Assembly: GCA_013360215.1 (NCBI GenBank)
Contig: JABWCP010000004.1
Location: 1 to 64,000, forward strand
Reading direction: 5' to 3'
Source: a bacterium
GTDB lineage: Bacteria; CLD3; SB21
Length of the DNA: 64,000 bases
Part shown: piece by piece, positions 1-64,000 of the stretch
How positions within the stretch are numbered: the stretch's first letter is position 1
How the letters are laid out: each line of letters opens with the position of its first letter
Made by a program: the position numbers and the translations under genes
Notes under the pieces: model-generated
What the model was told of the DNA's origin: nothing
The model's database searches: none
What the model saw: the letters and a program-made list of their open reading frames with translations, nothing else

Positions 1-1045
1 GCTACCAATCAACAACTTGATCGTCGAATCCGTAGCACGCAATACACCCTGATTCATCGTAAACGATGTCGTAAAACGTATCGGCGCTTTTACCAATAAG
101 GTCGAGCTTGTACTATTCAGTGTCGCACTTCCTAATATCAACGAATCACCCGTAAGCACCTGCACACTTCCGCCGCTCATTGCAAGCGTGGAACCAATAT
201 TCAACAATGTCCCCGCTGTACCATTGAACAACAATGTCCCGTTTGATGCCGTCGTCGTCCCTGTAATATTATATGTTCCTTGTATGGTTCGGGTGCCGCC
301 GGTTGTTACTGTGGTTACATTACCAGCCCCTGTAATGGAGGAATTGGCATCAATCGTACACGATGTCCCATTGAGTTGTAGTGTTGCGCCTGAAGCGATC
401 GTTATGTCCGCATCCGTAGTAACTAATGCGCTGATAAAGGATGTCACACCGGTTTGAATATCTACAACCGACCCGCTATAAGAATAGAAATCCATCCCGA
501 CTTGAAACGAGTTAGCATTTGAAGAACGGCGAAATGTACCATAATTATTAACCCGTGAAGTCGCACCATTAAAGTGGGAAAGCTGAGGAAAACCCGTGCT
601 CGACTTACATTCAAACAGGCCATAGTTATTGATCACAAGACCTGAATCACCGGTCACGGCGTTGCTTGTATTGCCCGACCAATCAATCGTGCCATCATTT
701 ACTATCGTAACCCTCTGCAAGCGCAACGTGGACGTGGGATTAAGTGTGAGCGTCTGGCCGCTGCCGACCAATAACTTGATCGTCGAATCCGTCGCACGCA
801 ATACGCCTTGATTCATCGTAAACGATGTCGTAAAACGAATCGGAGCATTTACTAATAAGGTTGAACTCGAACCACTTAAAGTGCCGCTTCCTAAAATTAA
901 CGAATCACCGGTCAGCACTTGTAAGCTGCCGTTACCGATGGAGAGATTTGAACCGATATTGATCAATGTTCCGCTAGTGCCCCTAAACGCCAGCGTGCCA
1001 CCCGATGTTGTCGTAGTACCTGTAATATTGTAAGTACCGTTCATA
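1..1045. repeat. Internal coding repeat, period 759 bp (253 aa)
   Basis: 1-~290 aligns with 760-~1045; both encode ...QVLTGDSLILGS..L...SSTLLV.APIRFTTSFTMNQGVLRATDSTIKLL.GS. Confidence 0.85.
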
Positions 1046-1695
1046 TTCACGGTCGCATTACATGTCACATTTCCTGAGCCGGAGATCATACTTCCGGCGT
1101 CCAGCGTATGCGTACCGGAGCTATAATTCAATGTTGCGCCGGAAGAAATTAGGTATTTGCCCGCATATGCCGTATCCGTACCGCTAACATTAAGCGTACC
1201 ATTGGCGACAAATACACTACCATAATTGGTCAAACCACCGCTTATAGAGATAGAGGCGCTTGAAACATAAACGCTGTCATAGTTGACAATCTTTGGAGCA
1301 AAGGTAAACGACCCATTTGTCAATCGAATAGTACCATAATTAATTACAGAGGCGGCTGAATACGTACCTGCAATGCCCCACAAAACACCATTTGTGTTGA
1401 TAGTAATTGTCGAACTGTCAACAAGAACATTTCCCGGATTATAAAGCGTTTGTATTCCGGACGAACCACCAATAATAATCGCTTTTACGCCTGAATAATT
1501 TGCATTGTATGTAACAGTATAGTCTCCACTCAACGTAATATAAACCGTATCGCTTGAACCGGGAATGGCATTTTCCAACCAGTTGGACGCGGTACCCCAA
1601 TTTCCACCGGATGCGTTATTCCATGTTTTTGTACCCGCCAATGTGGTAAATCCGACAGAAAGCATGAGTAGCAGCTTCAGTAAGGCTGATCTCAT
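1..1695 (-). CDS. 5' part of a large secreted/surface repeat protein (beta-helix/adhesin-like, Ser/Thr/Gly-rich); runs off the left edge of the window
   Basis: Absent from the ORF track because it has no stop in the window. Manual translation from ATG at 1695 (AGGAGG RBS upstream) gives MRSALLKLLLMLSVGFTTLAGTKTWNNASGGNWGTASNWLENAIPGSSDTVYI..., a signal peptide plus a W-x-G-x-W-x4-NW-x4-P adhesin-type motif, open to position 1. Confidence 0.8.
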   Translation of the reverse strand, partial: MRSALLKLLLMLSVGFTTLAGTKTWNNASGGNWGTASNWLENAIPGSSDTVYITLSGDYTVTYNANYSGVKAIIIGGSSGIQTLYNPGNVLVDSSTITINTNGVLWGIAGTYSAASVINYGTIRLTNGSFTFAPKIVNYDSVYVSSASISISGGLTNYGSVFVANGTLNVSGTDTAYAGKYLISSGATLNYSSGTHTLDAGSMISGSGNVTCNATVNMNGTYNITGTTTTSGGTLAFRGTSGTLINIGSNLSIGNGSLQVLTGDSLILGSGTLSGSSSTLLVNAPIRFTTSFTMNQGVLRATDSTIKLLVGSGQTLTLNPTSTLRLQRVTIVNDGTIDWSGNTSNAVTGDSGLVINNYGLFECKSSTGFPQLSHFNGATSRVNNYGTFRRSSNANSFQVGMDFYSYSGSVVDIQTGVTSFISALVTTDADITIASGATLQLNGTSCTIDANSSITGAGNVTTVTTGGTRTIQGTYNITGTTTASNGTLLFNGTAGTLLNIGSTLAMSGGSVQVLTGDSLILGSATLNSTSSTLLVKAPIRFTTSFTMNQGVLRATDSTIKLLIGS

Positions 1696-2040
1696 ATATC
1701 TTCCTCCTATGATAAAGGCGACGTATTATGTAATAAAAAATATATTAAACGAACCTTGAGAGATGCCTACAAAGTCGCCCTAACTGATCGTGAAATCCAT
1801 CCCATAAAGATGGGATATACAAGCCAGACATTGAAGAATAGAACTGATGAGGCAAGAACCGATAAAACTTAACTTATAGTTTATACCAAGGCAAAGAAAA
1901 TGGCATGCTCTACTGAAATACGTATTTCTATGTATAGTCCGATTTTCGTGCTTTTTAAAACAAAAAAACTTAATATTTACAGCGTTTACGATATGGTTCT
2001 GTCGTAAATAAACACATACCACATTTCAGGAGAATATCCC

Positions 2041-2541
2041 ATGCGTTTAGTATGGTTGTTTTTGATCACGGTTACTGTACCGATATATGGCCAACTCGAT
2101 ACGACAGAACAAAGCCAAACTAAAACACGCATGGCCGTAGTACCATTTAAAAACAATACCGGTTCAAAACAATTTGAAATTATCACGGCAGGTATCGCTG
2201 AAAGCATAACCACCGCGCTTTCAGGCTCAGGAAAATTTGATTTTGTCGAACGCTTGCAGGTAGATAAAGCCCTGTCGGAACAGGATTTTCAGATGACAGA
2301 TCTCGTGGATTCCAAAACCGTGCAGTCTATGGGTGCTATTCTCGGCGTGGAATACATCATTATCGGCGACTTACAAAAAATCGGCACTCGATTTCGTATC
2401 AATGCGCGCCGCATGCGTGTAAGCGACGGCAAACTGGCGGAATCGGCCAGCGCTTCCGGTGAAGAGGATGATTTGTTTGATATGCAGGATGAAGTCGCAG
2501 AAAAGCTGATCGAACAGTTTGAACAGCATAATGAAAAATAA
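2041..2541 (+). CDS. Exported CsgG/HfaB/FlgO (TolB-N-like) domain protein
   Basis: Signal peptide; motif MAVVPFKN...GIAESITTAL...FDFVER.QVDKALSEQ...GAILGVEYIIIG. Confidence 0.75.
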   Translation: MRLVWLFLITVTVPIYGQLDTTEQSQTKTRMAVVPFKNNTGSKQFEIITAGIAESITTALSGSGKFDFVERLQVDKALSEQDFQMTDLVDSKTVQSMGAILGVEYIIIGDLQKIGTRFRINARRMRVSDGKLAESASASGEEDDLFDMQDEVAEKLIEQFEQHNEK

Positions 2542-2548
2542 CGTCTAT

Positions 2549-3646
2549 TCAGCTTTTCATTCGCAAAAAAATCAACAACGATAAAACGCCGAACACCGAA
2601 TTACCCAACCACGCCGCCGTGACTGGATCCATGGATTGATTGTATCCCATAAAACGACCGGTTTGTATTACACTCCAGTACGCCAAACAGATAACCAACG
2701 TAAAAAAAATATTTATCCCTGCGCCGCTTTTTTTACGTGAGGCTGCCAGCGGAGCGCCAAAAAGTACCATAAAAAAACAGGTAAGAGGGTATGCAAACTT
2801 AAGCTGATAGTCCGTTTCCCAGCGTTCCGTCTGTGCACCGCCGCGTTTGAGTTTGCTGATAAAATCTCTCAGTTCGATAAAATTCATCTCATCCGGATTT
2901 TGCTCTCTGCGCAGGATATCATTCGGATCAAAAAAAAGATCGTGTTTGGCCAGTGTGGGATGTTTGATCACCGTTTCCGTGCTATCGGTAAAACGCCTTT
3001 CGACGACATCGCGCAGCATCCATGCCGCTTCCGTACTATCCCATGTCGCTTCACCCGCATCGATGCGAGATATGAGTTTGGTACCATAAAACTGCTGGAT
3101 GGACATGACGGAAATGATGCGATTTCGTTTGTCAAATTTGTCGATAAACACTTTGGTACCGCTTGGATCATAGATATGGATATCCGTACCAATCACCTTT
3201 CGATTAGCTGAAGCGCGTTCGACGTAGGATTTCCATATTTCCGATTTGGTAATATTGGCCGGAGGGACTATCGCCTCACTGATATAAAAATTAACTGCGC
3301 TGACCAACAGTGCGAGTACGATAATCGGAAACAGTACGCGATACAGACTTCGTCCGCCGGCTTTGATCGCCGTCAATTCGTTGAAACGCGCCAGGGAACC
3401 TATGGAAAAAAGACTGGCCAGCAAAATATCCACCGGCAAGGTGAGCGTGATGATGTGCGGAATAAAGTTAAGGTAATATTCGGCGATTATATTTCCGGGC
3501 ACTTTGCGGTCAATAAAACGGTCGGCGTTTTCGACATAATTAACCGCTACAAATATCGTCACCATTCCGGCAAGTGCGAAAAATAATACCGAAAGAAATT
3601 TTTTGATCAGATAACGATCAAGAATATTGATGCCGGGAAATCTCAT
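2549..3646 (-). CDS. lptG: LPS export ABC transporter permease, LptF/LptG family
   Basis: ILDRYLIK start, 3+3 TM layout, NELTAIKAGG.SL.R motif, C-terminal AAWLGN. The F vs G assignment is tentative. Confidence 0.85.
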   Translation of the reverse strand: MRFPGINILDRYLIKKFLSVLFFALAGMVTIFVAVNYVENADRFIDRKVPGNIIAEYYLNFIPHIITLTLPVDILLASLFSIGSLARFNELTAIKAGGRSLYRVLFPIIVLALLVSAVNFYISEAIVPPANITKSEIWKSYVERASANRKVIGTDIHIYDPSGTKVFIDKFDKRNRIISVMSIQQFYGTKLISRIDAGEATWDSTEAAWMLRDVVERRFTDSTETVIKHPTLAKHDLFFDPNDILRREQNPDEMNFIELRDFISKLKRGGAQTERWETDYQLKFAYPLTCFFMVLFGAPLAASRKKSGAGINIFFTLVICLAYWSVIQTGRFMGYNQSMDPVTAAWLGNSVFGVLSLLIFLRMKS

Positions 3647-3666
3647 ATGTGAATTGAAATCAGTTT

Positions 3667-5784
3667 TTATTCCACGATGGTAAAATCAACTTCGCGTTTA
3701 TCGCGGTTGACACGGGCAACTTTGATGCGAATCCGATCACCGAGACGAAACGTTGCTTTTCGCCGCTGACCGGTCAGGCGGTAATTTTTTTCGTCAAACA
3801 CATAATAATCGCCTTTGAGATCGCGCACATGGATAAGCCCCTCGATGAGGTATTGGGATATCTCAACAAAAATACCGTATTGGATCACACCGCTGACGAT
3901 ACCGTCAAATTCTTCGCCCAAAAAGCGTTCAATAAATTCCGCTTGTTTCACCTTGATGGAATCGCGTTCCGCTTCCGTAGCGACGCGCTCCCGATCGGAA
4001 CAATGCCGCGCCATTTCCGGCAGTTTGGATGACCACCAGGCGATTCGTTCACGCAACATACCCGCGTTATACTCTTTGAGCATGCGATGCACGATCAAAT
4101 CCGGATAACGTCGGATGGGTGAGGTAAAATGCGAATAATAATCAAACGCTAAACCGAAGTGGCCGATATTTTTATCGGAATATTCCGCTTTGGCCATGGA
4201 GCGAATTGCCACTTTTTCGATCAGATTGTCCTCTTTGGAACCTTTTACCGATTCGATCACTTTCTGCACGTGTTTGGGTGTAAGCAAGTCCATGGATTTA
4301 GGCAGGTGTGTCGCATGACCGAGCACCTTCATCAGATGTACAAAATTCTCAAACTTTTCTTTGACGGGTTTATCGTGTACGCGATACAGAAAAGGTAATT
4401 CATTTTTTTTGCCGCCGAGGCCGATATGTTTGCTGACATATTGATTGGCCAAAAGCATAAACTCTTCGATCAAACGGTGAGCATCCAAACGCTCTTTGCG
4501 GTAGCATTCCACCGGAATGCCGTTTTCGTCCAACTTGAATTTGGTTTCCGGTGTGTCAAAATCTATGCTGCCTTCCGCCATCCGTTTTTTAGTAAGCCGT
4601 TTAGACAAAGCATACGCATCGGTAACCGCTTTTTTCACTTCCGGTGAAAGATTATCCAAAGGTTTGCCTTCGATGACTTGTTGCACTTCTTCATACGTAA
4701 ACCGTCGTTTGCTGTGAATAACCGTTTCTACGACATCATAATCCACGACATGCCCTTTGGCATCAATTTCCATAAAACAACTGTACGTGAGTTTATCCTC
4801 ATGGGGCCGAAGGCTGCACAACTCGTTAGAAAGTTTTTCCGGTAACATCGGTGTCACTTGATCAACCAGATACGTACTTGTTCCACGCTTGTAAGCTTCC
4901 CGGTCAAGTGCGGTGTTTTCGCGTACATAATAACTCACATCTGCGATATGTACGCCGAGAAGGGTGTGTCCTTGCGGACCTTCATCTATGGAAATCGCAT
5001 CATCAAAATCTTTGGCATCAAAAGGATCTATCGTAAAAACCAGTGCTGCACGAAAATCCAACCGCCGTGCGATTTCATCATCCGGTATAGTTGCCGGGAT
5101 ACGCGCACACTCCGCTTCGACCGCTTCCGGAAAATCAAAATGAATATCGTGCTGTTTGACCACCGACAAGACATCGACGCCTTTATCGCCGGGATAACCG
5201 ATGATTTCTATGATGGCGCCTTCGGGATTCAACGAAGGATCGTCCCATTTTTCCAAGGAAACCACCACTTTTTGTCCGTGTTTGGCGCCATTGGTTTTTT
5301 CAGGAGCCACATAAATATCCCGACGCAACCGGCGATCGTCGGGTATGACTACAAAAAAATCTCCGGTACTGTCCACCGTGCCCACGATGCGCGTCCGTGC
5401 ACGTTCTACGATGCCGATGATTTCGCCTTCGGGCCGCTTACCGGTTCGTTTACGGAGATAGGGAATCATCATCACCGTATCTTTATTCATCGCGGTTTTG
5501 AGCCGGGACGGTGAGATGAAAAAATCTTCTTCATATCCTTCGACCGTTACAAAACCCTCACCGGCTTTATTAATCGAAAGTGTTCCCGTCAACGACACGG
5601 CACGGGCAAAATACTTGTTACCCTTTTTTCCGATAGACCCCGAAGCAACGAGTTTCTGCAATATACCGTGGGCCTCGTCGTGCTGATCCGCCCGTATATG
5701 CAGTTCACGAAGTATATCTTTGGATTTGAAAGAAGACTGCGCGTTACTCTGCAGGAATTGTAAAATTTTTTGTTCTGGCAACAA
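3667..5784 (-). CDS. rnr: Ribonuclease R
   Basis: RNB motifs TIDPFDAKDFDDA, HIADVSYYV and HFTSPIRRYPDLIVHR; N-terminal CSDs and C-terminal S1 domain. Confidence 0.97.
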   Translation of the reverse strand: MLPEQKILQFLQSNAQSSFKSKDILRELHIRADQHDEAHGILQKLVASGSIGKKGNKYFARAVSLTGTLSINKAGEGFVTVEGYEEDFFISPSRLKTAMNKDTVMMIPYLRKRTGKRPEGEIIGIVERARTRIVGTVDSTGDFFVVIPDDRRLRRDIYVAPEKTNGAKHGQKVVVSLEKWDDPSLNPEGAIIEIIGYPGDKGVDVLSVVKQHDIHFDFPEAVEAECARIPATIPDDEIARRLDFRAALVFTIDPFDAKDFDDAISIDEGPQGHTLLGVHIADVSYYVRENTALDREAYKRGTSTYLVDQVTPMLPEKLSNELCSLRPHEDKLTYSCFMEIDAKGHVVDYDVVETVIHSKRRFTYEEVQQVIEGKPLDNLSPEVKKAVTDAYALSKRLTKKRMAEGSIDFDTPETKFKLDENGIPVECYRKERLDAHRLIEEFMLLANQYVSKHIGLGGKKNELPFLYRVHDKPVKEKFENFVHLMKVLGHATHLPKSMDLLTPKHVQKVIESVKGSKEDNLIEKVAIRSMAKAEYSDKNIGHFGLAFDYYSHFTSPIRRYPDLIVHRMLKEYNAGMLRERIAWWSSKLPEMARHCSDRERVATEAERDSIKVKQAEFIERFLGEEFDGIVSGVIQYGIFVEISQYLIEGLIHVRDLKGDYYVFDEKNYRLTGQRRKATFRLGDRIRIKVARVNRDKREVDFTIVE

Positions 5785-6009
5785 GGTGTTTTCCGGTTAT
5801 AAACAACCACCCGATGGGAATATTCCATACAGGATAAGACATCAAATCAAACAGGAAAATATAAGGCGGAATAAAGGCTTACACTAATGTTTTTATTGAA
5901 ATCTGAATATCCACTGCTAAATTAAATTTACGTTTGTTTGAACGATAATCACCCGATTCAACTCCGCTTATTATGAATTGTAGATTAAGTTGATTCTTCT
6001 ACATTTTTA

Positions 6010-6081
6010 TGGACACCCACATGCGCGGGTGAGACAATACGCATCCCACTGATCTGTCGTTCCCGCAAAAGCGGGAACCCA
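6010..6081. repeat. REP-like palindrome doublet (TGTC-tagged units A and B) downstream of GIY-YIG copy 1
   Basis: tggacacccacatgcgcgggtgagaca (6010-6036) and tgtcgttcccgcaaaagcgggaaccca (6055-6081), the latter abutting the stop codon. Confidence 0.85.
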
Positions 6082-6369
6082 TCATATAACATCATGATAT
6101 AAGTCTTCCCACGTTGGGTTCATTTTTTCTATTAATTCGATCTTCCAGGCTCTTCGCCATTTTTTAATTCGTTTTTCACGAGTGATGGCTTCTCGTATGT
6201 CATTAAATTGTTCGAAATACACAAGCGTATGAACCTTATACCGTGAAGTAAATCCGGGAACAATTTCGTTTTTATGTTCATACGTGCGTCGTATTAGGTT
6301 ATTCGTCACGCCCGTATAGAGCGTACCGTTACGTTTGCTGGCGAGAATATATACGTAATATGATTTCAT
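6082..6369 (-). CDS. Stand-alone GIY-YIG nuclease family protein (copy 1)
   Basis: YYVYIL...TLYTGVTNNLIRR.YEH...LVYFEQF...EA..RE.RIKKW; differs from 37408-37695 at 4 of 95 aa. Confidence 0.92.
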   Translation of the reverse strand: MKSYYVYILASKRNGTLYTGVTNNLIRRTYEHKNEIVPGFTSRYKVHTLVYFEQFNDIREAITREKRIKKWRRAWKIELIEKMNPTWEDLYHDVI

Positions 6370-6398
6370 TGAAAAAATTTGATTCTATTCTTGTCTTG

Positions 6399-6490
6399 TG
6401 GACACCCGCGTTCGCGGGTGAGACAATGCCAGAGTCTTCTGTCGTTCCCACGCATGCCCCGAGCAAAGTCGAAGGGAAAGCGGGAACTCA
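6399..6490. repeat. REP-like doublet upstream of GIY-YIG copy 1; unit B interrupted by a nested ...gag-N-gtcgaaggg repeat
   Basis: tggacacccgcgttcgcgggtgagaca (6399-6425), then tgtcgttcccacg[catgccccgagcaaagtcgaaggg]aaagcgggaactca (6440-6490). Confidence 0.85.
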
Positions 6491-6541
6491 CAACCATCTG
6501 TAAGTATGTAGAAACTATAATGCCAATCCTCAGTACAAACT

Positions 6542-7135
6542 TCAATCCTTCACACAACGAATGGAAAACCCGTCACCTTTACTGTCCCTTTTCAGATAGG
6601 CACTGCGGGTAACACTGTAGACGGTCAGATTCAACGCGTGATCTGTATCGCTCTCCGACGAGGACCAGAAGTTAGCGATGCCGCCGAGGTAGTTGTAAGG
6701 GCCGTAGCGGTCTCGACAACCGCCGAACAAAACGTGAAATGAGCAATCGCTGGTCTTAGTTAATTCGGAATAGGCCCCCTCTCTGTCTTCTCCAATGAAT
6801 TTCAGCATTTGTTCGAACTCACTCTTGCTAGGCAAATGCCAGCCTTTCGGTACCGCTCTCTTGGCCGCTTCCCAAGTGTACAGCTTTCCGTATTTCGCAC
6901 AGTTGGATATCTTGTCGTCATAGCAGTATGTACCCTCGCCGGCATCATAGTTCAGATTTTTCGCCATCCAGACCTGATTGCCGATCTCCACGGTTTTGTA
7001 AGTTCTCCCGTCCCGCGGGTCAGTAAAACTGCCGATTTTTGACTCACTCTTTTTCGTCGCATTCAGAATCATATTCGCAGCGAATTCATAATTTTTGTTA
7101 TTCACCGCATCCACGAGCGTGATCTTGTCTATCAT
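6542..7135 (-). CDS. FISUMP (Fibrobacter succinogenes major paralogous) domain; C-terminal part of a frameshifted caspase-FISUMP gene
   Basis: FTDPRDGRTYKTVEIGNQVWMAKNLNY...YGKLYTW...PKGWHLPS...FWSSS...GFSIRCVKD; the frame stays open upstream to the 8-bp repeat at 7201-7227. Confidence 0.85.
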   Translation of the reverse strand: MIDKITLVDAVNNKNYEFAANMILNATKKSESKIGSFTDPRDGRTYKTVEIGNQVWMAKNLNYDAGEGTYCYDDKISNCAKYGKLYTWEAAKRAVPKGWHLPSKSEFEQMLKFIGEDREGAYSELTKTSDCSFHVLFGGCRDRYGPYNYLGGIANFWSSSESDTDHALNLTVYSVTRSAYLKRDSKGDGFSIRCVKD

Positions 7136-7170
7136 CAGCTTCTGATCGGCGCTGAAGAGAAGCGTCGCAT

Positions 7171-8814
7171 TCAGGTCAAGTATGGACTCGTTGGCACGAA
7201 GCGTCTTCGCGTCTTCGCGTCTTCGCGCTGTGCATAGATTTTGGAATTGACCGTATTCTGAATGGGATTCTTGTCGCAGGAATCTATTTCTTGCGCCTCA
7301 ATCACCGTGACCGGGAAATATCCGCCGTCCACATTGTATGTACCGAGTTTGACCGATAGGCGATCCTTGAAGACATTGTATTTCTTGGAGGTGATGGCCG
7401 CGACTTCGTCCAAGAAGGCTTTCTTGCTTCGCGCTTTAAGCACTTCGTATTCATCGTCAACCTGTTTACGCCTTTGGTTATTGTTATACAGCCGCGTATT
7501 ATATTCCTGCTGAGTTTCGAATTCGCCTCTCGGTGTCTCGTCCACCGCCAGCGTGATAGCTTTTTGTTTCTGCTCGTCGAAATCTATTTCTACTTTCGCC
7601 ATCTTATCCTGAAGTTCACCGATGCGTTCGATGGCTTGAAGAAGCGTTATGCCGTAGCCTATCGTTACCTGTTTTTTCTTTTCTTCTACGATTCGGGCGA
7701 GAAGCTCCTGCTTGCGTTTGTTTTCTTCTATAGTTTTTTTCTGCTCTTCCAACCGTCTTGCCTCTTCGATTTCGGCCAGTTTTTTCTTTTCTTCAAGCGC
7801 AGACATCTGAGCTTTGAGTTCTTGCTGTTTTTTCAGATTTTCCAATCTGGCTTTTTCGTTCTTCTGATCTTCGAGTTGTTTGTTCTGATTTTGCAGTAGG
7901 GCGAGTTCCTTGGCCAGTACGTCTTCGGAATTCACGTTCTGAGCGGCTTTGGTGATGAAGACAAAATCACCCTCGCCGAGTAGGTTGCCGAATTGCGGGT
8001 TTTGTTTATGATTGCGATCGACGGCGTCACTGAAAACCTTCTTTGGAATGTATAGTCCGAGTTCGGAGGCAGTGATGTAGTTTTCAGTCTGTTCGAGTTT
8101 TTCGATCAGGCGACCGGTGAAGACGGAATGGCCTTGAGGCCCGCCATCAAGCACCTGTTCGCTTTTGCCTCCGGCGGTGAGTACCTGTCGGACATTGGAT
8201 GCGGTGATGGACTTGAGGTAGCTGTAGTCCACAGTTTTTTCTTTGACTTCCGCACCGCGCTTGAGCAGAGTGCCGGAATAACAAGCATCCATCACATAAA
8301 AAATATGCTTGGCTTTCAGCGTCTTTGAGATGTTATCGCGCAATTCGACCATGGAGACGTTTTTATACATCGCATCGTCACTGAAAGAGCCATCGGATGG
8401 AATGATGAATCCGACGTCTTCGCCGCCGATGCCGTTTTGGGTATATCCGTGGCCCGCAAAGAATACAAAAATCGCATCGTCCGGACCTGTCTTCGACAGA
8501 TCGCCCTGAAGAGTTTTCAGAATACTCTCTTTCGTGGCGTTTTCATCATAAAGCTCATAGAATTTGTCGAAAACGAATTTGTCTGAAAGAAGTTTCTTTA
8601 TGCCTTTGGCATCACTGACGGCGTTTTTGAGTTGTTGATTGAAATCCAAATTCTTATAGCGGTCAATGCCGATAATGACCGCGTAGGTTTTCTGGTACAG
8701 TGTGAGTTCCTGTGGAATTCCCTTTTGGTCTTTAGCGATAAGTTTTAGACCGCGCGTATCCTGGGCAAAAGCCGCGTCGGACACAAGAAGAATCAGGAGT
8801 AAGAAACGATTCAT
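7171..8814 (-). pseudogene. Exported caspase-like (peptidase C14) plus coiled-coil protein, truncated by a frameshift before its FISUMP domain
   Basis: Signal peptide; YAVIIGID.Y, FFAGHG (catalytic His) and MDACYSG (catalytic Cys). Removing one 8-bp unit at 7201-7227 fuses it in frame to 6542-7135. Confidence 0.8.
7201..7227. repeat. 8-bp tandem repeat (gcgtcttc)x3 + gcg
   Basis: gcgtcttcgcgtcttcgcgtcttcgcg read directly. Confidence 0.95.
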
Positions 8815-8964
8815 GTCACCCCCCCCGTTTGAATTGAGTTAAAAACGATTTTGACTGATATTGTTTGGCTGATATTGTAGTATCAATTGGCTAAAATGTA
8901 AGCGATGAAATGGCTGATTTCAAAGGAATTTTCCATCGAAAGGAATAGTTAGGTTTGCAGCTAA

Positions 8965-9085
8965 TGGACACCCGCGTTCGCGGGTGAGACAATACCAGAG
9001 TCTTCTGTCGTTCCCATAACTTGCCCCAAGACCTCGGCGTGAGTCACGCCATAGGCGTGATCGAACGCCAGCCGAGAGAAAACGC
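8965..9085. repeat. Third REP-like doublet with multi-level nested palindromes
   Basis: 8965-9016 matches 6399-6450 at 51/52 nt; the nested ggcgtgag-tcacgccataggcgtga-tcgaacgcc is shared with 37261-37300. Confidence 0.88.
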
Positions 9086-9144
9086 TTGTCATTATAAATT
9101 TGATTCTTTGGTCTTGTCATTACAAATACGCGGTTCTTGATAAT

Positions 9145-9179
9145 AAAAAACCGCCGGGTATTAATATCACACCCGGCGG
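9145..9179 (-). terminator. Rho-independent terminator of the amidase gene
   Basis: ccgccgggt/acccggcgg stem followed by T6 on the minus strand. Confidence 0.8.
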
Positions 9180-9211
9180 CTCTAAAATTTTGGTTTGAAA
9201 GTAAGTTATAG

Positions 9212-10879
9212 TTAGAAACGTAAACCCGGATGCCGCTTATGATAATCCGTCGCATCTTGGTATTGTTTGGCTAACGCTAAAATTTCAGCTTCACCGAAAA
9301 GTTTTCCCATAAAACACACGCTGGTTGGAAGATTACGTTCTGTAAATCCGTTAGGTACGACCACACACGGATGACCGGTCAAATTGGTAAGTATCAGGTT
9401 GTCGCCTTCAAACGGAGGAGCGATATATACATCTATCGTGTCCATCAGGCTTTGCATATCTTGAATAAGCTGAGTACGAATGCGATTGGCTTGAATATAT
9501 TCAACCGCCGGGATAAAGCGTGAAGCACGAAACACAGTGGGCCATGCGTTTTTTATTTGCCGAACAAGTTGATCATCCTTACCGCTGCGCGTCAGTTCGT
9601 CAAAAGCCGCCCCCGCCTCCGCCGATAAGATGATCGCCATATCATACACCGGATATTGCGGCAACTGGATCGGGGTCAATTTTGCACCCAGTTTTCTCAA
9701 TACAGCCAGCGTCGTATCGTAATAGGCTTTGCGCGTAGAATCTCTATCCATATCCGATTTCAGATACCCGATACGCAGATTGCTGATTTTCAAAGAAGCG
9801 TCGTAATTGAATGCCGCATCCACCAAGGTTTTATCCAAACCGTCCGGTCCGTACATAGCATTAAATATCAGTGCACAATCTTCCGCTGAACGTGCGATAG
9901 GCCCGATCTTATCCATTGACCAACTAAGTGCCATAGCACCATAACGACTTACACGACCATATGTCGGTCGCAGACCGCTCGTTCCGCATTCCGTCGAAGG
10001 AGATACGATCGAACCCCAGGTTTCAGTCCCGATTGCGAAAGGCAGCAATCCGGCTGAAACCGCCGACGCGGAGCCGGCCGATGAACCGCTTGATCCGCGT
10101 GTCGTATCCCAAGGATTACGCGTTTTACCGCCGTACCACACATCACCCCAAGCCAATTCGCCCATAGTTAATTTAGCAACAAGTACCGCTCCCGCTTCTT
10201 CCAATCTACGAACAACCGTCGCATCTTCGTCAATGAGTTGCTCTTTATATGGTACAGAGCCCCATGTCGTCTTATAACCTACCGTCGCCAGGAGATCTTT
10301 GACGCCGTAAGGAATGCCGTGCAATGGGCCGCGATATTTGCCTTGAGCAATTTCGGCGTCGGCTTTGCGTGCTTGTTTGATAGCTAATCCTTCGGTGATC
10401 GTAATCACATTTTCGAGTTTGGGCCCGTAACGTCGCAAACGATCTAAAAACATTTTGGTCAACAATTCAGACGTAACCTTTTTGTTTTTGATAAGCCACG
10501 CCAACTCACTGACCGAATAATACGCGAGATCCTCCAATGCCGGCGGCGGTATCACGTTATCCAAACGCGCCGGTTTGAATGATTTTTTATCCTGATCTAT
10601 TTTAAATCCGACGGGGATAGGATTGAACTGCAACGCCGGCGCAACGGAATTATCCAGTTTGATTTTTCGCATCGCTTCGTAGTTACCCAGCTGTTCCTGC
10701 AGAGACTCCAGCATCGAATCACGCTTGGCCTCGTTGAACTGCAATCCGAAAAGTTTCTCGGCGTGAGCGATCATATCTTTGGTTAGGGTTATTTTACCCT
10801 TTTCCTGCAATACCATACCAAGCAAAAGCACAGCGGTTATCGCGGAAATAAATAAAACGATCCGGCGAGTCGGTTTCAT
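9212..10879 (-). CDS. Exported amidase-signature family enzyme (GatA-like amidase)
   Basis: GPLHGIPYGVKD, SSGSSAGSASAV, GTETWGSIVSP; N-terminal signal/TM segment. Confidence 0.92.
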   Translation of the reverse strand: MKPTRRIVLFISAITAVLLLGMVLQEKGKITLTKDMIAHAEKLFGLQFNEAKRDSMLESLQEQLGNYEAMRKIKLDNSVAPALQFNPIPVGFKIDQDKKSFKPARLDNVIPPPALEDLAYYSVSELAWLIKNKKVTSELLTKMFLDRLRRYGPKLENVITITEGLAIKQARKADAEIAQGKYRGPLHGIPYGVKDLLATVGYKTTWGSVPYKEQLIDEDATVVRRLEEAGAVLVAKLTMGELAWGDVWYGGKTRNPWDTTRGSSGSSAGSASAVSAGLLPFAIGTETWGSIVSPSTECGTSGLRPTYGRVSRYGAMALSWSMDKIGPIARSAEDCALIFNAMYGPDGLDKTLVDAAFNYDASLKISNLRIGYLKSDMDRDSTRKAYYDTTLAVLRKLGAKLTPIQLPQYPVYDMAIILSAEAGAAFDELTRSGKDDQLVRQIKNAWPTVFRASRFIPAVEYIQANRIRTQLIQDMQSLMDTIDVYIAPPFEGDNLILTNLTGHPCVVVPNGFTERNLPTSVCFMGKLFGEAEILALAKQYQDATDYHKRHPGLRF

Positions 10880-11209
10880 ACAAAATCCTCATTAGATTTG
10901 GATAGAAAAATATACGAATACCTTAGATAAAACAAAGCCTCTTATTGTAAACGAATAATTTATTAGCAAATGGTAATCTGTCACGAAAGCTGATTAACGT
11001 TTTTTGGGCTTTATAAGCTCCGCAAAAACGGATGCCCTGCGATATGTTCAAAAAAAACGCTCGCAAAGTCGCAAAGCATTAAAAAGGTTAGCATGCTTTT
11101 CTCTTAGCACCTTGGCGAGAATAGCCACTTCGTTTCTCTTACAGACAATACTCTGGTGTGACGCCCGGAATTTAGCATTCTCTAGTATATTTTAGAAGGG
11201 CTCGCTTAT

Positions 11210-12787
11210 TTATTCGAATAATCCGCCAACCCACATGCGAAATCCACCCCACGCTTCGCGCCAACTCATCCATTTCTCTGAATCCAAGTCCGAAGTTATA
11301 ACTGGTCGTTTATCATGATCGGCTATTTTGATGATTGAGCGAGCCACGGTTTCTGTTTGACCGGCCATAATTTTAAAACTCACAGGCGCTTTGTATAATT
11401 CATCCGTTGTTTGATGGTAGTAATTCATAAAGTATTCCATACCACTTTTCATTTCACTGATCGGAAGACCGCATGCAATGTGGATGGACGGAATACCTGC
11501 CCTAGCGAATACTACCGCATCGCTGCGATAAAAAAACGAGGGAATCGTATTAGACCCCACACGCACACCGGACTCATCGGCCGCATCTTCGATGAAATCA
11601 CCCATATTATTGTATTCCGCACCAAGTAAAGTGACATAAGGTTCTTCGGATTTATAATAATACCCCGTGATGTCCAAATTGATATTGGCAATAATTTGGG
11701 ATTGGGGTATCGGCAGATGATCGGTAAAATATTGCGATCCGATAAATCCCATTTCCTCTGCGCCGGTTGCAACAAAAAGTACACTACGCCGGGGTTTTGT
11801 TTGCGATGAATACAACATTCGCGCCGCTTCCAACATAGTCGCCACTCCGGACGCATTGTCTAACATACCATTACAGATGGAGTCCCCGTTGATTTTTTTA
11901 CCAACACCAATATGGTCATAGTGTGCGGTTACGACGATATATTCGTTGGCCAGATCCGTACCTTCTAATTTGCCGATCACATTGGCGCTTTTAAGCCAGT
12001 ATCCGTCTATACGCGTATTAATTCTGACCGGTGCGGTAAGCTTCATCACAGGCTCAATACGTTCTTGTGTTATGTTGAAATAACGTTGAATGAAGGCGTA
12101 TCCGTTCTGTATAGATATCCAAAAAAAATTATCAGAAAAAGGCCGATACACCTCTGAATACGATGCAGAATTGAATCGTTTTTTATTTGACCCCGGGTTG
12201 TTCTCCAGCAAAACAAGTCCCCGTGCACCACGGGTTCTTGCCCAAGATGCCAACTGCATGTGATCATAATTTAAAGGTTCACCAAGACGCGTACGATCAA
12301 TCAGTGACGGCTGGAGCGCAACGACGATTTTACCGTGAACATCATTTCCACCGTATGCATCGTACGATTTTCCGGGCCCATCAATGCCATATCCCAGAAA
12401 AACCATGTCACTCTCGATTTCAGATCTTTTCTCCGGCACTTCATAGGTCGAAAAATCGGTAAGATAACGCAACGTATCCTCATTGATAATAACATACGAA
12501 GAGGCGTTGATGCGCCCGCGCGGCAGAAGAAACGGTTGTAAGTAGCTCGTACCGATAAACGGGCTTAAACCGATGTTTTGGAATTGATTTTCAATGTAGG
12601 ATGCTGTTTTTTGTTCGCCCTCATAACCGGCTCTGCGTCCGCGCATGCTATCGTGCGACATGGTCATTACGTGATGTTTCAGTCGCGTCGTATCGGCGGA
12701 CATGTTTTTGGTTTGGGCTACAGATGTCCAAGCTAATGCTGATATAAATTGCAGACATATAAAAACAATGACCCTCGTATGCGCCAT
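11210..12787 (-). CDS. M28 family peptidase with PA domain
   Basis: NVIGKLEG, TAHYDHIG, NGMLDNASG, GAEEMGFIGS, RSD, YYHQTTD. Confidence 0.9.
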   Translation of the reverse strand: MAHTRVIVFICLQFISALAWTSVAQTKNMSADTTRLKHHVMTMSHDSMRGRRAGYEGEQKTASYIENQFQNIGLSPFIGTSYLQPFLLPRGRINASSYVIINEDTLRYLTDFSTYEVPEKRSEIESDMVFLGYGIDGPGKSYDAYGGNDVHGKIVVALQPSLIDRTRLGEPLNYDHMQLASWARTRGARGLVLLENNPGSNKKRFNSASYSEVYRPFSDNFFWISIQNGYAFIQRYFNITQERIEPVMKLTAPVRINTRIDGYWLKSANVIGKLEGTDLANEYIVVTAHYDHIGVGKKINGDSICNGMLDNASGVATMLEAARMLYSSQTKPRRSVLFVATGAEEMGFIGSQYFTDHLPIPQSQIIANINLDITGYYYKSEEPYVTLLGAEYNNMGDFIEDAADESGVRVGSNTIPSFFYRSDAVVFARAGIPSIHIACGLPISEMKSGMEYFMNYYHQTTDELYKAPVSFKIMAGQTETVARSIIKIADHDKRPVITSDLDSEKWMSWREAWGGFRMWVGGLFE

Positions 12788-12802
12788 GTATTCTCCACTT
12801 TT

Positions 12803-12836
12803 AAAAAAATTAACCCGCTTGTTTTTGAAGCGGGTT
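12803..12836 (-). terminator. Rho-independent terminator
   Basis: aacccgctt/aagcgggtt stem with a T-run on the minus strand after 12863. Confidence 0.6.
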
Positions 12837-12862
12837 GTATAAAAATATTTTATTAACCAAGA

Positions 12863-13468
12863 TTACGATTTTTTCCACTTGATCGTACAGCCGATAGCTT
12901 TGGTGAATGTCGTACTCGGCTTTTGGCCTTTGAGTAGAGCATCCACGGCCCACTCGACGTATTTATTTTTTGCCGCCGATGCGTTTTCGGTGTTTTCATC
13001 AATAGCACCGATATAAGCCACTTCTAATCCGGCGGATGTTTTTTGGAGAACATACATGTGCGGAGTGCGCGTTGCGCCATATGCACGAGCTATGTTTTGC
13101 GTTTCATCTACCAAGTATGGAAACGTATAACCTTTTTCTTTGGCACGGGCGATCATATTTTCATACGAATCTTCAGGATATCCTACCGGATCATTAGGAT
13201 TGATCGCAATCACCGGATAACCAAGCGGTCTGTATTTTTTATCCAGCGCCATGATACGTTCCTCATAGGCTTTGGCATAAGGACAATGATTGCAGGTAAA
13301 AGTAACGATAAAACCTTTAGCGTCTTTATAATCGGCAAGCGACACTGTTTTCCCGTCTATATTTTTCAGACGAAAATCTATCGCTTTATCGCCGACGTTA
13401 TAACCCTGAGCTAACAGGGAAATCTGAAAAATCATCGCGATGAGGGATAACCAAAGAAAACGTTTCAT
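12863..13468 (-). CDS. Exported thioredoxin-family (AhpC/TSA-like) protein
   Basis: FTCNHCPY, YPVIAINPND, YGATRTP, IGCTIKW. Confidence 0.9.
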   Translation of the reverse strand: MKRFLWLSLIAMIFQISLLAQGYNVGDKAIDFRLKNIDGKTVSLADYKDAKGFIVTFTCNHCPYAKAYEERIMALDKKYRPLGYPVIAINPNDPVGYPEDSYENMIARAKEKGYTFPYLVDETQNIARAYGATRTPHMYVLQKTSAGLEVAYIGAIDENTENASAAKNKYVEWAVDALLKGQKPSTTFTKAIGCTIKWKKS

Positions 13469-13471
13469 GGT

Positions 13472-13969
13472 TCATTGCCTTTCAATAAAATGAAATATGC
13501 TTTGTTTTAGATCGTCATAGGATTCAAATTTTCGCTCGATGAGTTTACGTTCACCGGTGGAAGGGCGAATCAACAGCGTAGCCGGTATCGCACCGCTCCA
13601 GTCGTGGTGCATCCGATTGATATACACATTGGCATCCGATTCGTCCAGAAGAATCACCGGCGCTTTCAATCGCTGTTTGATCACAAACGGTTTTACCTTG
13701 GACTCCAGTTGTGAAGCAAAATCCAAACTGACTAACATAACCGATACGTTTCTTTTCTCAGATTTATAATTCGCAGCATTTTGGTATAACGAATCAAACA
13801 GCGGTAATTCCTCAATACAAGGACTGCACCACGTAGCCCAAAAATTGACAACAAGGACACTGTCCCTATTAAGCATTAATCGTCGTTCAAGTTCAGGCAG
13901 TGACACTTTTTCCACTTGTCCCATTACAGAACAAGTTATCAACCACAGTAAAAGAAAATTCCGACGCAT
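13472..13969 (-). CDS. TlpA/ResA-like disulfide reductase
   Basis: VVNFWATWCSPCIEELP, WSGAIPATL. Confidence 0.9.
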   Translation of the reverse strand: MRRNFLLLWLITCSVMGQVEKVSLPELERRLMLNRDSVLVVNFWATWCSPCIEELPLFDSLYQNAANYKSEKRNVSVMLVSLDFASQLESKVKPFVIKQRLKAPVILLDESDANVYINRMHHDWSGAIPATLLIRPSTGERKLIERKFESYDDLKQSIFHFIERQ

Positions 13970-13992
13970 TTTTTATCAGGGATTTAATAAAA

Positions 13993-14022
13993 CCAGGCAA
14001 GGCACAGGATGTGGCTTGCCTG
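13993..14022 (-). terminator. Hairpin/terminator after the permease-SRPBCC transcript
   Basis: caggcaag...cttgcctg stem, followed by gttttatt on the minus strand. Confidence 0.5.
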
Positions 14023-14083
14023 ACAATTTATTATACAGGAGCTGGTGTTTTTACGTTAGCGGTTACGAAAAAGTTTCAATCCC

Positions 14084-14521
14084 TTAAAGCGCTTCGACGC
14101 AGGATTTCAGTTTAATCAAATCCCCGTCTTGAAGTTTTTAGAATACCCCCTTCATCAGCGGCATCATCAGTTTGAAAAGGAAGGTGTGGAAGGTTACGTG
14201 AACTGTCGCGGTCATTTGTGTATGAGTACCATCGATCTCAATAAATTCGGTCTTGATGACAGATCGCATACTTTGATGATCCAGTGTGCCGTGAAAACGT
14301 TGATATTTTTCTTTAAGCGTTATTTCTTCGATCATCTCGATGGTACGACCGCGTTCTTCATACACATGCTTTGCTTTCGCGCCGACCTCTCCCTGCGTAC
14401 CACAGATCGGTTCTAACCGCTTAAATCCGGTAAGCCACAGAAGTAAATTGGCGGGATTATCAAAAAACGTTCACACTTCTTTTACCGGGCGACGAATCGA
14501 AACGCGGCTAATGATCGTCAC
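14084..14521 (-). pseudogene. SRPBCC (START-like) family pseudogene with two in-frame stops
   Basis: GTG 14521: VTIISRVSIRRPVKEV*TFFDNPANLLLW...MKGVF*KLQDGDLIKLKSCVEAL. TGA at 14471-14473 sits at the conserved Trp; TAA at 14138-14140. Confidence 0.75.
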
Positions 14522-14533
14522 ACTAAAATTCTT

Positions 14534-16204
14534 TTATGATTTGGACTCCGAAAGGTGACTGTTTTTATAACCGTACATAAAATACACCGAAAGCCCTACA
14601 GCCATCCATATAAAAAAGACAAACCAGCTTTTGACGGGTATTTCGATCATCAGGTATAAACAACACATCATGCCGAGTATCGGTATGAGAGAATAGTTTC
14701 GCACAAACGTAAGCACCGCCATCACAACGGCGATAACCATAAAAATGAGGAACAACACTTCCTGATACGCTTCGTTGCCGATATGCGTCATCGCGCTGCC
14801 GATACGATCGGAAAAGAAATATATAAAAACCAGCAACAGCAAAGGCACAATCCATTTACCATTGATATAAGGCAAATGGAAACGGTTATCATCCTGTTCC
14901 TTTTTCGCCGGCAAAAGTAATACGCCGCCGCATACTAAGACAAATGCGAACAGTGTCCCGATACTCGTCAGGTCGGTAACGATGCCGCCTTCGATAAAAA
15001 GCGCAGGAATCGCCACGATCACGCCGGTGACAATCGTTGCAAAGCCGGGTGTATGGTATTTCGGATGAATCTCGGCAAATTTTTTAGGAAGCAGCCCGTC
15101 ACGACTCATACTCATCCAAATGCGCGGCTGGCCGATCTGAAACACCAAAAGAACACTTGTCGCCGCCACGACGGCGCTGAACGAAATAATATACCCGAGT
15201 TTTTCCATCTGGATTTTTTCAAACACATACGCGAGCGGATCCGATACGCCTTGAAATTCTTTGTAATTGACCATACCCGTGATCACCAATGTTGTGATCA
15301 CATAAATGATCGTACAAATGATCAGCGAATACATCATACCGCGCGGTAAATCCCGTTTGGGATTGGAACATTCCTCCGCCGTAGTGGAAATCGCATCAAA
15401 ACCGATATATGCAAAAAACACGGCGGATACGCCTTTGAGCACGCCCGTAAAATCATTGGGCATGAACGGTGTCCAGTTATCCGTATTAATATAAAAAACA
15501 CCGACTGCGATCACGACAAATAGCACCAACAATTTGAGAGCAACCATCAGATTGGCACTGTTTTTACTCTCTTTGATACCGACATAAGCCAAAATCGTAA
15601 TTAAAATGACGATTATACAAGCCGGTAAATTCATCACTACTTTCAGACCCGCAAAACTCGGAGCCATAGTCCAAACTAACTGATCGGTCGGCAAGTTATT
15701 CCGAAGTGCATCCTGGTAAATGTTACGTGCCGTCTGGTAATCCACCGTAAGCCACACCGGAAGATGCAAACCAAGCCCTTCCAGAAGATTATTGAAATAA
15801 CTGCTCCAGGAAATCGCCACGACGATATTACCGATGGCGTATTCCAGTATCAGCGCCCAGCCGATAATCCATGCGATAACTTCGCCAAATGTGACGTACG
15901 AATAAGTATAAGCGCTACCGGCTACGGGAACGCGGCTTGCAAACTCCGCATAACATAAAGCGGTAAACCCGCACGTCACAGCCGTGATCAAAAACAAAAA
16001 AATCACGCCGGGTCCGCCGTCATACGCGGCTGCACCGATCGTGGAAAAAATACCGGCGCCAATCACAGCCGCGACACCAAGCGCCGTAAGATCCCGTACA
16101 CCAAATGTTTTGGATAGATGCGGCGTATGCGCGTCGGAAATACCCTCCTCGGCTTCGCGCATAATTTTATCAATAGATTTTGTCCTGAAAAGCGAATTTG
16201 CCAT
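14534..16204 (-). CDS. Amino acid permease (APC/CAT family)
   Basis: LGVAAVIGAGIF, CYAEFASRVPVAGSAYTY, FFAYIGFDAISTTAEE, MSRDGLLP; many TM helices. Confidence 0.95.
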   Translation of the reverse strand: MANSLFRTKSIDKIMREAEEGISDAHTPHLSKTFGVRDLTALGVAAVIGAGIFSTIGAAAYDGGPGVIFLFLITAVTCGFTALCYAEFASRVPVAGSAYTYSYVTFGEVIAWIIGWALILEYAIGNIVVAISWSSYFNNLLEGLGLHLPVWLTVDYQTARNIYQDALRNNLPTDQLVWTMAPSFAGLKVVMNLPACIIVILITILAYVGIKESKNSANLMVALKLLVLFVVIAVGVFYINTDNWTPFMPNDFTGVLKGVSAVFFAYIGFDAISTTAEECSNPKRDLPRGMMYSLIICTIIYVITTLVITGMVNYKEFQGVSDPLAYVFEKIQMEKLGYIISFSAVVAATSVLLVFQIGQPRIWMSMSRDGLLPKKFAEIHPKYHTPGFATIVTGVIVAIPALFIEGGIVTDLTSIGTLFAFVLVCGGVLLLPAKKEQDDNRFHLPYINGKWIVPLLLLVFIYFFSDRIGSAMTHIGNEAYQEVLFLIFMVIAVVMAVLTFVRNYSLIPILGMMCCLYLMIEIPVKSWFVFFIWMAVGLSVYFMYGYKNSHLSESKS

Positions 16205-16439
16205 GCGATTTACTTTACACTATGTTGAGAAATTGAGATTGGATTACAGAAAAGCGTTGGGCATTGTACATATTTTATCATCCTATATCAAGTAGAGATT
16301 AGATCGCTTAAAGTTTAATCTCCAATTAAGTGTGCGCGTTTTTTTAACATTAAAGCTTTTTAACTATGACGCAACGATCGATTTTAGCAATTTATTATCA
16401 TAAATCACGGTAAATGCATCGCATAATGTAACATAATCT

Positions 16440-17771
16440 ATGTCGGAAACGATTTTAACGCTTATCATCAGTGTATCACTTTTTGCATTGGTATTTATCC
16501 CTTACCTTTGGTACACCAACAAAAAACGAGCGCGTTTCGAAGCCAAAAAAAGGGAAGCTATCACACTGGGGCATGATAAACCGGTAGCCCAGCATCCCTT
16601 GATCGATCAATCCCGCTGTATCGGTTGTGCGGCCTGTGTGATCGCCTGCCCCGAACATGCACTGGGCATGATTGATGGTTTGGCGGAACTCGTTTACCCG
16701 GCCAAATGTGTCGGCCATGGCATTTGTGCCGAAGCGTGTCCGGTGTCCGGCATTCGTATCGTACTCGATCCGACCAAATCCACCACAGAATTACCTTTGT
16801 TAGATGAATCGTTTCAATCCAATATACCTAATCTTTTTTTGATCGGTGAATTAGGCGGTATGGCGCTTATACGAAACGCCATTTTTCAGGGCCGTTCTGT
16901 GATCGAATATATTACCGAAAACGTACGAAATACCGATTCTTCATCCACATCGTCCGATATTCACGATGTCGTCATCGTAGGTGCCGGTCCTGCAGGACTC
17001 AGTGCAGGACTGACGGCCAAAAAGAACGGATTAGACTATGTGCTTCTCGAAAAAGAAACTCAAGCGGGCGGGGCTATTTTGAGTTATCCGCGTCAAAAAC
17101 TTGTAATGACGACATCGGTGGAAATTCCGCTTTACGGATTACTCAAACAGCGTGAGTTATCCAAAGAAACTCTGCTCTCCATGTGGAATGACATTATCCA
17201 AAAAACCGATTTAGCTGTCCGCTGTGATGAAAAAATAGTGAATGTAAACTGTGAAAATAAAATTTTTACCGTGTACACAGCCGCCGGGCATACATACCGG
17301 TCACGCCACGTTGTCTTGGCGCTCGGTCGCCGAGGTACGCCCAAAAAACTACAAATTCCCGGAGAAGATTTGCCAAAAGTGGCATACCAACTTCTTGAAA
17401 CCGTACGCTACAAACATAGCCGTTCACTGGTCGTGGGGGCAGGCGACAGCGCGATCGAAGCCGCACTTGCTTTATCCAAACAAACCGGGGCCGAAGTCAC
17501 TTTGATCAATCGCGGTGGAGATTTTTATCGTGCCAAACCTAAAAATCAAGATCGTATCCGTGACGCGGAACGGGATCAGAAAATAAAAATTTATTACCAA
17601 TCTCATGTTTTACAAATTGATCCGACGTCGGTACTTATTCAGGCATCGAACGGGCCGGTATCGGTAGAAAATGATTTTGTATTTATTTTTGCCGGCGGTG
17701 AAATGCCGACTCCGTTCCTTAAACAAATCGGGATCGAATTCATTCAAAAATCCAAGGTGATCGCAGCATGA
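16440..17771 (+). CDS. Membrane-anchored ferredoxin-domain FAD/NAD(P)H oxidoreductase (TrxB/FNR-like, no CxxC active site)
   Basis: N-terminal TM; CIGCAACVIACP and CVGHGICAEACP; VVIVGAGPAGLSA (FAD); LVVGAGDSAIEAA...INRG (NAD(P)H). Confidence 0.88.
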   Translation: MSETILTLIISVSLFALVFIPYLWYTNKKRARFEAKKREAITLGHDKPVAQHPLIDQSRCIGCAACVIACPEHALGMIDGLAELVYPAKCVGHGICAEACPVSGIRIVLDPTKSTTELPLLDESFQSNIPNLFLIGELGGMALIRNAIFQGRSVIEYITENVRNTDSSSTSSDIHDVVIVGAGPAGLSAGLTAKKNGLDYVLLEKETQAGGAILSYPRQKLVMTTSVEIPLYGLLKQRELSKETLLSMWNDIIQKTDLAVRCDEKIVNVNCENKIFTVYTAAGHTYRSRHVVLALGRRGTPKKLQIPGEDLPKVAYQLLETVRYKHSRSLVVGAGDSAIEAALALSKQTGAEVTLINRGGDFYRAKPKNQDRIRDAERDQKIKIYYQSHVLQIDPTSVLIQASNGPVSVENDFVFIFAGGEMPTPFLKQIGIEFIQKSKVIAA

Positions 17772-18646
17772 ATAAACGAATGCATCGCTGGTACATCCTT
17801 TCGATGACAGTTGCAGGATTCATCGTTGTTTTCAGTATCGGAATTTACGGCTGGGATTATTACGGCACACCGCTTCCTTTGCGACCCGATCATGCACAAC
17901 ACGGATTATTAAGCCCTACCGGTTTTTGGGGCCACGGGATGGGTTTCATCGGTGCATTCCTTATGACATTCGGCGTACTATTGTATTCCTTACGAAAACG
18001 AGCCCGATGGATGGCTGCTGTCGGGCAGATCAAACACATACTTGAACTGCATATTTTTTTGTGCCTTCTCGGACCTGCATTGATCGTGTTTCATTCCGCA
18101 TTCAAGTTTGGTGGTATTATCGGAGTAAGTTTTTGGTGTATGGTGATCGTCGTCGCAAGCGGGGTTATCGGTCGCTATCTATATCTTCAAATTCCAAAAA
18201 CCATTACAGGTCGGGAAATCACACCAATCGAATTGGAAAAGCAAATCACCACACTGCGTGATCGCTTGCAGAAAGATGACGGCATAGAAGAAGATCTTTT
18301 ACAGCGTTTAGACGCGCTTTCCGCCGCATTTACAAAAACCTCGCGACTCTCGATCATTCGTGCTTTTCCGGCAATGATGATACAAAACATACGTCACGAT
18401 GCGCGGGTTCGCACCCTACTTCAGGAGTTTGAAAAAAACCGTAACCCGCTTTCGTCAGACGCCCATACACGACTGACCTTGAAAGCGCATCTGCAACGCC
18501 AATTGGCCAATCTCACGCTTACACAAAAAATGTTTCGGTACTGGCACATGTTTCACCTTCCGTTTGCCGTAGTCATGTTCATCATCATGATAGCTCATAT
18601 AGTGACGGCTTTTTTATTCGGCTACGGATGGATTTTTACGTCATGA
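17768..18646 (+). CDS. Polytopic membrane protein with His residues in TM helices (heme-b / ferric-reductase-like TM domain)
   Basis: About 5 TMs; GHGMGFIG, YSLRKR, LELHIFL, VFHSAF, SGVIGRYLY, WHMFHLP, AHIV; ATGA overlap with the upstream gene. Confidence 0.7.
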   Translation: MNKRMHRWYILSMTVAGFIVVFSIGIYGWDYYGTPLPLRPDHAQHGLLSPTGFWGHGMGFIGAFLMTFGVLLYSLRKRARWMAAVGQIKHILELHIFLCLLGPALIVFHSAFKFGGIIGVSFWCMVIVVASGVIGRYLYLQIPKTITGREITPIELEKQITTLRDRLQKDDGIEEDLLQRLDALSAAFTKTSRLSIIRAFPAMMIQNIRHDARVRTLLQEFEKNRNPLSSDAHTRLTLKAHLQRQLANLTLTQKMFRYWHMFHLPFAVVMFIIMIAHIVTAFLFGYGWIFTS

Positions 18647-18653
18647 GGCGACT

Positions 18654-19226
18654 ATGAATAGTAACGTACATTATTTGCTATGGTTTGTCGCTCTTTTCAC
18701 ATCTCTGATCCTGAGCGCCGTCGCCTTAGACGGATTATTGCATTACCTGAATATGGCGTGGGTAGGACGCTATTTGGGAATCATCGGAACTGTGACTTTA
18801 TTGATTTCCTTTTTGTATAGCGCACGAAAACGAAAATTGGTTAGCCGTGGCAATATGCCGTCATGGCTGCGCTCACATGAATACCTTGCGTGGTGCGGAA
18901 CCATGATGATTCTCGTGCATGGCGGTATTCACTTTAATGCATGGCTACCCTGGTATGCATTGATCGCGATGGTGATCGCTGCTGCAAGCGGACTTATCGG
19001 GAAGCTTCTCATGCGACGGTCACAAGATTTACTGACGGAAAAAACAAAAGATTTACGGCAAATCGGTTTGTCCGATACTGAAATTCGTGAGCGAATTTAC
19101 TGGGATGCATTGACTTTTAGTCTTATGCGTAGATGGCGCTCGGTTCATATACCGGTTACACTTATGTTTGCTATACTTTCAATTTATCACATTATAGCCA
19201 TTCTGATATTTTGGTCATGGCGATGA
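18654..19226 (+). CDS. Paralogous His-containing membrane protein (heme-b-like)
   Basis: LGIIG, YSARKR, LRSHEYL, LVHGGIH, SGLIGK, WRSVHIP, YHII; same motif order as 17768-18646. Confidence 0.7.
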   Translation: MNSNVHYLLWFVALFTSLILSAVALDGLLHYLNMAWVGRYLGIIGTVTLLISFLYSARKRKLVSRGNMPSWLRSHEYLAWCGTMMILVHGGIHFNAWLPWYALIAMVIAAASGLIGKLLMRRSQDLLTEKTKDLRQIGLSDTEIRERIYWDALTFSLMRRWRSVHIPVTLMFAILSIYHIIAILIFWSWR

Positions 19227-20095
19227 AATCAATTTTATTCTTCAGTATTACAGCTGCCGCGGTTGTTTTTATGTTTCTATTATTAAAGGTTCCTCACAGT
19301 ATGATGAATCCCGGCGAACTTACGGAAGCCCATGCCAAACAAGAACACGAATGTTTTTCATGCCATATCCCGTTTCGCGGGGTTTCAGCCGACAAATGTA
19401 TGAGTTGTCATCGCCTTGACCATATCGGTGTGGATTCGCTCAGCTCCGTTTCCTCCATTCTCAAAAAAACCGCTTTCCATGATAAGCTTCAAAAAAATCA
19501 ATGCATTGATTGTCATACCGACCATCAGGGGCGTACTTCTACCAAACCGCGATTTGATCATGCCTTGCTGACGTCCGAAATGGTCGGACAATGCCGAACC
19601 TGCCATGCTTCACCAAATTCACCCATGCACTTGGATTCCACACGAGCTTGTTCCCAATGTCATGTCACGACGCTCTGGAGTCAGGTACACTTTGCACATG
19701 AAAAATTGAACGGAACAACACGAGAAGCTTGTACACCATGCCACTTAAAACCGAACACCTCGCTGCATCAATCTTTTTCGAATGATTGCGGGACGTGCCA
19801 CACCGTCAATGCGTGGACTCCGGCCACATTTGCTCATGAATCGTATTTTAGATTGGACGGCGATCACCAAAGCCCCTGCGTAATATGCCATGTGCAAGAT
19901 AATTTCCAGACCTATACCTGCTATGGTTGTCATGAGCACTCAAAAGAAAAGATTGCTCGCGAGCATCAGAAGGAAGGTATTCGTGATTTTCAGAAATGCG
20001 TTCAATGTCATCGCAGCGCCAATAAACATGACATAGAGAATAAGTCCTCTAACGACAAAAACGCACGTGGAGAGAAAGATCATGATGATGATTAG
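19223..20095 (+). CDS. Membrane-anchored decaheme cytochrome c
   Basis: 10 CxxCH motifs counted; N-terminal hydrophobic helix; start set at the ATGA overlap (MKSILFF). Confidence 0.9.
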   Translation: MKSILFFSITAAAVVFMFLLLKVPHSMMNPGELTEAHAKQEHECFSCHIPFRGVSADKCMSCHRLDHIGVDSLSSVSSILKKTAFHDKLQKNQCIDCHTDHQGRTSTKPRFDHALLTSEMVGQCRTCHASPNSPMHLDSTRACSQCHVTTLWSQVHFAHEKLNGTTREACTPCHLKPNTSLHQSFSNDCGTCHTVNAWTPATFAHESYFRLDGDHQSPCVICHVQDNFQTYTCYGCHEHSKEKIAREHQKEGIRDFQKCVQCHRSANKHDIENKSSNDKNARGEKDHDDD

Positions 20096-20145
20096 TGCAA
20101 ATAAGTTTTCGGCTCGACCCGATCAAAAATAAAATCGAATATCAG

Positions 20146-20730
20146 ATGATACATCATTCAAAACAACTTTGGGTCCTTATCGCCGGACTGGGGTTACTGG
20201 GTATAGCGCTATGGCAAACCAACGAAGCGTCAGACACCATACCGCCTGGAGTATCGCCATCTGCATCATCATTCTCGTGGCAAAATACTCCTCAAAACTC
20301 ACAGGTGAATGTAGAATTCACAAACGACGTTCAAGAACTCAACCGCTACTTGAATCGTCATCCTGACGATACCGAACATTGGATTCAGTTGGGTAATTTA
20401 CTGTTTGATAACGGTAATTTTGCAGATGCCGTAAAACCATACACGGAAGCCTTGCGTTTACAACCTGAAAACCCCGACGTCCGAACCGACCTCGGCGTGT
20501 GTTTATTTAATACCGGCATGAATGATGAAGCCATTCTGCAGTTTGAACGTGCTTTACAATATGCCCCCGACCACATCACGGCGACATTCAATCTGGGAAT
20601 AGTGCACGCGCGCATGGGGCGCACTCAGTCCGCTGTGCAATACTGGAGAAAGACAATACGCTTAGGTCCGGATACCGATATGGGAAAAAAAGCAACGCGT
20701 GCCCTGACCGATGCGGGATATAAACCATAA
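20146..20730 (+). CDS. Membrane-anchored TPR protein (CcmI/CycH-like accessory?)
   Basis: One TM, then TPR repeats (WIQLGNLLFD, VRTDLGVCL, ATFNLGIV). Start uncertain (20095 or 20146). Confidence 0.75.
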   Translation: MIHHSKQLWVLIAGLGLLGIALWQTNEASDTIPPGVSPSASSFSWQNTPQNSQVNVEFTNDVQELNRYLNRHPDDTEHWIQLGNLLFDNGNFADAVKPYTEALRLQPENPDVRTDLGVCLFNTGMNDEAILQFERALQYAPDHITATFNLGIVHARMGRTQSAVQYWRKTIRLGPDTDMGKKATRALTDAGYKP

Positions 20731-20732
20731 AC

Positions 20733-22496
20733 ATGAAACACTTTCTACATACTATATTATCGGTGATGACGGCGTGGTCGCTTCACGCACAGTTTTCTCC
20801 GGGTGATTTGGCTTCGTCGCATAAACAACTCGAAGGCATTCAGCAATGTACGCAATGCCACGACCTCGGCAAAAAAATAGACGACGCACGATGTCTTGAT
20901 TGCCATACCTTGATAAAAACCCGCATCGCAAACAATAAAGGTTTTCACGGTTCGACTGAAACCAAAAACAAAGCCTGCATCGAATGCCATCATGACCACC
21001 TCGGACGAGACTATGCGATGATCCAATGGAAACCATCCCGAGAGAAATTTGACCATAAACAAACCGGATATATCCTCGAAGGAAAACATCAAACGACCCA
21101 ATGTGAAGTTTGCCACAAAGAGGCCTTCATCAAAGATAATGCGGTGCGCGCACGAACCGGCGACGGGTTACTGCTCAACAAAACCTTTTTGGGTTTATCG
21201 CAAGATTGCCGTTCATGCCACTTTGACGAACACCGTGATCAGTTTGACCAATGTTTGAATTGCCACGATTTTAATGATTGGAAAAAATCTTCAGACAAAA
21301 TTTTTGACCACAACAAATCAAAATATCCGCTCACGGGATTGCACACCAAAGTATCCTGTAAAAAATGCCACACTTCTGTTGCCGACCCGCGTCAAAAAGC
21401 CGATCATAAAACAGACGAAACCTACTTCAAATACCGGCCGCTTCAGTTTGCCAATTGTACACCATGCCATGCCGATCCGCATCAAAACCGATTCGGCCAA
21501 GATTGTCAAAAATGCCATTTGACGGTTTCGTGGAAACAAATAAAAAACGCCTTATTTGATCACCGGCAAACGCGTTATCCTCTGGAAGGCCTACACATCA
21601 CAGTGCGCTGCGAAAAATGCCATCAACCGGATACAAAAAAAGCCGCCGTCTATAAAAATATGAATTTTTCTAACTGTACCGATTGCCATACTGACGCGCA
21701 TGCCGGTCAATTAACTCAGCGATCCGATCAAGGCCGTTGCGAAACCTGCCATGATGTCAACGGTTTCCGTCCGTCGCGTTTTACGATCAGCATGCATGCA
21801 ACCGAGAGTTCCTATCCGCTTATCGGCGCTCATGAAAAAACAGATTGTAATAAATGCCATATCAAAGCCAATGCGTCTGAATTTTTACGTCGAACCGGTA
21901 TCCGACCTCGCGTTGACAGCGCGCATGTCATCCTGAAATTCAAAGAAAAAACATGCCAATCGTGCCATATAGATATTCATCGCGGGCAATTTGCAGATAA
22001 ACTAAAAAGTAATGATTGCGACATCTGCCACAAAACCACAACATGGAAAGACATTGTTTTTGATCATCAAAAAAATTCTGATTTCAAATTAATAGGAAAA
22101 CACGAAAAAACACCGTGTGAAAAATGCCATCCTTTGGTAGATGTGGACACGGAGATAAAACGCACATTGTACAAACCGATACCGACATACTGCGAGCACT
22201 GCCACAACGATATTCATGAAGGTCAGTTTGCCGAATACAAAACCATGACGCCTTCGCATCCGAAAACCGATTGCGCTAAGTGCCATTCTAACGACGCTTT
22301 CAAGCCGGCAATTTTTGATCACGAAAAGCAGTCTCAGTTTCCGCTAACCGGCGCTCACATCAAAGTGGAATGCGCCAAATGCCATATTCGTGCACGGATT
22401 ACGTCGGACACACTAAATGTAGTCTACAAACCCATCAGTACCGAGTGCGCGGCATGCCATCCGGATCAACACGAAGGAGTGTTTCAACAACGATGA
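20733..22496 (+). CDS. Exported 20-heme cytochrome c built from repeated three-heme modules
   Basis: 20 CxxCH motifs counted; signal peptide ending SLHA-Q; repeated FDH..T.YPL.G.H..V.CxxCH modules. Confidence 0.92.
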   Translation: MKHFLHTILSVMTAWSLHAQFSPGDLASSHKQLEGIQQCTQCHDLGKKIDDARCLDCHTLIKTRIANNKGFHGSTETKNKACIECHHDHLGRDYAMIQWKPSREKFDHKQTGYILEGKHQTTQCEVCHKEAFIKDNAVRARTGDGLLLNKTFLGLSQDCRSCHFDEHRDQFDQCLNCHDFNDWKKSSDKIFDHNKSKYPLTGLHTKVSCKKCHTSVADPRQKADHKTDETYFKYRPLQFANCTPCHADPHQNRFGQDCQKCHLTVSWKQIKNALFDHRQTRYPLEGLHITVRCEKCHQPDTKKAAVYKNMNFSNCTDCHTDAHAGQLTQRSDQGRCETCHDVNGFRPSRFTISMHATESSYPLIGAHEKTDCNKCHIKANASEFLRRTGIRPRVDSAHVILKFKEKTCQSCHIDIHRGQFADKLKSNDCDICHKTTTWKDIVFDHQKNSDFKLIGKHEKTPCEKCHPLVDVDTEIKRTLYKPIPTYCEHCHNDIHEGQFAEYKTMTPSHPKTDCAKCHSNDAFKPAIFDHEKQSQFPLTGAHIKVECAKCHIRARITSDTLNVVYKPISTECAACHPDQHEGVFQQR

Positions 22497-23248
22497 ACCG
22501 AAGCCTTATCATCGCGGCTGCACTACTCAGTATGGCCGCCTATTTACCGCAACCGGATCCCGAGTATACGGCGTGGACTTACGCACGCCCTGCCGCGGAT
22601 ACACCGTATGTAAAAATACCGCATAAGCCGTTTGACATTCCGTGCGATGCTTGTCACACCACGACGACGTGGAAAACATTAAAATCTAAAATCGAATACG
22701 ACCACACCAAAACAGGGTTTCCGCTTGTCGGCGCCCATCTTCAGACGGCATGCAGCCAATGCCATGGCGGCGGTGTGTTTCGTTCGGCCATTCGCGAATG
22801 TTTCATATGCCATGCCGATCCGCATCAGGCACAACTTGGATTGGAGTGTGAGCGGTGCCACACGGAGTATGCGTGGGCGCCTTCGATTTTTAAACATGAG
22901 GATCAAAATTTATTCATGTTCGGCGCACACAAAGGTCTAGATTGCGCCGGCTGCCATAAAAACCTCATCACGTTTGCAATGCCCAACGTGCAGGAGTGCG
23001 GCGATTGCCATATCCCGCTCGGCGCAACCACCGATCATAATGCGTACAAATCCATCGGCGACTGCATGGCCTGCCATAACATGAACGGCTGGAGTAATTA
23101 TCCGCATGCCGACGAATGGTTTTCTTTGACCGGGCATCATCGCCGAAGCTGCGAGACATGCCACAAGCAGATACCCAACTATACGACCTATACATGCCGG
23201 GACTGTCATCGTTTTGATCATAAAGGGGAAGGGGACGATGATGATTAG
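22493..23248 (+). CDS. Exported nonaheme cytochrome c
   Basis: 9 CxxCH motifs; start at the ATGA overlap (MNRSLIIAAALL); same repeat module. Confidence 0.88.
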   Translation: MNRSLIIAAALLSMAAYLPQPDPEYTAWTYARPAADTPYVKIPHKPFDIPCDACHTTTTWKTLKSKIEYDHTKTGFPLVGAHLQTACSQCHGGGVFRSAIRECFICHADPHQAQLGLECERCHTEYAWAPSIFKHEDQNLFMFGAHKGLDCAGCHKNLITFAMPNVQECGDCHIPLGATTDHNAYKSIGDCMACHNMNGWSNYPHADEWFSLTGHHRRSCETCHKQIPNYTTYTCRDCHRFDHKGEGDDDD

Positions 23249-24539
23249 ATTTTTAAACCGAGTCATCGTTATCATATTAATCGCGTACCTATTTGTAAAA
23301 GACGGCCGTTCGCAATCTCTCACAGGCAACAAAAAGCCTTTTATTGCACGATTTTCTTCCGGATGGAATTATTATTCCCGCGGCGCTTCGCTCAATCCGC
23401 AGCTAAGCGAGTTTACACAGTATGCGATGCTCAATTATCGCACGCTCGATGACAGTAATAGAATTATCTGGCAAATACGTACCGATATTTACCAAAAAGA
23501 CGCCGTAACACAAACTCGTCTGCGAAATCAAAACGAGCCGTTTGATCACCGAACGGTAATTCGTCAAGCCTACGGATCTTATACACTACACGATGGCGAA
23601 GTCAAACTGGGGCGCTTCGTCCCGCTCGGCACCCATACCGACGCTTATCCCATCAATGGTCTCGGCGCCGAAAATACACGTATCACCTCGCGGTGGAGAG
23701 GCTCTGTTTATGGCGGGAAAATTTTTGATGAATACGACAATCGCCCTGAAGGCATCGGCTATAGTACGGGCGGAAGTCTGACGTATGACCAAACCCGGTG
23801 GCAAGCCGGAGCCGGATTGAGCGCTGAACAACTGCGCAATACCCGTCTTACCAAAGCTTATCTTTTCGGTGAATACCGACCTTCCTACACATGGCGCATC
23901 GTATCTAACAATCAATACGTAGTGAACAAAGCGCTGCTCGGCTATTCGCAAAACACCTTGTATTATCGTTTAAACAAAAATCTAAGCACCCGTTTTTTTG
24001 CGGAATACCATGACCGGCGCGCCTACTTTCCTGCGCCAACCGACAGCCTTAGTATGGATCGTTTTTTTAAAACATCGCAGGAATTGATGATCGGCGGTTC
24101 CGTGCGTTACCGGATATTCCAATGGCGCAAAATCGGAATGTTAGAAACAATACCGTCGGTAAAAAAACGACTTGGCCATGACGACCTGACCTACGCGGCG
24201 CTTCAGCTTTTTTATCAAAATTATTTTTTCTGGCGATTCAACCTGAATACCGGATTCAGCTATACGGATAATCAGTGGATTCGCAATTATCGTACCCATA
24301 TTTCGCTTAATCGGGATTTTTTTGCTTCACGTTTGGACGCTTCATTTTCTCTCATCGCTAATACCTATACGTGGAACTCAGCTTCCTCACGCGCCAAACT
24401 TTTGACTACCGTTTCGGCCGACGTCACGTATCGATTTGACGCATCGTGGTATATGTCCGCAGGAATTTATGAAGAAATAGGTAGCGCCACCGATCCCCAT
24501 TCCGGTGTTAATATCCGCATGTTTTATTATCTGCATTGA
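23238..24539 (+). CDS. Predicted outer-membrane beta-barrel (porin-like) protein
   Basis: Signal peptide; alternating hydrophobic/polar strands rich in Tyr/Trp/Phe; C-terminal GVNIRMFYYLH resembles a beta-signal; overlaps the end of the cytochrome gene. Confidence 0.7.
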   Translation: MMIRFLNRVIVIILIAYLFVKDGRSQSLTGNKKPFIARFSSGWNYYSRGASLNPQLSEFTQYAMLNYRTLDDSNRIIWQIRTDIYQKDAVTQTRLRNQNEPFDHRTVIRQAYGSYTLHDGEVKLGRFVPLGTHTDAYPINGLGAENTRITSRWRGSVYGGKIFDEYDNRPEGIGYSTGGSLTYDQTRWQAGAGLSAEQLRNTRLTKAYLFGEYRPSYTWRIVSNNQYVVNKALLGYSQNTLYYRLNKNLSTRFFAEYHDRRAYFPAPTDSLSMDRFFKTSQELMIGGSVRYRIFQWRKIGMLETIPSVKKRLGHDDLTYAALQLFYQNYFFWRFNLNTGFSYTDNQWIRNYRTHISLNRDFFASRLDASFSLIANTYTWNSASSRAKLLTTVSADVTYRFDASWYMSAGIYEEIGSATDPHSGVNIRMFYYLH

Positions 24540-24625
24540 CCCCGTACTTTATAGCATTTTGCTAATACAGCGATAGTTTGGACGTAATAAACGATTTGTA
24601 TTTTTTTCGAAAAGACAAATCTCCT

Positions 24626-25627
24626 ATGGCTGTTGCCGACTTAAACAGGAAAACTATACTCCAAGGCGATATCGCACAATCCGGCATGACGAGCATACTT
24701 TCGCTCATCAAGTTATCGCAAAAATCCGGCACGCTACGTCTCAGGGACGGCGAAAAAAACGCCTCGATCCGGATCGAAAAAAACTATTTCATCGAAGCCT
24801 CCGCACCGGAAGAAATCCTGCTAGGGGAATTTCTTGTGCGCGAAGGTTATCTGACCGAACAAGATTTAGCTAAAACCCTGCCGTTACAAAAGCGCATGCA
24901 CATCCCGTTGGGCCAATTGCTCCAAGGTATGGGATATTTTGGATTGGACGCAAATGCGTTGACCCGGATACTCAATCGGTATTTACGAGAAGTGATTTTT
25001 AGAATTATGAAATGGAATAGAGGCACATTCACTGTGGAAGAAACCGTAAAAAAAGATTTCCCTGTGCGAGAAGAAATCCCGGTGCGCCTTAACATGGATT
25101 TTGTTTTATTGGATACCACCCAACGGCTGGATGAATGGAAACGACTTGCCAGCGGTGTTACGTCGTTGCAATCGGCACTAAAAATCAACCGCCGGGCCAT
25201 CCCTGAAAATGCATCGCTTACATTAAACGCCGATCAACTCACCGTGCTATCGTATGTCAACGGGCGGCGAACGCTTGTGCGCATTCTGGAAAAAATCGGC
25301 CACAACGAAATGTTCTACCTTTCCGTAATAGACGATCTTCTCAAACGCCGCATACTGATCGAACGCCAGGCCGAAGCGATGCGCGTTATCATACCGGGAC
25401 GCATCAAAGCTGATGCTGTAAATCGAAACCGCCAGTTTCCTGGCAAATTTGCGGCTAACCTTTTATATAAAGAAATCGACGGCAAAAAGAACCTTCTTGA
25501 GTTAGCCGATAGTCTTCATTTCGAACTCCCGGATCTATGGGAAAATATTTCCCTGCTGCTCAAAAACGAGGCCGTCGAAATCATCGAAGGCCGCCGAGAG
25601 TTTCACAATCTAAGCGAAGAGATGTAA
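24626..25627 (+). CDS. DUF4388 (PATAN-like) domain protein
   Basis: LQGDI...ILSLIKLSQKSGTLRL, LLGEFLVREGYL, IMKWNRGTF, LLD...RLDEW. Confidence 0.8.
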   Translation: MAVADLNRKTILQGDIAQSGMTSILSLIKLSQKSGTLRLRDGEKNASIRIEKNYFIEASAPEEILLGEFLVREGYLTEQDLAKTLPLQKRMHIPLGQLLQGMGYFGLDANALTRILNRYLREVIFRIMKWNRGTFTVEETVKKDFPVREEIPVRLNMDFVLLDTTQRLDEWKRLASGVTSLQSALKINRRAIPENASLTLNADQLTVLSYVNGRRTLVRILEKIGHNEMFYLSVIDDLLKRRILIERQAEAMRVIIPGRIKADAVNRNRQFPGKFAANLLYKEIDGKKNLLELADSLHFELPDLWENISLLLKNEAVEIIEGRREFHNLSEEM

Positions 25628-25679
25628 AACTAACAATACTTACTACAGAATACTTTAGTCCGGTATTATTAAATTTGTG

Positions 25680-25790
25680 TTACCAAATCATTACACTCCA
25701 GGTTTTTAATACTCTTGCCAACTTCGTGATAACATTTCGCTAATTTTTAAGCTCAAACAATAACACTTCGATAATTCTCTCCTAATACAC
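25680..25790 (+). promoter_or_regulatory. 11-bp periodic direct repeats (OmpR/PhoB-type operator candidate)
   Basis: TTAC at 25680/25691, TAA(C/T) at 25730/25741, and TAA(C/T) at 25761/25772/25783. Confidence 0.55.
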
Positions 25791-25850
25791 TTCCTTTATC
25801 TTTCGGCGATTTCGAAAAGCATTTAACCTAACCATCGTTAAGGAAGTCGT

Positions 25851-28532
25851 ATGAAAAACCGTTTACCGCGTTTTCCTCTTTATCTTGCCGCTGTTTTATT
25901 TTTTGTCATTCCGACATTTTTGCAGGCGCAAGTGGTCGGCAAAATCACCGGAACTATCGTTGACGCATCCAATGGTGATCCGCTGATTGGCGCAAACGTA
26001 TTTGTGCTTGGCACAAAACTGGGCGGCATCACCGATCTCGACGGTAATTTTATCATCGGTAAAATTCCCGTCGGTACATACAGTATTGAAATTTCATGCC
26101 TCTCCTACAAAAAGAAAACTGTCCATAATCTTACCGTCAATGACGGCCTTGCTTCTACGCTCAAAATTTCGCTGGAACCGGAGGCATTGGAAGGAGAAGA
26201 AGTTGTCGTCGAAGCCGAAGTGCTCAAAACTCAGGAATCGGGTCTTTTGCTGGCACAGAAAAAATCTTCCAAAGTGATGGACGGCGTCAGTTCCGAACAA
26301 ATCGCCAAAACGTCGGACGGCAATGCCGGTGCGGCGCTCAAACGTGTTACCGGCGTGACGATCGTCGGCGATAAAGACGTCTATGTTCGCGGCCTCGGAA
26401 ACCGCTATAGCAATGTCCAGCTCAATGGCTCCGTACTGCCGTCCACCAATCCCAATCAGAAAGAAACACCCCTTAATATTTTTTCATCCAACGTGATAGA
26501 CAATATCATCGTTCAAAAAACCTACACGCCGGATCAACCGGGCGAATTTTCCGGCGGTTCGGTGCAAATCGAAACCAAAGACTTTCCGGAATCCCGTACG
26601 ATCAAAATCGGCGTATCCAGCATGTTCAACAGCAATAGCCTCGGCAATGACTATCTGAACTACAACGGCGGTGGATCGGATTTTCTGGGATTTGATGACG
26701 GCACGCGAAAACTCCCTACGGCCGCAAAACAAGGTCGTATCGGTACATCCCAAGGTGTTACGGCCATCCGCCAGTTTCAAAATTCCTGGTCACCGCGTTC
26801 TTCACGTGTCGCGCCGGGTCAAAGCTACAGTATATCGTATGGCGATCAAGTGGCCGTCGGATCGCGCGCACTCGGATTTATCGCCGCGATCAACTACAGC
26901 TATCAAAATCAGGTGCGCAACGAAGTACTGCGCAATCTTCAGCAAGCGCAATCCCTCGCTTCCGACTATGATGCCTCCCGAGGCATGACCAGCACTCTGC
27001 TCAGCGGTATGCTCAATGTATCCTACAAAATAAATCCGACATCCAAAGTCAGCCTGCGCAATCTGTACACCAACGTGTCCGATAATACAGCAAGCCGTGT
27101 CGAAGGATATTACTACAATTCAGGCGGTGATTACCGGCAAACCCAATTACGCTTTTCACAACGATCCATCTTCGCTTCCAATCTCCAATACGATACCTAC
27201 ATCAAAGAATGGATGGATTCCAAAATCCTGATCGAAGCGACCATGGCCGCCGCCAATGCTTACGAACCCGATACGCGCAATACGCACTACGCATATAATA
27301 GCACACTCAATCAATACGAGATCGTATTGGATCAACGCACCAATACCCACTTCTTCTCCGACCAAAAAGACCGCGACTATAATGTCAAACTCAATTGGGA
27401 TTTGAAACTTCTGCCGACATTACGACTAAAAACCGGCGGTTTGTTCTACGATAAGCAGCGTGATTTCGAAGCCCGCCGATTTGCTATAGCCGGCGATCCG
27501 CAGTCCGTATATCCCGCTGAACTCAAAACGACCAACCCGGAAGAAGCATTGAATCCGGATTTGTTTTCCAACGGCGGGTTAATTTTCTTTGAAACAACGC
27601 GTAACACGGACTCTTATAAAGGCGATCAAAATATCTTTGCCGGTTATCTCTCGGCAGACCTCACGCTCGGAAACCGTTGGAATCTTATCGCCGGTGCCCG
27701 TGCCGAACATTCCATTCAGCGCATTGATAAAAACGAAGTGCTCAACACGGCGGACATTCTTCCCGCGATAAACTTGACTTTCAAAGTAAGTGATCGTGCC
27801 AACCTCCGCGCCGCTTTCTCGACTACGCTCGCCCGTCCGGAGTTTCGCGAACTATCCAACTTCTTCTATTCGGACTTTGTCGGAGCGCGTACCGTGTACG
27901 GTAATCCCGATTTGAAACGAACCAAAATCCAGAACTACGATCTGCGGTGGGAAACGTATCCTGGAATCGGCGAATATTTTGCAGTGAGCGGTTTTTATAA
28001 ACACTTTACGAATCCGATCGAAATTTTTCACCGCCTCAGCACCAATCCGGAAGTGTATTACGGTAATATCGCTGAAGCCGATCTGTGGGGCATAGAGCTC
28101 GAAGCACGTAAAGCACTGACCGAAGCGTTACGCGTAACCGCCAACCTCGCTCTAATGACGTCTTCTGTCAATTACGGGAAAGCTGTTTTTTCGCAAGCCA
28201 ACCGCAACCGCCCTATGTATGGCCAGTCCCCGTATACGATAAACCTCAATGGTTTTTATGTACTCCGTTCAGCGACAGAGTTCAGCCTGGCCTATAACCG
28301 GTTCGGCAAACGCCTGAGTTCCGTAGGCAATGTTAGTCAGGGCGAAGATGAATACGAAATGCCGTTTGATAAATTGGATTTCACGGCCACCCAAAAATTT
28401 GGAAAATGGACTTATAAACTGTCTATGCAAAACTTACTCAACGACCGTGTCATCAATCGTCAGGGCGATACCATTACACGCAAGTACGCACCCGGCATCA
28501 CCTATAGCGTAGGCGCATCTTACGACTTTTGA
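25851..28532 (+). CDS. TonB-dependent receptor with N-terminal CarboxypepD_reg-like domain
   Basis: GKITGTIVDASNGDPLIGANV, plug motif VYVRGLGNRYS, GNPDLK, C-terminal YSVGASYDF. Confidence 0.95.
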   Translation: MKNRLPRFPLYLAAVLFFVIPTFLQAQVVGKITGTIVDASNGDPLIGANVFVLGTKLGGITDLDGNFIIGKIPVGTYSIEISCLSYKKKTVHNLTVNDGLASTLKISLEPEALEGEEVVVEAEVLKTQESGLLLAQKKSSKVMDGVSSEQIAKTSDGNAGAALKRVTGVTIVGDKDVYVRGLGNRYSNVQLNGSVLPSTNPNQKETPLNIFSSNVIDNIIVQKTYTPDQPGEFSGGSVQIETKDFPESRTIKIGVSSMFNSNSLGNDYLNYNGGGSDFLGFDDGTRKLPTAAKQGRIGTSQGVTAIRQFQNSWSPRSSRVAPGQSYSISYGDQVAVGSRALGFIAAINYSYQNQVRNEVLRNLQQAQSLASDYDASRGMTSTLLSGMLNVSYKINPTSKVSLRNLYTNVSDNTASRVEGYYYNSGGDYRQTQLRFSQRSIFASNLQYDTYIKEWMDSKILIEATMAAANAYEPDTRNTHYAYNSTLNQYEIVLDQRTNTHFFSDQKDRDYNVKLNWDLKLLPTLRLKTGGLFYDKQRDFEARRFAIAGDPQSVYPAELKTTNPEEALNPDLFSNGGLIFFETTRNTDSYKGDQNIFAGYLSADLTLGNRWNLIAGARAEHSIQRIDKNEVLNTADILPAINLTFKVSDRANLRAAFSTTLARPEFRELSNFFYSDFVGARTVYGNPDLKRTKIQNYDLRWETYPGIGEYFAVSGFYKHFTNPIEIFHRLSTNPEVYYGNIAEADLWGIELEARKALTEALRVTANLALMTSSVNYGKAVFSQANRNRPMYGQSPYTINLNGFYVLRSATEFSLAYNRFGKRLSSVGNVSQGEDEYEMPFDKLDFTATQKFGKWTYKLSMQNLLNDRVINRQGDTITRKYAPGITYSVGASYDF

Positions 28533-28550
28533 TCGCTTATGATGCAAAGG

Positions 28551-28583
28551 TAATATTCGCATAATTCCGACATAACATGCTCA
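28551..28583 (+). promoter_or_regulatory. 11-bp periodic direct repeats upstream of the lipoprotein gene
   Basis: taatattcgca / taattccgaca / taacatgctca starting at 28551, 28562 and 28573. Confidence 0.55.
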
Positions 28584-28636
28584 TTTTAGATTGTGCTATA
28601 CCAAAATAACTACATAACAAGCGTAAGGAGTTTTTC

Positions 28637-29977
28637 ATGAAAAGAAGTTTGCTTTTGTTGCTACTCATCGGTTCGATCCAACTGATTTCATGCGGTGACG
28701 ATGACAAAAAGGATACACCGGCCGAAGTGCCCACGGCGTACGCCTCGCTGCCCGGTACATTGATCGCCGAAGATGAAACCTGGAGCGGTACAAAAACTCT
28801 GACAGGTGCCTATTATATATTGCCCGGTGTAACACTGACCGTCGAACCCGGCACAGTGATTCAGTTTACTTACCACAACAACAATCCGGACAGTGTCGGC
28901 GCTATTTTTGCACTCAAAGCCGATCCGACCAATTTTTCCAGCCCGCGTGCAAGCGCACGTCTTGAAGCCGTAGGAACGGCCGCCAATCCGATTGTTTTTA
29001 CTTCTGCCAGAACGACCAAAACGGCCGGCGACTGGGGCGGTATCGTGCTGATCGGTGAAGCGCCGAACAATATTCCTGGCGGTATCGGTGATGTCGAAGG
29101 TGTTTCGTCGGAAATCCAATACGGCGGAACCAATGCGACCGATAACAGCGGCACGCTCAAGTATGTACGTATCGAATACTGTGGATTCGGATTGATCACG
29201 GATTCCGAGCTCAACGGATTGAGCTTATATTCGTGCGGTAGCGGTACGACGTTGGAACACGTACAAGTCTATAAATGTACAGACGATGGTTTTGAATTCT
29301 TTGGCGGCAGTGTCAATGCGAAATATTTAATTTCTGCTTACAATGATGACGACAGCTTTGATCACGATCAGGGTTGGAACGGTAAAGGCCAATTTTGGCT
29401 TGGCGTACAAACGACCGGTGCGGACAATGGCTTTGAATCCGACGGTCGCCATACTCTTGGTTCCGGAAACCCGACCAAACCGACGATCTACAACGTAACG
29501 CTCTACGGACTTGGAACCGGCAAAGATGCGTCGGATGCAAATCGCGGAATGCGTTTACGTGAAGACTTTGAAGGTACGCTCAAAAATTTCTTAGTAACCA
29601 ATTTCGCCGGTGTCGCATGGCGCCTTGATAACTCAAGCAGCGACTCGACCTCGCGTAACTATGACAAAGGCCTTCTCACGATCACCAATGCCGTCGTATA
29701 TAATAACGACCGCGACGTGACGGTTGCCGGAAACTACGGCGGATTCAACAGCCTCAACGATTCGACCCGCTTTTTCGCCGCAGCCAATGTTACCGAAGCT
29801 AATCCGAACTTCACCAATGTCGGCTCCAAAGATTTCTCCGTGCTAGCCGGTTCACCGTGCCTCAGCAATGCGGCCACGCCACCGAGTGATGGATTCTTTG
29901 ATGTGAGCGCGACCTACCGCGGTGCGATGGGTTCCACCAATTGGGCCACAGGTAGCTGGGTGCGCTGGTCGGACTAA
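28637..29977 (+). CDS. Lipoprotein with right-handed beta-helix (TonB-receptor partner family)
   Basis: Lipobox LISC; GDWGGIVLIG, DNSGTLKYVRIEY, DDGFEFFGG, DDSFDHDQGW. Confidence 0.8.
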   Translation: MKRSLLLLLLIGSIQLISCGDDDKKDTPAEVPTAYASLPGTLIAEDETWSGTKTLTGAYYILPGVTLTVEPGTVIQFTYHNNNPDSVGAIFALKADPTNFSSPRASARLEAVGTAANPIVFTSARTTKTAGDWGGIVLIGEAPNNIPGGIGDVEGVSSEIQYGGTNATDNSGTLKYVRIEYCGFGLITDSELNGLSLYSCGSGTTLEHVQVYKCTDDGFEFFGGSVNAKYLISAYNDDDSFDHDQGWNGKGQFWLGVQTTGADNGFESDGRHTLGSGNPTKPTIYNVTLYGLGTGKDASDANRGMRLREDFEGTLKNFLVTNFAGVAWRLDNSSSDSTSRNYDKGLLTITNAVVYNNDRDVTVAGNYGGFNSLNDSTRFFAAANVTEANPNFTNVGSKDFSVLAGSPCLSNAATPPSDGFFDVSATYRGAMGSTNWATGSWVRWSD

Positions 29978-30028
29978 AAACGATGATTTGAAAATCCTTC
30001 TCCATGGTTAGGTTGGAGATACATGCAG

Positions 30029-30064
30029 TCCCGCGTTTGTTCTTACAGGCGCGGGATTTTTATT
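30029..30064 (+). terminator. Rho-independent terminator
   Basis: tcccgcg...cgcggga stem followed by a T-run. Confidence 0.75.
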
Positions 30065-30073
30065 GTGAATAAA

Positions 30074-30160
30074 TATCACCTTTTTTATGATGACATTCTC
30101 AAGGCGGGTATTTATCTTTTCAAACCCAAGTCATAGCATCAGGAGACACGGTTATGAATT
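30074..30160 (+). repeat. 87-bp direct repeat, left copy (duplicated dinB upstream region, RBS and first codons)
   Basis: Matches 33802-33888 with 3 mismatches. Confidence 0.92.
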
Positions 30161-30181
30161 GATCAAACTAAAAGTCATTGA

Positions 30182-30766
30182 TTATAAGGATTTTAACCTT
30201 TGAATTTCCTTGGCCAACTCAGATTTTTCCCAGTCTGAGTTTACTGAAACTACAGGAAAAGCAGCATTAACAATCTTTACTTCATTCAAACTTTGTTGGA
30301 ACAATCCTAATAGAAAAAAATTCTCTGCCTTTAAAATATGCAAATCAACATGCGTTAGAGAAAGAGTATTTGATTTGGTAAACACCCAAAATGTATCTAT
30401 CGCAAGCGCATCAGAGGCCTTAATACTAGAGTACGCATAATCTTTTTTTGCATTAAGGGCATAAGCCCATCCTGCAAACAAATCTGCATTGACGAGTGAT
30501 TTAGTTGAAGCAATTTGAAAGTATTGAATTGAAAGATTGAGGCAATCGGTTTTCATATATGACCAACATACGCCTATATACGCATCTATTCTTTCCGGCG
30601 ATTTCTCAATTGCATCATTAAACTCCTTAATCGCACGAGAATATTTATTTTTAGAAAAATAAACCCATCCTTGATTCGTTAAATCATCATAACTGTTTTC
30701 AGAATTGCGTGTATTGCAAGCAAGAAATGAAACTACTAATATAAGAAAAAACAAAAAACACTTCAA
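30182..30766 (-). CDS. TPR lipoprotein
   Basis: Lipobox FLAC; TPR-like QGWVYF...AIKEF..AI...PERIDAYIG; TTG start. Confidence 0.75.
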   Translation of the reverse strand: MKCFLFFLILVVSFLACNTRNSENSYDDLTNQGWVYFSKNKYSRAIKEFNDAIEKSPERIDAYIGVCWSYMKTDCLNLSIQYFQIASTKSLVNADLFAGWAYALNAKKDYAYSSIKASDALAIDTFWVFTKSNTLSLTHVDLHILKAENFFLLGLFQQSLNEVKIVNAAFPVVSVNSDWEKSELAKEIQRLKSL

Positions 30767-30786
30767 TTGTTCTCACCCTCCTATTT

Positions 30787-33678
30787 TTATTTAATATACA
30801 TCATTTTTTTCGCTTGAATGAAACCTTCAGATTCAAGTTTATATATATATATTCCAGATGCCATGAATTTTCCTAACGCGTTCTGACCATTCCATGAAAC
30901 AGTATATTTACCAGGCTCATGTATCTTCGACACAAGCGTGGTTATTTCTTGACCTAAAATATTATATATCTTTATTGATATGAAACTTTTGCTTGGTACA
31001 TCATAAGCGATAAATGTCGAAGGATTAAAGGGGTTGGGGTAATTTTGTCTCAAAAAAAAAGTCGATGGTACTTCTGAACCAAGATTTTCTTTATACCCCA
31101 CCTTAAACTTACCTAGTTTTGAAATATTTGCTATCAAAGCATCGTTTGACTTGCTTAATTGACTGGGAATCTGTACCCAACCACCAGGGGTTTCTTGAAA
31201 AATAGCCAATTTTGTTTTTTCTGATAGTTGTTCGGGTTCTAGTAAAATTTCTATTTCTGATGGCTTTTGAAACTTGAATTCTGTGGGCCCATACTCATAT
31301 ACTACTTCTTCTCCATTTTTCTGATAGTTCTGCGACAAAAAGTAATTGTCATCGAAAAACGGCGTTTTGATTATAAGATTTGATTTACTGTTCAATGATT
31401 TAATAGTTTTAAATTCTCCTTTCTTAACTAAGGTGACCCCATAAGTTACAACCTGAGCTGTATCACCTCCTGACGGAGTAAGGGTTTTCACAAAAAAATT
31501 CACCTGCCCAGGCTCACTAAATTTTCCAGAACCTCTAAATATATTTTGTGAGTTATTTACTGGAGTAGAAACAATGGATGATGTATCATTTTGACCCGTC
31601 AACCACATCCGAACGATAGGATTTATCGCCAATTTTGATTCTGCTATAACTGCAATATCAAAGTGTTTTGTTAATACAGGATTCTGATATACAACAATCG
31701 TTGCTTTTGCTGCGATCGCATAAAACGCAGCTGTTGCTTCATTTGAAAAAGCACTTTGATTTCCGAATGTATCTACTGCACTCACATTAAACGTGTATTG
31801 AGTTCCCTTTGATAATTTAGTGTAGTTTCTGACAGTATCCGTACTTGATATTGACGAATCAATTTGACCAAATAGATTTTCTAAAGTTGAACTATATATC
31901 CGATACTTTTTAAAATCTCCTTCTCTACTTACATTCCATTTCAGCAAAATAAAACCATCTCCAGAAGTTGCCTTTAAGTCACTAGGAGGAAGCGGTGGAG
32001 TGCTATCAAACGGGAGGGACTCGACGCTAGTAGAAAAATAGCTAGCATTGTTTGCAGAATCCACAGAAGTAACATAAAATCGATAATTTCTGCCCGGCAC
32101 TAAATTATAAATTGTTTTGGTAATAGTATAAAAAGAGCTTTGCTGAACGCTGTCAATTTGAACAGGCGATGTAAATCCGTTGCCTGTATAGATTCGATAC
32201 TTTAGCACATCGTTTTCTAAGTTCGTTTTCCATGAAAGCAGCACCTTTGAATCTCCAGCACTAGCCGTCAGTTCAACAGGAGCAGACGGAGGCGTAATAT
32301 CGAAATTCACTATCGCGAATTCTCCAAAATTTTTAAGTCCACTAACCATAATATAAGGAGTCCACAAATATGTTATTAACACTCCATCATTCGATAAAAC
32401 ATCTTTCCAAGGACTTTGTGAGTTTTCACGCATAATTACACGCAACCCATTAAAGCTTTCTATACCCGGTAAACCGCTTAAGTCGAAAAGCATGTTATAT
32501 TGACCATTAAAGTCCGAATTGATAACACTCCAGTATTTTGAACTTATCAAATTAATTGTTCCGGGAGGAAGTGAACCAACTATATTTGGAAACGAATCTA
32601 CTTTAAACGTAAAAGCTGATTTTGTACTTTTGTTTTCCGTAACAACGATAGAGACACCGATTGAATCTAGAACTATTGCACCAGTTTTGTATGAAGGTAA
32701 TTCGTTATTCGAAAAATCGGTTACTTTGATTGCTACTTGCGTTCCATCACCAATAGAAAAAGCCGCATTCAGGTTAGCTGTTATTATTAATGGCAACGGG
32801 TTTCCATAGCATCTAGCTTCAATTACAGCAGGATTGTTTGATAAGTCTAATAAGCCTATTTGGTTACGATTTATATTTATTGTTTCTAGATTAGGGCATT
32901 GCGATAAATCCAAATCTGAAAGTTGATTGTCATCGCATTCAATGTATCGAAGATTTAATGCAGAGTCTAAAGTCAACGACTTCAATTGACCTTGTGAACA
33001 AAACAAAAACTCTAATAATGGATTTGAATTAATTACAAGTGTATCAATTCGAGTCCTATAACATTTTACAGTGTTTAAACTTCTGTTGTTTGATATTGAA
33101 AGTCTCGAAATAGGAGTATCAGCACAATTCAAGTGAGTCAACATCAAATTTGAAGATATGTCAATTTCAGAAATAGGGGTTTCAGAAATATAAAGATACC
33201 GTAAAGCGCTATTTTGTTTTACATACAAATTTTGTAGCCCATTACTAAAACAAAAAAGCTCTTCCAAAAGGGGTTTATCCGAAAGATCAAGACTTGATAT
33301 TTGGTTGCTGTTACACCACAAATATTTTAGTTTTGTTAAACCCGTTAAATTAATTGAAGTGATTCCATTGTAACCACAATGCACATATTCTAAAGAAGTG
33401 TTTGAAGATAAATCTAAGTTTGTGAGATAATTCGAACTACAATTAATACTATCTAACGACGTAAAAGCCTCAATTCCGCTTAGATCAAAAATACCTTGTC
33501 CCGATACATCTAAATGTTTAATCAATAAGACTGCTTCAGGGTTTATAATCAAATTATTAACATCAAAGTTAACTTCGTATTTGTTTTGAAGAACAGACCT
33601 AAATTGAGGATCATTAACAGTTATCTGAGCGATAGAAAGTTTGCAGAAAAGACAAAACAACAAACATAAACATTTCAT
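30787..33678 (-). CDS. Secreted leucine-rich-repeat + fibronectin III protein with C-terminal T9SS/FlgD-Ig-like sorting domain
   Basis: LxxLxCxxNxLxxLDL repeats; two DxTPPxxP FN3 domains; C-terminal QNYPNPFNPST...MASGIYIYKL. Confidence 0.88.
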   Translation of the reverse strand: MKCLCLLFCLFCKLSIAQITVNDPQFRSVLQNKYEVNFDVNNLIINPEAVLLIKHLDVSGQGIFDLSGIEAFTSLDSINCSSNYLTNLDLSSNTSLEYVHCGYNGITSINLTGLTKLKYLWCNSNQISSLDLSDKPLLEELFCFSNGLQNLYVKQNSALRYLYISETPISEIDISSNLMLTHLNCADTPISRLSISNNRSLNTVKCYRTRIDTLVINSNPLLEFLFCSQGQLKSLTLDSALNLRYIECDDNQLSDLDLSQCPNLETININRNQIGLLDLSNNPAVIEARCYGNPLPLIITANLNAAFSIGDGTQVAIKVTDFSNNELPSYKTGAIVLDSIGVSIVVTENKSTKSAFTFKVDSFPNIVGSLPPGTINLISSKYWSVINSDFNGQYNMLFDLSGLPGIESFNGLRVIMRENSQSPWKDVLSNDGVLITYLWTPYIMVSGLKNFGEFAIVNFDITPPSAPVELTASAGDSKVLLSWKTNLENDVLKYRIYTGNGFTSPVQIDSVQQSSFYTITKTIYNLVPGRNYRFYVTSVDSANNASYFSTSVESLPFDSTPPLPPSDLKATSGDGFILLKWNVSREGDFKKYRIYSSTLENLFGQIDSSISSTDTVRNYTKLSKGTQYTFNVSAVDTFGNQSAFSNEATAAFYAIAAKATIVVYQNPVLTKHFDIAVIAESKLAINPIVRMWLTGQNDTSSIVSTPVNNSQNIFRGSGKFSEPGQVNFFVKTLTPSGGDTAQVVTYGVTLVKKGEFKTIKSLNSKSNLIIKTPFFDDNYFLSQNYQKNGEEVVYEYGPTEFKFQKPSEIEILLEPEQLSEKTKLAIFQETPGGWVQIPSQLSKSNDALIANISKLGKFKVGYKENLGSEVPSTFFLRQNYPNPFNPSTFIAYDVPSKSFISIKIYNILGQEITTLVSKIHEPGKYTVSWNGQNALGKFMASGIYIYKLESEGFIQAKKMMYIK

Positions 33679-33801
33679 CTCAATTTCCCTTTTGATATAA
33701 AAAACACCAACGATGTTTTAAATATATATTCTCAATAATTTTTAATCAACATATTTGAATTGCAACTTCATTATTAACTATTCAAAATAGTATGATGAGT
33801 T

Positions 33802-33888
33802 TATCACCTTTTTTATGATGACATTCTCAAGACGGGTATTTATCTTTTCAAACCCAAGTCACAGCATCAGGAGACACGGTAATGAATT
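33802..33888 (+). repeat. 87-bp direct repeat, right copy
   Basis: Matches 30074-30160; includes the AGGAG RBS and ATG of the DinB-family gene. Confidence 0.92.
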
Positions 33889-34406
33889 TTTCTCTGACTC
33901 AATCCATCGAAATCCTCGAACGTACCCCGATGATTCTGACAGCGTGGCTTGACGGATTATCACCGGAATGGACTTCGTCCAATGAGGGCCCCGATACATG
34001 GTCAGCTTACGACATCGTCGGGCACCTGATTCACGGAGAAAAAACCGACTGGATCACACGTGCAGAAATCATTTTATCCGATTTACCTGATAAAACATTC
34101 AAACCATTTGACCGTTTTGCACAATTTGAAGACAGCAAAGATAAAACCCTTCGGCAACTGTTAACCGCATTCACCGAGCTGCGCGCGAAAAATATTAAAA
34201 AACTCCAATCGCTGAATATTTCAGAACAAGATATGAACCGCACCGGTCTTCATCCCGCGTTTGGCACGGTCACCTTGGTGCAGCTCCTTTCGACGTGGGC
34301 GGTGCACGATCTCGATCACATCAGTCAGATCGCGCGCGTTTTGGCCAAGCGCTACAAAGACGATACCGGGCCGTGGGTTGCCTATCTCAAAATCTTGCGG
34401 CAATAA
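33882..34406 (+). CDS. DinB/YfiT-like metal-dependent protein
   Basis: WSAYDIVGHLIHGE, GLHPAFG, WAVHDLDHISQI. Confidence 0.9.
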   Translation: MNFSLTQSIEILERTPMILTAWLDGLSPEWTSSNEGPDTWSAYDIVGHLIHGEKTDWITRAEIILSDLPDKTFKPFDRFAQFEDSKDKTLRQLLTAFTELRAKNIKKLQSLNISEQDMNRTGLHPAFGTVTLVQLLSTWAVHDLDHISQIARVLAKRYKDDTGPWVAYLKILRQ

Positions 34407-34474
34407 TCACCCGATAATGAACAGCATATTTAATGTACGTTTTTAAATAATCGTTTTATTCGGAGGAAAAACCC

Positions 34475-34894
34475 ATGAACGTCATCATTCGAAATGTTTT
34501 TGCTGTGATTGTCGGAGCGATCGTCGGCAGTATTGTCAATATGAGTATCATTATGATTGGCGGCCAATTGATTCCTCCGCCTGCGGGTGCCGATGCGACG
34601 ACGATGGAAGGACTCAAAGCATCTATGCATTTGTTTGAACCGCGGCACTTTCTTATGCCGTTTTTAGCGCATGCACTGGGAACGCTGGCCGGTGCCGCCG
34701 TAGCCGCTTTGATAGCGGCCAATCATAAGATGAAGTTTGCCTTGAGTATCGGATTTGTTTTTTTACTGGGCGGCCTGATCAGCGTATTTAGTCTCCCTTC
34801 TCCGGTATGGTTTACCATCTTGGATTTGGCTGGCGCCTATTTACCGATGGCTTATCTCGGCGGCCGATGGATGTCAAAAAATCAAAATATTTGA
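34475..34894 (+). CDS. Conserved hypothetical 4-TM membrane protein
   Basis: Four hydrophobic helices; GGAGG RBS. Confidence 0.75.
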   Translation: MNVIIRNVFAVIVGAIVGSIVNMSIIMIGGQLIPPPAGADATTMEGLKASMHLFEPRHFLMPFLAHALGTLAGAAVAALIAANHKMKFALSIGFVFLLGGLISVFSLPSPVWFTILDLAGAYLPMAYLGGRWMSKNQNI

Positions 34895-35158
34895 TCTTCG
34901 CAGGATCCGTTGAAATATTTCTTCTCAGACAAGATCAAATCGTTTAATAGGATACGATAACCTTTCAAAGTAACCGGGGTGTGAAGCAACACATTCCTAG
35001 CGGTTATGCTTTCTCTTTTTTCTACGGATTTATGTCCTTTCAAAACGAAATAAAACCTTAACCGGATGAGAATCCTCCTTATTTGATTTTTTCCCTTCCA
35101 TTTTCTATTTTCCCCCGCTAAAAATTATTTTTTCAAACATTTTATGAGGTGAATTTTT

Positions 35159-37021
35159 ATGTCTTCGCAGACACTCGAATTTAAAACGGAGGTTAAAGAA
35201 TTACTTCATTTGATGATTCACTCCTTGTACTCGCACAAGGAAATATTTCTCCGTGAACTTATTTCAAATGCTTCCGATGCGATTGATAAAGTGCGCTACC
35301 TTTCCCTCACCGACAGCCAAATATCAGGTGGTGATGCCGATTGGAAAATCAAACTCAAAATTGACAAAGAAGCCGGCACACTGACCATTTCCGATAACGG
35401 TATCGGTATGACCGAAGAAGAAATAATCCGGTCTCTCGGCACGATCGCACATTCCGGCACGCGCGACTTCATCCAACGCCTTACGGAAAAACAGGTCAAA
35501 GATAACCCTGAATTGATCGGCCAATTTGGTGTCGGTTTTTATTCTTCATTTATGGTCGCTGATCGTGTGGTCGTCATTTCACGCAAAGCCGGAGAACCGC
35601 AGGATAAAGCTATTCGATGGGAATCCAAAGCGGATGGTGTGTTTACGGTGGAATCGTTTGAAAAAGCAACCCGCGGCACGGACGTGATTCTTTTTATGAA
35701 CGAAGAGGGCAAAAAGTACCTGGAAGAGTGGGAAATACGCAGTGTCGTTCGTAAATATTCCGACTACATCGAACATCCGATTTGTATGGATGTCGAAAAA
35801 GATAAAAAAATTGAAGAAGAAACGCTCAATTCGCGTAAAGCCATTTGGCTCAAAGATAAAAGCGAAATCACCACGGAAGAATACAACGATTTTTACAAAC
35901 ACGTCTCGCATGATTTCGGTGAACCGCTGAAAACCATCCATTTTCGCGCCGAGGGTACATCGGAATTTTCAGCGCTGCTTTTTATTCCCAAAAAAGCGCC
36001 GTTTGATCTGTTTTATAAAGAATTCAAAATCGGTCCGATGCTGTATGTCAAACGCGTTCAGATCATGGATCATTGCGAACAGGCCATTCCTACGTATCTT
36101 CGTTTTGTCAAAGGCGTTGTCGAGTCATCGGATCTGCCGCTCAATGTCTCGCGTGAAATTCTGCAAGCCAACAAACAAATGGAAGTCATCAAGAAAAACA
36201 TTGCCAAAAAAATTCTCGATGCCCTTTCCGATATGAAAACGCACGAGTTTGAAAAGTATGTGGAGTTTTACAACGAATTTAATCGTGCTCTCAAAGAGGG
36301 ACTGTATTCCGATCATCAGCGCAAAGAATCCTTACGCGATCTCATGCTGTTCGAATCCACACGCACCGAAAAGGGTAAATATACCTCGCTCAAAACTTAC
36401 GTGGATGGAATGAAATCCGATCAGGAATTTATCTACTACATGACCGGCGCTTCGCGTGAAGAGCTCGAACGCTCACCGTATTTGGAAGCGGTCAAAGATA
36501 AGGATTACGAAGTGCTCTTTTTGACCGATGAGATTGACGAATTTATCGTATCCGAACTCGAATACGGCGGTAAAAAACTCAAATCTTTGACCAAAGGCGA
36601 CATCGAACTCGACAAGGATAAAAAAGAATCCAAAAAAGAAGCCGAAAAGAAATACGGTAAACTGATTGACCTGCTCAAAGATCAGTTGAAGGAAGAGATC
36701 AAAGATGTACGGGTTTCGGCACGACTCAAAGATTCAGCTTGCTGCCTTGTTGCCGACGAAGACGGCATGGACCAAAACATGGAACGAATCATGAAAGCCC
36801 TGGGTCAAAATGTTCCGTCCGGCAAACGTACGCTCGAAATCAATCCGGACCATCCTCTGATCGGGAAAATGCAGATGATGTTTGATACCGATAAAGATCA
36901 ACCGTTGCTCAAAGACTATACGGCGATGTTGTATGATCAGGCGCTCGTACTGGAAGGCAGTAAACCCAAAGATCCGGTGCTTTTTGCCAAGCGTATCGCT
37001 GAAATAATGGTAAAAGCATAA
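35159..37021 (+). CDS. htpG: Chaperone HtpG (Hsp90)
   Basis: SLYSHKEIFLRELISNASDA, IGQFGVGFYS, DLPLNVSREILQ. Confidence 0.98.
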   Translation: MSSQTLEFKTEVKELLHLMIHSLYSHKEIFLRELISNASDAIDKVRYLSLTDSQISGGDADWKIKLKIDKEAGTLTISDNGIGMTEEEIIRSLGTIAHSGTRDFIQRLTEKQVKDNPELIGQFGVGFYSSFMVADRVVVISRKAGEPQDKAIRWESKADGVFTVESFEKATRGTDVILFMNEEGKKYLEEWEIRSVVRKYSDYIEHPICMDVEKDKKIEEETLNSRKAIWLKDKSEITTEEYNDFYKHVSHDFGEPLKTIHFRAEGTSEFSALLFIPKKAPFDLFYKEFKIGPMLYVKRVQIMDHCEQAIPTYLRFVKGVVESSDLPLNVSREILQANKQMEVIKKNIAKKILDALSDMKTHEFEKYVEFYNEFNRALKEGLYSDHQRKESLRDLMLFESTRTEKGKYTSLKTYVDGMKSDQEFIYYMTGASREELERSPYLEAVKDKDYEVLFLTDEIDEFIVSELEYGGKKLKSLTKGDIELDKDKKESKKEAEKKYGKLIDLLKDQLKEEIKDVRVSARLKDSACCLVADEDGMDQNMERIMKALGQNVPSGKRTLEINPDHPLIGKMQMMFDTDKDQPLLKDYTAMLYDQALVLEGSKPKDPVLFAKRIAEIMVKA

Positions 37022-37028
37022 AAAAGAT

Positions 37029-37057
37029 TTGCAAAACAAAAATAGATCGGTTATAAT
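37029..37057 (+). promoter_or_regulatory. Sigma70-type promoter
   Basis: TTGCAA-17 nt-TATAAT. Confidence 0.65.
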
Positions 37058-37065
37058 TCTGCGCT

Positions 37066-37167
37066 ATGAAAAAGAACAACAACATATGTTATTACCGTTT
37101 AAATGGGCTTACCCTTCGTCGTCATACACGTATGGATCAAGCCAATCTGATATATTGGAGCGCATGA
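37066..37167 (+). CDS. 33-aa small ORF (leader peptide or small protein candidate)
   Basis: MKKNNNICYYRLNGLTLRRHTRMDQANLIYWSA; starts 8 nt after the -10 box and is followed by a terminator. Confidence 0.35.
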   Translation: MKKNNNICYYRLNGLTLRRHTRMDQANLIYWSA

Positions 37168-37197
37168 GCCGATTTTAATTTTTTGAATATTTTTTCT

Positions 37198-37229
37198 AAC
37201 CCCGGCTCCGTGAACAGCCGGGGTTTTTT
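37198..37229 (+). terminator. Rho-independent terminator/attenuator
   Basis: aaccccggct/agccggggtt stem followed by a T-run. Confidence 0.8.
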
Positions 37230-37242
37230 ATTATTAATGAGT

Positions 37243-37377
37243 AGGTTCTTGTTTCCCTTCGACTGGCGTTCGATCAAGCTTATGGCGTGACTCACACTGA
37301 GTTCTCAAGGCATGCGCGGGAACGACAATTCAGAATTTTGTGTTGTGTAGTGTCTCACCCGCGAACGCGGGTGTCCA
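37243..37377. repeat. REP-like doublet with nested palindromes upstream of GIY-YIG copy 2
   Basis: Reverse-complement homologue of 8965-9085 and 6399-6490; tgtctcacccgcgaacgcgggtgtcca at 37351-37377. Confidence 0.88.
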
Positions 37378-37407
37378 CAAGATAAGAATTGAACGAATTT
37401 TTTAAAA

Positions 37408-37695
37408 ATGAAAATTTTCTACGTTTATATTCTCGCCAGCAAACGTAACGGCACGCTCTATACAGGGGTGACGAATAACCTAATACGACGCATTTATGAA
37501 CATAAAAACGAAATTGTTCCCGGATTTACTTCACGGTATAAGGTTCATACGCTTGTGTATTTCGAACAATTTAATGACATACGCGAAGCCATTATCCGTG
37601 AAAAACGAATCAAAAAATGGCGAAGAGCATGGAAGATCGAATTAATTGAAAAAATGAACCCGACGTGGGAGGACTTATATCATGACGTTATATGA
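37408..37695 (+). CDS. Stand-alone GIY-YIG nuclease family protein (copy 2)
   Basis: 91/95 aa identical to 6082-6369. Confidence 0.92.
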   Translation: MKIFYVYILASKRNGTLYTGVTNNLIRRIYEHKNEIVPGFTSRYKVHTLVYFEQFNDIREAIIREKRIKKWRRAWKIELIEKMNPTWEDLYHDVI

Positions 37696-37786
37696 TGGGT
37701 TCCCACTTTCGTGGGAACGACTGATTAGTGACCTGCGTATTGTCGTCCCACCCGAGCCCTTCCCGCGAAAGCGGGAAGGGTGTACA
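37696..37786. repeat. REP-like doublet downstream of GIY-YIG copy 2
   Basis: tgggttcccactttcgtgggaacgac abuts the stop codon; the second unit carries a nested cccttcccgcgaaagcgggaaggg hairpin. Confidence 0.85.
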
Positions 37787-38203
37787 CAAAAAGGAACAAG
37801 GGAATTCTCATCAATGCATCGCCCTCAACATCGGCTTCCCGCTGCCTAACCCCAACAATTTTTAATTTTTATAAAACGCTTGATTTTTCTCTCATTATTG
37901 AAACAATTAAGTAGCAACTTACGTAAAGGTCTTTTACTTTTCCATTATGGCCCCTTTTTTTGGTTCTTTTCTTATCTATTTAGATATATAACCTTATGGC
38001 CGGTGTTATTTGATGGCTGTTATTTTTGATTACTTAGTTTCACTCATCTGATTTTATTGAATTTATACAAAAATATTTCTTTAAAACACTCGGCCGTATA
38101 TGTCTGAAATATGGCGACCGTGTAATTATGTTTTGTATCACCTTAAAAATTCTATAGAAATGTCATCACATCACATACGCTATTTTTAATGGAGTTTTCT
38201 GTT

Positions 38204-41200
38204 ATGAAAAAAGTCGTGTTTTATTGGCTTGTTACCGTTTTGTGCTTGGCTTCATTTGCTACTGCGCAATACGACAGTTCATTATTCAGCGGCATGAAAG
38301 CCCGGAGTATCGGCCCTGCCGGCATGAGCGGGCGTATCGCTTCGATTGACGCCGTCAAATGCGATCCAAACATCATCTATGTCGGAGCCGCTACCGGCGG
38401 TGTCTGGAAATCCATTAACGGCGGCATTACGTGGAACTCTATTTTCGACGATCAATCCACCGGCTCCATTGGTTCGGTTGCGATTTTCCAAAAAAACCCC
38501 AATATCGTTTGGGTCGGTACCGGCGAATCCAATGTGCGCAATTCCGTAGGCGTCGGTCGCGGTATTTTCAAATCCATAGATGCCGGCAAAACATGGCAAT
38601 TCTTCGGTCTTGAAAAAGCCGAAAAAATTGCACGCGTTATTCTACATCCTGAAAACGCCGATATCGCGTGGGTAGCCGCCATGGGAACCACCTGGGGCGA
38701 AAACAAAGAACGTGGCGTTTATAAAACAACCGACGGCGGTAAAACATGGAAACAAGTACTCTATGTGGACGAAAAAACCGGCGCCGCGGAACTGGTGATG
38801 GATCCCTCCAATCCCAATAAACTTTTGTGCGGTATGTGGGAACATCGCCGCTACCCATGGTATTTCAAATCGGGCGGTACAAGCAGCGGTTTGCATATAT
38901 CTACAGATGGCGGTGACACATGGAAAAAACAAACCACCAAAGACGGTTTGCCTGAGGGCGAACTGGGTCGCATCGCATTATCTTTTTCGCGCAACAAAAC
39001 GTCCATCGTGTACGCGCTTGTCGAAGCCTCCGAAAGCGTATTGCTCCGTTCCGATGATGGCGGCGACAAATGGCGAACCGTCAACAAAGAAAAAAATGTT
39101 CACCCCCGCCCGTTCTATTTCAGCACTATAGATGTTAACCCCGTCAACGAAAACATCGTTTACAGAACTCATACTACATTTGATGTGAGCGAAGACGGCG
39201 GCAAAAATTTTTCTCTTCTGACACCGTACCAAAACATTCACCCCGATTTTCATGCCTTGTGGATGCATCCCAATGGCGAAATGATGATCGCCGGAAATGA
39301 CGGCGGTTTGGCCTTCACTTACGACCGCGGTAAAACATGGCGCTTTGTTCAAAACCTGCCCGTCGGCCAGTTTTATCATATCAGCTATGACATGGAATAT
39401 CCCTATAATATCTACGGCGGATTGCAAGACAACGGCTCCTGGCGCGGTCCGAGTACCACATTCAAGCGGGATGCTATTTATAACGACGTCTGGGATATGG
39501 TTGCGTTCGGCGATGGATTTGATACGGAACCCGATCCCGAAAATGCCGATTTTGGATACGCGATGTCCCAAGGCGGCGCTTTGGTGTATTTCAATCACAA
39601 AACCGGTTTACAAAAATTCATTCGCCCGACGGAATCTGCCGTCAAACACCGGTATAACTGGAATGCCGGATTTGCACTGGACCCTTTTGATGCGAAAACC
39701 ATTTATTATGGAAGCCAGTTTTTACACAAGAGTACGGATAAAGGCGATACATGGGAAATCATAAGCCCTGATCTCACTACCAACGATACGACGAAAATCA
39801 ATCTTGGCAAAGAAACCGGCGGATTGACGCTCGATGTATCCGGCGCTGAAAATCATTGTACCATTCTCACCATCGCACCAAGTTCCGTCAAGCGCGGCGT
39901 GATCTGGGTCGGAACCGACGACGGTAATGTCCAAGTCACACAAGACGGCGGTAAAACATGGACACTGGTTTCAAAAAACAAATCCATCGCAGCACCCGCA
40001 GGAACATGGGTGCCTCATATTGAAGCGTCCAAATTTGATGCCGGCACGGCGTACGTCGTGTTTGACGATCATCGCCGGTCTAATTGGTCAACCTACGTCT
40101 ATGGTACACGCGATTTCGGAAAAACATGGACTAATCTAGCGACCAAAGAAATTGACGGATTCGTTCACTGCTTCGAAGAAGATCCGGTAAACAAAGACCT
40201 TCTGTGGCTTGGCACCGAGTACGGACTTTACGTTTCTTTTAACAGCGGCAAAAACTGGATGAAGTGGCGCGCCGGTGTACCCACCGTGCCGGTCTATGAT
40301 CTTGCAACTCATCCGCGCGAACATGATCTCATCATCGGTACGCACGGACGCGGTATCTATCTTCTCGATGATATTACACCGCTACGAAAGTTTGCTGAAA
40401 ACTCCAAAAAGAACGCGCATCTGTACGAAGTCAATCCCGGCTATCAGTATAATTATTCGTTTTGGTCCGGGTCCAACGCTACCGGCCCGGGCAACGCCGC
40501 CTTCAAAGGTGAACAACGCCCGTACGGTTCCATCATTACGTATTTTGTGAATACATCCGATAGCATCAAGGCTTTAGAAGACACCCCCAAAGAACCGAAG
40601 ATGAAAATCGAAATATTGGATAAAGATTCGGTTATACGTGTGATCAAAGGCGGCATGAAGCGCGGTATGAATCGTGTAGCTTGGGATTTGTCCCGCGGCG
40701 CTTTCAAAGGCATATCCTCCGTCGATAGTACCGATCTTGAAGCTTCCGGCATCTATGTATTGCCCGGTATGTATACCGTGCGCATGCGGTATAACGGTCA
40801 GGAATATAAACAATCCGTCGAAGTTAAGAACGATCCGCGATTTGTTATTTCCACCGATGGCCGCAAAGCCATGCAAACATGGGCCGAAAAGGCTGGTGAA
40901 CTTCAAACCGCGGCCGCAACCGTTTATCAACAAATCACCGAATCCAAAAAATCCATAACCGCGATGCTGGCCGTCACAGGCAATCTGGATTCTGCCAAAT
41001 CCAATCCGATCAAACGTCTCGCGGAGTCCGCACAGAAAAAAATGTCCGGCATTCAGGATAAAATTCAGTCGGAGCTGTCCAAACAAGGATTCAATGACAA
41101 CTCGGATGAGTTATTACAACAGATCGGTGAACTGCAGTTTTATATCACGTCACACTACGAAGCCCCGACGCAACAGGCCAAAGTGAAATACGAACGCCTG

Positions 41201-41335
41201 CGGAAAATGCTCGAAGGATTGATCGAAGATCATAAAAAAATTCAGAATACCGATATCCCCGAATTGCAAAAATTGATCTCCAATGCCGGTGTGAATTATT
41301 TCAAACAACCGCAGGAAATAAAACTCAACAAATAA
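38204..41335 (+). CDS. Exported BNR/Asp-box repeat (VPS10/sortilin-like, glycosyl-hydrolase-like) protein
   Basis: ARSIGPAGMSGRI and many S.DGG.TW repeats; signal peptide from MKKVV with GGAG RBS. Confidence 0.9.
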   Translation: MKKVVFYWLVTVLCLASFATAQYDSSLFSGMKARSIGPAGMSGRIASIDAVKCDPNIIYVGAATGGVWKSINGGITWNSIFDDQSTGSIGSVAIFQKNPNIVWVGTGESNVRNSVGVGRGIFKSIDAGKTWQFFGLEKAEKIARVILHPENADIAWVAAMGTTWGENKERGVYKTTDGGKTWKQVLYVDEKTGAAELVMDPSNPNKLLCGMWEHRRYPWYFKSGGTSSGLHISTDGGDTWKKQTTKDGLPEGELGRIALSFSRNKTSIVYALVEASESVLLRSDDGGDKWRTVNKEKNVHPRPFYFSTIDVNPVNENIVYRTHTTFDVSEDGGKNFSLLTPYQNIHPDFHALWMHPNGEMMIAGNDGGLAFTYDRGKTWRFVQNLPVGQFYHISYDMEYPYNIYGGLQDNGSWRGPSTTFKRDAIYNDVWDMVAFGDGFDTEPDPENADFGYAMSQGGALVYFNHKTGLQKFIRPTESAVKHRYNWNAGFALDPFDAKTIYYGSQFLHKSTDKGDTWEIISPDLTTNDTTKINLGKETGGLTLDVSGAENHCTILTIAPSSVKRGVIWVGTDDGNVQVTQDGGKTWTLVSKNKSIAAPAGTWVPHIEASKFDAGTAYVVFDDHRRSNWSTYVYGTRDFGKTWTNLATKEIDGFVHCFEEDPVNKDLLWLGTEYGLYVSFNSGKNWMKWRAGVPTVPVYDLATHPREHDLIIGTHGRGIYLLDDITPLRKFAENSKKNAHLYEVNPGYQYNYSFWSGSNATGPGNAAFKGEQRPYGSIITYFVNTSDSIKALEDTPKEPKMKIEILDKDSVIRVIKGGMKRGMNRVAWDLSRGAFKGISSVDSTDLEASGIYVLPGMYTVRMRYNGQEYKQSVEVKNDPRFVISTDGRKAMQTWAEKAGELQTAAATVYQQITESKKSITAMLAVTGNLDSAKSNPIKRLAESAQKKMSGIQDKIQSELSKQGFNDNSDELLQQIGELQFYITSHYEAPTQQAKVKYERLRKMLEGLIEDHKKIQNTDIPELQKLISNAGVNYFKQPQEIKLNK

Positions 41336-41353
41336 GATTTGATCTGTATGTAA

Positions 41354-41397
41354 AAAAGGGAAGGTTTGTGCCGCTAAGGACTCAAACCTTCCCTTTT
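41354..41397. terminator. Bidirectional-looking terminator
   Basis: aaaagggaaggtttg...caaaccttccctttt. Confidence 0.75.
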
Positions 41398-41436
41398 CTG
41401 TTTTAGAATAGTTTTTTTTTGTGTATTATAGCGGTC

Positions 41437-42564
41437 ATGAAAACAAAAGCGGCCTCAACAAAAAAAATAACCGTTCCCCTCGGCCAACGAAGCTATCCCA
41501 TTACCATTTCCGATAAAATCAGTACGTCCTTCGTACCACAAAAAAAATCCGTAGAAAAAACCATCGTCATCACCAATGAAACACTCGCTTTTTTGTATCA
41601 AAAAAAATTGAGTCGTGTTTTTTCGGTCCGCTGGATAGTTATACCGGACGGTGAATCCCATAAAACATTTTCTACACTCGAACACATTGTCACGCAGTTG
41701 ATTGATTTTCGAGCGGATCGCCAAACGCAGATTTTAGCTTTCGGAGGCGGTGTTATCGGCGATATCGCCGGATTGGCCGCCGCTACTTTTATGCGCGGCA
41801 TTCCTTACGTACAAGTGCCTACATCGTTATTGGCTATGGTTGACAGCGCCGTCGGCGGCAAAGTCGCCGTCAATCATCCGCTGGGTAAAAACATGATCGG
41901 TGCATTTTACCAGCCCCGATCGGTTCACATCGCTACGGATTTTCTTAAAACACTTCCCGATCGTGAAATGCGTTGCGGCTTGGCTGAAATCATAAAGTAC
42001 GGCATCGCGTTAGACGCTAAGTTTTTCGATTGGCTGGAAAATAATCAGGATTTGGTGCTGACACGCCAACCGGAAGCCGTTTCTTTTTGCATCCATCGCG
42101 CGTGCAGCATAAAAGCCGCCGTGGTGGCTTCCGACGAAAAAGACACCGGCCGACGAATGATTCTCAACTTCGGTCATACCTTTGCTCATGCGATCGAGCG
42201 TGTGTCCGGGTATGAACCGATCAAACACGGCGAAGCGGTTTTTTTGGGTATGGTGGCCGCATTGTGTATTTCGCTGCGATTAAAAAAATTATCCGGTGCG
42301 AATTTTGATCGTATGATGGGCGTCCTCTTACCGCACGTTGATGATATCTTCTCGCGTTCGGAAGTAAAAAAATCATGGTTGGCTCTGGATAAAAAAGACG
42401 TTCTAAACGCTTTATATCACGATAAAAAAGTTTCCCAAAACCAAATTCAGTGGATCATGAGCACCGCTGTAGGAAAAACTGAAATCGTATCCGGGATTCA
42501 TAAAAAACATACCGAAGAAGCATTCGATTTTTTAAACTACATCATTCATGAAACCCTTGCATAA
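41437..42564 (+). CDS. aroB: 3-dehydroquinate synthase
   Basis: FGGGVIGDIAG, VPTSLLAMVDSAVGGK, GKNMIGAFYQP, LNFGHTFAHAIE. Confidence 0.96.
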   Translation: MKTKAASTKKITVPLGQRSYPITISDKISTSFVPQKKSVEKTIVITNETLAFLYQKKLSRVFSVRWIVIPDGESHKTFSTLEHIVTQLIDFRADRQTQILAFGGGVIGDIAGLAAATFMRGIPYVQVPTSLLAMVDSAVGGKVAVNHPLGKNMIGAFYQPRSVHIATDFLKTLPDREMRCGLAEIIKYGIALDAKFFDWLENNQDLVLTRQPEAVSFCIHRACSIKAAVVASDEKDTGRRMILNFGHTFAHAIERVSGYEPIKHGEAVFLGMVAALCISLRLKKLSGANFDRMMGVLLPHVDDIFSRSEVKKSWLALDKKDVLNALYHDKKVSQNQIQWIMSTAVGKTEIVSGIHKKHTEEAFDFLNYIIHETLA

Positions 42565-43186
42565 AATACCGCTGTTTCCGCTCGGCGTCGTTCTTTTTCC
42601 GGGTATGCCGTTGCCGCTACACATTTTTGAAGAGCGTTACAAAGCGATGATCGCCGAATGTTTGGAACAGCAATCGGTTTTCGGTGTGGTGTACTACACC
42701 GGAGAAAATTTTTATAAGATCGGTTGCACCGCCCGTATCCGCGACGTACTCAAACGTTTTGACGACGGACGCATGAATATCGTCACCGAAGGGTGCGACC
42801 GGTTTTCGATCCATCGCGTGACCAACGATAAACCTTACCTGCAAGGCGAAGTGGAGTACATTGACGACATCTCGGATAATATCGTCGAAGAAACCGAATT
42901 GTCACGGGCGGCGGCGCAAACATTTAAAGACGCTGTAAAATTGATCAATAAAGAAGATGTACCCGACCTCAATCTGCTGGATGCCAAACGTATCTCTTAT
43001 ATCATCGCCTCCAGCGCAGGATTTAGTTTAAACGAGCGCCAGGCTTTTTTGGAAATGAATTCTACCGCCGAGCGCCTTCGCAAAGCCACGTCCGCCTTGC
43101 GCCGGTTGATGGAGCGTCACAAAATGACCAGCGACATCGAAAGCATCATTTCCGGCAACGGTTATTTGCATAATTCTAAATTATAA
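42548..43186 (+). CDS. LON peptidase substrate-binding (N-terminal) domain protein
   Basis: IPLFPLGVVLFPGMPLPLHIFEERY. Confidence 0.9.
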   Translation: MKPLHKIPLFPLGVVLFPGMPLPLHIFEERYKAMIAECLEQQSVFGVVYYTGENFYKIGCTARIRDVLKRFDDGRMNIVTEGCDRFSIHRVTNDKPYLQGEVEYIDDISDNIVEETELSRAAAQTFKDAVKLINKEDVPDLNLLDAKRISYIIASSAGFSLNERQAFLEMNSTAERLRKATSALRRLMERHKMTSDIESIISGNGYLHNSKL

Positions 43187-43203
43187 TACGTCCGGAGTCA
43201 CCC

Positions 43204-44811
43204 GTGTCCGATCTTCACAATAACGGAAAAAAAATATTTCGCTCGCAGCAGGCCGGCATCGCGGCGCTTTTTGTAACCATAGCTACGCTCCTGAGCACGG
43301 TCCTCGGTCTTGTACGCGATAAAGTGATGGCGCATTATTTCGGCGCAAGTTTGGACACCGATTTGTATAACTACGGCACGCGTATCCCGGATGCTTTGCA
43401 GACCATATTGATTATGGGCGTTACGTCGTCGTCATTCATACCGATGTTTAGCGAATTTCTTGCCCAGAGAGGTCATGAAGCCGCCAATCGTCTGGCCAGC
43501 AGTTTTCTCAATATTACTTTGACCGTATTTATCGGCATCTGTTTACTCATCGGTATCGGTATGCCGGTGATATGCGATGTATGGCTTTCGCCGGATCTGC
43601 CTCCGGATCAAAAAAGCACCATCGTTCATATTTCCCGTATCTTTCTTGCATCGCAGATCGCTTTTGCATTAAGCAAAATCCTGAGCGGTATTTTACAAAC
43701 CCACAAACATTTTACAGCGTACGGGTTGGCGCTTTTGGTTTACAATCCGGCCATCATTTTGGGTATGGTTCTTTTTCACGATACGATGGGTATTGATTCG
43801 GCGGCTTACGGTGCACTCCTCGGTTCGATATTTGTCGTTTTGGTGACGCTGCTGGATCTGCGCGGCACCGGATATCAATATAACTTTCAGTGGTTTTTCG
43901 ACAAAGAAGGGGTTCGTCGTATTTTTATTTTGGCTATACCCAATTTTCTAAACATGGCGCTGCTTCAGTTTGTCATACTGGCGTATTCTAAAATTTCAAT
44001 TCACATGCCGGATGGCAGTTTTAGTGCCTTTAATTACGCGCTCAATTTTGAAAGTTTTCCCGTAAGCGTTTTTGGAATTTCATTTGTTACGGCGATTTTT
44101 CCGTATTTGTCGGAAAACGCCAGTCAGCGCAATTTTCAAAATTTTAACTACAACATTCAAAATTCGCTCCGTCAGATATTATTTTTGACTTTGCCGTCGG
44201 GTATCGGCATGGCTATCCTAAGTTATCCCATCATCAGCCTGATATTGGGCGGCGGACGATTTGGTTCGGAAGCGATCGAGATGACCGCGTCCACATTATT
44301 TTTTTACGCATTAGTTGTTCCGCTGGAAAGTTTATGGTATCTTTTCGCACGTGCTTTTTATGCGATCAAAGATACGTGGAGTCCTTTTTGGTACCGGTTT
44401 ATCGGTACGGTGATCAATCTCGGCATTAGTTATTCGTTAGCCCAATCCATGGGACCGTCGGCCTTTTCACTGGGGCTACTCGCGGCGTTTCTTATTCAGA
44501 TTGTTCTTTTTACGTTTGGCCTCAAGCGGCGTGTTCCCGAAGTGGATATCCGAAGCGCGGCGGTTACCGGCGGCAAACTCCTCGCTTGCGCACTCGCACA
44601 GGGTGCGGTCGTCTGGATGCTCGTTCAGTGGTTACCGACGTTAAGTTTTATCCAGCAAAAAGCACAACGTATGCAAGACCTTATGGTGGTCGGTATCAGC
44701 ATTTTCGCCGGTATGATCATTTATTTTACCCTGACGGCTGTTTTTAAGTGCGCTGACTTTTCCGTATTGCAAAGGGTGCTCAATCGAATTATGAAAAAAG
44801 AGAGTGCATAG
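43204..44811 (+). CDS. murJ: Lipid II flippase MurJ (MviN)
   Basis: LSTVLGLVRD..MAHYFGA, RIPD, SFIPMF, RAFYAIKDT; about 14 TMs. Confidence 0.9.
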   Translation: MSDLHNNGKKIFRSQQAGIAALFVTIATLLSTVLGLVRDKVMAHYFGASLDTDLYNYGTRIPDALQTILIMGVTSSSFIPMFSEFLAQRGHEAANRLASSFLNITLTVFIGICLLIGIGMPVICDVWLSPDLPPDQKSTIVHISRIFLASQIAFALSKILSGILQTHKHFTAYGLALLVYNPAIILGMVLFHDTMGIDSAAYGALLGSIFVVLVTLLDLRGTGYQYNFQWFFDKEGVRRIFILAIPNFLNMALLQFVILAYSKISIHMPDGSFSAFNYALNFESFPVSVFGISFVTAIFPYLSENASQRNFQNFNYNIQNSLRQILFLTLPSGIGMAILSYPIISLILGGGRFGSEAIEMTASTLFFYALVVPLESLWYLFARAFYAIKDTWSPFWYRFIGTVINLGISYSLAQSMGPSAFSLGLLAAFLIQIVLFTFGLKRRVPEVDIRSAAVTGGKLLACALAQGAVVWMLVQWLPTLSFIQQKAQRMQDLMVVGISIFAGMIIYFTLTAVFKCADFSVLQRVLNRIMKKESA

Positions 44812-44814
44812 ATC

Positions 44815-46188
44815 ATGAGCCATGTTTTGATCGTTGACGACGAAAAAAATATTCGTCGAACCGTAGAGATGATTTTACAAGATACCTACACCGTCTCGAC
44901 GGCCGAAAGCGGGCGGGAGGCTTTTAATCTTCTAAAAGAACATACGATTGACCTCGTTTTTTTAGATCTATTAATGCCGGAGATGAATGGGATTGACGTG
45001 CTCAAAGAAATACGTACGATCAATCCGGATACGACGGTTGTCATGATGTCGGGTCACGGCACCATCGAAAACGCCGTGGAAGCCGTCAAACTCGGCGCAT
45101 ACGATTTTATCGAAAAACCGCTGACCAAAGAAAAACTCATCATCACAGCCAAAAATGCGCTCGAGCGCGTTTCGCTCAAAGAAGAAAACCGAATTCTGCG
45201 GCAGGAAGTAAATAAACGTTTTGAAATGGTCGGCGAAAGCCCGGGCATGAAAGAAATCAAAGCCACGATTTCCAAAATTTCCCCGACCAATGCCCGCGTA
45301 TTGATTTTAGGCGAAAGCGGCACCGGTAAAGAATTGGTCGCCCGCGCCATCCATGATAACAGTCCGCGCAAATCCAAACCGTTTATCAAAGTCAACTGCG
45401 CTGCGATCCCCGAAGAACTTATTGAAAGTGAATTATTTGGCGCGGTCAAAGGCGCTTTCACCGGCGCCGTAGCCGATCGCGACGGCAAGTTTGTTTTGGC
45501 TGACAAGGGTTCTATTTTTTTGGATGAAATCGGCGACATGAGCCTCAAAGTGCAGGCCAAAGTGCTTCGTGCACTGCAGGAGGGCGAATTTGAAAAAGTC
45601 GGCGGCACCAAAACGATCAAAGTAGATGTACGCGTTATCGCGGCAACCAATAAGGACCTGAAAGAAGAAGTCAAAAAAGGAACGTTCCGCGAAGATCTTT
45701 ATTTTCGTTTGAATGTCGTACCGATTTTGATGCCGCCTTTACGCCAAAGAAAAGCCGACGTCCCGTTTCTGATCCAACATTTTGTCAAACTTTGCGCCGC
45801 CGAAGGCGGACTTCCGGAAAAAACATTTTCGGATGAAGCGCTGCAAACATTATCGGATTACGGATGGCCGGGTAATATACGCGAACTGCGTAATGTCGTC
45901 GAACGCACACTGATCCTCAGCCTGACCGATATCGTGCAGCGGGAAGACCTCCCGCGTCAGATATTGGCCGCCGAAAGTACGACGGCCGTGGCGACCAACC
46001 TAAACTATGAAGACGGTAAAACGCTCAAAGACTTCAAAGAAGAAGCGGAAAAACAATACATCATACAAGTGTTGCAAAAAAATAACTGGAATGTATCGCG
46101 GGCGGCGGAGGAATTGGATGTAGAACGAACGAATCTACACAAAAAGCTGAAGCAGTATAATATCGAAATGGATAAATCGGCGAATTGA
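44815..46188 (+). CDS. Sigma-54-dependent response regulator (NtrC/NtrX family)
   Basis: REC domain, GESGTGKELVA, ESELFG..KGAFTGA, WPGNIREL, Fis-type HTH. Confidence 0.95.
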   Translation: MSHVLIVDDEKNIRRTVEMILQDTYTVSTAESGREAFNLLKEHTIDLVFLDLLMPEMNGIDVLKEIRTINPDTTVVMMSGHGTIENAVEAVKLGAYDFIEKPLTKEKLIITAKNALERVSLKEENRILRQEVNKRFEMVGESPGMKEIKATISKISPTNARVLILGESGTGKELVARAIHDNSPRKSKPFIKVNCAAIPEELIESELFGAVKGAFTGAVADRDGKFVLADKGSIFLDEIGDMSLKVQAKVLRALQEGEFEKVGGTKTIKVDVRVIAATNKDLKEEVKKGTFREDLYFRLNVVPILMPPLRQRKADVPFLIQHFVKLCAAEGGLPEKTFSDEALQTLSDYGWPGNIRELRNVVERTLILSLTDIVQREDLPRQILAAESTTAVATNLNYEDGKTLKDFKEEAEKQYIIQVLQKNNWNVSRAAEELDVERTNLHKKLKQYNIEMDKSAN

Positions 46189-46364
46189 TGGTGTTTTTCG
46201 TTATTTATAATAACGGTGCATCACAAAAAGCGTCGCACAAAAAAAGAAAAACACGGACACCAATAGTACCATAAGCAGCAAGTCTTGATTAGCAGAAGTC
46301 ATATAACGCGATCCTTTGTGAGGGTAAATTACTTATACAAATATTCTAACCAAGCGGTCACACT

Positions 46365-47621
46365 ATGAAAAAAATGTTTTTATTGATTACCGGGAGCATG
46401 CTCCTCTGGGCGGGCTGTACCTCCGCACCCCGTATGCGTTCGATACCGGAAGACGCTGTAATACCTGAAGTTAAAGTACTTATTGCCCGCTCCTCCCAAT
46501 CCGTGAATATCTCTTCCAAAGAAGCTTTTGCCGTCAAAACGGATGACAATCAGGATGTCGGATTTATTTCAGCTGGTCAGAATGTGGAACTGCGTTTCAA
46601 CGAAAACCGCGTGGAAATCTATGATGCGACCGGCAAATCGTTGGGTGCGTACGGTAATCTGATTTTTACGACCAAGTCGTCCTCGCAGCGCTACATCATC
46701 AATAACAAACAATACCGCGGCAGTTTATGGGTAACGACGCAAGAGGGTAAAATATTGGTCATCAACCGCCTCGATATGGAATCGTACCTGATGGGTGTCG
46801 TGCGCAATGAAATCGGAAATCTCGGAATGGATCAAATCGAAGCTTCCAAGGCGCAAGCCGTCGCGGCCAGAACCTATGCGATCAAAAATAAAGGCAAATA
46901 CAAAATTTTTGATTTCCAGAGCGACATCAATGATCAGGTATATGACGGCGCAGGTACGGAAACCGAGGTAAGCAATCAGGCGGTGATCGAAACTCTCGGC
47001 GAAGTAGCGGAATATGACAGCAAGCCGATAGACGCCGTATTTTATTCGACAGCCGGAGGCGTCACTACGCGTTCGCACTGGGTATGGAGAAGCTCCGATC
47101 CGAAACCATATCTCAACAGCATCAGCACCAAAATCGGAGATAAAGCGCTGGACGAAGCTTCGCCGCATTATCGGTGGGAAGTGAAGTGGACCGGTGAAGA
47201 GATCGAAAAAATCATCAAAACCAATCTGCCCACGGTTTTAGCGGTCGTCTATCCCAATGAAGATTTTAGCAAATTAGCCACACAACGGCTTTACAATCTT
47301 GCCGTCGTTTCGCGCGACTCGTCACAGCGCGTGCAGGAATTCAAAATCGGCTTCACCAAAGACAGCTATACCGTCACGGGCGAGCAGGCACGTCGCATCA
47401 TGCGCGGTGAAAAATACATGTTATACAGTTCGCTTTTCAGACTCGATGTGATGCGCCATGCCGACGGCACCATCCAGACGGTCAACTGCAAAGGCGCCGG
47501 ATTTGGTCACGGTGTCGGTATGTGCCAATACAGTGCACGCGAAATGGCCAAAACCGGTTATTCGTACAAACAGATTCTCAAATTCTTTTATCGCGGCACC
47601 GATATTCGCAAGATGTATTGA
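46365..47621 (+). CDS. SpoIID/LytB-domain lipoprotein (lytic transglycosylase)
   Basis: Lipobox WAGC; ESYLMGVVRNE, KAQAVAARTYA, GFGHGVGMCQ. Confidence 0.92.
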   Translation: MKKMFLLITGSMLLWAGCTSAPRMRSIPEDAVIPEVKVLIARSSQSVNISSKEAFAVKTDDNQDVGFISAGQNVELRFNENRVEIYDATGKSLGAYGNLIFTTKSSSQRYIINNKQYRGSLWVTTQEGKILVINRLDMESYLMGVVRNEIGNLGMDQIEASKAQAVAARTYAIKNKGKYKIFDFQSDINDQVYDGAGTETEVSNQAVIETLGEVAEYDSKPIDAVFYSTAGGVTTRSHWVWRSSDPKPYLNSISTKIGDKALDEASPHYRWEVKWTGEEIEKIIKTNLPTVLAVVYPNEDFSKLATQRLYNLAVVSRDSSQRVQEFKIGFTKDSYTVTGEQARRIMRGEKYMLYSSLFRLDVMRHADGTIQTVNCKGAGFGHGVGMCQYSAREMAKTGYSYKQILKFFYRGTDIRKMY

Positions 47622-47679
47622 GATGCTGTATCGCCTTAGCTCGGCGTGTATAGACGATTTTACAAACTTCCTGAACATG

Positions 47680-47713
47680 AATCCCGCCTTATTTCGGCGG
47701 GATTTACTTTTTT
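47680..47713 (+). terminator. Rho-independent terminator
   Basis: aatcccgcc/ggcgggatt stem followed by a T-run. Confidence 0.75.
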
Positions 47714-47759
47714 CAATCAATCACAAACTTGATTTAGGATATCTTCTCTCCGTGGAGGA

Positions 47760-48420
47760 TCTGAAAAACGTCCCGCCTTCGGGCGGGACACACAACTTTG
47801 GTTTCCGCTTCCGTCTTCCGATTTCCCTACCCGCCGCCGATACATCTCGCACATACGTATGTAAGCGCGGGCGCGCGTCACGTCCTGAGCCTGTCGAAGG
47901 GCGGGATCAGTGCGCACGCGCGACATCTTGAAAGGATAGCTCTACTAAACCATAATCCACGATGTCGACTAAGAAAAAGCTACACGACGTGGCTCCGCCA
48001 AAGGCGGTGACATGTCAGCGTCCAGTAAGGTCAAGCAAAACTCTAATATGGCAGAATCAACGGTGCTGAAGGCATGAGCCTGCCCCGCGCACCAGACGCG
48101 GGGTATAGCGGAACTTAGGCGATTGGTCGGGATTCAGACTTGCCCTCGCAAAAGCGGCCTCGAGCGGTGGACGCCGGTTTTTATCTCCTCACTTGGGATC
48201 AACGCACAAAACACGAATGAATCACCAAACTGGATTATTTACTCTTAGCGAGCACGGCAGAACGTAGGGCTGAGAGAGTGCGAGCGGTCTGAGGCGGACA
48301 GAGCAAGCGACGAGGCAAGGGACGAGGAGTGAAGCCAGCGTGGGACGCATTACAACACAACTCCCCGCCGGCGGGTTCCCTTGCGAGCGGTAGCGAGCAG
48401 CTTGTCTGCGCAGACATTAA
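47760..48420. other. GC-rich, hairpin-dense non-coding tract flanking the Rhs cassette
   Basis: Multiple stems and palindromes (47770-47789, 47851-47862, 47881-47902, 47995-48017, 48083-48103, 48364-48375, 48403-48416); no credible ORF. Confidence 0.55.
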
Positions 48421-48454
48421 AAAAATCCCGCACTCGCACGAAGGGCGGCGCGGG
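48419..48454 (-). terminator. Terminator of the Rhs toxin-immunity transcript
   Basis: Imperfect cccgcgccgc...gcgagtgcggg stem plus T7 on the minus strand. Confidence 0.6.
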
Positions 48455-48485
48455 CTCGAATAGAATTCTTATCTAAAATTCTACG

Positions 48486-48848
48486 TTACTGGGTTTCGTA
48501 CCTGTATAAATCGTGCAGGAATTCTGTGTTATCATCATTCAACAATTCTCGCTGATAATCTGTCACAAAATAGAGCTCCAATGTGCCCTTCTCTTCTGTG
48601 TCCTCTATTGCAGCAACGCCATCAAGTACACAAAAAAAATCAAAAATACTACCATCTATGGCAAATTCAACAATCCGCCTAAGCATCTGTTTATCCGAAT
48701 CCCCTAGCTTATTGTACCATCTAGATATTTCGATGAGATTTTGCGCTGGCTTGATTCCTGGTGGATTCTGTAAGACATCAAATGTCCCATTGATTGATGA
48801 ATCGCGCACAACAGTTTTAATGTTCTTAACAAAGTCTTCCTTAGTCAT
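48486..48848 (-). CDS. Putative immunity protein for the Rhs toxin
   Basis: Small acidic ORF (MTKEDFVK...) starting 10 nt after the toxin stop, with an AGGAG RBS. Confidence 0.8.
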   Translation of the reverse strand: MTKEDFVKNIKTVVRDSSINGTFDVLQNPPGIKPAQNLIEISRWYNKLGDSDKQMLRRIVEFAIDGSIFDFFCVLDGVAAIEDTEEKGTLELYFVTDYQRELLNDDNTEFLHDLYRYETQ

Positions 48849-48858
48849 TGCTTCACTC

Positions 48859-51342
48859 CTATTTTGAAAAAGCTGAAGGGAACATCTCATTATTCATGTT
48901 AATGAGTTGTTTAAGAGCGCTATTTGGAGCCGCTGTATTGTTTCTTAAATCCCAAATATCTTTCGCCAATAATTGACGAGCTGTGCCAGCAAAATTTCCT
49001 CGAATAGTGGGTATCATTTGATGTTCTCGATTTGAAATCGCGATTGCTGGAGCAATCTTCCCATTATAACCAGGAATTGCTTGTAATGCAGGATGTGATT
49101 GCACAACATGATGAATCTGCAGTTGATCACCTGTTACTGATACGGCACGCAAAACGTTTGCCGGACCGACATCATACTTCGACACAGCCTTTAAAGTGTT
49201 TGATGCGGCTGTCCCAGATACAAATGGTATTAAAGCAGCAGCATGAGACAGTTTTAATCCGTTTTGGGCGATATCTTGAGCGGTATAAAAATAATCTGCA
49301 GGCTCAAACACGATCGGAGCGGCAACCTTAAGAGCGTCCACACCATGACGACTTGGATCGAACATCGCCGCAAAAATATGGTGAAAGCCCATGTCAACCA
49401 TGAAATTTGCAACCGACCGCCCAACGTCTTTAACAATTGAAGGTCGTTCAGCATACACCGTTACTTCGGGCATTACAAACTCTGCATTTGTAACGGTATT
49501 GTTGTTATCTACTTGCCAAGGGTCACCATCGGCGCCATCGGGATCAATCCAATTGACGGGGTCATTCCCAACGTAGCAGTACGGCGAATGAAACTCATCT
49601 AGAGGATCAATTTTCATCCATCGACCCAGCTGTGCATCGTATGATCTCCAACCGTATTCATACCAATTCAGCCCAAAATCGTCCGTCAATTCTTTACCGT
49701 TGTACAAAAATTTATTGTCACTCTGTTTGCCAAGCCCCTCAATTCGCATACCGAAGGCGTAGTAGTGGCTTTCCATCAGTATATCCGGTTGCTGATTGGG
49801 CGTCGGCAGCAGATCAGCAAATGAAATTCGCGTATTGCCAAGATGATCTTTGATATCGTATTCATACTGTAGATCGCCGGTTCCGGTTCTTTTGATGCGG
49901 CCGGTTTCCGTAAAAAAGTAGTCCAATGTATAATTCAGATTATTCGATGTATATACGAATCCGCTGACATAGTCAATCGTGGAAGTAACTGTTCCGTTGG
50001 TGTAAACCGTTTTTCTGAGTTTGGCTCCGGTTACTGCATATTTCCACTCGATCCTGTTACTGCTGCTGCCAAACTCCACTTTGGTCGGAAGATTAAGATA
50101 ATTATAAGTGACACTTGTGATATTTTTATTTTTATCCGAGATCATACTCCCATTGGCATCGTATTGATTTTCCGTACCTATACCCATATCCCCATTGGCA
50201 TTGATCGAGTGATCGGCCGTCAATAGCTGACCAAGTTTATCGTATTTGAAAAGATATGAATAATCCGTCGGACTACCTGCAAACTTATAATCGAAAACGA
50301 CTTTGGCGATATTGCCATTGTAGTACGCCGCACCGCCGTAACCTCCGGAAGTGTAATAAATGTCCTCTGTAATATAAGGATCATTGATCTGCTTGAGCCA
50401 ACCTACGGATTCGTATAAATAGTTACGTTTTATCGTTGTGTCTTTAAGTTTTTCATTAGCCATCGAGCCGTCGGGGTTATAGGTGTATGCAGCAAAATAA
50501 TCAGGATCACCGGCATTTCCAATACTTGTCAAACGACCTAACGAATTGTATCGGTACGTCACGACTGTAGCGCTCGGATCAGGAGTTCCCATAGACTGAG
50601 ATGCGGCCATCATCTGAAATGCAACATTTTCCGTCACTGGTGTTAACGCAAATTTTTCGCTGTTATTTGCTCCTGGTTTTGCAGAAACGTCTGCCCCATT
50701 GGAGTTAAATTCGCCGGTCATTACGATATCACCACCTGATTCGTATGTGACATTGGCATCTGAAGATAATGTCGTATTTTCGATAACTAAATGTTCCGCA
50801 TTCACCGGACCGCTCATGATGGCCTGCGCCCCGCCTCCTACGGCTTTGTAAGGATAAATTATTTTTGTAACGTTGCCTGAATAATCGTATTCATAATACG
50901 TTGTGTATGTATAATTATCAAAATCCACGACACGTACACTTTTAGAAGTAAGTCTGCCAAATATATCGTATTCGTATTTCTCTTCTACTTCTTCGGGATC
51001 ATCGGTATCGTTATTGGTTAGTGCTTTAAGCAGTTGACCTTTACTATAAGTTATCGTGCCATCACCATCATAGGTATATTTCTTTCGCCATGTCGTAGGT
51101 GTAGCCGGCCAAAACGGATCGTCGGCATTGGCCTGAGATATGGAAGTCCAATTATAACTATAGTAACCCTCTTCGAGTTTACGGCCATAAATATCATATT
51201 TAAAATAGAGAATATTGTCCGGTGTAGCCGCATCGTAGGCGTACTTGAGGATACGCAGCACGGTTGCGCCGTTTTTGATCGTATCCGCGATGGGCATATT
51301 GCGATAGTCGTAGGCAAAATTATTGGCACCGTCGCTCGTCAT
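48859..51342 (-). CDS. N-terminally truncated RHS-repeat-associated core protein with C-terminal probable HNH/EndoVII-type nuclease toxin
   Basis: YD repeats; DHLGNTR, YNGKE, RSYDAQLGRW..IDP and PYCYVGNDPVNWIDPDG; toxin tip with QIHHVVQ...PAIAI...EH. Rhs-like frame extends only to about 51366. Confidence 0.85.
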   Translation of the reverse strand: MTSDGANNFAYDYRNMPIADTIKNGATVLRILKYAYDAATPDNILYFKYDIYGRKLEEGYYSYNWTSISQANADDPFWPATPTTWRKKYTYDGDGTITYSKGQLLKALTNNDTDDPEEVEEKYEYDIFGRLTSKSVRVVDFDNYTYTTYYEYDYSGNVTKIIYPYKAVGGGAQAIMSGPVNAEHLVIENTTLSSDANVTYESGGDIVMTGEFNSNGADVSAKPGANNSEKFALTPVTENVAFQMMAASQSMGTPDPSATVVTYRYNSLGRLTSIGNAGDPDYFAAYTYNPDGSMANEKLKDTTIKRNYLYESVGWLKQINDPYITEDIYYTSGGYGGAAYYNGNIAKVVFDYKFAGSPTDYSYLFKYDKLGQLLTADHSINANGDMGIGTENQYDANGSMISDKNKNITSVTYNYLNLPTKVEFGSSSNRIEWKYAVTGAKLRKTVYTNGTVTSTIDYVSGFVYTSNNLNYTLDYFFTETGRIKRTGTGDLQYEYDIKDHLGNTRISFADLLPTPNQQPDILMESHYYAFGMRIEGLGKQSDNKFLYNGKELTDDFGLNWYEYGWRSYDAQLGRWMKIDPLDEFHSPYCYVGNDPVNWIDPDGADGDPWQVDNNNTVTNAEFVMPEVTVYAERPSIVKDVGRSVANFMVDMGFHHIFAAMFDPSRHGVDALKVAAPIVFEPADYFYTAQDIAQNGLKLSHAAALIPFVSGTAASNTLKAVSKYDVGPANVLRAVSVTGDQLQIHHVVQSHPALQAIPGYNGKIAPAIAISNREHQMIPTIRGNFAGTARQLLAKDIWDLRNNTAAPNSALKQLINMNNEMFPSAFSK

Positions 51343-51426
51343 ATTGCCATTGGCATCATAAGTAATTTTTTTTCTGAAAAATTGATCGTGTTCTGTAAAA
51401 ACTGAGTTTATGTAGAAAATGAATTA

Positions 51427-52480
51427 CCTGCATTCAACATTTAAGTGCAACACCGGTTAAAGGTTTCTAGAGGCGTGGAAAAAGATAAACATTTTCTCGG
51501 TCTGTTGTTTAACAAGTTTTCGAGTTTTTTGACGTCGCGATGAGAGATGTGGTCGAAGTTGAATTTTTTCGGAAAAACACGTCGGATGAGACCGGCGGTG
51601 TTTTCGACCGTAGCTTTCTCCCAACTGTGAAAAGGTTCAAAGAAAAACGATCTGGTGTTTAAGGCTTTGTTGGTGCGCATGTGCTCAACGTTTTCGGATC
51701 CGTTGTCGTAAGTAATCGTTCGTCGCGCCCTTTTGGGCAGCGACTTTAAAGCCTTGGTAATGGCGCGATGTGTATTCTTGGCTGTTCTTTGACTCATTTT
51801 GGTGATTTTGGTCAGTCTGCTCTTACGCTCAACAAGCACATTAAGTGCGGCACGGCTCTGCCGGGAGACAACCGCATCGGCCTCCCAGTGACCGATTTGT
51901 GAACGCGTGTTAACACTTTGAGGACGCTCGTGAATAGACACACGCGAAGGAATATGCGAGTCTTTATGCGTATGGCGATGTCCTTTGATGCGTCGCTTCT
52001 TGTGGGCCCGAGCCAAGTAAGGCACTAAATTCTCTTGTTTGCGAAGCTCAGGCTCATAGACAAACTGGTAAATGGCTTCATGGCTGATGCGCATGTTGAG
52101 GTGGTCTTTCTTGAGTCGTCCTGCAATCTGTTCCGGCGACCAGCCTTTCTTGAGACGCTGGGTTACATAGTTACGGATATACGCATCTTTAAGGCGTGAC
52201 CGCTGATGAGCCTGGCTCTTGCGCAACGCGGCGCGTCTTTCAGCTGGGTGCGGCGAGTAAGCATCATACAACGGAGCGCCATTTCGCTTGAGCTCCCGTG
52301 AAAGCGTACTCTTATGTCGACGCAATTGAGCCGCTATATCACCAAGGCTAATTCCTTTAGCCCGGAGCATCGCAATTTTGTCTCTCTCCTCAGGAGAGAG
52401 ATGACTGTACTTTCTTATTTTCATAACACCCAGGATAGTAATTTCTATCCAAGGTGTTGCACTTAATTATTGAACTCGCG
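51427..52480 (-). mobile_element. IS30-family insertion sequence (1054 bp)
   Basis: 28-bp terminal IRs at 51427-51454 and 52453-52480 (22/28 match); flanked by a TTA duplication. Confidence 0.9.
51441..52424 (-). CDS. IS30 family transposase
   Basis: HLSPEER...RHKSTLSRELKRN, WSPEQIAGR, GHWEAD, TYDNGSE, ENTAG, LNNRPRKCL. Confidence 0.95.
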   Translation of the reverse strand: MKIRKYSHLSPEERDKIAMLRAKGISLGDIAAQLRRHKSTLSRELKRNGAPLYDAYSPHPAERRAALRKSQAHQRSRLKDAYIRNYVTQRLKKGWSPEQIAGRLKKDHLNMRISHEAIYQFVYEPELRKQENLVPYLARAHKKRRIKGHRHTHKDSHIPSRVSIHERPQSVNTRSQIGHWEADAVVSRQSRAALNVLVERKSRLTKITKMSQRTAKNTHRAITKALKSLPKRARRTITYDNGSENVEHMRTNKALNTRSFFFEPFHSWEKATVENTAGLIRRVFPKKFNFDHISHRDVKKLENLLNNRPRKCLSFSTPLETFNRCCT

Positions 52481-52584
52481 TTATGAATTTTCAAACTAAG
52501 GATCGAATTACTTAAAAAATTTTACTTTTTTTGCGTTTGTTCGTTTACATGCGAATTACAATTCTAACTACTTTGATAGATCAC

Positions 52585-52621
52585 AAAAAACCCCCGCACT
52601 TCGCAGTACGGGGGTTTTTTT
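52585..52621. terminator. Bidirectional rho-independent terminator
   Basis: aaaaaacccccg...cgggggtttttt. Confidence 0.8.
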
Positions 52622-52634
52622 AATTAACAAAGCA

Positions 52635-52784
52635 CTACTTTTTGCAGCACTCTTTGGGGGCGCATACTTTTGTGCCGCAGTTTTCTTTATTGGGGCACGA
52701 ACCGCAATTATCCTGACCCATACCGGCAAATACAAAAGACGTGACCATCAAAGCGGCCGCAGCGACAAGCATTAATTTTTTCAT
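52635..52784 (-). CDS. 49-aa exported Cys-rich peptide
   Basis: MKKLMLVAAAALMVTSFVFA signal peptide plus GMGQDNCGSCPNKENCGTKVCAPKECCKK (6 Cys); AGGA RBS. Confidence 0.7.
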   Translation of the reverse strand: MKKLMLVAAAALMVTSFVFAGMGQDNCGSCPNKENCGTKVCAPKECCKK

Positions 52785-52870
52785 ATATAAATTTCCTGTT
52801 TTTTTAAAAATTGATATCATAGCAAATAACATATTTGCTACATACATAATAGTTTTGTGATGTTTATTTT

Positions 52871-53245
52871 TTATGCGTTCGGGATGACAGCGTTCGGAGG
52901 GTGCCAAATGATGCGAAGGATTTCCGGATTATATCCGGATTCCGGTGCAAAAAAAATCTGATGTTGTATCTGTTTTCCGGGTGAAAGGGAAATTGATTCT
53001 ACCGATTCATAGATGCAGCATACCTGACAACTTACAACCGGAGGGCACGCTTCTTTAGGGCAATTTTTTTTGGAATCATGGTGCTGCGATTTGTTGCACG
53101 CACCCGCACTTGATTTACCGCAGCAATTTTTCTTTGTTTGAAAAATCACAGACGATGTCATCGGCACACTAGTCGTCACGACAAACGATAGTGTCAGTAA
53201 TACAACACTTAAAGAATAAAAATTATGTGTGCTCTTATATTTCAT
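52871..53245 (-). CDS. Cys/His-rich protein with N-terminal hydrophobic segment and C-terminal xxPP motif (DUF2946-like)
   Basis: NCCGK, QHHD, SCQVCC and terminal IIWHPP. Confidence 0.6.
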   Translation of the reverse strand: MKYKSTHNFYSLSVVLLTLSFVVTTSVPMTSSVIFQTKKNCCGKSSAGACNKSQHHDSKKNCPKEACPPVVSCQVCCIYESVESISLSPGKQIQHQIFFAPESGYNPEILRIIWHPPNAVIPNA

Positions 53246-53370
53246 ACGTAACCAAAGATTACTCTTCAAATCGCTCAAAAACCATGATCCGGATCAGGAA
53301 ACAGAGATAAAACTAATGTAACTACGAAAAAACAAGGGTTTGGTTTCAATAAATCGTTTTTTATGGTGCG

Positions 53371-54366
53371 TTATATACTTGGTTTTGGTAATCTTTTTTT
53401 CATGACTTTACGCCAGATCGGCGGGATAACGGCTAACCAAAAACAACCGTAATAGCCGGTGGGCAGATTAGGACTTTCCCGATAGGTTCTTAGTTTCCAA
53501 TATTCACGGGATGCGATATAGTGATGATCGGCGTGACGTGTCAATTCGACCAAAGTCCAACGGCTCCACCGATGATTGCTTTGCCAGCTATGCTCGGGTT
53601 GAACCCGCGAACCCACAGGCCTTTGCAATCCCCAATGCCGGATATAGTTCACATACTCCAACAAAAAAACGGCGAAGGCGCTTTGAATCAACCAGGCAAA
53701 CAAAATGTATTTCCCCAATAGGAAATAAACGACGATCCATGAAACGATTTGTACTATTAAAAATAAAAAAACCGGATTGAGCAGCCATGAATTTGCACGA
53801 GGATTCATGATCTTGTAGGCATTTATAAATTGACCCGGAATCGTCCTGATTAAAAAAAACCAAAAATTTTCATCAACTCGGGCTGAAGCCGGGTCTTCTA
53901 TCGTAGCCACGCTTTTGTGATGTCCGCGGACGTGTTCAAAATAAAAATGCATATAGTTGACCGTCCACAAAAGAAAAACACCCGTAACGCGTTGGAACGC
54001 GTATCGGCGATGAATCAATTCGTGTGCGATCACGATCGATGAAATGCCGGAATTCAGACCGGTGGAAATCGAAGCAAGCACTGCAAAATAATTCCACCCG
54101 TCTCTTTGGATCAGAAGCGCCAAACTGAGCAAACAAACGATCTGTAAAACCGCATGCACCATCAAAATGGTATCAAAATAAAACGGCTCGGAATCTTCTA
54201 AATTATTGCTTTCCGACTCCCCCAGTAACCAATCTAACAAAGGATAGATCACCAGTCCGACTACAGCGCCCGACCTCGCAAAGTGACCGCCAAGTGTATT
54301 ACCCGCAATAACACTCAACGGATACAAAAAACTAAAAACATATACCCACCGGTTTTGTGTTTTCAT
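53371..54366 (-). CDS. alkB: Alkane 1-monooxygenase (AlkB)-like membrane di-iron enzyme
   Basis: His boxes HELIH, EHVRGHH, NYIRHWG and HADHH; EDPASAR; PNLPTGY. Confidence 0.85.
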   Translation of the reverse strand: MKTQNRWVYVFSFLYPLSVIAGNTLGGHFARSGAVVGLVIYPLLDWLLGESESNNLEDSEPFYFDTILMVHAVLQIVCLLSLALLIQRDGWNYFAVLASISTGLNSGISSIVIAHELIHRRYAFQRVTGVFLLWTVNYMHFYFEHVRGHHKSVATIEDPASARVDENFWFFLIRTIPGQFINAYKIMNPRANSWLLNPVFLFLIVQIVSWIVVYFLLGKYILFAWLIQSAFAVFLLEYVNYIRHWGLQRPVGSRVQPEHSWQSNHRWSRWTLVELTRHADHHYIASREYWKLRTYRESPNLPTGYYGCFWLAVIPPIWRKVMKKRLPKPSI

Positions 54367-54408
54367 AATAATTATCTTAACGGGCTTTTTTTTTAATATG
54401 CGTGTTGA

Positions 54409-55572
54409 TCAGTACAGAAACATAGGCTTGTGCATGACATTAAAAACTTTCGGACGATAGTTATTCACGTCATAAAGTTCTTTTACATCCACATTGCGTT
54501 TGCCTTGTATGATAGTTTCCGCAGGTACCGTGGTATAGCGCCCATCCTGTAAAGCCGTCATCATGCCAAAGCGATTTTTGGTCAAAAGATCAATCGCCAA
54601 TCCGGCAAAATTCATGGCCACCATACGATCAAGAGCATCCGGTTCACCGCTGCGCATGAGATACGCGAGAGATTGGTAGATCATGTGCTGGCCTGTGATT
54701 TTTTTGATAGCCTCCGCAGTGATTTCGCCGATGCCTCCGAGTTTTTTATGCCCGTATGCGTCTTCTTGACCGTATTCGATGATCTTGCCGCCTTCCATGG
54801 TAGCGCCTTCGGATATGGTCATGATCGCATAATTACTGGGATTGTTTCTTTTATCATTCAAAAGCATTTCCGATAATTTTTCGGGATCAAACGGCACTTC
54901 GGAAATAATGGCCCGATCCGCATTGGCCAGCAGAGCTGAAATCAACGATGTTTCTCCGGAATTACGACCAAATAACTCCACGACTGCTATACGCTCATGT
55001 GAACCGGCCGGCGTCCTGAGCATATTGATAAAGTGTACCGAACGCGTGACAGCGGTAGAAAATCCGATACAGTAATCCGTACCATACACATCATTATCCA
55101 TCGTTTTGGGAATCGCTACGACCGGAAAATCTTCGTTATGCAGACGCACGCTATAACTCAGTGTATCGTCACCGCCTATCGTTACCAACGCGTCAATTTT
55201 TAAATGCTTCAGTACACGAAAAATATGCGGCGTGAAATCAATTTTTGTTTTGGGATCCAGTGTATCATGTTCGGGCTTTTTCAAAAAATCGGGCACGTCA
55301 CTTTTGCTGACTTTGCCGGGATTGGTTCGTGACGTATGTAAAAAGGTACCCCCGCTGCGATCAATCGTGCGTGTATTGATAAGGTCCAGCGGTGTAATCC
55401 ATTTTTTACTGCCTTCCGGATCATCAGGATTGTATCTCAATAATCCACCCCAACCGCTTCGTATTCCGACCACTTCCATACCGGCATGAATCGCATCATA
55501 AACCAGCGCTTTGATACAAGGATTGAGACCCGGCACATCGCCGCCACCCGTCAATACTCCGATCCGCTTCAT
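54409..55572 (-). CDS. pfkA: 6-phosphofructokinase, probably PPi-dependent
   Basis: [23 protein letters not shown]. Confidence 0.92.
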
Positions 55573-55714
55573 AAATACACCTCATTAGGTTATAAAATCA
55601 ATATAAGATGAGGATTCCCGCCACGAAAAGACATGAGAAATGTTGGGAAATATAACTTATGTGCTGTTTAAAAAAAATGGAATTAGGTAAGAATAATCTA
55701 GGATAGGCAAAAAA

Positions 55715-56944
55715 TCAGATATTTTTTTTACCGTCAAAAAATTCCAATTCTGTAGGTTTGGTGTCGTCCCATTTGGAAACACGCATGACGATTTGATCTT
55801 TTTGACGGACGATCGCGTATCCGCGTTGAAGCGTATTTTTGGGGTTGAGTGTTTGTAATTGGCGAGCTAAGGCGGTGATCGTCTGCCCGGAAACGATAAG
55901 TTTGTGGCGCAAAACGCGCATCATGGTTTTTTCAAAATCATCTACTTGCTGACGGTATTGACCGACTAAGTTTTCCGGTTGACGAAAAGCATATCTATTC
56001 TTCAGATTATGCAGCTGTTTTTGATAATCGCTGATTCGTTTTTTTACATTTTGTGATAGCGTGTATTGAAGATTGACGATATAACTTCGCATATCTTCCT
56101 GATCTACCGTTACCATCTCCGCCGCCGCCGAAGGCGTGGCCGCACGATAATCGGCAACATAATCACTGATGGAGATATCTATTTCATGGCCGACGGCGCT
56201 GATCGTCGGTATCGAACAGGCATAAATAGCCCGCGCTGTAGCCTCTTCATTAAAAGCCCATAAATCTTCTAAAGATCCGCCCCCGCGACCTACGATCAAA
56301 ACATCCACGGCTCCGTATTTTTCAAATTCACGAATCGCATGCGCTATTTCCTCGGCCGCCCCTTCGCCTTGTACTTTGACCGGATACAAAATCAATTCGA
56401 TCCACGGCATGCGTCGCCGTGCAACGCTAAGTATATCGCGGATGGCCGCTCCGGTAGGAGAAGTTATGATGCCGACGCGCTGAATATATTTTGGGATAGA
56501 TTTTTTATGCGAGGTATCAAATAATCCTTCGGCATACAGCTTTTGTTTAAGCTTTTCGAAAGCTTCCTGCAGTGCTCCAACGCCCTCTTGTTGGATCTTT
56601 TGAACGGTTATTTGATAGTAGCCGCCTTTTTCATAAACCGCGATATTTCCTCGAGCAATGACCTTTTTCCCGTCCTTCAAAGCATCCGATTGGGATGCCG
56701 ACGAACTTTTCCATATCACGGCTTTGATTTGTGCGCCGGCATCTTTGAGTGTAAAATATACGTGGCCGCTAGAGGCACGGGTCAGATTGGAAATTTCGCC
56801 GGAAACGGTAATCGCGGGGAATGAATCTTCAAGATTGGTTTTTATTAAGCGGGTTATTTCGGTAATAGAATAAACAACAGGCTTCTTTTCCTGTTGCTGA
56901 ACAAGATCGGACGAATTCTCATTTTGACCTGAAAATAGATCCAT
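55715..56944 (-). CDS. xseA: Exodeoxyribonuclease VII large subunit
   Basis: GEISN..RASSGHVYFTLKD, GRGGGSLEDLWAFN, AVGHEID, AATPSAAAE. Confidence 0.97.
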   Translation of the reverse strand: MDLFSGQNENSSDLVQQQEKKPVVYSITEITRLIKTNLEDSFPAITVSGEISNLTRASSGHVYFTLKDAGAQIKAVIWKSSSASQSDALKDGKKVIARGNIAVYEKGGYYQITVQKIQQEGVGALQEAFEKLKQKLYAEGLFDTSHKKSIPKYIQRVGIITSPTGAAIRDILSVARRRMPWIELILYPVKVQGEGAAEEIAHAIREFEKYGAVDVLIVGRGGGSLEDLWAFNEEATARAIYACSIPTISAVGHEIDISISDYVADYRAATPSAAAEMVTVDQEDMRSYIVNLQYTLSQNVKKRISDYQKQLHNLKNRYAFRQPENLVGQYRQQVDDFEKTMMRVLRHKLIVSGQTITALARQLQTLNPKNTLQRGYAIVRQKDQIVMRVSKWDDTKPTELEFFDGKKNI

Positions 56945-56949
56945 TCTGT

Positions 56950-57609
56950 TTATAGCTTCATTACAAAATTGATCCCGCCCTGGAAAAAAGCACCATTTAT
57001 CTTGGAATGGAAAGTACTCTTAAACGGTGTGGCCATAATACCACCGCCGATGAAGGGGGTTAGATACATACCCTCATCAGTCTCTAGTCTATAACTTACA
57101 CGTCCAAACACGCTAAAAAATTTGACATCCGGTCCGGGACGATAATACGGTTCGTCCGTAATATTATAAATTTTAGCGTTGTGCTTTTTAAAAAAATAGT
57201 GACCTCCGACGCCTAATGTCCAAGCAAACCCTTGTTTATATTTTGACAAATAATTATTCATACAAATATGAGCGCCAAAACCATGCACCATTTCCGTTTT
57301 ATTAGTCAATGAGGTATCTAAAACGATATACGGAGATTCAAACTTTACTCGTCTAAATGAATAGCCCGCTTCTAAACTATATGTGCTTTTATTGGATTTG
57401 CCCACGGCTTCCACGACCACACCTGTAATCCCGGAATAAGCTGTGGTAGCGCCAATAAGGTAGGTTGTTTTGCCTTTGTCTTTTTTTGTTTCTTTTTTGG
57501 GTTCCATCCTTTTTGTCGGTTTGCGCCTCACTTGCGCATCGGCCGATAACCCACAAACAGTAAAAAGTACGACGAACATAAACCATCCAATACGTTTTGC
57601 TGAACTCAT
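56950..57609 (-). CDS. Hypothetical exported protein, probable small beta-barrel
   Basis: Signal peptide; amphipathic strands; C-terminal FFQGGINFVMKL. Confidence 0.6.
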   Translation of the reverse strand: MSSAKRIGWFMFVVLFTVCGLSADAQVRRKPTKRMEPKKETKKDKGKTTYLIGATTAYSGITGVVVEAVGKSNKSTYSLEAGYSFRRVKFESPYIVLDTSLTNKTEMVHGFGAHICMNNYLSKYKQGFAWTLGVGGHYFFKKHNAKIYNITDEPYYRPGPDVKFFSVFGRVSYRLETDEGMYLTPFIGGGIMATPFKSTFHSKINGAFFQGGINFVMKL

Positions 57610-58298
57610 TTTTTTTCCAGATTTTTAACTTGAAATCCTCTAGGTGTTTCTTGCTTAAATACATCAGCATTGATCGCTTGGTTTAACCGGAAATCCGAGA
57701 ATTCCCAAATCGTTTTATCCCCATCGGCTTCACTAAGCTCTGCCTGATAGGGTAACCACAAATCATCTCTGACGTAAATAATGATGTTTTCCATTTTGTC
57801 ATAAAACTTGCTCCCGCGCTTGGGAGTAAGCGTCAGTTTGTAAGAACCAAATTTCTTTTGAATTTGTTTTGCGTCAACTTGCACATCAAAATATTTTTCG
57901 AGCATTTCGAGTGAATTACCAAAACCCAACAAGTACTGACTGAAGTTAATTTCATTATCAGACGTCGTTGTAACGGTTTTGTTTTTCCTATTGATAATCC
58001 ATAACGAATTATTGTTTACAATATATTGGTTTTCGGAATCAGAAGACGGATTAAGCGCATATTTTCCAGGTTTTTGGTAATAAAAATCTGCCTTCGTAAC
58101 AATCTCTTTATCCATAAATGATGATTGTTTACGCTGTTTCATTTTAGCCTGAAGAGAGGTTGTCGCTTCATTGGCTGTCCGCATACTCGATATAACTACT
58201 TTTTTTTCTTCATCGCCGGATCCGGCATGCAGCGTGAATGACAAAGAAAAAAGGACGATAATACAAAAACCGATTATTCGTTTTTCTGATTTTCTCAT
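57606..58298 (-). CDS. Outer-membrane lipoprotein carrier LolA-like protein
   Basis: Signal peptide; SLQAKMKQ, FYYQKPGK, LTLTPK, WEFSDFRLNQAINADVF. Confidence 0.75.
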   Translation of the reverse strand: MRKSEKRIIGFCIIVLFSLSFTLHAGSGDEEKKVVISSMRTANEATTSLQAKMKQRKQSSFMDKEIVTKADFYYQKPGKYALNPSSDSENQYIVNNNSLWIINRKNKTVTTTSDNEINFSQYLLGFGNSLEMLEKYFDVQVDAKQIQKKFGSYKLTLTPKRGSKFYDKMENIIIYVRDDLWLPYQAELSEADGDKTIWEFSDFRLNQAINADVFKQETPRGFQVKNLEKK

Positions 58299-58589
58299 AA
58301 ATATCTTTCTTGATCTGATTTTTCCGTTGATGAATTCCGGTGAACCTATGGGAATCCATATCCGCTTTTTGATACACGTAAACGCCATACAAACGTGGTA
58401 TGATAAAAATTTTGGATCATGCAATCAATCATAATCAACAAGCAGGCAACATGCTTATTCAACACGTCTAACCGCACAAAACTGTTCTTAGTAGCTTACA
58501 ACATAAAAACGAATGTAAATAATTTTGCAAATTATGGTATCTACCCCTACATTTCGACGAATCTATTTATGTTAGTAAAGATTATATCC

Positions 58590-59144
58590 ATGTCATTGCG
58601 AAAACTGGCGTACGATGAAATAAAAATGCTCCGATCAACGCCTGAGGAGTTGGCTTCAAAAAAAAGGTTTCCTATATACGGAGTTTTAGAAAACATTCGA
58701 AGCATGTACAATGTAGGCGCGGCATTCCGTACATCGGATGCAGCATGTGTCCAGGAATTAATACTTTGTGGTTATACAGCCCAACCTCCGCGCTCGCAAA
58801 TCGAAAAAACAGCTCTCGGTGCTACAGAAACCGTTCCATGGCGGCATTTTAACAACACCCTCGACAGCATTAGTTATCTAAAAGATCAAGGCATCACTGT
58901 AGTTGCTTTGGAACATTGCGAAGAAAGCAAAAATCTATTTACTACGGAGTTGCCTTTCCCGGTTGCGTTACTTGTGGGCAACGAAGTGGATGGTTTAAAC
59001 GAAGAAACCGTCGCTCGTTGCGATATGGCTTGTGAAATACCTATGTTTGGCTCGAAACAATCCCTCAATGCGGCCGTCGCTTATGGTATCGCTGTATTTG
59101 AGTTGACTAGGAAATACTTGATCTTAAGTGAAAAGAAAGGATAA
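58590..59144 (+). CDS. SpoU/TrmH-family RNA methyltransferase
   Basis: LENIRSMYNVGAAFRTSDA, LVGNEVDG, EIPMFGSKQSLN. Confidence 0.92.
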   Translation: MSLRKLAYDEIKMLRSTPEELASKKRFPIYGVLENIRSMYNVGAAFRTSDAACVQELILCGYTAQPPRSQIEKTALGATETVPWRHFNNTLDSISYLKDQGITVVALEHCEESKNLFTTELPFPVALLVGNEVDGLNEETVARCDMACEIPMFGSKQSLNAAVAYGIAVFELTRKYLILSEKKG

Positions 59145-59148
59145 TTTC

Positions 59149-59733
59149 ATGCGTTTATTGGTTGTAGCAATAGTTTTCAATTTTACTTCCGTTTATAGTC
59201 AGGACATAACTCTCGGTTGGACGAAAGCAAATACAGCCAATGGCTCGGAGTTTAAAAAATACGAATCACAAACTTCTAGTTTTTTTCTTAAATATCGTAA
59301 GCCCTTTACCGAAGATATTACTTGGGGCTTGGGCTTAGAAGTATTAGAGTTTCGAAAACCCGCTGTCCCTGAAAGGCTTGTCAAAATGAAAGGCTTATTT
59401 GGAGAAATTGGATATTTTTTTCGTCAAATACCTGGTTTAACTTTACTTGGTTCTACGTCTGTCGGAATAATGCAATGCGAATATGAATTTATTGATCCAC
59501 CCTCCGAGTTAAAAGGTTCCAAGGGAATAGGTATTTCTCTTGAACCATCCGTGTCGTTTTTATTTCCACTCACGAAAAAACTGACTTTTACTCCTTCTAT
59601 TGGATATTTAATGGTGTTTGATCAGATGGGTTTTAAGTCAACAGACTCTAAACAACCCGTTGGAAAATTGGATTCTCATATGTTCGCTACGACCTATCGA
59701 CTTGCCTTGTCTTGGCGCTTACGGAAAGAATAA
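59149..59733 (+). CDS. Hypothetical outer-membrane beta-barrel (OmpA/OmpW-like) protein
   Basis: Signal peptide; amphipathic strands; C-terminal YRLALSWRL. Confidence 0.55.
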
Positions 59734-59737
59734 CACA

Positions 59738-60718
59738 ATGATTTTTAAAAAAAATACATACTCGAATGATGAAGTAAACATACAACGAATCAGCCCGGGT
59801 ATTGATTTGTTTAAGGAAATAAATCGGCTGCGCAAAGATTTGAATGCCGTTATCCTTGCTCATTATTATCAGGAATCAGAAATTCAGGATTTGGCAGACT
59901 TTGTCGGTGATAGTTTAGAATTAGCAAGGCAAGCCGCCAAAACGAAAGCGGATGTAATCGTTTTTGCCGGTGTGCATTTTATGGCCGAGACCGCTAAAAT
60001 TCTCAATCCGGAAAAATTAGTTTTACTGCCCGATCTTAAAGCCGGATGTTCATTAGCCGACAGTTGCCCGGCGGATGAATTCAAAAAATTTCGTGAAGCG
60101 CATCCCGATCATTTTGCCATTACTTACATCAATTGCACGGCCGAAGTCAAAGCATTAAGCGATCTGATTTGTACATCCAGCAATGCCGAACGGCTTATCG
60201 CTCAGATTCCCGAATCTACGCCCATCTTATTTTCACCGGATAAAAACCTCGGCGCTTATATACGTAAGAAAACAGGCCGCCCCATGATTTTGTGGCAAGG
60301 CTCATGTATGGTACATGAGATTTTTTCTGAAAAGAAATTAGTACAACTGCAAGCAACACATCCCGAAGCTAAGATTATTGCACATCCAGAATGTGAAGAG
60401 ACCGTACTGAATATGGCGGATTTTATCGGATCCACAAGCGGGCTTCTCAAATTTGTCCAGCAATCACCGGATCGTACATTTATCGTCGCGACGGAGGCGG
60501 GTATTATTCATCAAATGGAAAAAGCTTGCCCGGACAAAACATTTATCGCAGCGCCGCCCAATAATAACTGTGCTTGCAACGAATGCCCGCATATGAAACT
60601 GAATACTTTAGAGAAACTATATCTCTGCATGAAAAATAAAACTCCGGAAATTACACTTCCGGAGGACGTACGCACGCGCGCATTAAAGCCGATTTTGCGA
60701 ATGCTTGAAATGAGTTAA
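59738..60718 (+). CDS. nadA: Quinolinate synthase A
   Basis: [46 protein letters not shown]. Confidence 0.97.
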
Positions 60719-60748
60719 CTTGTTCCAATAACTCATTGTCATAAACGT

Positions 60749-62122
60749 TTATTTTTTACTGAGCCTTTTTTTTAAAACATTAATATTCTTTTGTATAACA
60801 TCCGCATCGCGTTGCCCGGGATCAAGCGCAAGTGTTTGCTCCAGATGATGTATCGCCTTTTTGACCTGCTTTTTATCGTTCATATATACGATCCCTAAAC
60901 TGCGATGGGTCTTTGCGTTGTTTGGATTCAAAGCCAGTGATTTTTCAAACAGCCGTTGTGCTTCTTTATGTTGTTTTTTCCCTTTAAGCAGAATACCCAA
61001 ATTGAGATATGCATCGTATAAATTAGAATCCAACGCAATCGCTTTGCGATAATGCGTTTCGGCTTTGACGTAATCCAAGTTGTCATCATACCCGACAGCG
61101 CATCCGTAGTGCACTAACGCACGGAGCGAGTCTATCTTTAACGCTGATTCATAAGCTGCCAGCGCTTCGGGCGCTTTTCCTTTTTCGCTCAATACTACAC
61201 CTAAGTTAACCCACGCATCTACATATTTCGAATTTAGTTCTAAGGCTCTGCGATATTGTAATACGGCAACATCCCACTCTTTGCGCGCCTGATAAACATT
61301 TCCTAAATTAAAAACAGCATCGGCATTTTCGGGCTGAAATTCGATTGCACGATTATAACCGGTGATAGCCGAAGGCCAATCGTTATTTCGATAGGCCATA
61401 TTACCTGCTCGAAGATACGCCGCTGATATATTTTTTTCCGATTTTAGTGAATTACTATAATCCAAACGGCGGGCTTTTTCGAAAAACAAAATCGCATCGG
61501 AATCGTTATTTTTTTCATAAGCCGAAACGCCTAAACTATAATAACCAAGAGCTTCCCATTTTTGAACATAGAGCGCATACTCTTCGTGATCGCTTGCGAT
61601 CGTCCGCAATCTTTCATGTCCCTGCAACACACCGTTTGGGCTCAAAAGATTTTTTTCAGTATGATTGATTCGTTGGAATAAATATTCAACCGCACGGTAC
61701 ATGGTTTTATAGAAATCCGTGTAGTTTTTAATCGGTCCATAGATTCGCTCTTGTGCGACGTTTACATTGCCGTTATCGCCCAAAAGCTCAAACTCCATTT
61801 CGATGGAGTCGCTTCGCATACAATATTTTCCTCGCACAACGAGGTCTTTTTTATCATCAGCTATGAGGTCTAATTTCTCTGAATGTTTATCATCCGATAT
61901 AATGCTTTCGTTTTCTAACGTATTAAATATTGCATCTTGTGAAATTACCGTCAATTCACCGGTGGCACTCAATACATCTGAAAGCATATAGCTTAGATAA
62001 TAAGCTGGTTTATTATCCGAGTTACATGTCGAAGTAAACGGGAGCACTGCAATTTTTTTATTTTGTGCTGTGAGAGTGTATGTGGATATAAAAAACACCG
62101 TTACAAAAATAAACCGTTTCAT
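60749..62122 (-). CDS. Exported TPR protein with N-terminal TolB-N/CsgG-like domain
   Basis: Signal peptide; KIAVLPF motif; 6-7 TPRs. Confidence 0.8.
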   Translation of the reverse strand: MKRFIFVTVFFISTYTLTAQNKKIAVLPFTSTCNSDNKPAYYLSYMLSDVLSATGELTVISQDAIFNTLENESIISDDKHSEKLDLIADDKKDLVVRGKYCMRSDSIEMEFELLGDNGNVNVAQERIYGPIKNYTDFYKTMYRAVEYLFQRINHTEKNLLSPNGVLQGHERLRTIASDHEEYALYVQKWEALGYYSLGVSAYEKNNDSDAILFFEKARRLDYSNSLKSEKNISAAYLRAGNMAYRNNDWPSAITGYNRAIEFQPENADAVFNLGNVYQARKEWDVAVLQYRRALELNSKYVDAWVNLGVVLSEKGKAPEALAAYESALKIDSLRALVHYGCAVGYDDNLDYVKAETHYRKAIALDSNLYDAYLNLGILLKGKKQHKEAQRLFEKSLALNPNNAKTHRSLGIVYMNDKKQVKKAIHHLEQTLALDPGQRDADVIQKNINVLKKRLSKK

Positions 62123-62125
62123 TCT

Positions 62126-63658
62126 TTAAGATCTCCATTTACGACCGTCTTTATTCAATAACTTATCCGCCGCTTCCGGTCCCCAAGAACCCGCAGCATA
62201 ATTTGGAAACTCCGCTTTATTGTTTTTCCAATGTTCTAAAACCGGCATTACGAGCCACCACGCTACCTCGACCATATCTTTACGCATAAAAAGCGTTGCG
62301 TCGCCGCGCATACAGTCGAGAATCAATCTTTGATAGGCTTCGGCAATTTCCACCTGAAACGCTTCTTTATAATTAAAATGCATATCTACCGACTGGAGCT
62401 GCATTTCCGGACCCGGTACTTTGGCTTCAAAACTCATCGTAATACTTTCATCCGGCTGGATTTGTATCACCAGTACATTGGGCGCCACATCATCGGCCGC
62501 CGTCTGAGTAAACATCATATGCGGTGTTCGTTTAAAAAAGATCGCTATCTCCGAATCACGTCGAGGCATTCTTTTTCCAGTCCGCAAATAAAACGGTACG
62601 CCCGCCCAGCGCCAATTATCCACATAAAATTTTGCTGCAACATAGGTTTCGGTATTTGATTGAGGATCCACTTTGGGCTCGGTGCGATAGCCGGGAACCG
62701 GTTTGCCATTGATCTGTCCGGCTCCGTATTGCCCGCGCACAAAATAATCATTCACCTGATCAGGTTTTACGGGGCGAATGGCGCGCATGACTTTGACGCG
62801 CTCGTCACGTACAGCATTAGCATCAAATGTAGTAGGTGGCTCCATCGCAACGAGCGCCATGACTTGAAGCACATGATTTTGTATCATATCTCTCAAAGCG
62901 CCGGCATTGTCATAATAACCGCCCCGATCTTCGACTCCCAAAGCTTCCGCCGCTGTTATTTGTATATGGTCTATATAATTGCGATTCCACAAAGGTTCAA
63001 AAATCCCGTTCGCAAAACGAAACGCCAATACGTTTTGAACGGTCTCTTTTCCGAGGTAGTGATCTATACGATAGACCTGCCATTCTTCGAAAGCTTTAGC
63101 CACTTCCGCATTGAGTGCACGCGCCGATTCGAGATCACGGCCAAATGGTTTTTCGATAATAATGCGTCGCCAGTAATTACCTCCGCGCACCTGTGACATA
63201 TTGTGTTCAGCCAACTTCTGACATATCGTAGCAAATACCGTAGGCGGCGTCGCGAGATAATAGATACGGTTATCATTACAGGCACGCGTCGCGCAGTTGT
63301 TTTTGATCAGCGAATCCATAGTTTGATACAATGCATTCTCATCAAAACCTCCGCCGACATAAAAGGAGTTTTGAACAAATTCATTCACGATTTTCGGATA
63401 TACGGCATCGGATTTGGCAAATTCACGCAATGCAGCGCTTACCATTTCGCGATATGCTTCGCTGCTCATCTCCGGTTTGCCGCATCCTATTACTGTGAAT
63501 TTCTCAGGAAGCAAACCTTCTTTGGCACTATTAAAAAGCGCCGGTAAAATTTTACGTCGCGCCAGATCACCGGAACCGCCGAAGATAATCACCGAACATG
63601 TGCCGGCACGCGCATCGGATTTGACCTGCCGCAAAGCTTCTGTGACGTGAGCTGCCAT
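62126..63658 (-). CDS. zwf: Glucose-6-phosphate 1-dehydrogenase
   Basis: IFGGSGDLARRK, IEKPFG, YRIDHYLGKE, RWAGVPFYLRTGK. Confidence 0.98.
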   Translation of the reverse strand: MAAHVTEALRQVKSDARAGTCSVIIFGGSGDLARRKILPALFNSAKEGLLPEKFTVIGCGKPEMSSEAYREMVSAALREFAKSDAVYPKIVNEFVQNSFYVGGGFDENALYQTMDSLIKNNCATRACNDNRIYYLATPPTVFATICQKLAEHNMSQVRGGNYWRRIIIEKPFGRDLESARALNAEVAKAFEEWQVYRIDHYLGKETVQNVLAFRFANGIFEPLWNRNYIDHIQITAAEALGVEDRGGYYDNAGALRDMIQNHVLQVMALVAMEPPTTFDANAVRDERVKVMRAIRPVKPDQVNDYFVRGQYGAGQINGKPVPGYRTEPKVDPQSNTETYVAAKFYVDNWRWAGVPFYLRTGKRMPRRDSEIAIFFKRTPHMMFTQTAADDVAPNVLVIQIQPDESITMSFEAKVPGPEMQLQSVDMHFNYKEAFQVEIAEAYQRLILDCMRGDATLFMRKDMVEVAWWLVMPVLEHWKNNKAEFPNYAAGSWGPEAADKLLNKDGRKWRS

Positions 63659-63725
63659 GAAGAGCCTCCAGATAAAAGTTATACTGTTATTTTAAATCAA
63701 TATGATTACAAATAATCATCCGTTT

Positions 63726-64000
63726 TTAAGCACAACGGAGTGTGATCACGGTGATTTCGGGTGGAGAACCGATACGCATTGGCGGGCCCCAATAACCGGT
63801 TCCGCGATTGACATACACCCACATATTTTCATGCCGATGCAGTCCTTTCAAATACGGTTGTGCCATCGCCGCCAATAGATTACCCGGAAAAAATTGTCCG
63901 CCGTGTGTGTGTCCTGACAGCTGCAAATCAAAACCCGCTGCCGATGCTGCCGGCGCACTTTTAGGTTGATGCGCAAGCAATATTCGCGAATAATCTGATG
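63726..64000 (-). CDS. C-terminal part of a metallophosphoesterase (YkuE-like); runs off the right edge of the window
   Basis: [31 protein letters not shown]. Confidence 0.88.

Follow-up and report, generated by a model that had tools for sequence, protein, structure and literature searches.

Two Ssn-type GIY-YIG nuclease cassettes enclosed by oriented hairpin doublets in the genome of an uncultured sludge bacterium

The window analysed here, a 64,000-nucleotide stretch of bacterial DNA, carries two copies (A and B) of a gene for a small GIY-YIG nuclease, each enclosed by doublets of oriented hairpins, and judged by sequence these are new members of the published Ssn GIY-YIG/hairpin system rather than a new system. 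On balance, we favour the interpretation that A and B are paralogous Ssn cassettes forming a weakly mobile, semi-parasitic unit. The window corresponds to C19:1-64000 (contig label in this analysis) of a genome of 3.72 Mb in 56 contigs, whose sequence was found in activated-sludge runs, the host being an uncultured sludge bacterium.

Ssn proteins (cd10448) have been described as single-domain GIY-YIG proteins of ~94 aa flanked by oriented hairpins, with the hairpin motif SRM on at least one side in 71% and on both sides in 42% of homologues (Chenal et al. 2025, Nat Commun 16:2388, PMC11893778). In the same study, four homologues were found to bind and cut ssDNA only, a few nucleotides 5' of the hairpin, and to have no activity on dsDNA. 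For SsnA of Neisseria meningitidis (NMV_0044/NMB0047), whose hairpins are the NTS/SRM, mutation of the tag G or of the C following the stem blocks the enzyme (PMC11893778). The idea in the original prediction that the nuclease is the dedicated partner of CGTC/TGTC-tagged palindromes holds, the pairing being already published and biochemically tested (PMC11893778).

Two ssn copies in different surroundings

The genes and hairpins in the window are as follows.

6009..6036, minus strand: A outer downstream hairpin, type 1, partly decayed, with an 18-nt spacer at 6037-6054 (ungapped search, fold)
6055..6081, plus strand: A inner downstream hairpin, type 2, adjoining the stop codon, tag away from the gene, 1 SRM mismatch (pattern search, fold)
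6082..6369, minus strand: ssn copy A, single-domain GIY-YIG nuclease of 95 aa, Y7/Y18/R28/E65/N84 kept (Pfam, alignment, model)
6398..6425, minus strand: inner hairpin upstream of A (type 1), its tag facing away from the gene, fitting the published SRM without mismatch (pattern search, fold)
6426..6439, no strand: A upstream doublet spacer, 14 nt, predicted cut zone (cut position inferred from PMC11893778)
6440..6491, plus strand: outer hairpin upstream of A (type 2), its loop containing a nested palindrome of a second family (fold, comparison)
8964..9087, no strand: solo doublet without a gene, oriented as A's doublets (comparison, pattern search)
8964..8991, minus strand: type 1 unit of the solo doublet, exact SRM match (pattern search)
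9006..9087, plus strand: type 2 unit of the solo doublet, with a B-type nested insert (comparison)
37242..37327, minus strand: outer hairpin upstream of B (type 2), decayed and containing nested palindromes (comparison)
37351..37378, plus strand: inner hairpin upstream of B (type 1), the same sequence as in A, fitting the SRM without mismatch (pattern search)
37408..37695, plus strand: ssn copy B, 95 aa, 96% identical to copy A (ORF, Pfam, comparison with copy A)
37696..37722, minus strand: B inner downstream hairpin, type 2, adjoining the stop codon, 3 SRM mismatches, tag G and post-stem C kept (ungapped search, fold)
37741..37787, plus strand: outer hairpin downstream of B (type 1), its loop containing another, nested hairpin core (fold, comparison)

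PF01541 (GIY-YIG) scored above cut-off in both open reading frames and is the sole Pfam domain in each. Copy A lies between rnr on one side and Fib_succ_major and caspase genes on the other, and copy B between htpG and a BNR-repeat gene, so that the original prediction of a doublet-GIY-YIG-doublet arrangement occurring twice in unrelated contexts is borne out, with both reading frames real and the neighbours different. No further close ssn copies exist in the assembly, and both A and B are present in other sludge samples. Downstream of htpG, the leader at 37084-37124 could encode a very short peptide, with a short ATG-started frame at 37067, and a terminator-like hairpin follows that frame at 37201-37230.

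The two genes differ at 21 nucleotides, which fall into 12 synonymous and 4 non-synonymous codons, matching the four amino acid and roughly a dozen synonymous differences counted earlier. By the Nei-Gojobori method, dS is 0.32, dN 0.026 and dN/dS 0.08 (Fisher p 2e-7). Both copies are under strong purifying selection, which agrees with the original reading, and both are still under selection; given a dS of 0.32, their duplication is old rather than recent. A run of 29 codons is identical between them (post-hoc p 0.025).

Identity of the family

As N. meningitidis SsnA was represented by a stand-in, an NTS-flanked homologue of Neisseria gonorrhoeae whose orthology to ssnA is inferred and whose frame, disrupted at the 5' end, was compared as is, the similarity is to be read as that to the stand-in: 55-56% identity to A and B over 94% cover, with E 1e-30. 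These values lie within the limits set for an Ssn assignment (E < 1e-10, at least 75% cover) for both copies, and the same query reached only 3e-9 and 4e-6 with the two other small GIY-YIG genes of the genome. The size of 95 aa, with PF01541 alone, likewise places them among the single-domain GIY-YIG proteins of less than 150 aa. A Wolbachia homologue is 57% identical. A and B resemble the Ssn/SRM pairs in their ~95-aa single domain, in 55-57% identity, in catalytic residues that are in register, and in oriented tag-stem-loop-CCA hairpins. In 98 aligned sequences, Y7 and E65 are invariant and Y18 is conserved in at least 90%, and the spacing of Y7/Y18/E65 equals that of the N. meningitidis cleavage residues Y6/Y17/E64 (PMC11893778).

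An alignment-based structure model was obtained with a pLDDT of 96.5, and its best solved matches were all GIY-YIG proteins; it replaced a poor single-sequence fold (pLDDT 60). A sequence search of the PDB returned only distant UPF0213 and Slx1 entries and no Ssn structure. For A and B, no NCBIfam model matched above cut-off; the window held no Rfam match at gathering scores, and an annotated phage collection gave no match. Among viral contigs, 7 relatives were found at 56-59% identity. In a tree built by a quick method on 98 columns, with 61 of 109 forks open, support is limited to A and B being sisters, standing next to a relative of the same order, and lying apart from the genome's other two small GIY-YIG genes; the tree is too weak to prove transfer.

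An exact SRM lies within 500 bp of both genes (6398-6425 and 37351-37378). Three units deviate from the SRM pattern, by 1, 1 and 3 mismatches, namely the two downstream units (A 1, B 3) and one more of the compared set, and the tag G and post-stem C are kept in all six intact units compared, as is the stem in the downstream units of A and B. By analogy with other Ssn proteins, the A/B protein very probably cleaves ssDNA 5' of its own hairpin.

Anatomy of the hairpins

Along the gene, A and B share one order of parts: type-2 reversed, spacer, type-1 forward, leader, gene, type-2 reversed, spacer, type-1 forward. In both, the two doublets are direct repeats, each doublet has its tags inside, and the inner hairpin pair has its tags directed away from the gene. 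As described earlier, the stop codon adjoins a palindrome in each copy (6055-6081 and 37696-37722). The six uninterrupted units fold into 7-8-bp stems with 4-nt loops and a free tag and tail. Their tags are TGTC or AGTC, and none is GTAG. The earlier statement that all units have the form TGTC-NN-stem-loop-stem-CCA is roughly right, except that 37696-37722 begins with AGTC and that three of the four outer units (6440-6491, 37242-37327, 37741-37787) contain nested palindromes or are decayed.

The gene-less third doublet at 8964-9087 had not been noted before. Its spacer equals A's at 13 of 14 nucleotides, and its nested insert is that of B; the upstream spacer of B is 23 nt long and unlike A's, and the inner upstream hairpin is common to A and B. 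Since A, B and the solo doublet share parts in different combinations, the three doublets are mosaics, which, together with the identical 29-codon run, points to recombination between copies. Palindromes are also nested within one another's loops, in as many as three levels and from at least three repeat families (6440-6491, 9006-9087, 37242-37327, 37741-37787, and upstream of a homologous locus, L002), and the innermost kind is found as well at C37:14561, C47:43079 and 43129, and C43:42074.

These hairpins share much with the CGTC-tagged REPs, which include Neisseria dRS3 and Rickettsia RPE-4/6: Di Nocera et al. 2013 (PMC3733652) describe for them an unpaired 4-nt tag and a G+C-rich stem, and a 4-nt loop, a 3-nt tail, dimers and clusters are likewise common to both. 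In the folds, the six uninterrupted units show the features that define a CGTC REP, i.e., an unpaired YGTC-type tag, a G+C stem of ~8 bp, a 4-5-nt loop and a 3-nt tail. In contrast, the doublets here have tags inside (TT), an arrangement called rare for CGTC repeats in that paper, and the copy number is low. Compared with published Ssn systems, the window differs in its heterodimer doublets, which lie on both sides as direct repeats, in its tags (TGTCT- and TGTCG-, versus YGTCA-), in the palindromes nested in loops, and in its uncultured sludge host.

Rarity of the hairpins in the genome

An ungapped search of the whole genome, allowing up to 6 mismatches, detected 8 type-1 and 6 type-2 units. 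Six of the 14 units lie on the window's contig; the others fall at one site on C18 and in an array that takes up the C4 end and the C49 start. Beyond the two cassettes, only three sites in 3.7 Mb have such hairpins: the solo doublet, the C4/C49 array and C18:37800. By a crude estimate, the chance of one gene end falling within 100 nt of such a hairpin cluster is 4e-4. As the units occur at so few sites, the flanking of ssn is not a by-product of abundance, and the concern attached to the original prediction, that abundant repeats would flank any gene by chance, is ruled out by the genome-wide count of 14 units. No hairpin expansion was seen in the genome, with 12 SRM-pattern matches versus 5-12 in 8 shuffles. 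In Neisseria, by comparison, the hairpins number in the hundreds, while here they are rare and two ssn copies share one genome. Selection on ssn has been maintained in a genome with hardly any further targets, which counts in favour of mobility.

The array (C4:98408-98730 and C49:1-290; L162, L163) ends two contigs and has a period of ~177-196 nt, each comprising a type-2 hairpin, tandem 19-nt half-hairpins and a type-1 hairpin. The two parts are probably a single array split by assembly; if the contigs join, its neighbours are a sigma-54 response regulator gene on one side and a CoA-binding-domain gene on the other. Its assembled flanks contain no ssn gene.

In the nearest relative, of the same order and 80% identical, all 10 pattern matches are clustered round its ssn gene. 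Position 5 of the tag is T here and in that relative, and A in three same-family genomes; resting on 2 genomes, this co-variation of tag and protein is weak. Metagenomes searched for the type-1 pattern yielded just 2 loci, which have the same sequence in the part compared, and neither has ssn within 1.2 kb.

Generality across homologous loci

The association of ssn with SRM is general, which answers a question that the original prediction had left for wider comparison. Of 591 homologous loci, the best 80, from named genomes, were surveyed, and 72 of them had 500 nt on both sides; among these best 80 of 591, an SRM is no more than 500 nt away on one side or both in 42/72 loci and on both sides in 28/72, at a density of 1.15 per kb near the gene and 0.049 per kb further out. 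None of the 16 loci below 50% identity had an SRM. In the same best 80 of 591, a looser hairpin detector raised the counts to 62/72 (at least one side) and 40/72 (both sides).

Orientation was followed in 86 loci, which are non-independent and were chosen by similarity to copy A; 68 have canonical units and 42 have units on both sides, and the inner tags point outward from the gene in 34 of these 42 two-sided loci. The Neisseria locus has the opposite inner orientation. Across the compared loci, the conserved core of the ssn cassette is the inner hairpin pair. Doublet-gene-doublet was rejected as the family-wide form, being found at 2 of 83 loci with a detector that misses nested or overlapping units, the window's own included. 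The type-1 units of the genome have a similar 4-mer just before the tag; a cassette boundary at the predicted cut site, to which this 4-mer would point, was nevertheless given up, as the cross-species comparison was flat, with no sharp conserved 3-4-nt block 5' of the tag in 68 loci (within-locus identity 0.30-0.36 at -4 to -2).

Signs of movement and of inheritance

The common sequence of A and B runs from outer hairpin to outer hairpin, with nothing convincing beyond. In relatives, no ssn match was found within 1.5-kb flanks beside rnr (17/17 loci, 2 with less than 500 nt on the relevant side) or beside htpG (17/17 loci, two being distant paralogues). One same-family genome (G004, locus L130) has preserved the synteny of htpG and the BNR gene, but the two are separated there by a DUF6364/PIN gene pair, and ssn is absent. 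The htpG-BNR interval thus receives small accessory units of different kinds, ssn B here and DUF6364/PIN there. In 8 of 11 hand-picked related pairs, no neighbouring gene was common, and for A/B only the repeats matched; in L004/L024, L078/L082 and L098/L106, DNA likeness is confined to the cassette and sets in at the upstream hairpin or slightly outside it. Likeness that stops at the hairpins could also come from selection on hairpin and gene with neutral decay of the flanks. The other 3 of the 11 pairs are syntenic, so ssn is also inherited vertically.

For A, no target duplication of at least 4 nt was found with either boundary pair; the inner boundary pair of B gave one 4-5-nt match, treated as chance. 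No empty allele of the A site was seen in contigs covering 4500-10500 from four sludge runs of four studies, and no second genome of the genus was among those searched. Strain variants occur in other sludge runs, with 7 substitutions upstream of rnr (5752-5878) and, in 3 of 4 runs, the loss of 8 nt at 7201, towards the end of the caspase-domain gene; copy A is kept in both cases. A joint from 6425 to 9029 in run X14, considered as a deletion of cargo genes, was rejected, as the contig has the letters of copy B and B's upstream doublet has the same order of parts. No support was found for a composite transposon with the Fib_succ_major and caspase genes between the solo doublet and A's doublets.

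Proposed mechanism and alternatives

The original prediction proposed that the nuclease spreads the palindromes along with its own gene. This is already a published hypothesis, since the authors of PMC11893778, in their discussion, likened NTS-ssnA-NTS to an insertion sequence, to IS200/IS605 and to REP-associated transposases. Such spread is plausible for the present cassettes, in view of the duplication together with the flanks and of the non-syntenic relatives. Among the openly readable papers on SsnA, dRS3 or REPIN with GIY-YIG, none was found that demonstrates Ssn-driven mobility.

In the weakly mobile, semi-parasitic unit that we favour, the 95-aa protein would bind the oriented hairpin (tag, 7-8-bp stem, 4-nt loop, C-C-A tail) in ssDNA, which could be presented by the lagging strand or by incoming or recombining DNA. 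By homology to four other Ssn proteins (PMC11893778), the hairpin strand would be cut ~3-4 nt 5' of the tag; the distance is 4 nt when counted from the 20-nt product and oligo of that study, and 3 nt (positions 21-22) according to its review file. As the inner tags point outward, the geometry predicts cuts just outside the gene-hairpin unit, one per strand, in the doublet spacers. The breaks would be repaired by host recombination with other hairpin copies, and such repair might occasionally insert a further copy of the cassette, or of a doublet, elsewhere and shuffle spacers and loops.

REPtrons with RAYT (TnpA-REP) resemble the ssn cassettes in that a small enzyme gene lies between its own palindrome doublets and acts on ssDNA hairpins; unlike those units, which have GTAG REPs and REPINs, the ssn unit has neither an HUH/Y1 transposase nor a GTAG tag. 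GIY-YIG enzymes are hydrolases without a covalent tyrosine intermediate, so that Ssn on its own cannot carry out the strand rejoining ascribed to RAYT. We know of no strand-transfer step for Ssn, and host functions would therefore have to do the joining.

A bolder reading, which we put forward tentatively, is that hairpin-ssn-hairpin is an autonomous mobile element whose sole enzyme is a GIY-YIG ssDNA nuclease, and that Ssn is the missing mobiliser of CGTC-type REPs. Guided by the outward tags, the enzyme would cut each strand once, immediately outside the unit, and the unit would land in pre-existing tags-inside doublets and so create the direct repeats of doublet-gene-doublet, as in A and B, and recombination between these repeats would leave a solo doublet such as 8964-9087.

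Somewhat unlikely is the explanation that ssn is kept by the host as a restriction gene against incoming SRM-bearing ssDNA (transformation, conjugation, filamentous phage), as SsnA is, with the second copy arising by ordinary repeat recombination and the enzyme taking no part in spread. It draws on the one function of the family that has been demonstrated in vivo, namely that ssnA of N. meningitidis lowers transformation by hairpin-bearing DNA, transformation being 5-fold higher without ssnA (PMC11893778). The strong purifying selection on A and B, their presence in other sludge samples and the existence of syntenic pairs also fit, and as the genome encodes a ComEC-type competence protein, a role in restricting incoming ssDNA is possible. 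However, the Neisseria mechanism needs hundreds of chromosomal NTS, and here there are three sites beyond the cassettes; moreover, it accounts neither for a gene enclosed by the cut sites of its own product, with a fixed outward orientation, nor for the changing position of that gene among relatives.

It is improbable that another enzyme (a Y1/HUH transposase or phage recombinase) moves cassette and hairpins in trans, with Ssn a passenger that recognises the ends: one Y1 transposase gene (PF01797) exists in the genome, on C32, and the introduction of PMC11893778 names dRS3 as the target of a phage recombinase, but the C32 gene has no such hairpin core within 1.5 kb, no target duplication appears with either boundary choice, no family of neighbouring genes turns up at more than 5 of the 95 loci, which argues against a dedicated partner enzyme, and Di Nocera 2013 (PMC3733652) reports for CGTC-tagged repeats no association with transposase genes and no dedicated enzyme.

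A second small GIY-YIG family

The two further small GIY-YIG genes of the genome, on C14 and C29, are 38-40% identical to the ssn copies. They are stand-alone GIY-YIG genes outside the Ssn group in the tree (L031, C29:10340-10555, minus strand, and L032, C14:133632-133847, minus strand; 96 and 103 aa, respectively), and are flanked by a different hairpin family, of the form stem-GAG-N-TCGAA-stem, which also occurs beside the relatives L016, L017 and L029. This is possibly a second nuclease-hairpin pairing beyond the SRM pattern. The GIY-YIG/hairpin cassettes of L031, L032 and L002 lie directly upstream of a type I restriction hsdS gene, and the preceding gene is hsdM in L031 and L002 and encodes an EcoEI-type R C-terminal domain in L032.

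Significance

What the locus adds to the Ssn family is the orientation bias, a model of landing pads and solo doublets, and selection on the gene without a genome-wide repeat family. As the repeats are rare in this genome, a genome-wide host role is a weaker explanation for that selection, which makes the genome useful for the question of mobility. The locus also contributes one more Ssn/SRM pair, with variant tags, to a family under development as site-specific ssDNA cutting tools, and its two natural paralogues and two hairpin types form a compact test set for specificity. If the mobility is true, it would answer how CGTC-tagged REPs spread, including Neisseria dRS3/NTS, Rickettsia RPE and Wolbachia repeats, and would define a form of transposition accomplished by a plain hydrolase and host repair.

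Follow-up and report, generated by a model that had tools for sequence, protein, structure and literature searches.

The eight genes between positions 16440 and 24539 of the window (i.e., the whole stretch of 64,000 nucleotides analysed here) are read, with a probability of roughly 55%, as an outward electron valve that would run from NADPH to the cell surface and spend, not conserve, the proton-motive force. All eight (g1 to g8) are open reading frames of the forward strand, with successive intergenic gaps of -4, 7, -4, 50, 2, -4 and -11 bases if the starts are placed at 19223, 20146, 22493 and 23238; a sequence-only reading of this DNA had described co-oriented genes with overlapping starts and stops, which the coordinates and the four negative gaps confirm. 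Its count of 39 c-heme motifs over three cytochromes is also correct (10 CxxCH in g4, 20 in g6 and 9 in g7). Promoter and terminator scans of the operon found no more than chance, and Fur, FNR, CRP and Rex boxes, searched for by consensus upstream of g1 in 10 loci, did not stand out consistently from shuffled sequence (lowest single p about 0.04 in 40 tests). RNA runs provide scattered low-depth contigs across the operon and its flanks, possibly DNA.

In the mechanism we propose, g1 would oxidise NAD(P)H, probably NADPH, at its FAD on the inner membrane face and, judging from its domains, pass single electrons through two Fe-S clusters. These would enter g2 at a cytoplasmic heme b (His95/His263) and exit at a periplasmic one (His109/His277), as happens in NOX, FRE and MsrQ, and a quinone would not be needed; motifs, adjacency and fusions are the basis of this g1-to-g2 step. 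The 20-heme g6 may then dock on g2 and cross the periplasm, and the 9-heme g7 would enter the g8 barrel and meet an external acceptor (Fe(III), humics or another cell). In addition, g3 and g4 could form an optional second outlet towards a periplasm-facing decaheme, with g5 helping maturation. Since outward electrons, with their protons released inside, would spend proton-motive force, the role of such a valve would be to shed reductant or reduce an outside substrate, and not respiration.

The putative input, g1 (16440..17771; 443 aa), has a hydrophobic N-terminal helix, Fer4 matches and a Pyr_redox_3 domain (Pfam, E 2e-45), in agreement with the membrane-anchored enzyme carrying two Fe-S clusters, FAD and NAD(P)H that had been read from the letters. 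The second Fe-S motif is CxxHxxCxxxCP, with one cysteine replaced by histidine, in all 120 homologues, and His93 is invariant over 28 aligned rows. The nearest solved relative is Bdr (residues 6-264 of 328, E 4.6e-30), and a thioredoxin-reductase-fold ferredoxin-NADP reductase (3ab1) is matched at E 3e-15. For residues about 120-172, all 13 weak matches (E 0.3-1.6) fall on the C-terminal FAD segment of enzymes with the glutathione-reductase fold, and in 115 of 120 homologues this motif comes ahead of GxGxxG; apparently, the FAD/NAD(P)H domain is a circularly permuted one of the Bdr/YpdA-thioredoxin-reductase kind. It stays below the family cut-offs (173 of 340 bits for TIGR04018, 89 of 343 for TIGR01292), and the CxxC disulfide of thioredoxin reductase is absent from its NAD(P)H domain. 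We infer that g1 is the cytoplasmic electron input. Forms of 610 aa, considered as gene fusions, were rejected, as they are duplications of the NAD(P)H domain.

The core inner-membrane protein would be g2 (17768..18646; 292 aa, five helices), and g3 (18654..19226; 190 aa) its short, accessory paralogue. They are distantly related (26% over 121 aa, E 3e-7) and share two H-x13-H motifs and an SGxxG, which upholds the pair of paralogous histidine-rich membrane proteins noted earlier. The two pairs of g2 are His95/His109 and His263/His277; these four histidines are kept in 95-96 of 96 rows and the others are not. Its first motif has isoleucine in place of the tryptophan found in 86 of 96 relatives, and g3 has W-x3-H-x13-H twice. 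The predicted g2 model (pLDDT 95) contains a long helical hairpin which, together with the N-terminus and the loop between helices 2 and 3, is placed in the cytoplasm by the lysine/arginine bias, and the protein could be a complete two-heme-b transmembrane wire. Among the 96 relatives there are weak Pfam matches to DUF4405 (38), Ferric_reduct (21; PF01794, best E 1.5e-4) and Ni_hydr_CYTB (12), whereas g2 itself gives no PF01794 match in Pfam. Foldseek with the model returned nothing at E <= 0.001, and VIA gave an unrelated helical bundle at the top (Z 10.0), with E. coli CybB as the best, albeit weak, heme-b structure (Z 7.9, rmsd 3.3, 133 aligned). NOX, FRE and MsrQ are not among the matches listed by either search, but this does not imply a different fold. 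A PDB sequence search with the g2 profile found no relative, an atlas search matched only unnamed clusters, and a dedicated search for longer g2 forms, a weak test, found none, although g1-g2 fusions nonetheless occur in genomes. The heme-b heterodimer that had been proposed for g2 and g3 is not borne out, because only 4 of 20 genomes of the class have a true g3 orthologue, as opposed to 14 of 20 for each of g1 and g2, because each protein carries the full set of four histidines, and because the g3-g4 order is kept in one genome (G008) but at a different position. The base composition of g3-g4 bears no sign of recent transfer.

Next to g3 lies its likely accessory partner g4 (19223..20095; 290 aa), a decaheme cytochrome which, as previously described, is membrane-anchored (10 CxxCH, N-terminal anchor); it shares an N-terminal PGxL..H module with g6 and is no NapC/NrfH by TIGR03153 (23 bits against a cut-off of 134). 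The TPR protein recognised earlier is g5 (20146..20730; about 194 aa, with an alternative GTG start possible at 20095), membrane-tethered and CcmH/CycH-like, whose PF23914 score of 50.1 bits exceeds the cut-off of 42; it is found in most loci of the class, none was detected among 19 loci from a second phylum, and it is probably a cytochrome maturation or assembly helper. With g6 (20733..22496; 587 aa, exported) comes the highest CxxCH count among all open reading frames of the genome, behind a signal-like N-terminus, with six H-x4-6-[FY]xLxGxH repeats and at 29.4 aa per heme. Exactly 20 hemes are present in 48 of the 72 cytochromes of its N-terminal class, and g6 may be a fixed-length segment spanning the periplasm, a location suggested by its N-terminus. 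Cytochromes of the class of g7 (22493..23248; 251 aa, exported), in contrast, range from 9 to 76 hemes (n=53) and usually adjoin the barrel gene; g7 itself has 28% T+S+A+G and would enter the barrel. No lipobox cysteine is present in g6 or g7, and therefore no surface-anchored lipoprotein cytochrome is encoded and surface contact would depend on the proposed insertion of g7 into g8. That these cytochromes are unlike MtrA holds: against the DmsE/MtrA family TIGR03508 they score 21, 29 and 13 bits with a cut-off of 192, and g6 has no relative in a PDB sequence search.

The last gene, g8 (23238..24539; 433 aa), folds in its model as the outer-membrane beta-barrel expected there, with 22 strands in the DSSP list, a pLDDT of 80.7 and no plug. 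Neither Pfam nor NCBIfam has a family that matches it at E <= 0.1, MtrB/PioB included. TonB-dependent receptor barrels are its closest structures (Z 20.0, rmsd 3.4, 348 aligned), and an MtrB chain (Z 15.8) is listed in the company of many unrelated barrels. A profile-profile comparison with the long barrel gave 96.8% over 370 columns (0.08% for the reversed-profile control), which suggests that g8 is distantly homologous, in shortened form, to the barrel of roughly 540 aa that the widespread form carries; this homology rests on that one result, because hmmsearch with the long-barrel HMM gave no match to g8 and single long-barrel sequences reached 0.3-46% against its profile.

The joint occurrence of the parts was followed through 20 genomes of the host class, 383 genomes outside it and 19 strong loci of the second phylum; the genomes counted are related and hence not independent samples. 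In the host class, g1 and full-length g2 occur in the identical 14 of 20 genomes, and G003 has a decayed remnant without g1. Outside it, 24 of 383 genomes have a full-length g1-type match; 23 of these 24 also have the membrane protein (background 43 of 383), within 10 kb in 21, with two cases split at contig ends, and 20 of the 43 genomes with the membrane protein have no full-length g1-type match. In the second phylum, the five-gene core is complete in 18 of 19 loci; g1 lies last (3′ end) in 15 of these and first (5′ end) in three. A plasmid of the cultured Emticicia oligotrophica DSM 17448 carries the same core together with a maturation gene of its own. The unit of flavoprotein, putative heme-b membrane protein, multihemes and barrel that the sequence-only reading described is conserved. 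Its proposal of a cytoplasmic pyridine-nucleotide input is further borne out by two loci, L120 (753 aa) and L119, in which homologues of g1 and g2 form a single open reading frame followed by multihemes and a barrel; two other candidates (P0030 and P0134) were left out of this count, since they resemble run-ons produced by frameshifts. In loci that lack g1, other cytoplasmic redox modules frequently lie beside the membrane protein or are fused to it, such as an FNR-type and 2Fe-2S module in Alteromonas, a Pyr_redox_2 flavoprotein in L140, and fused cNMP-like and 4Fe-4S modules in some loci. There are also a locus with g1 and membrane protein but no cytochrome (L136) and a genome with g1 and no membrane protein (G404). 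The g1 and g2 identity matrices correlate at 0.93, a value not used as evidence because shared ancestry explains it.

The novelty first claimed for this cluster was overstated. He et al. 2017 (PMC5566968) already give the membrane-protein signature and clusters of cytochrome, membrane protein and redox protein, with or without porin, and by their sequences both g2 and g3 carry this PCC3/PCC4 four-histidine signature. PCC3, further surveyed in Gallionellaceae (PMC9900912), is a predicted cluster of unverified function (10.1101/2025.02.27.639646). Judged by described sizes, motifs and heme counts, its likeness to the present locus comprises a five-helix membrane protein of about 300 aa with SGxxG and two W-x3-H-x13-H (g2 has all but the first tryptophan), a periplasmic cytochrome of about 21-27 hemes with repeats (g6 is one below in hemes), a second repeat cytochrome of variable length (here the g7 class), 22-39 residues per heme (here 28-29) and a barrel (22-42 strands in the paper's examples, 22 in g8). 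For the extracellular multiheme of PCC3, 10-85 hemes and richness in T/S/A/G are described; g7 has 9 hemes and 28% T+S+A+G and lacks a lipobox, and its class reaches 76 hemes in other loci. PCC3 comprises four genes with a quinone link, whereas here the flavo-ferredoxin is a conserved, sometimes fused, fifth core gene. In lengths and heme counts, the only features compared, the g4-g3-g1 trio (290 aa with 10 hemes, 190 aa, 443 aa) is close to the Leptothrix cholodnii SP-6 entry in Table S6 (288 aa with 10 hemes, 192 aa, 412 aa, plus porin), an entry without 20-heme and 9-heme proteins or a second membrane protein. PCC4 (PMC5566968) shares the porin, three multihemes and the signature, and redox and Fe-S genes lie nearby, in one case with an annotated fusion to the membrane protein, but its periplasmic multihemes have 4, 5 and 10 hemes and not 10, 20 and 9; for loci resembling it (L102, L148 and L152), the match to the g2 profile is only a distant one (E about 1e-24 to 1e-28). 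On the input side, g2 resembles MsrQ-Fre, NOX, FRE and STEAP (PMC12525009; PMC8238504) in that helices 3 and 5 bear histidine pairs and that electrons of a cytoplasmic NAD(P)H flavoprotein would cross the membrane; MsrQ, of the ferric-reductase type, is there reduced from NADH via Fre, quinol being argued not to be the donor (PMC12525009), and the conserved basic cytoplasmic loop of g2 (Y73, R76, K77) recalls its R77/R78. Here, however, the input would combine Fe-S clusters with a thioredoxin-reductase fold in permuted form, and the output would be a multiheme wire and barrel. MtrCAB, MtoAB and PioAB share the logic of barrel and multihemes, but this operon has no CymA/NapC, no lipoprotein cytochrome and no MtrB-family or MtrA-family match. 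The design appears to be a flavoprotein-fed version of the predicted porin-cytochrome systems.

It could be argued that the complex is quinone-linked, with g2 exchanging electrons with the quinone pool for metal respiration or electron uptake and g1 as a side entry or quinone reductase. This is how He et al. model the PCC3/PCC4 signature (PMC5566968), and it would suit the described PCC3 without flavoprotein, the ubiquinone binding of MsrQ (PMC12525009), a locus with membrane protein and cytochromes and no flavoprotein beside them (L139), and the weak cytochrome b561 matches in 12 of 96 g2 relatives. We nevertheless consider it unlikely, given the tight linkage and fusion of g1 to the membrane protein, the repeated recruitment of other cytoplasmic redox modules, and the fact that the genome has separate candidates for the quinol side (a hexaheme with a NapC domain and a 13-heme cytochrome b fusion).

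Neither need electrons leave the cell: the 39 hemes might be a capacitor, or a reductant supply to periplasmic enzymes or small soluble substrates, ending in the periplasm or barrel lumen, with the barrel as an assembly or entry channel instead of a conductor, as the missing lipoboxes, the mere nine hemes of g7 and the porin-less versions would allow (Table S6, PMC5566968; L140, L147, and plasmids of Alteromonas and Methylophaga). Against this, long cytochromes come with a barrel in 18 of 19 loci of one set and 16 of 20 of another, the absence of a plug in g8 leaves a lumen to be filled, and the 9-76 hemes of the barrel-adjacent cytochrome, compared to the constant 20, fit free extension outside the cell, all of which makes an internal terminus improbable. 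An inward wire, in which an external low-potential donor feeds g1 as a ferredoxin-NADP+ reductase making NADPH, strikes us as very improbable, in spite of the resemblance of g1 to such reductases and the description of PCC3 and PCC4 from Fe(II) oxidisers. By an estimate from textbook potentials for an energised cell, reducing NADP+ (about -0.32 V) against the membrane potential would call for a donor at around -0.45 to -0.5 V, of which few exist, and DNA nearly identical to this occurs in activated-sludge runs. The earlier opinion that direction is unreadable from the sequence must therefore be qualified in part, as thermodynamics would favour outward flow.

The porin-cytochrome systems characterised in Gram-negatives are usually depicted with the quinone pool as their electron source. 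If the outward NADPH-to-surface valve is true, an NAD(P)H-fed conduit would export far more reducing electrons, as a redox valve and not a respiratory chain. More tentatively, and with some doubt, it may be a third design of extracellular electron transfer in Gram-negatives, i.e., a widespread NADPH wire that bypasses quinones and brings electrons of about -0.3 V or below, pushed by the membrane potential, across both membranes. In this bolder form, cells could pass low-potential electrons to minerals, electrodes or microbial partners, a task that MtrCAB-type systems fed by menaquinol cannot perform directly; the 20-heme protein would act as a ruler of fixed length in the periplasm, and the cytochrome beside the barrel as a tip that can be extended from 9 to 76 hemes. 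The present locus contributes a short barrel of 22 strands, a tip with the minimum of 9 hemes and a second, optional outlet. Such a design is far from exceptional, given the full-length g1-type matches outside the class, and its presence on a plasmid of a cultured Emticicia makes it experimentally approachable. An NAD(P)H-fed conduit would change the reading of metagenomes, in which iron respiration or oxidation is the usual verdict on such clusters, and would be a compact module for coupling cell metabolism with electrodes.

Eight open reading frames, all on the + strand, fill positions 16440-24539 of the window with intergenic gaps of -4, 7, -4, 50, 2, -4 and -11 bases, and the operon they make up, as the sequence-only reading had described it, is real and conserved. 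It encodes a flavo-ferredoxin (g1), two membrane proteins (g2 and g3), cytochromes with 10, 20 and 9 CxxCH motifs (g4, g6 and g7), a TPR protein (g5) and a barrel (g8). Its layout resembles that of PCC3, one of the porin-cytochrome clusters predicted by He et al. in 2017, with which it shares a membrane protein, a multiheme of predicted periplasmic location and a predicted outer-membrane barrel. As a counterpart to the extracellular multiheme of PCC3 (10-85 hemes) g7 is uncertain, with 9 hemes, a T+S+A+G content of 28% and no lipobox. The feature tested for PCC4 and those tested for MtrAB are absent from the operon. The input side resembles that of NOX/MsrQ, and g4-g3-g1 are alike by size to the Leptothrix entry in He et al. 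Table S6. Porin-cytochrome systems of the PCC kind are already known, with function predicted only (that of PCC3 is still unverified; 10.1101/2025.02.27.639646 and PMC9900912), and the operon described here is a variant with probable cytoplasmic input. A literature search restricted to papers outside subscription found no NAD(P)H-flavoprotein input proposed for such clusters, one combining ‘HX13H’ with multiheme and porin returned He et al. only, and a term search in a 2026 review (PMC13741234) gave no mention of PCC3, PCC4 or NADPH.

Cytoplasmic input to the conduit, which had been proposed earlier, is well supported by gene linkage and fusion. A sample of 401 genomes gave 30 genomes outside the host's class with a g1-profile match, six of which were dropped because the match had no ferredoxin part or no C-terminus; 23 of the 24 genomes with full-length g1 also have a g2-type membrane protein, 21 of them within 10 kb (background, 43/383), and at L119 and L120 the g1 and g2 homologues are fused in one ORF. 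Multihemes and a barrel are also present in 16 of the 20 outside loci analysed, three ending at a contig edge and one being without cytochrome. The second phylum with this operon type has the membrane protein in 40 of 121 genomes, and 20 of these 40 loci were analysed, 19 of them strong and one a different, PCC4-like cluster; the one incomplete strong locus ends at a contig edge, and the others (18/19) have membrane protein, 20-heme and variable cytochromes, barrel and flavoprotein, the latter at either end. These co-occurrence counts, related genomes not being independent samples, are patterns and not statistics; in most of the analysed loci of both groups the flavoprotein accompanies cytochrome-porin genes. 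The Emticicia oligotrophica DSM 17448 plasmid NC_018749.1 has ccsA, membrane protein, flavoprotein, 23- and 40-heme cytochromes and barrel. What counts against a strict rule pairing g1 with the membrane protein is that a full-length g1 match is missing from 20 of 43 outside genomes in which the membrane protein occurs; several membrane-protein genomes of this sort have other cytoplasmic modules, none being found at the locus L139.

Other arrangements were also seen. L034 (G003:C78) is a decayed operon with a membrane-protein remnant of 100 aa, an intact TPR gene and a barrel fragment of 72 aa, where no flavoprotein and no cytochromes were found. L081 and L082, on plasmids of Alteromonas macleodii (NZ_OX335041.1) and Methylophaga, each encode a 7-heme cytochrome and an FNR/2Fe-2S protein beside a distant relative of the membrane protein, one cluster lying directly upstream of a NiFe-hydrogenase cluster and the other between metal-resistance and ccm genes. 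At L145 (G471:C72) a membrane-protein relative and a 16-heme cytochrome lie directly 3′ of an operon that looks, from sequence starts only, like a molybdoenzyme (Nar/EBDH-like).

The flavo-ferredoxin itself begins with a membrane anchor and a basic stretch and continues with a dicluster ferredoxin and a Pyr_redox domain. Among solved structures Bdr, a bacillithiol disulfide reductase, comes closest, over residues 6-264 of its 328; residues ~120-172 of g1 correspond to the C-terminal FAD segment of glutathione-reductase-fold enzymes in 13 of 13 weak matches, and the motif of this segment stands ahead of GxGxxG in 115 of 120 homologues; the NAD(P)H domain is read as a putative circular permutation, with the C-terminal FAD segment moved to the front. 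Past the second Rossmann strand 101 of the 120 have S/H-Y-R, which we take to be a sign of NADPH preference and which suggests NADPH as cofactor of the family; g1 of the window has N-R-G at that place. Since no redox CxxC was found in g1, electrons would probably exit via the Fe-S clusters, in the second of which His replaces a motif Cys throughout the homologues (120/120). The family is large, with 7972 of 8000 scored candidates passing 1e-60 and labels such as Zixibacteria, Calditrichota and Acidobacteria. Homologues longer than 550 aa make up 44 of the 120 (P0298, P0231 and 42 others), and all 12 inspected have a second, degenerate C-terminal NAD(P)H-binding domain; two of these long homologues are labelled Acidobacteria. 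At L158 (G404:C3, 7816-10047) a four-heme N-terminal part is fused to a g1-type flavo-ferredoxin, in a genome where no membrane-protein match was found.

Both g2 and g3 carry two H-x13-H motifs and SGxxG, the signature given for PCC3 and PCC4 membrane proteins by He et al. (PMC5566968; PCC4 redox genes in their Supplementary Figure 4), who likened it to a ferric reductase domain and proposed that these proteins bind two b hemes and connect to quinone. The four histidines of g2 are retained in 95-96 of 96 alignment rows, and its model (pLDDT 95), together with charge bias, would place His95 and His263 on the cytoplasmic side and His109 and His277 on the periplasmic side. Pfam matches among g2 relatives are weak and confined to membrane families that are of heme-b type or related to it, and fold searches with the g2 model named no NOX or MsrQ structure. 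The suggestion that g2 and g3 form a heme-b heterodimer could not be upheld: as each has the full four-histidine set, either alone can be a possible transmembrane wire, g3 orthologues occur in 4 of the 20 genomes of the class versus 14 for g1 and full-length g2, and in G008 g3-g4 are located between g1 and g2. By this distribution and placement g3-g4 is an accessory module. MsrQ, a membrane protein of like logic fed from cytoplasmic NADH, is a precedent for such an input, but as it also binds ubiquinone (PMC12525009) it has to be used with caution.

Cytochromes were classed from 146 ORFs with at least 7 hemes, taken from the window and the analysed loci. A PGxL..H N-terminal module is found in 72, including g4 and g6, 48 of them with exactly 20 hemes; a PH N-terminal module in 53, including g7, with 9 to 76 hemes; and neither in 21. 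Genes of the fixed-heme class usually adjoin the gene for the membrane protein or that for the flavoprotein, and those of the variable class adjoin the barrel gene; this neighbourhood suggests the order g2, g6, g7, g8 in the wire. None of g4, g6 and g7 is MtrA-like in a family-profile search, in agreement with the first impression, and g8 (23238-24539) is predicted to fold as the supposed barrel, with 22 strands and no plug. Short barrels of this family are found in the window and seven loci of the host's order, and elsewhere a barrel of ~540 aa replaces them; the two profiles compare at 96.8% over 370 columns (reversed control, 0.08%), and both modules stand in tandem in three relatives (L027, L029, L030). 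Single cytochromes with 67, 70 and 76 CxxCH occur in the same operon type at L094, L099 and L120.

The host genome (3.72 Mb, completeness 100%) belongs to a small class (20 genomes covered), its family relatives being labelled ‘Bacteroidota bacterium’ or ‘bacterium’ at NCBI, and activated-sludge runs are the main source of near-identical DNA. The search for Ccm/Ccs genes found two members of the cytochrome c assembly family (PF01578), matching CcmF and CcmC in size, so heme attachment to the cytochromes is possible. ORF layout indicates separate respiratory equipment, namely NrfAH-like genes and a cluster in which an oxidase accompanies something like alternative complex III; the NapC-domain hexaheme and the 13-heme cytochrome b fusion described below also belong to this equipment. 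For the operon there was no regulatory box signal, and no usable RNA signal in RNA runs. A DUF4388 protein gene at 24578-25627 (+), 38 bases 3′ of the barrel gene and not seen adjoining the operon in class relatives, has an MshE-type c-di-GMP-binding motif scoring 35 bits against a cut-off of 38. A low-GC island at 30001-34000 (0.34 vs ~0.45) encodes a secreted-type LRR/fibronectin-III protein of 963 aa. The gene for glucose-6-phosphate dehydrogenase, an enzyme that supplies NADPH, lies 38 kb from the operon at 62126-63658 (-), and their sharing a contig is probably coincidence. Elsewhere in this genome, L159 (G000:C36:79550-83730), with a 5-heme lipoprotein-like protein, a 483-aa protein giving no family match and a 12-heme cytochrome, is possibly a second porin-cytochrome trio; L160 (G000:C32:218538-222284) encodes a fusion of a 13-heme cytochrome with a b561-type domain, beside a NapC-domain hexaheme, both candidates for quinol-side electron export; and L161 (G000:C38:37239-42381) has an HmcC/HybB-like NrfD protein, a ferredoxin subunit and a 13-heme cytochrome, and next after them comes a sensor-kinase-like gene with one CxxCH.

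In the most economical reading, electrons would pass from NADPH to FAD, through both Fe-S clusters and both b hemes, along the 20 hemes of g6 and then the 9 of g7 in the barrel, to an outside acceptor. By textbook potentials, outward transfer follows the membrane potential and, as a proton stays behind in the cell, spends proton-motive force; inward NADP+ reduction would call for a donor at roughly -0.45 to -0.5 V. On these grounds an outward valve is favoured, by which the cell would shed reductant or reduce an external substrate.
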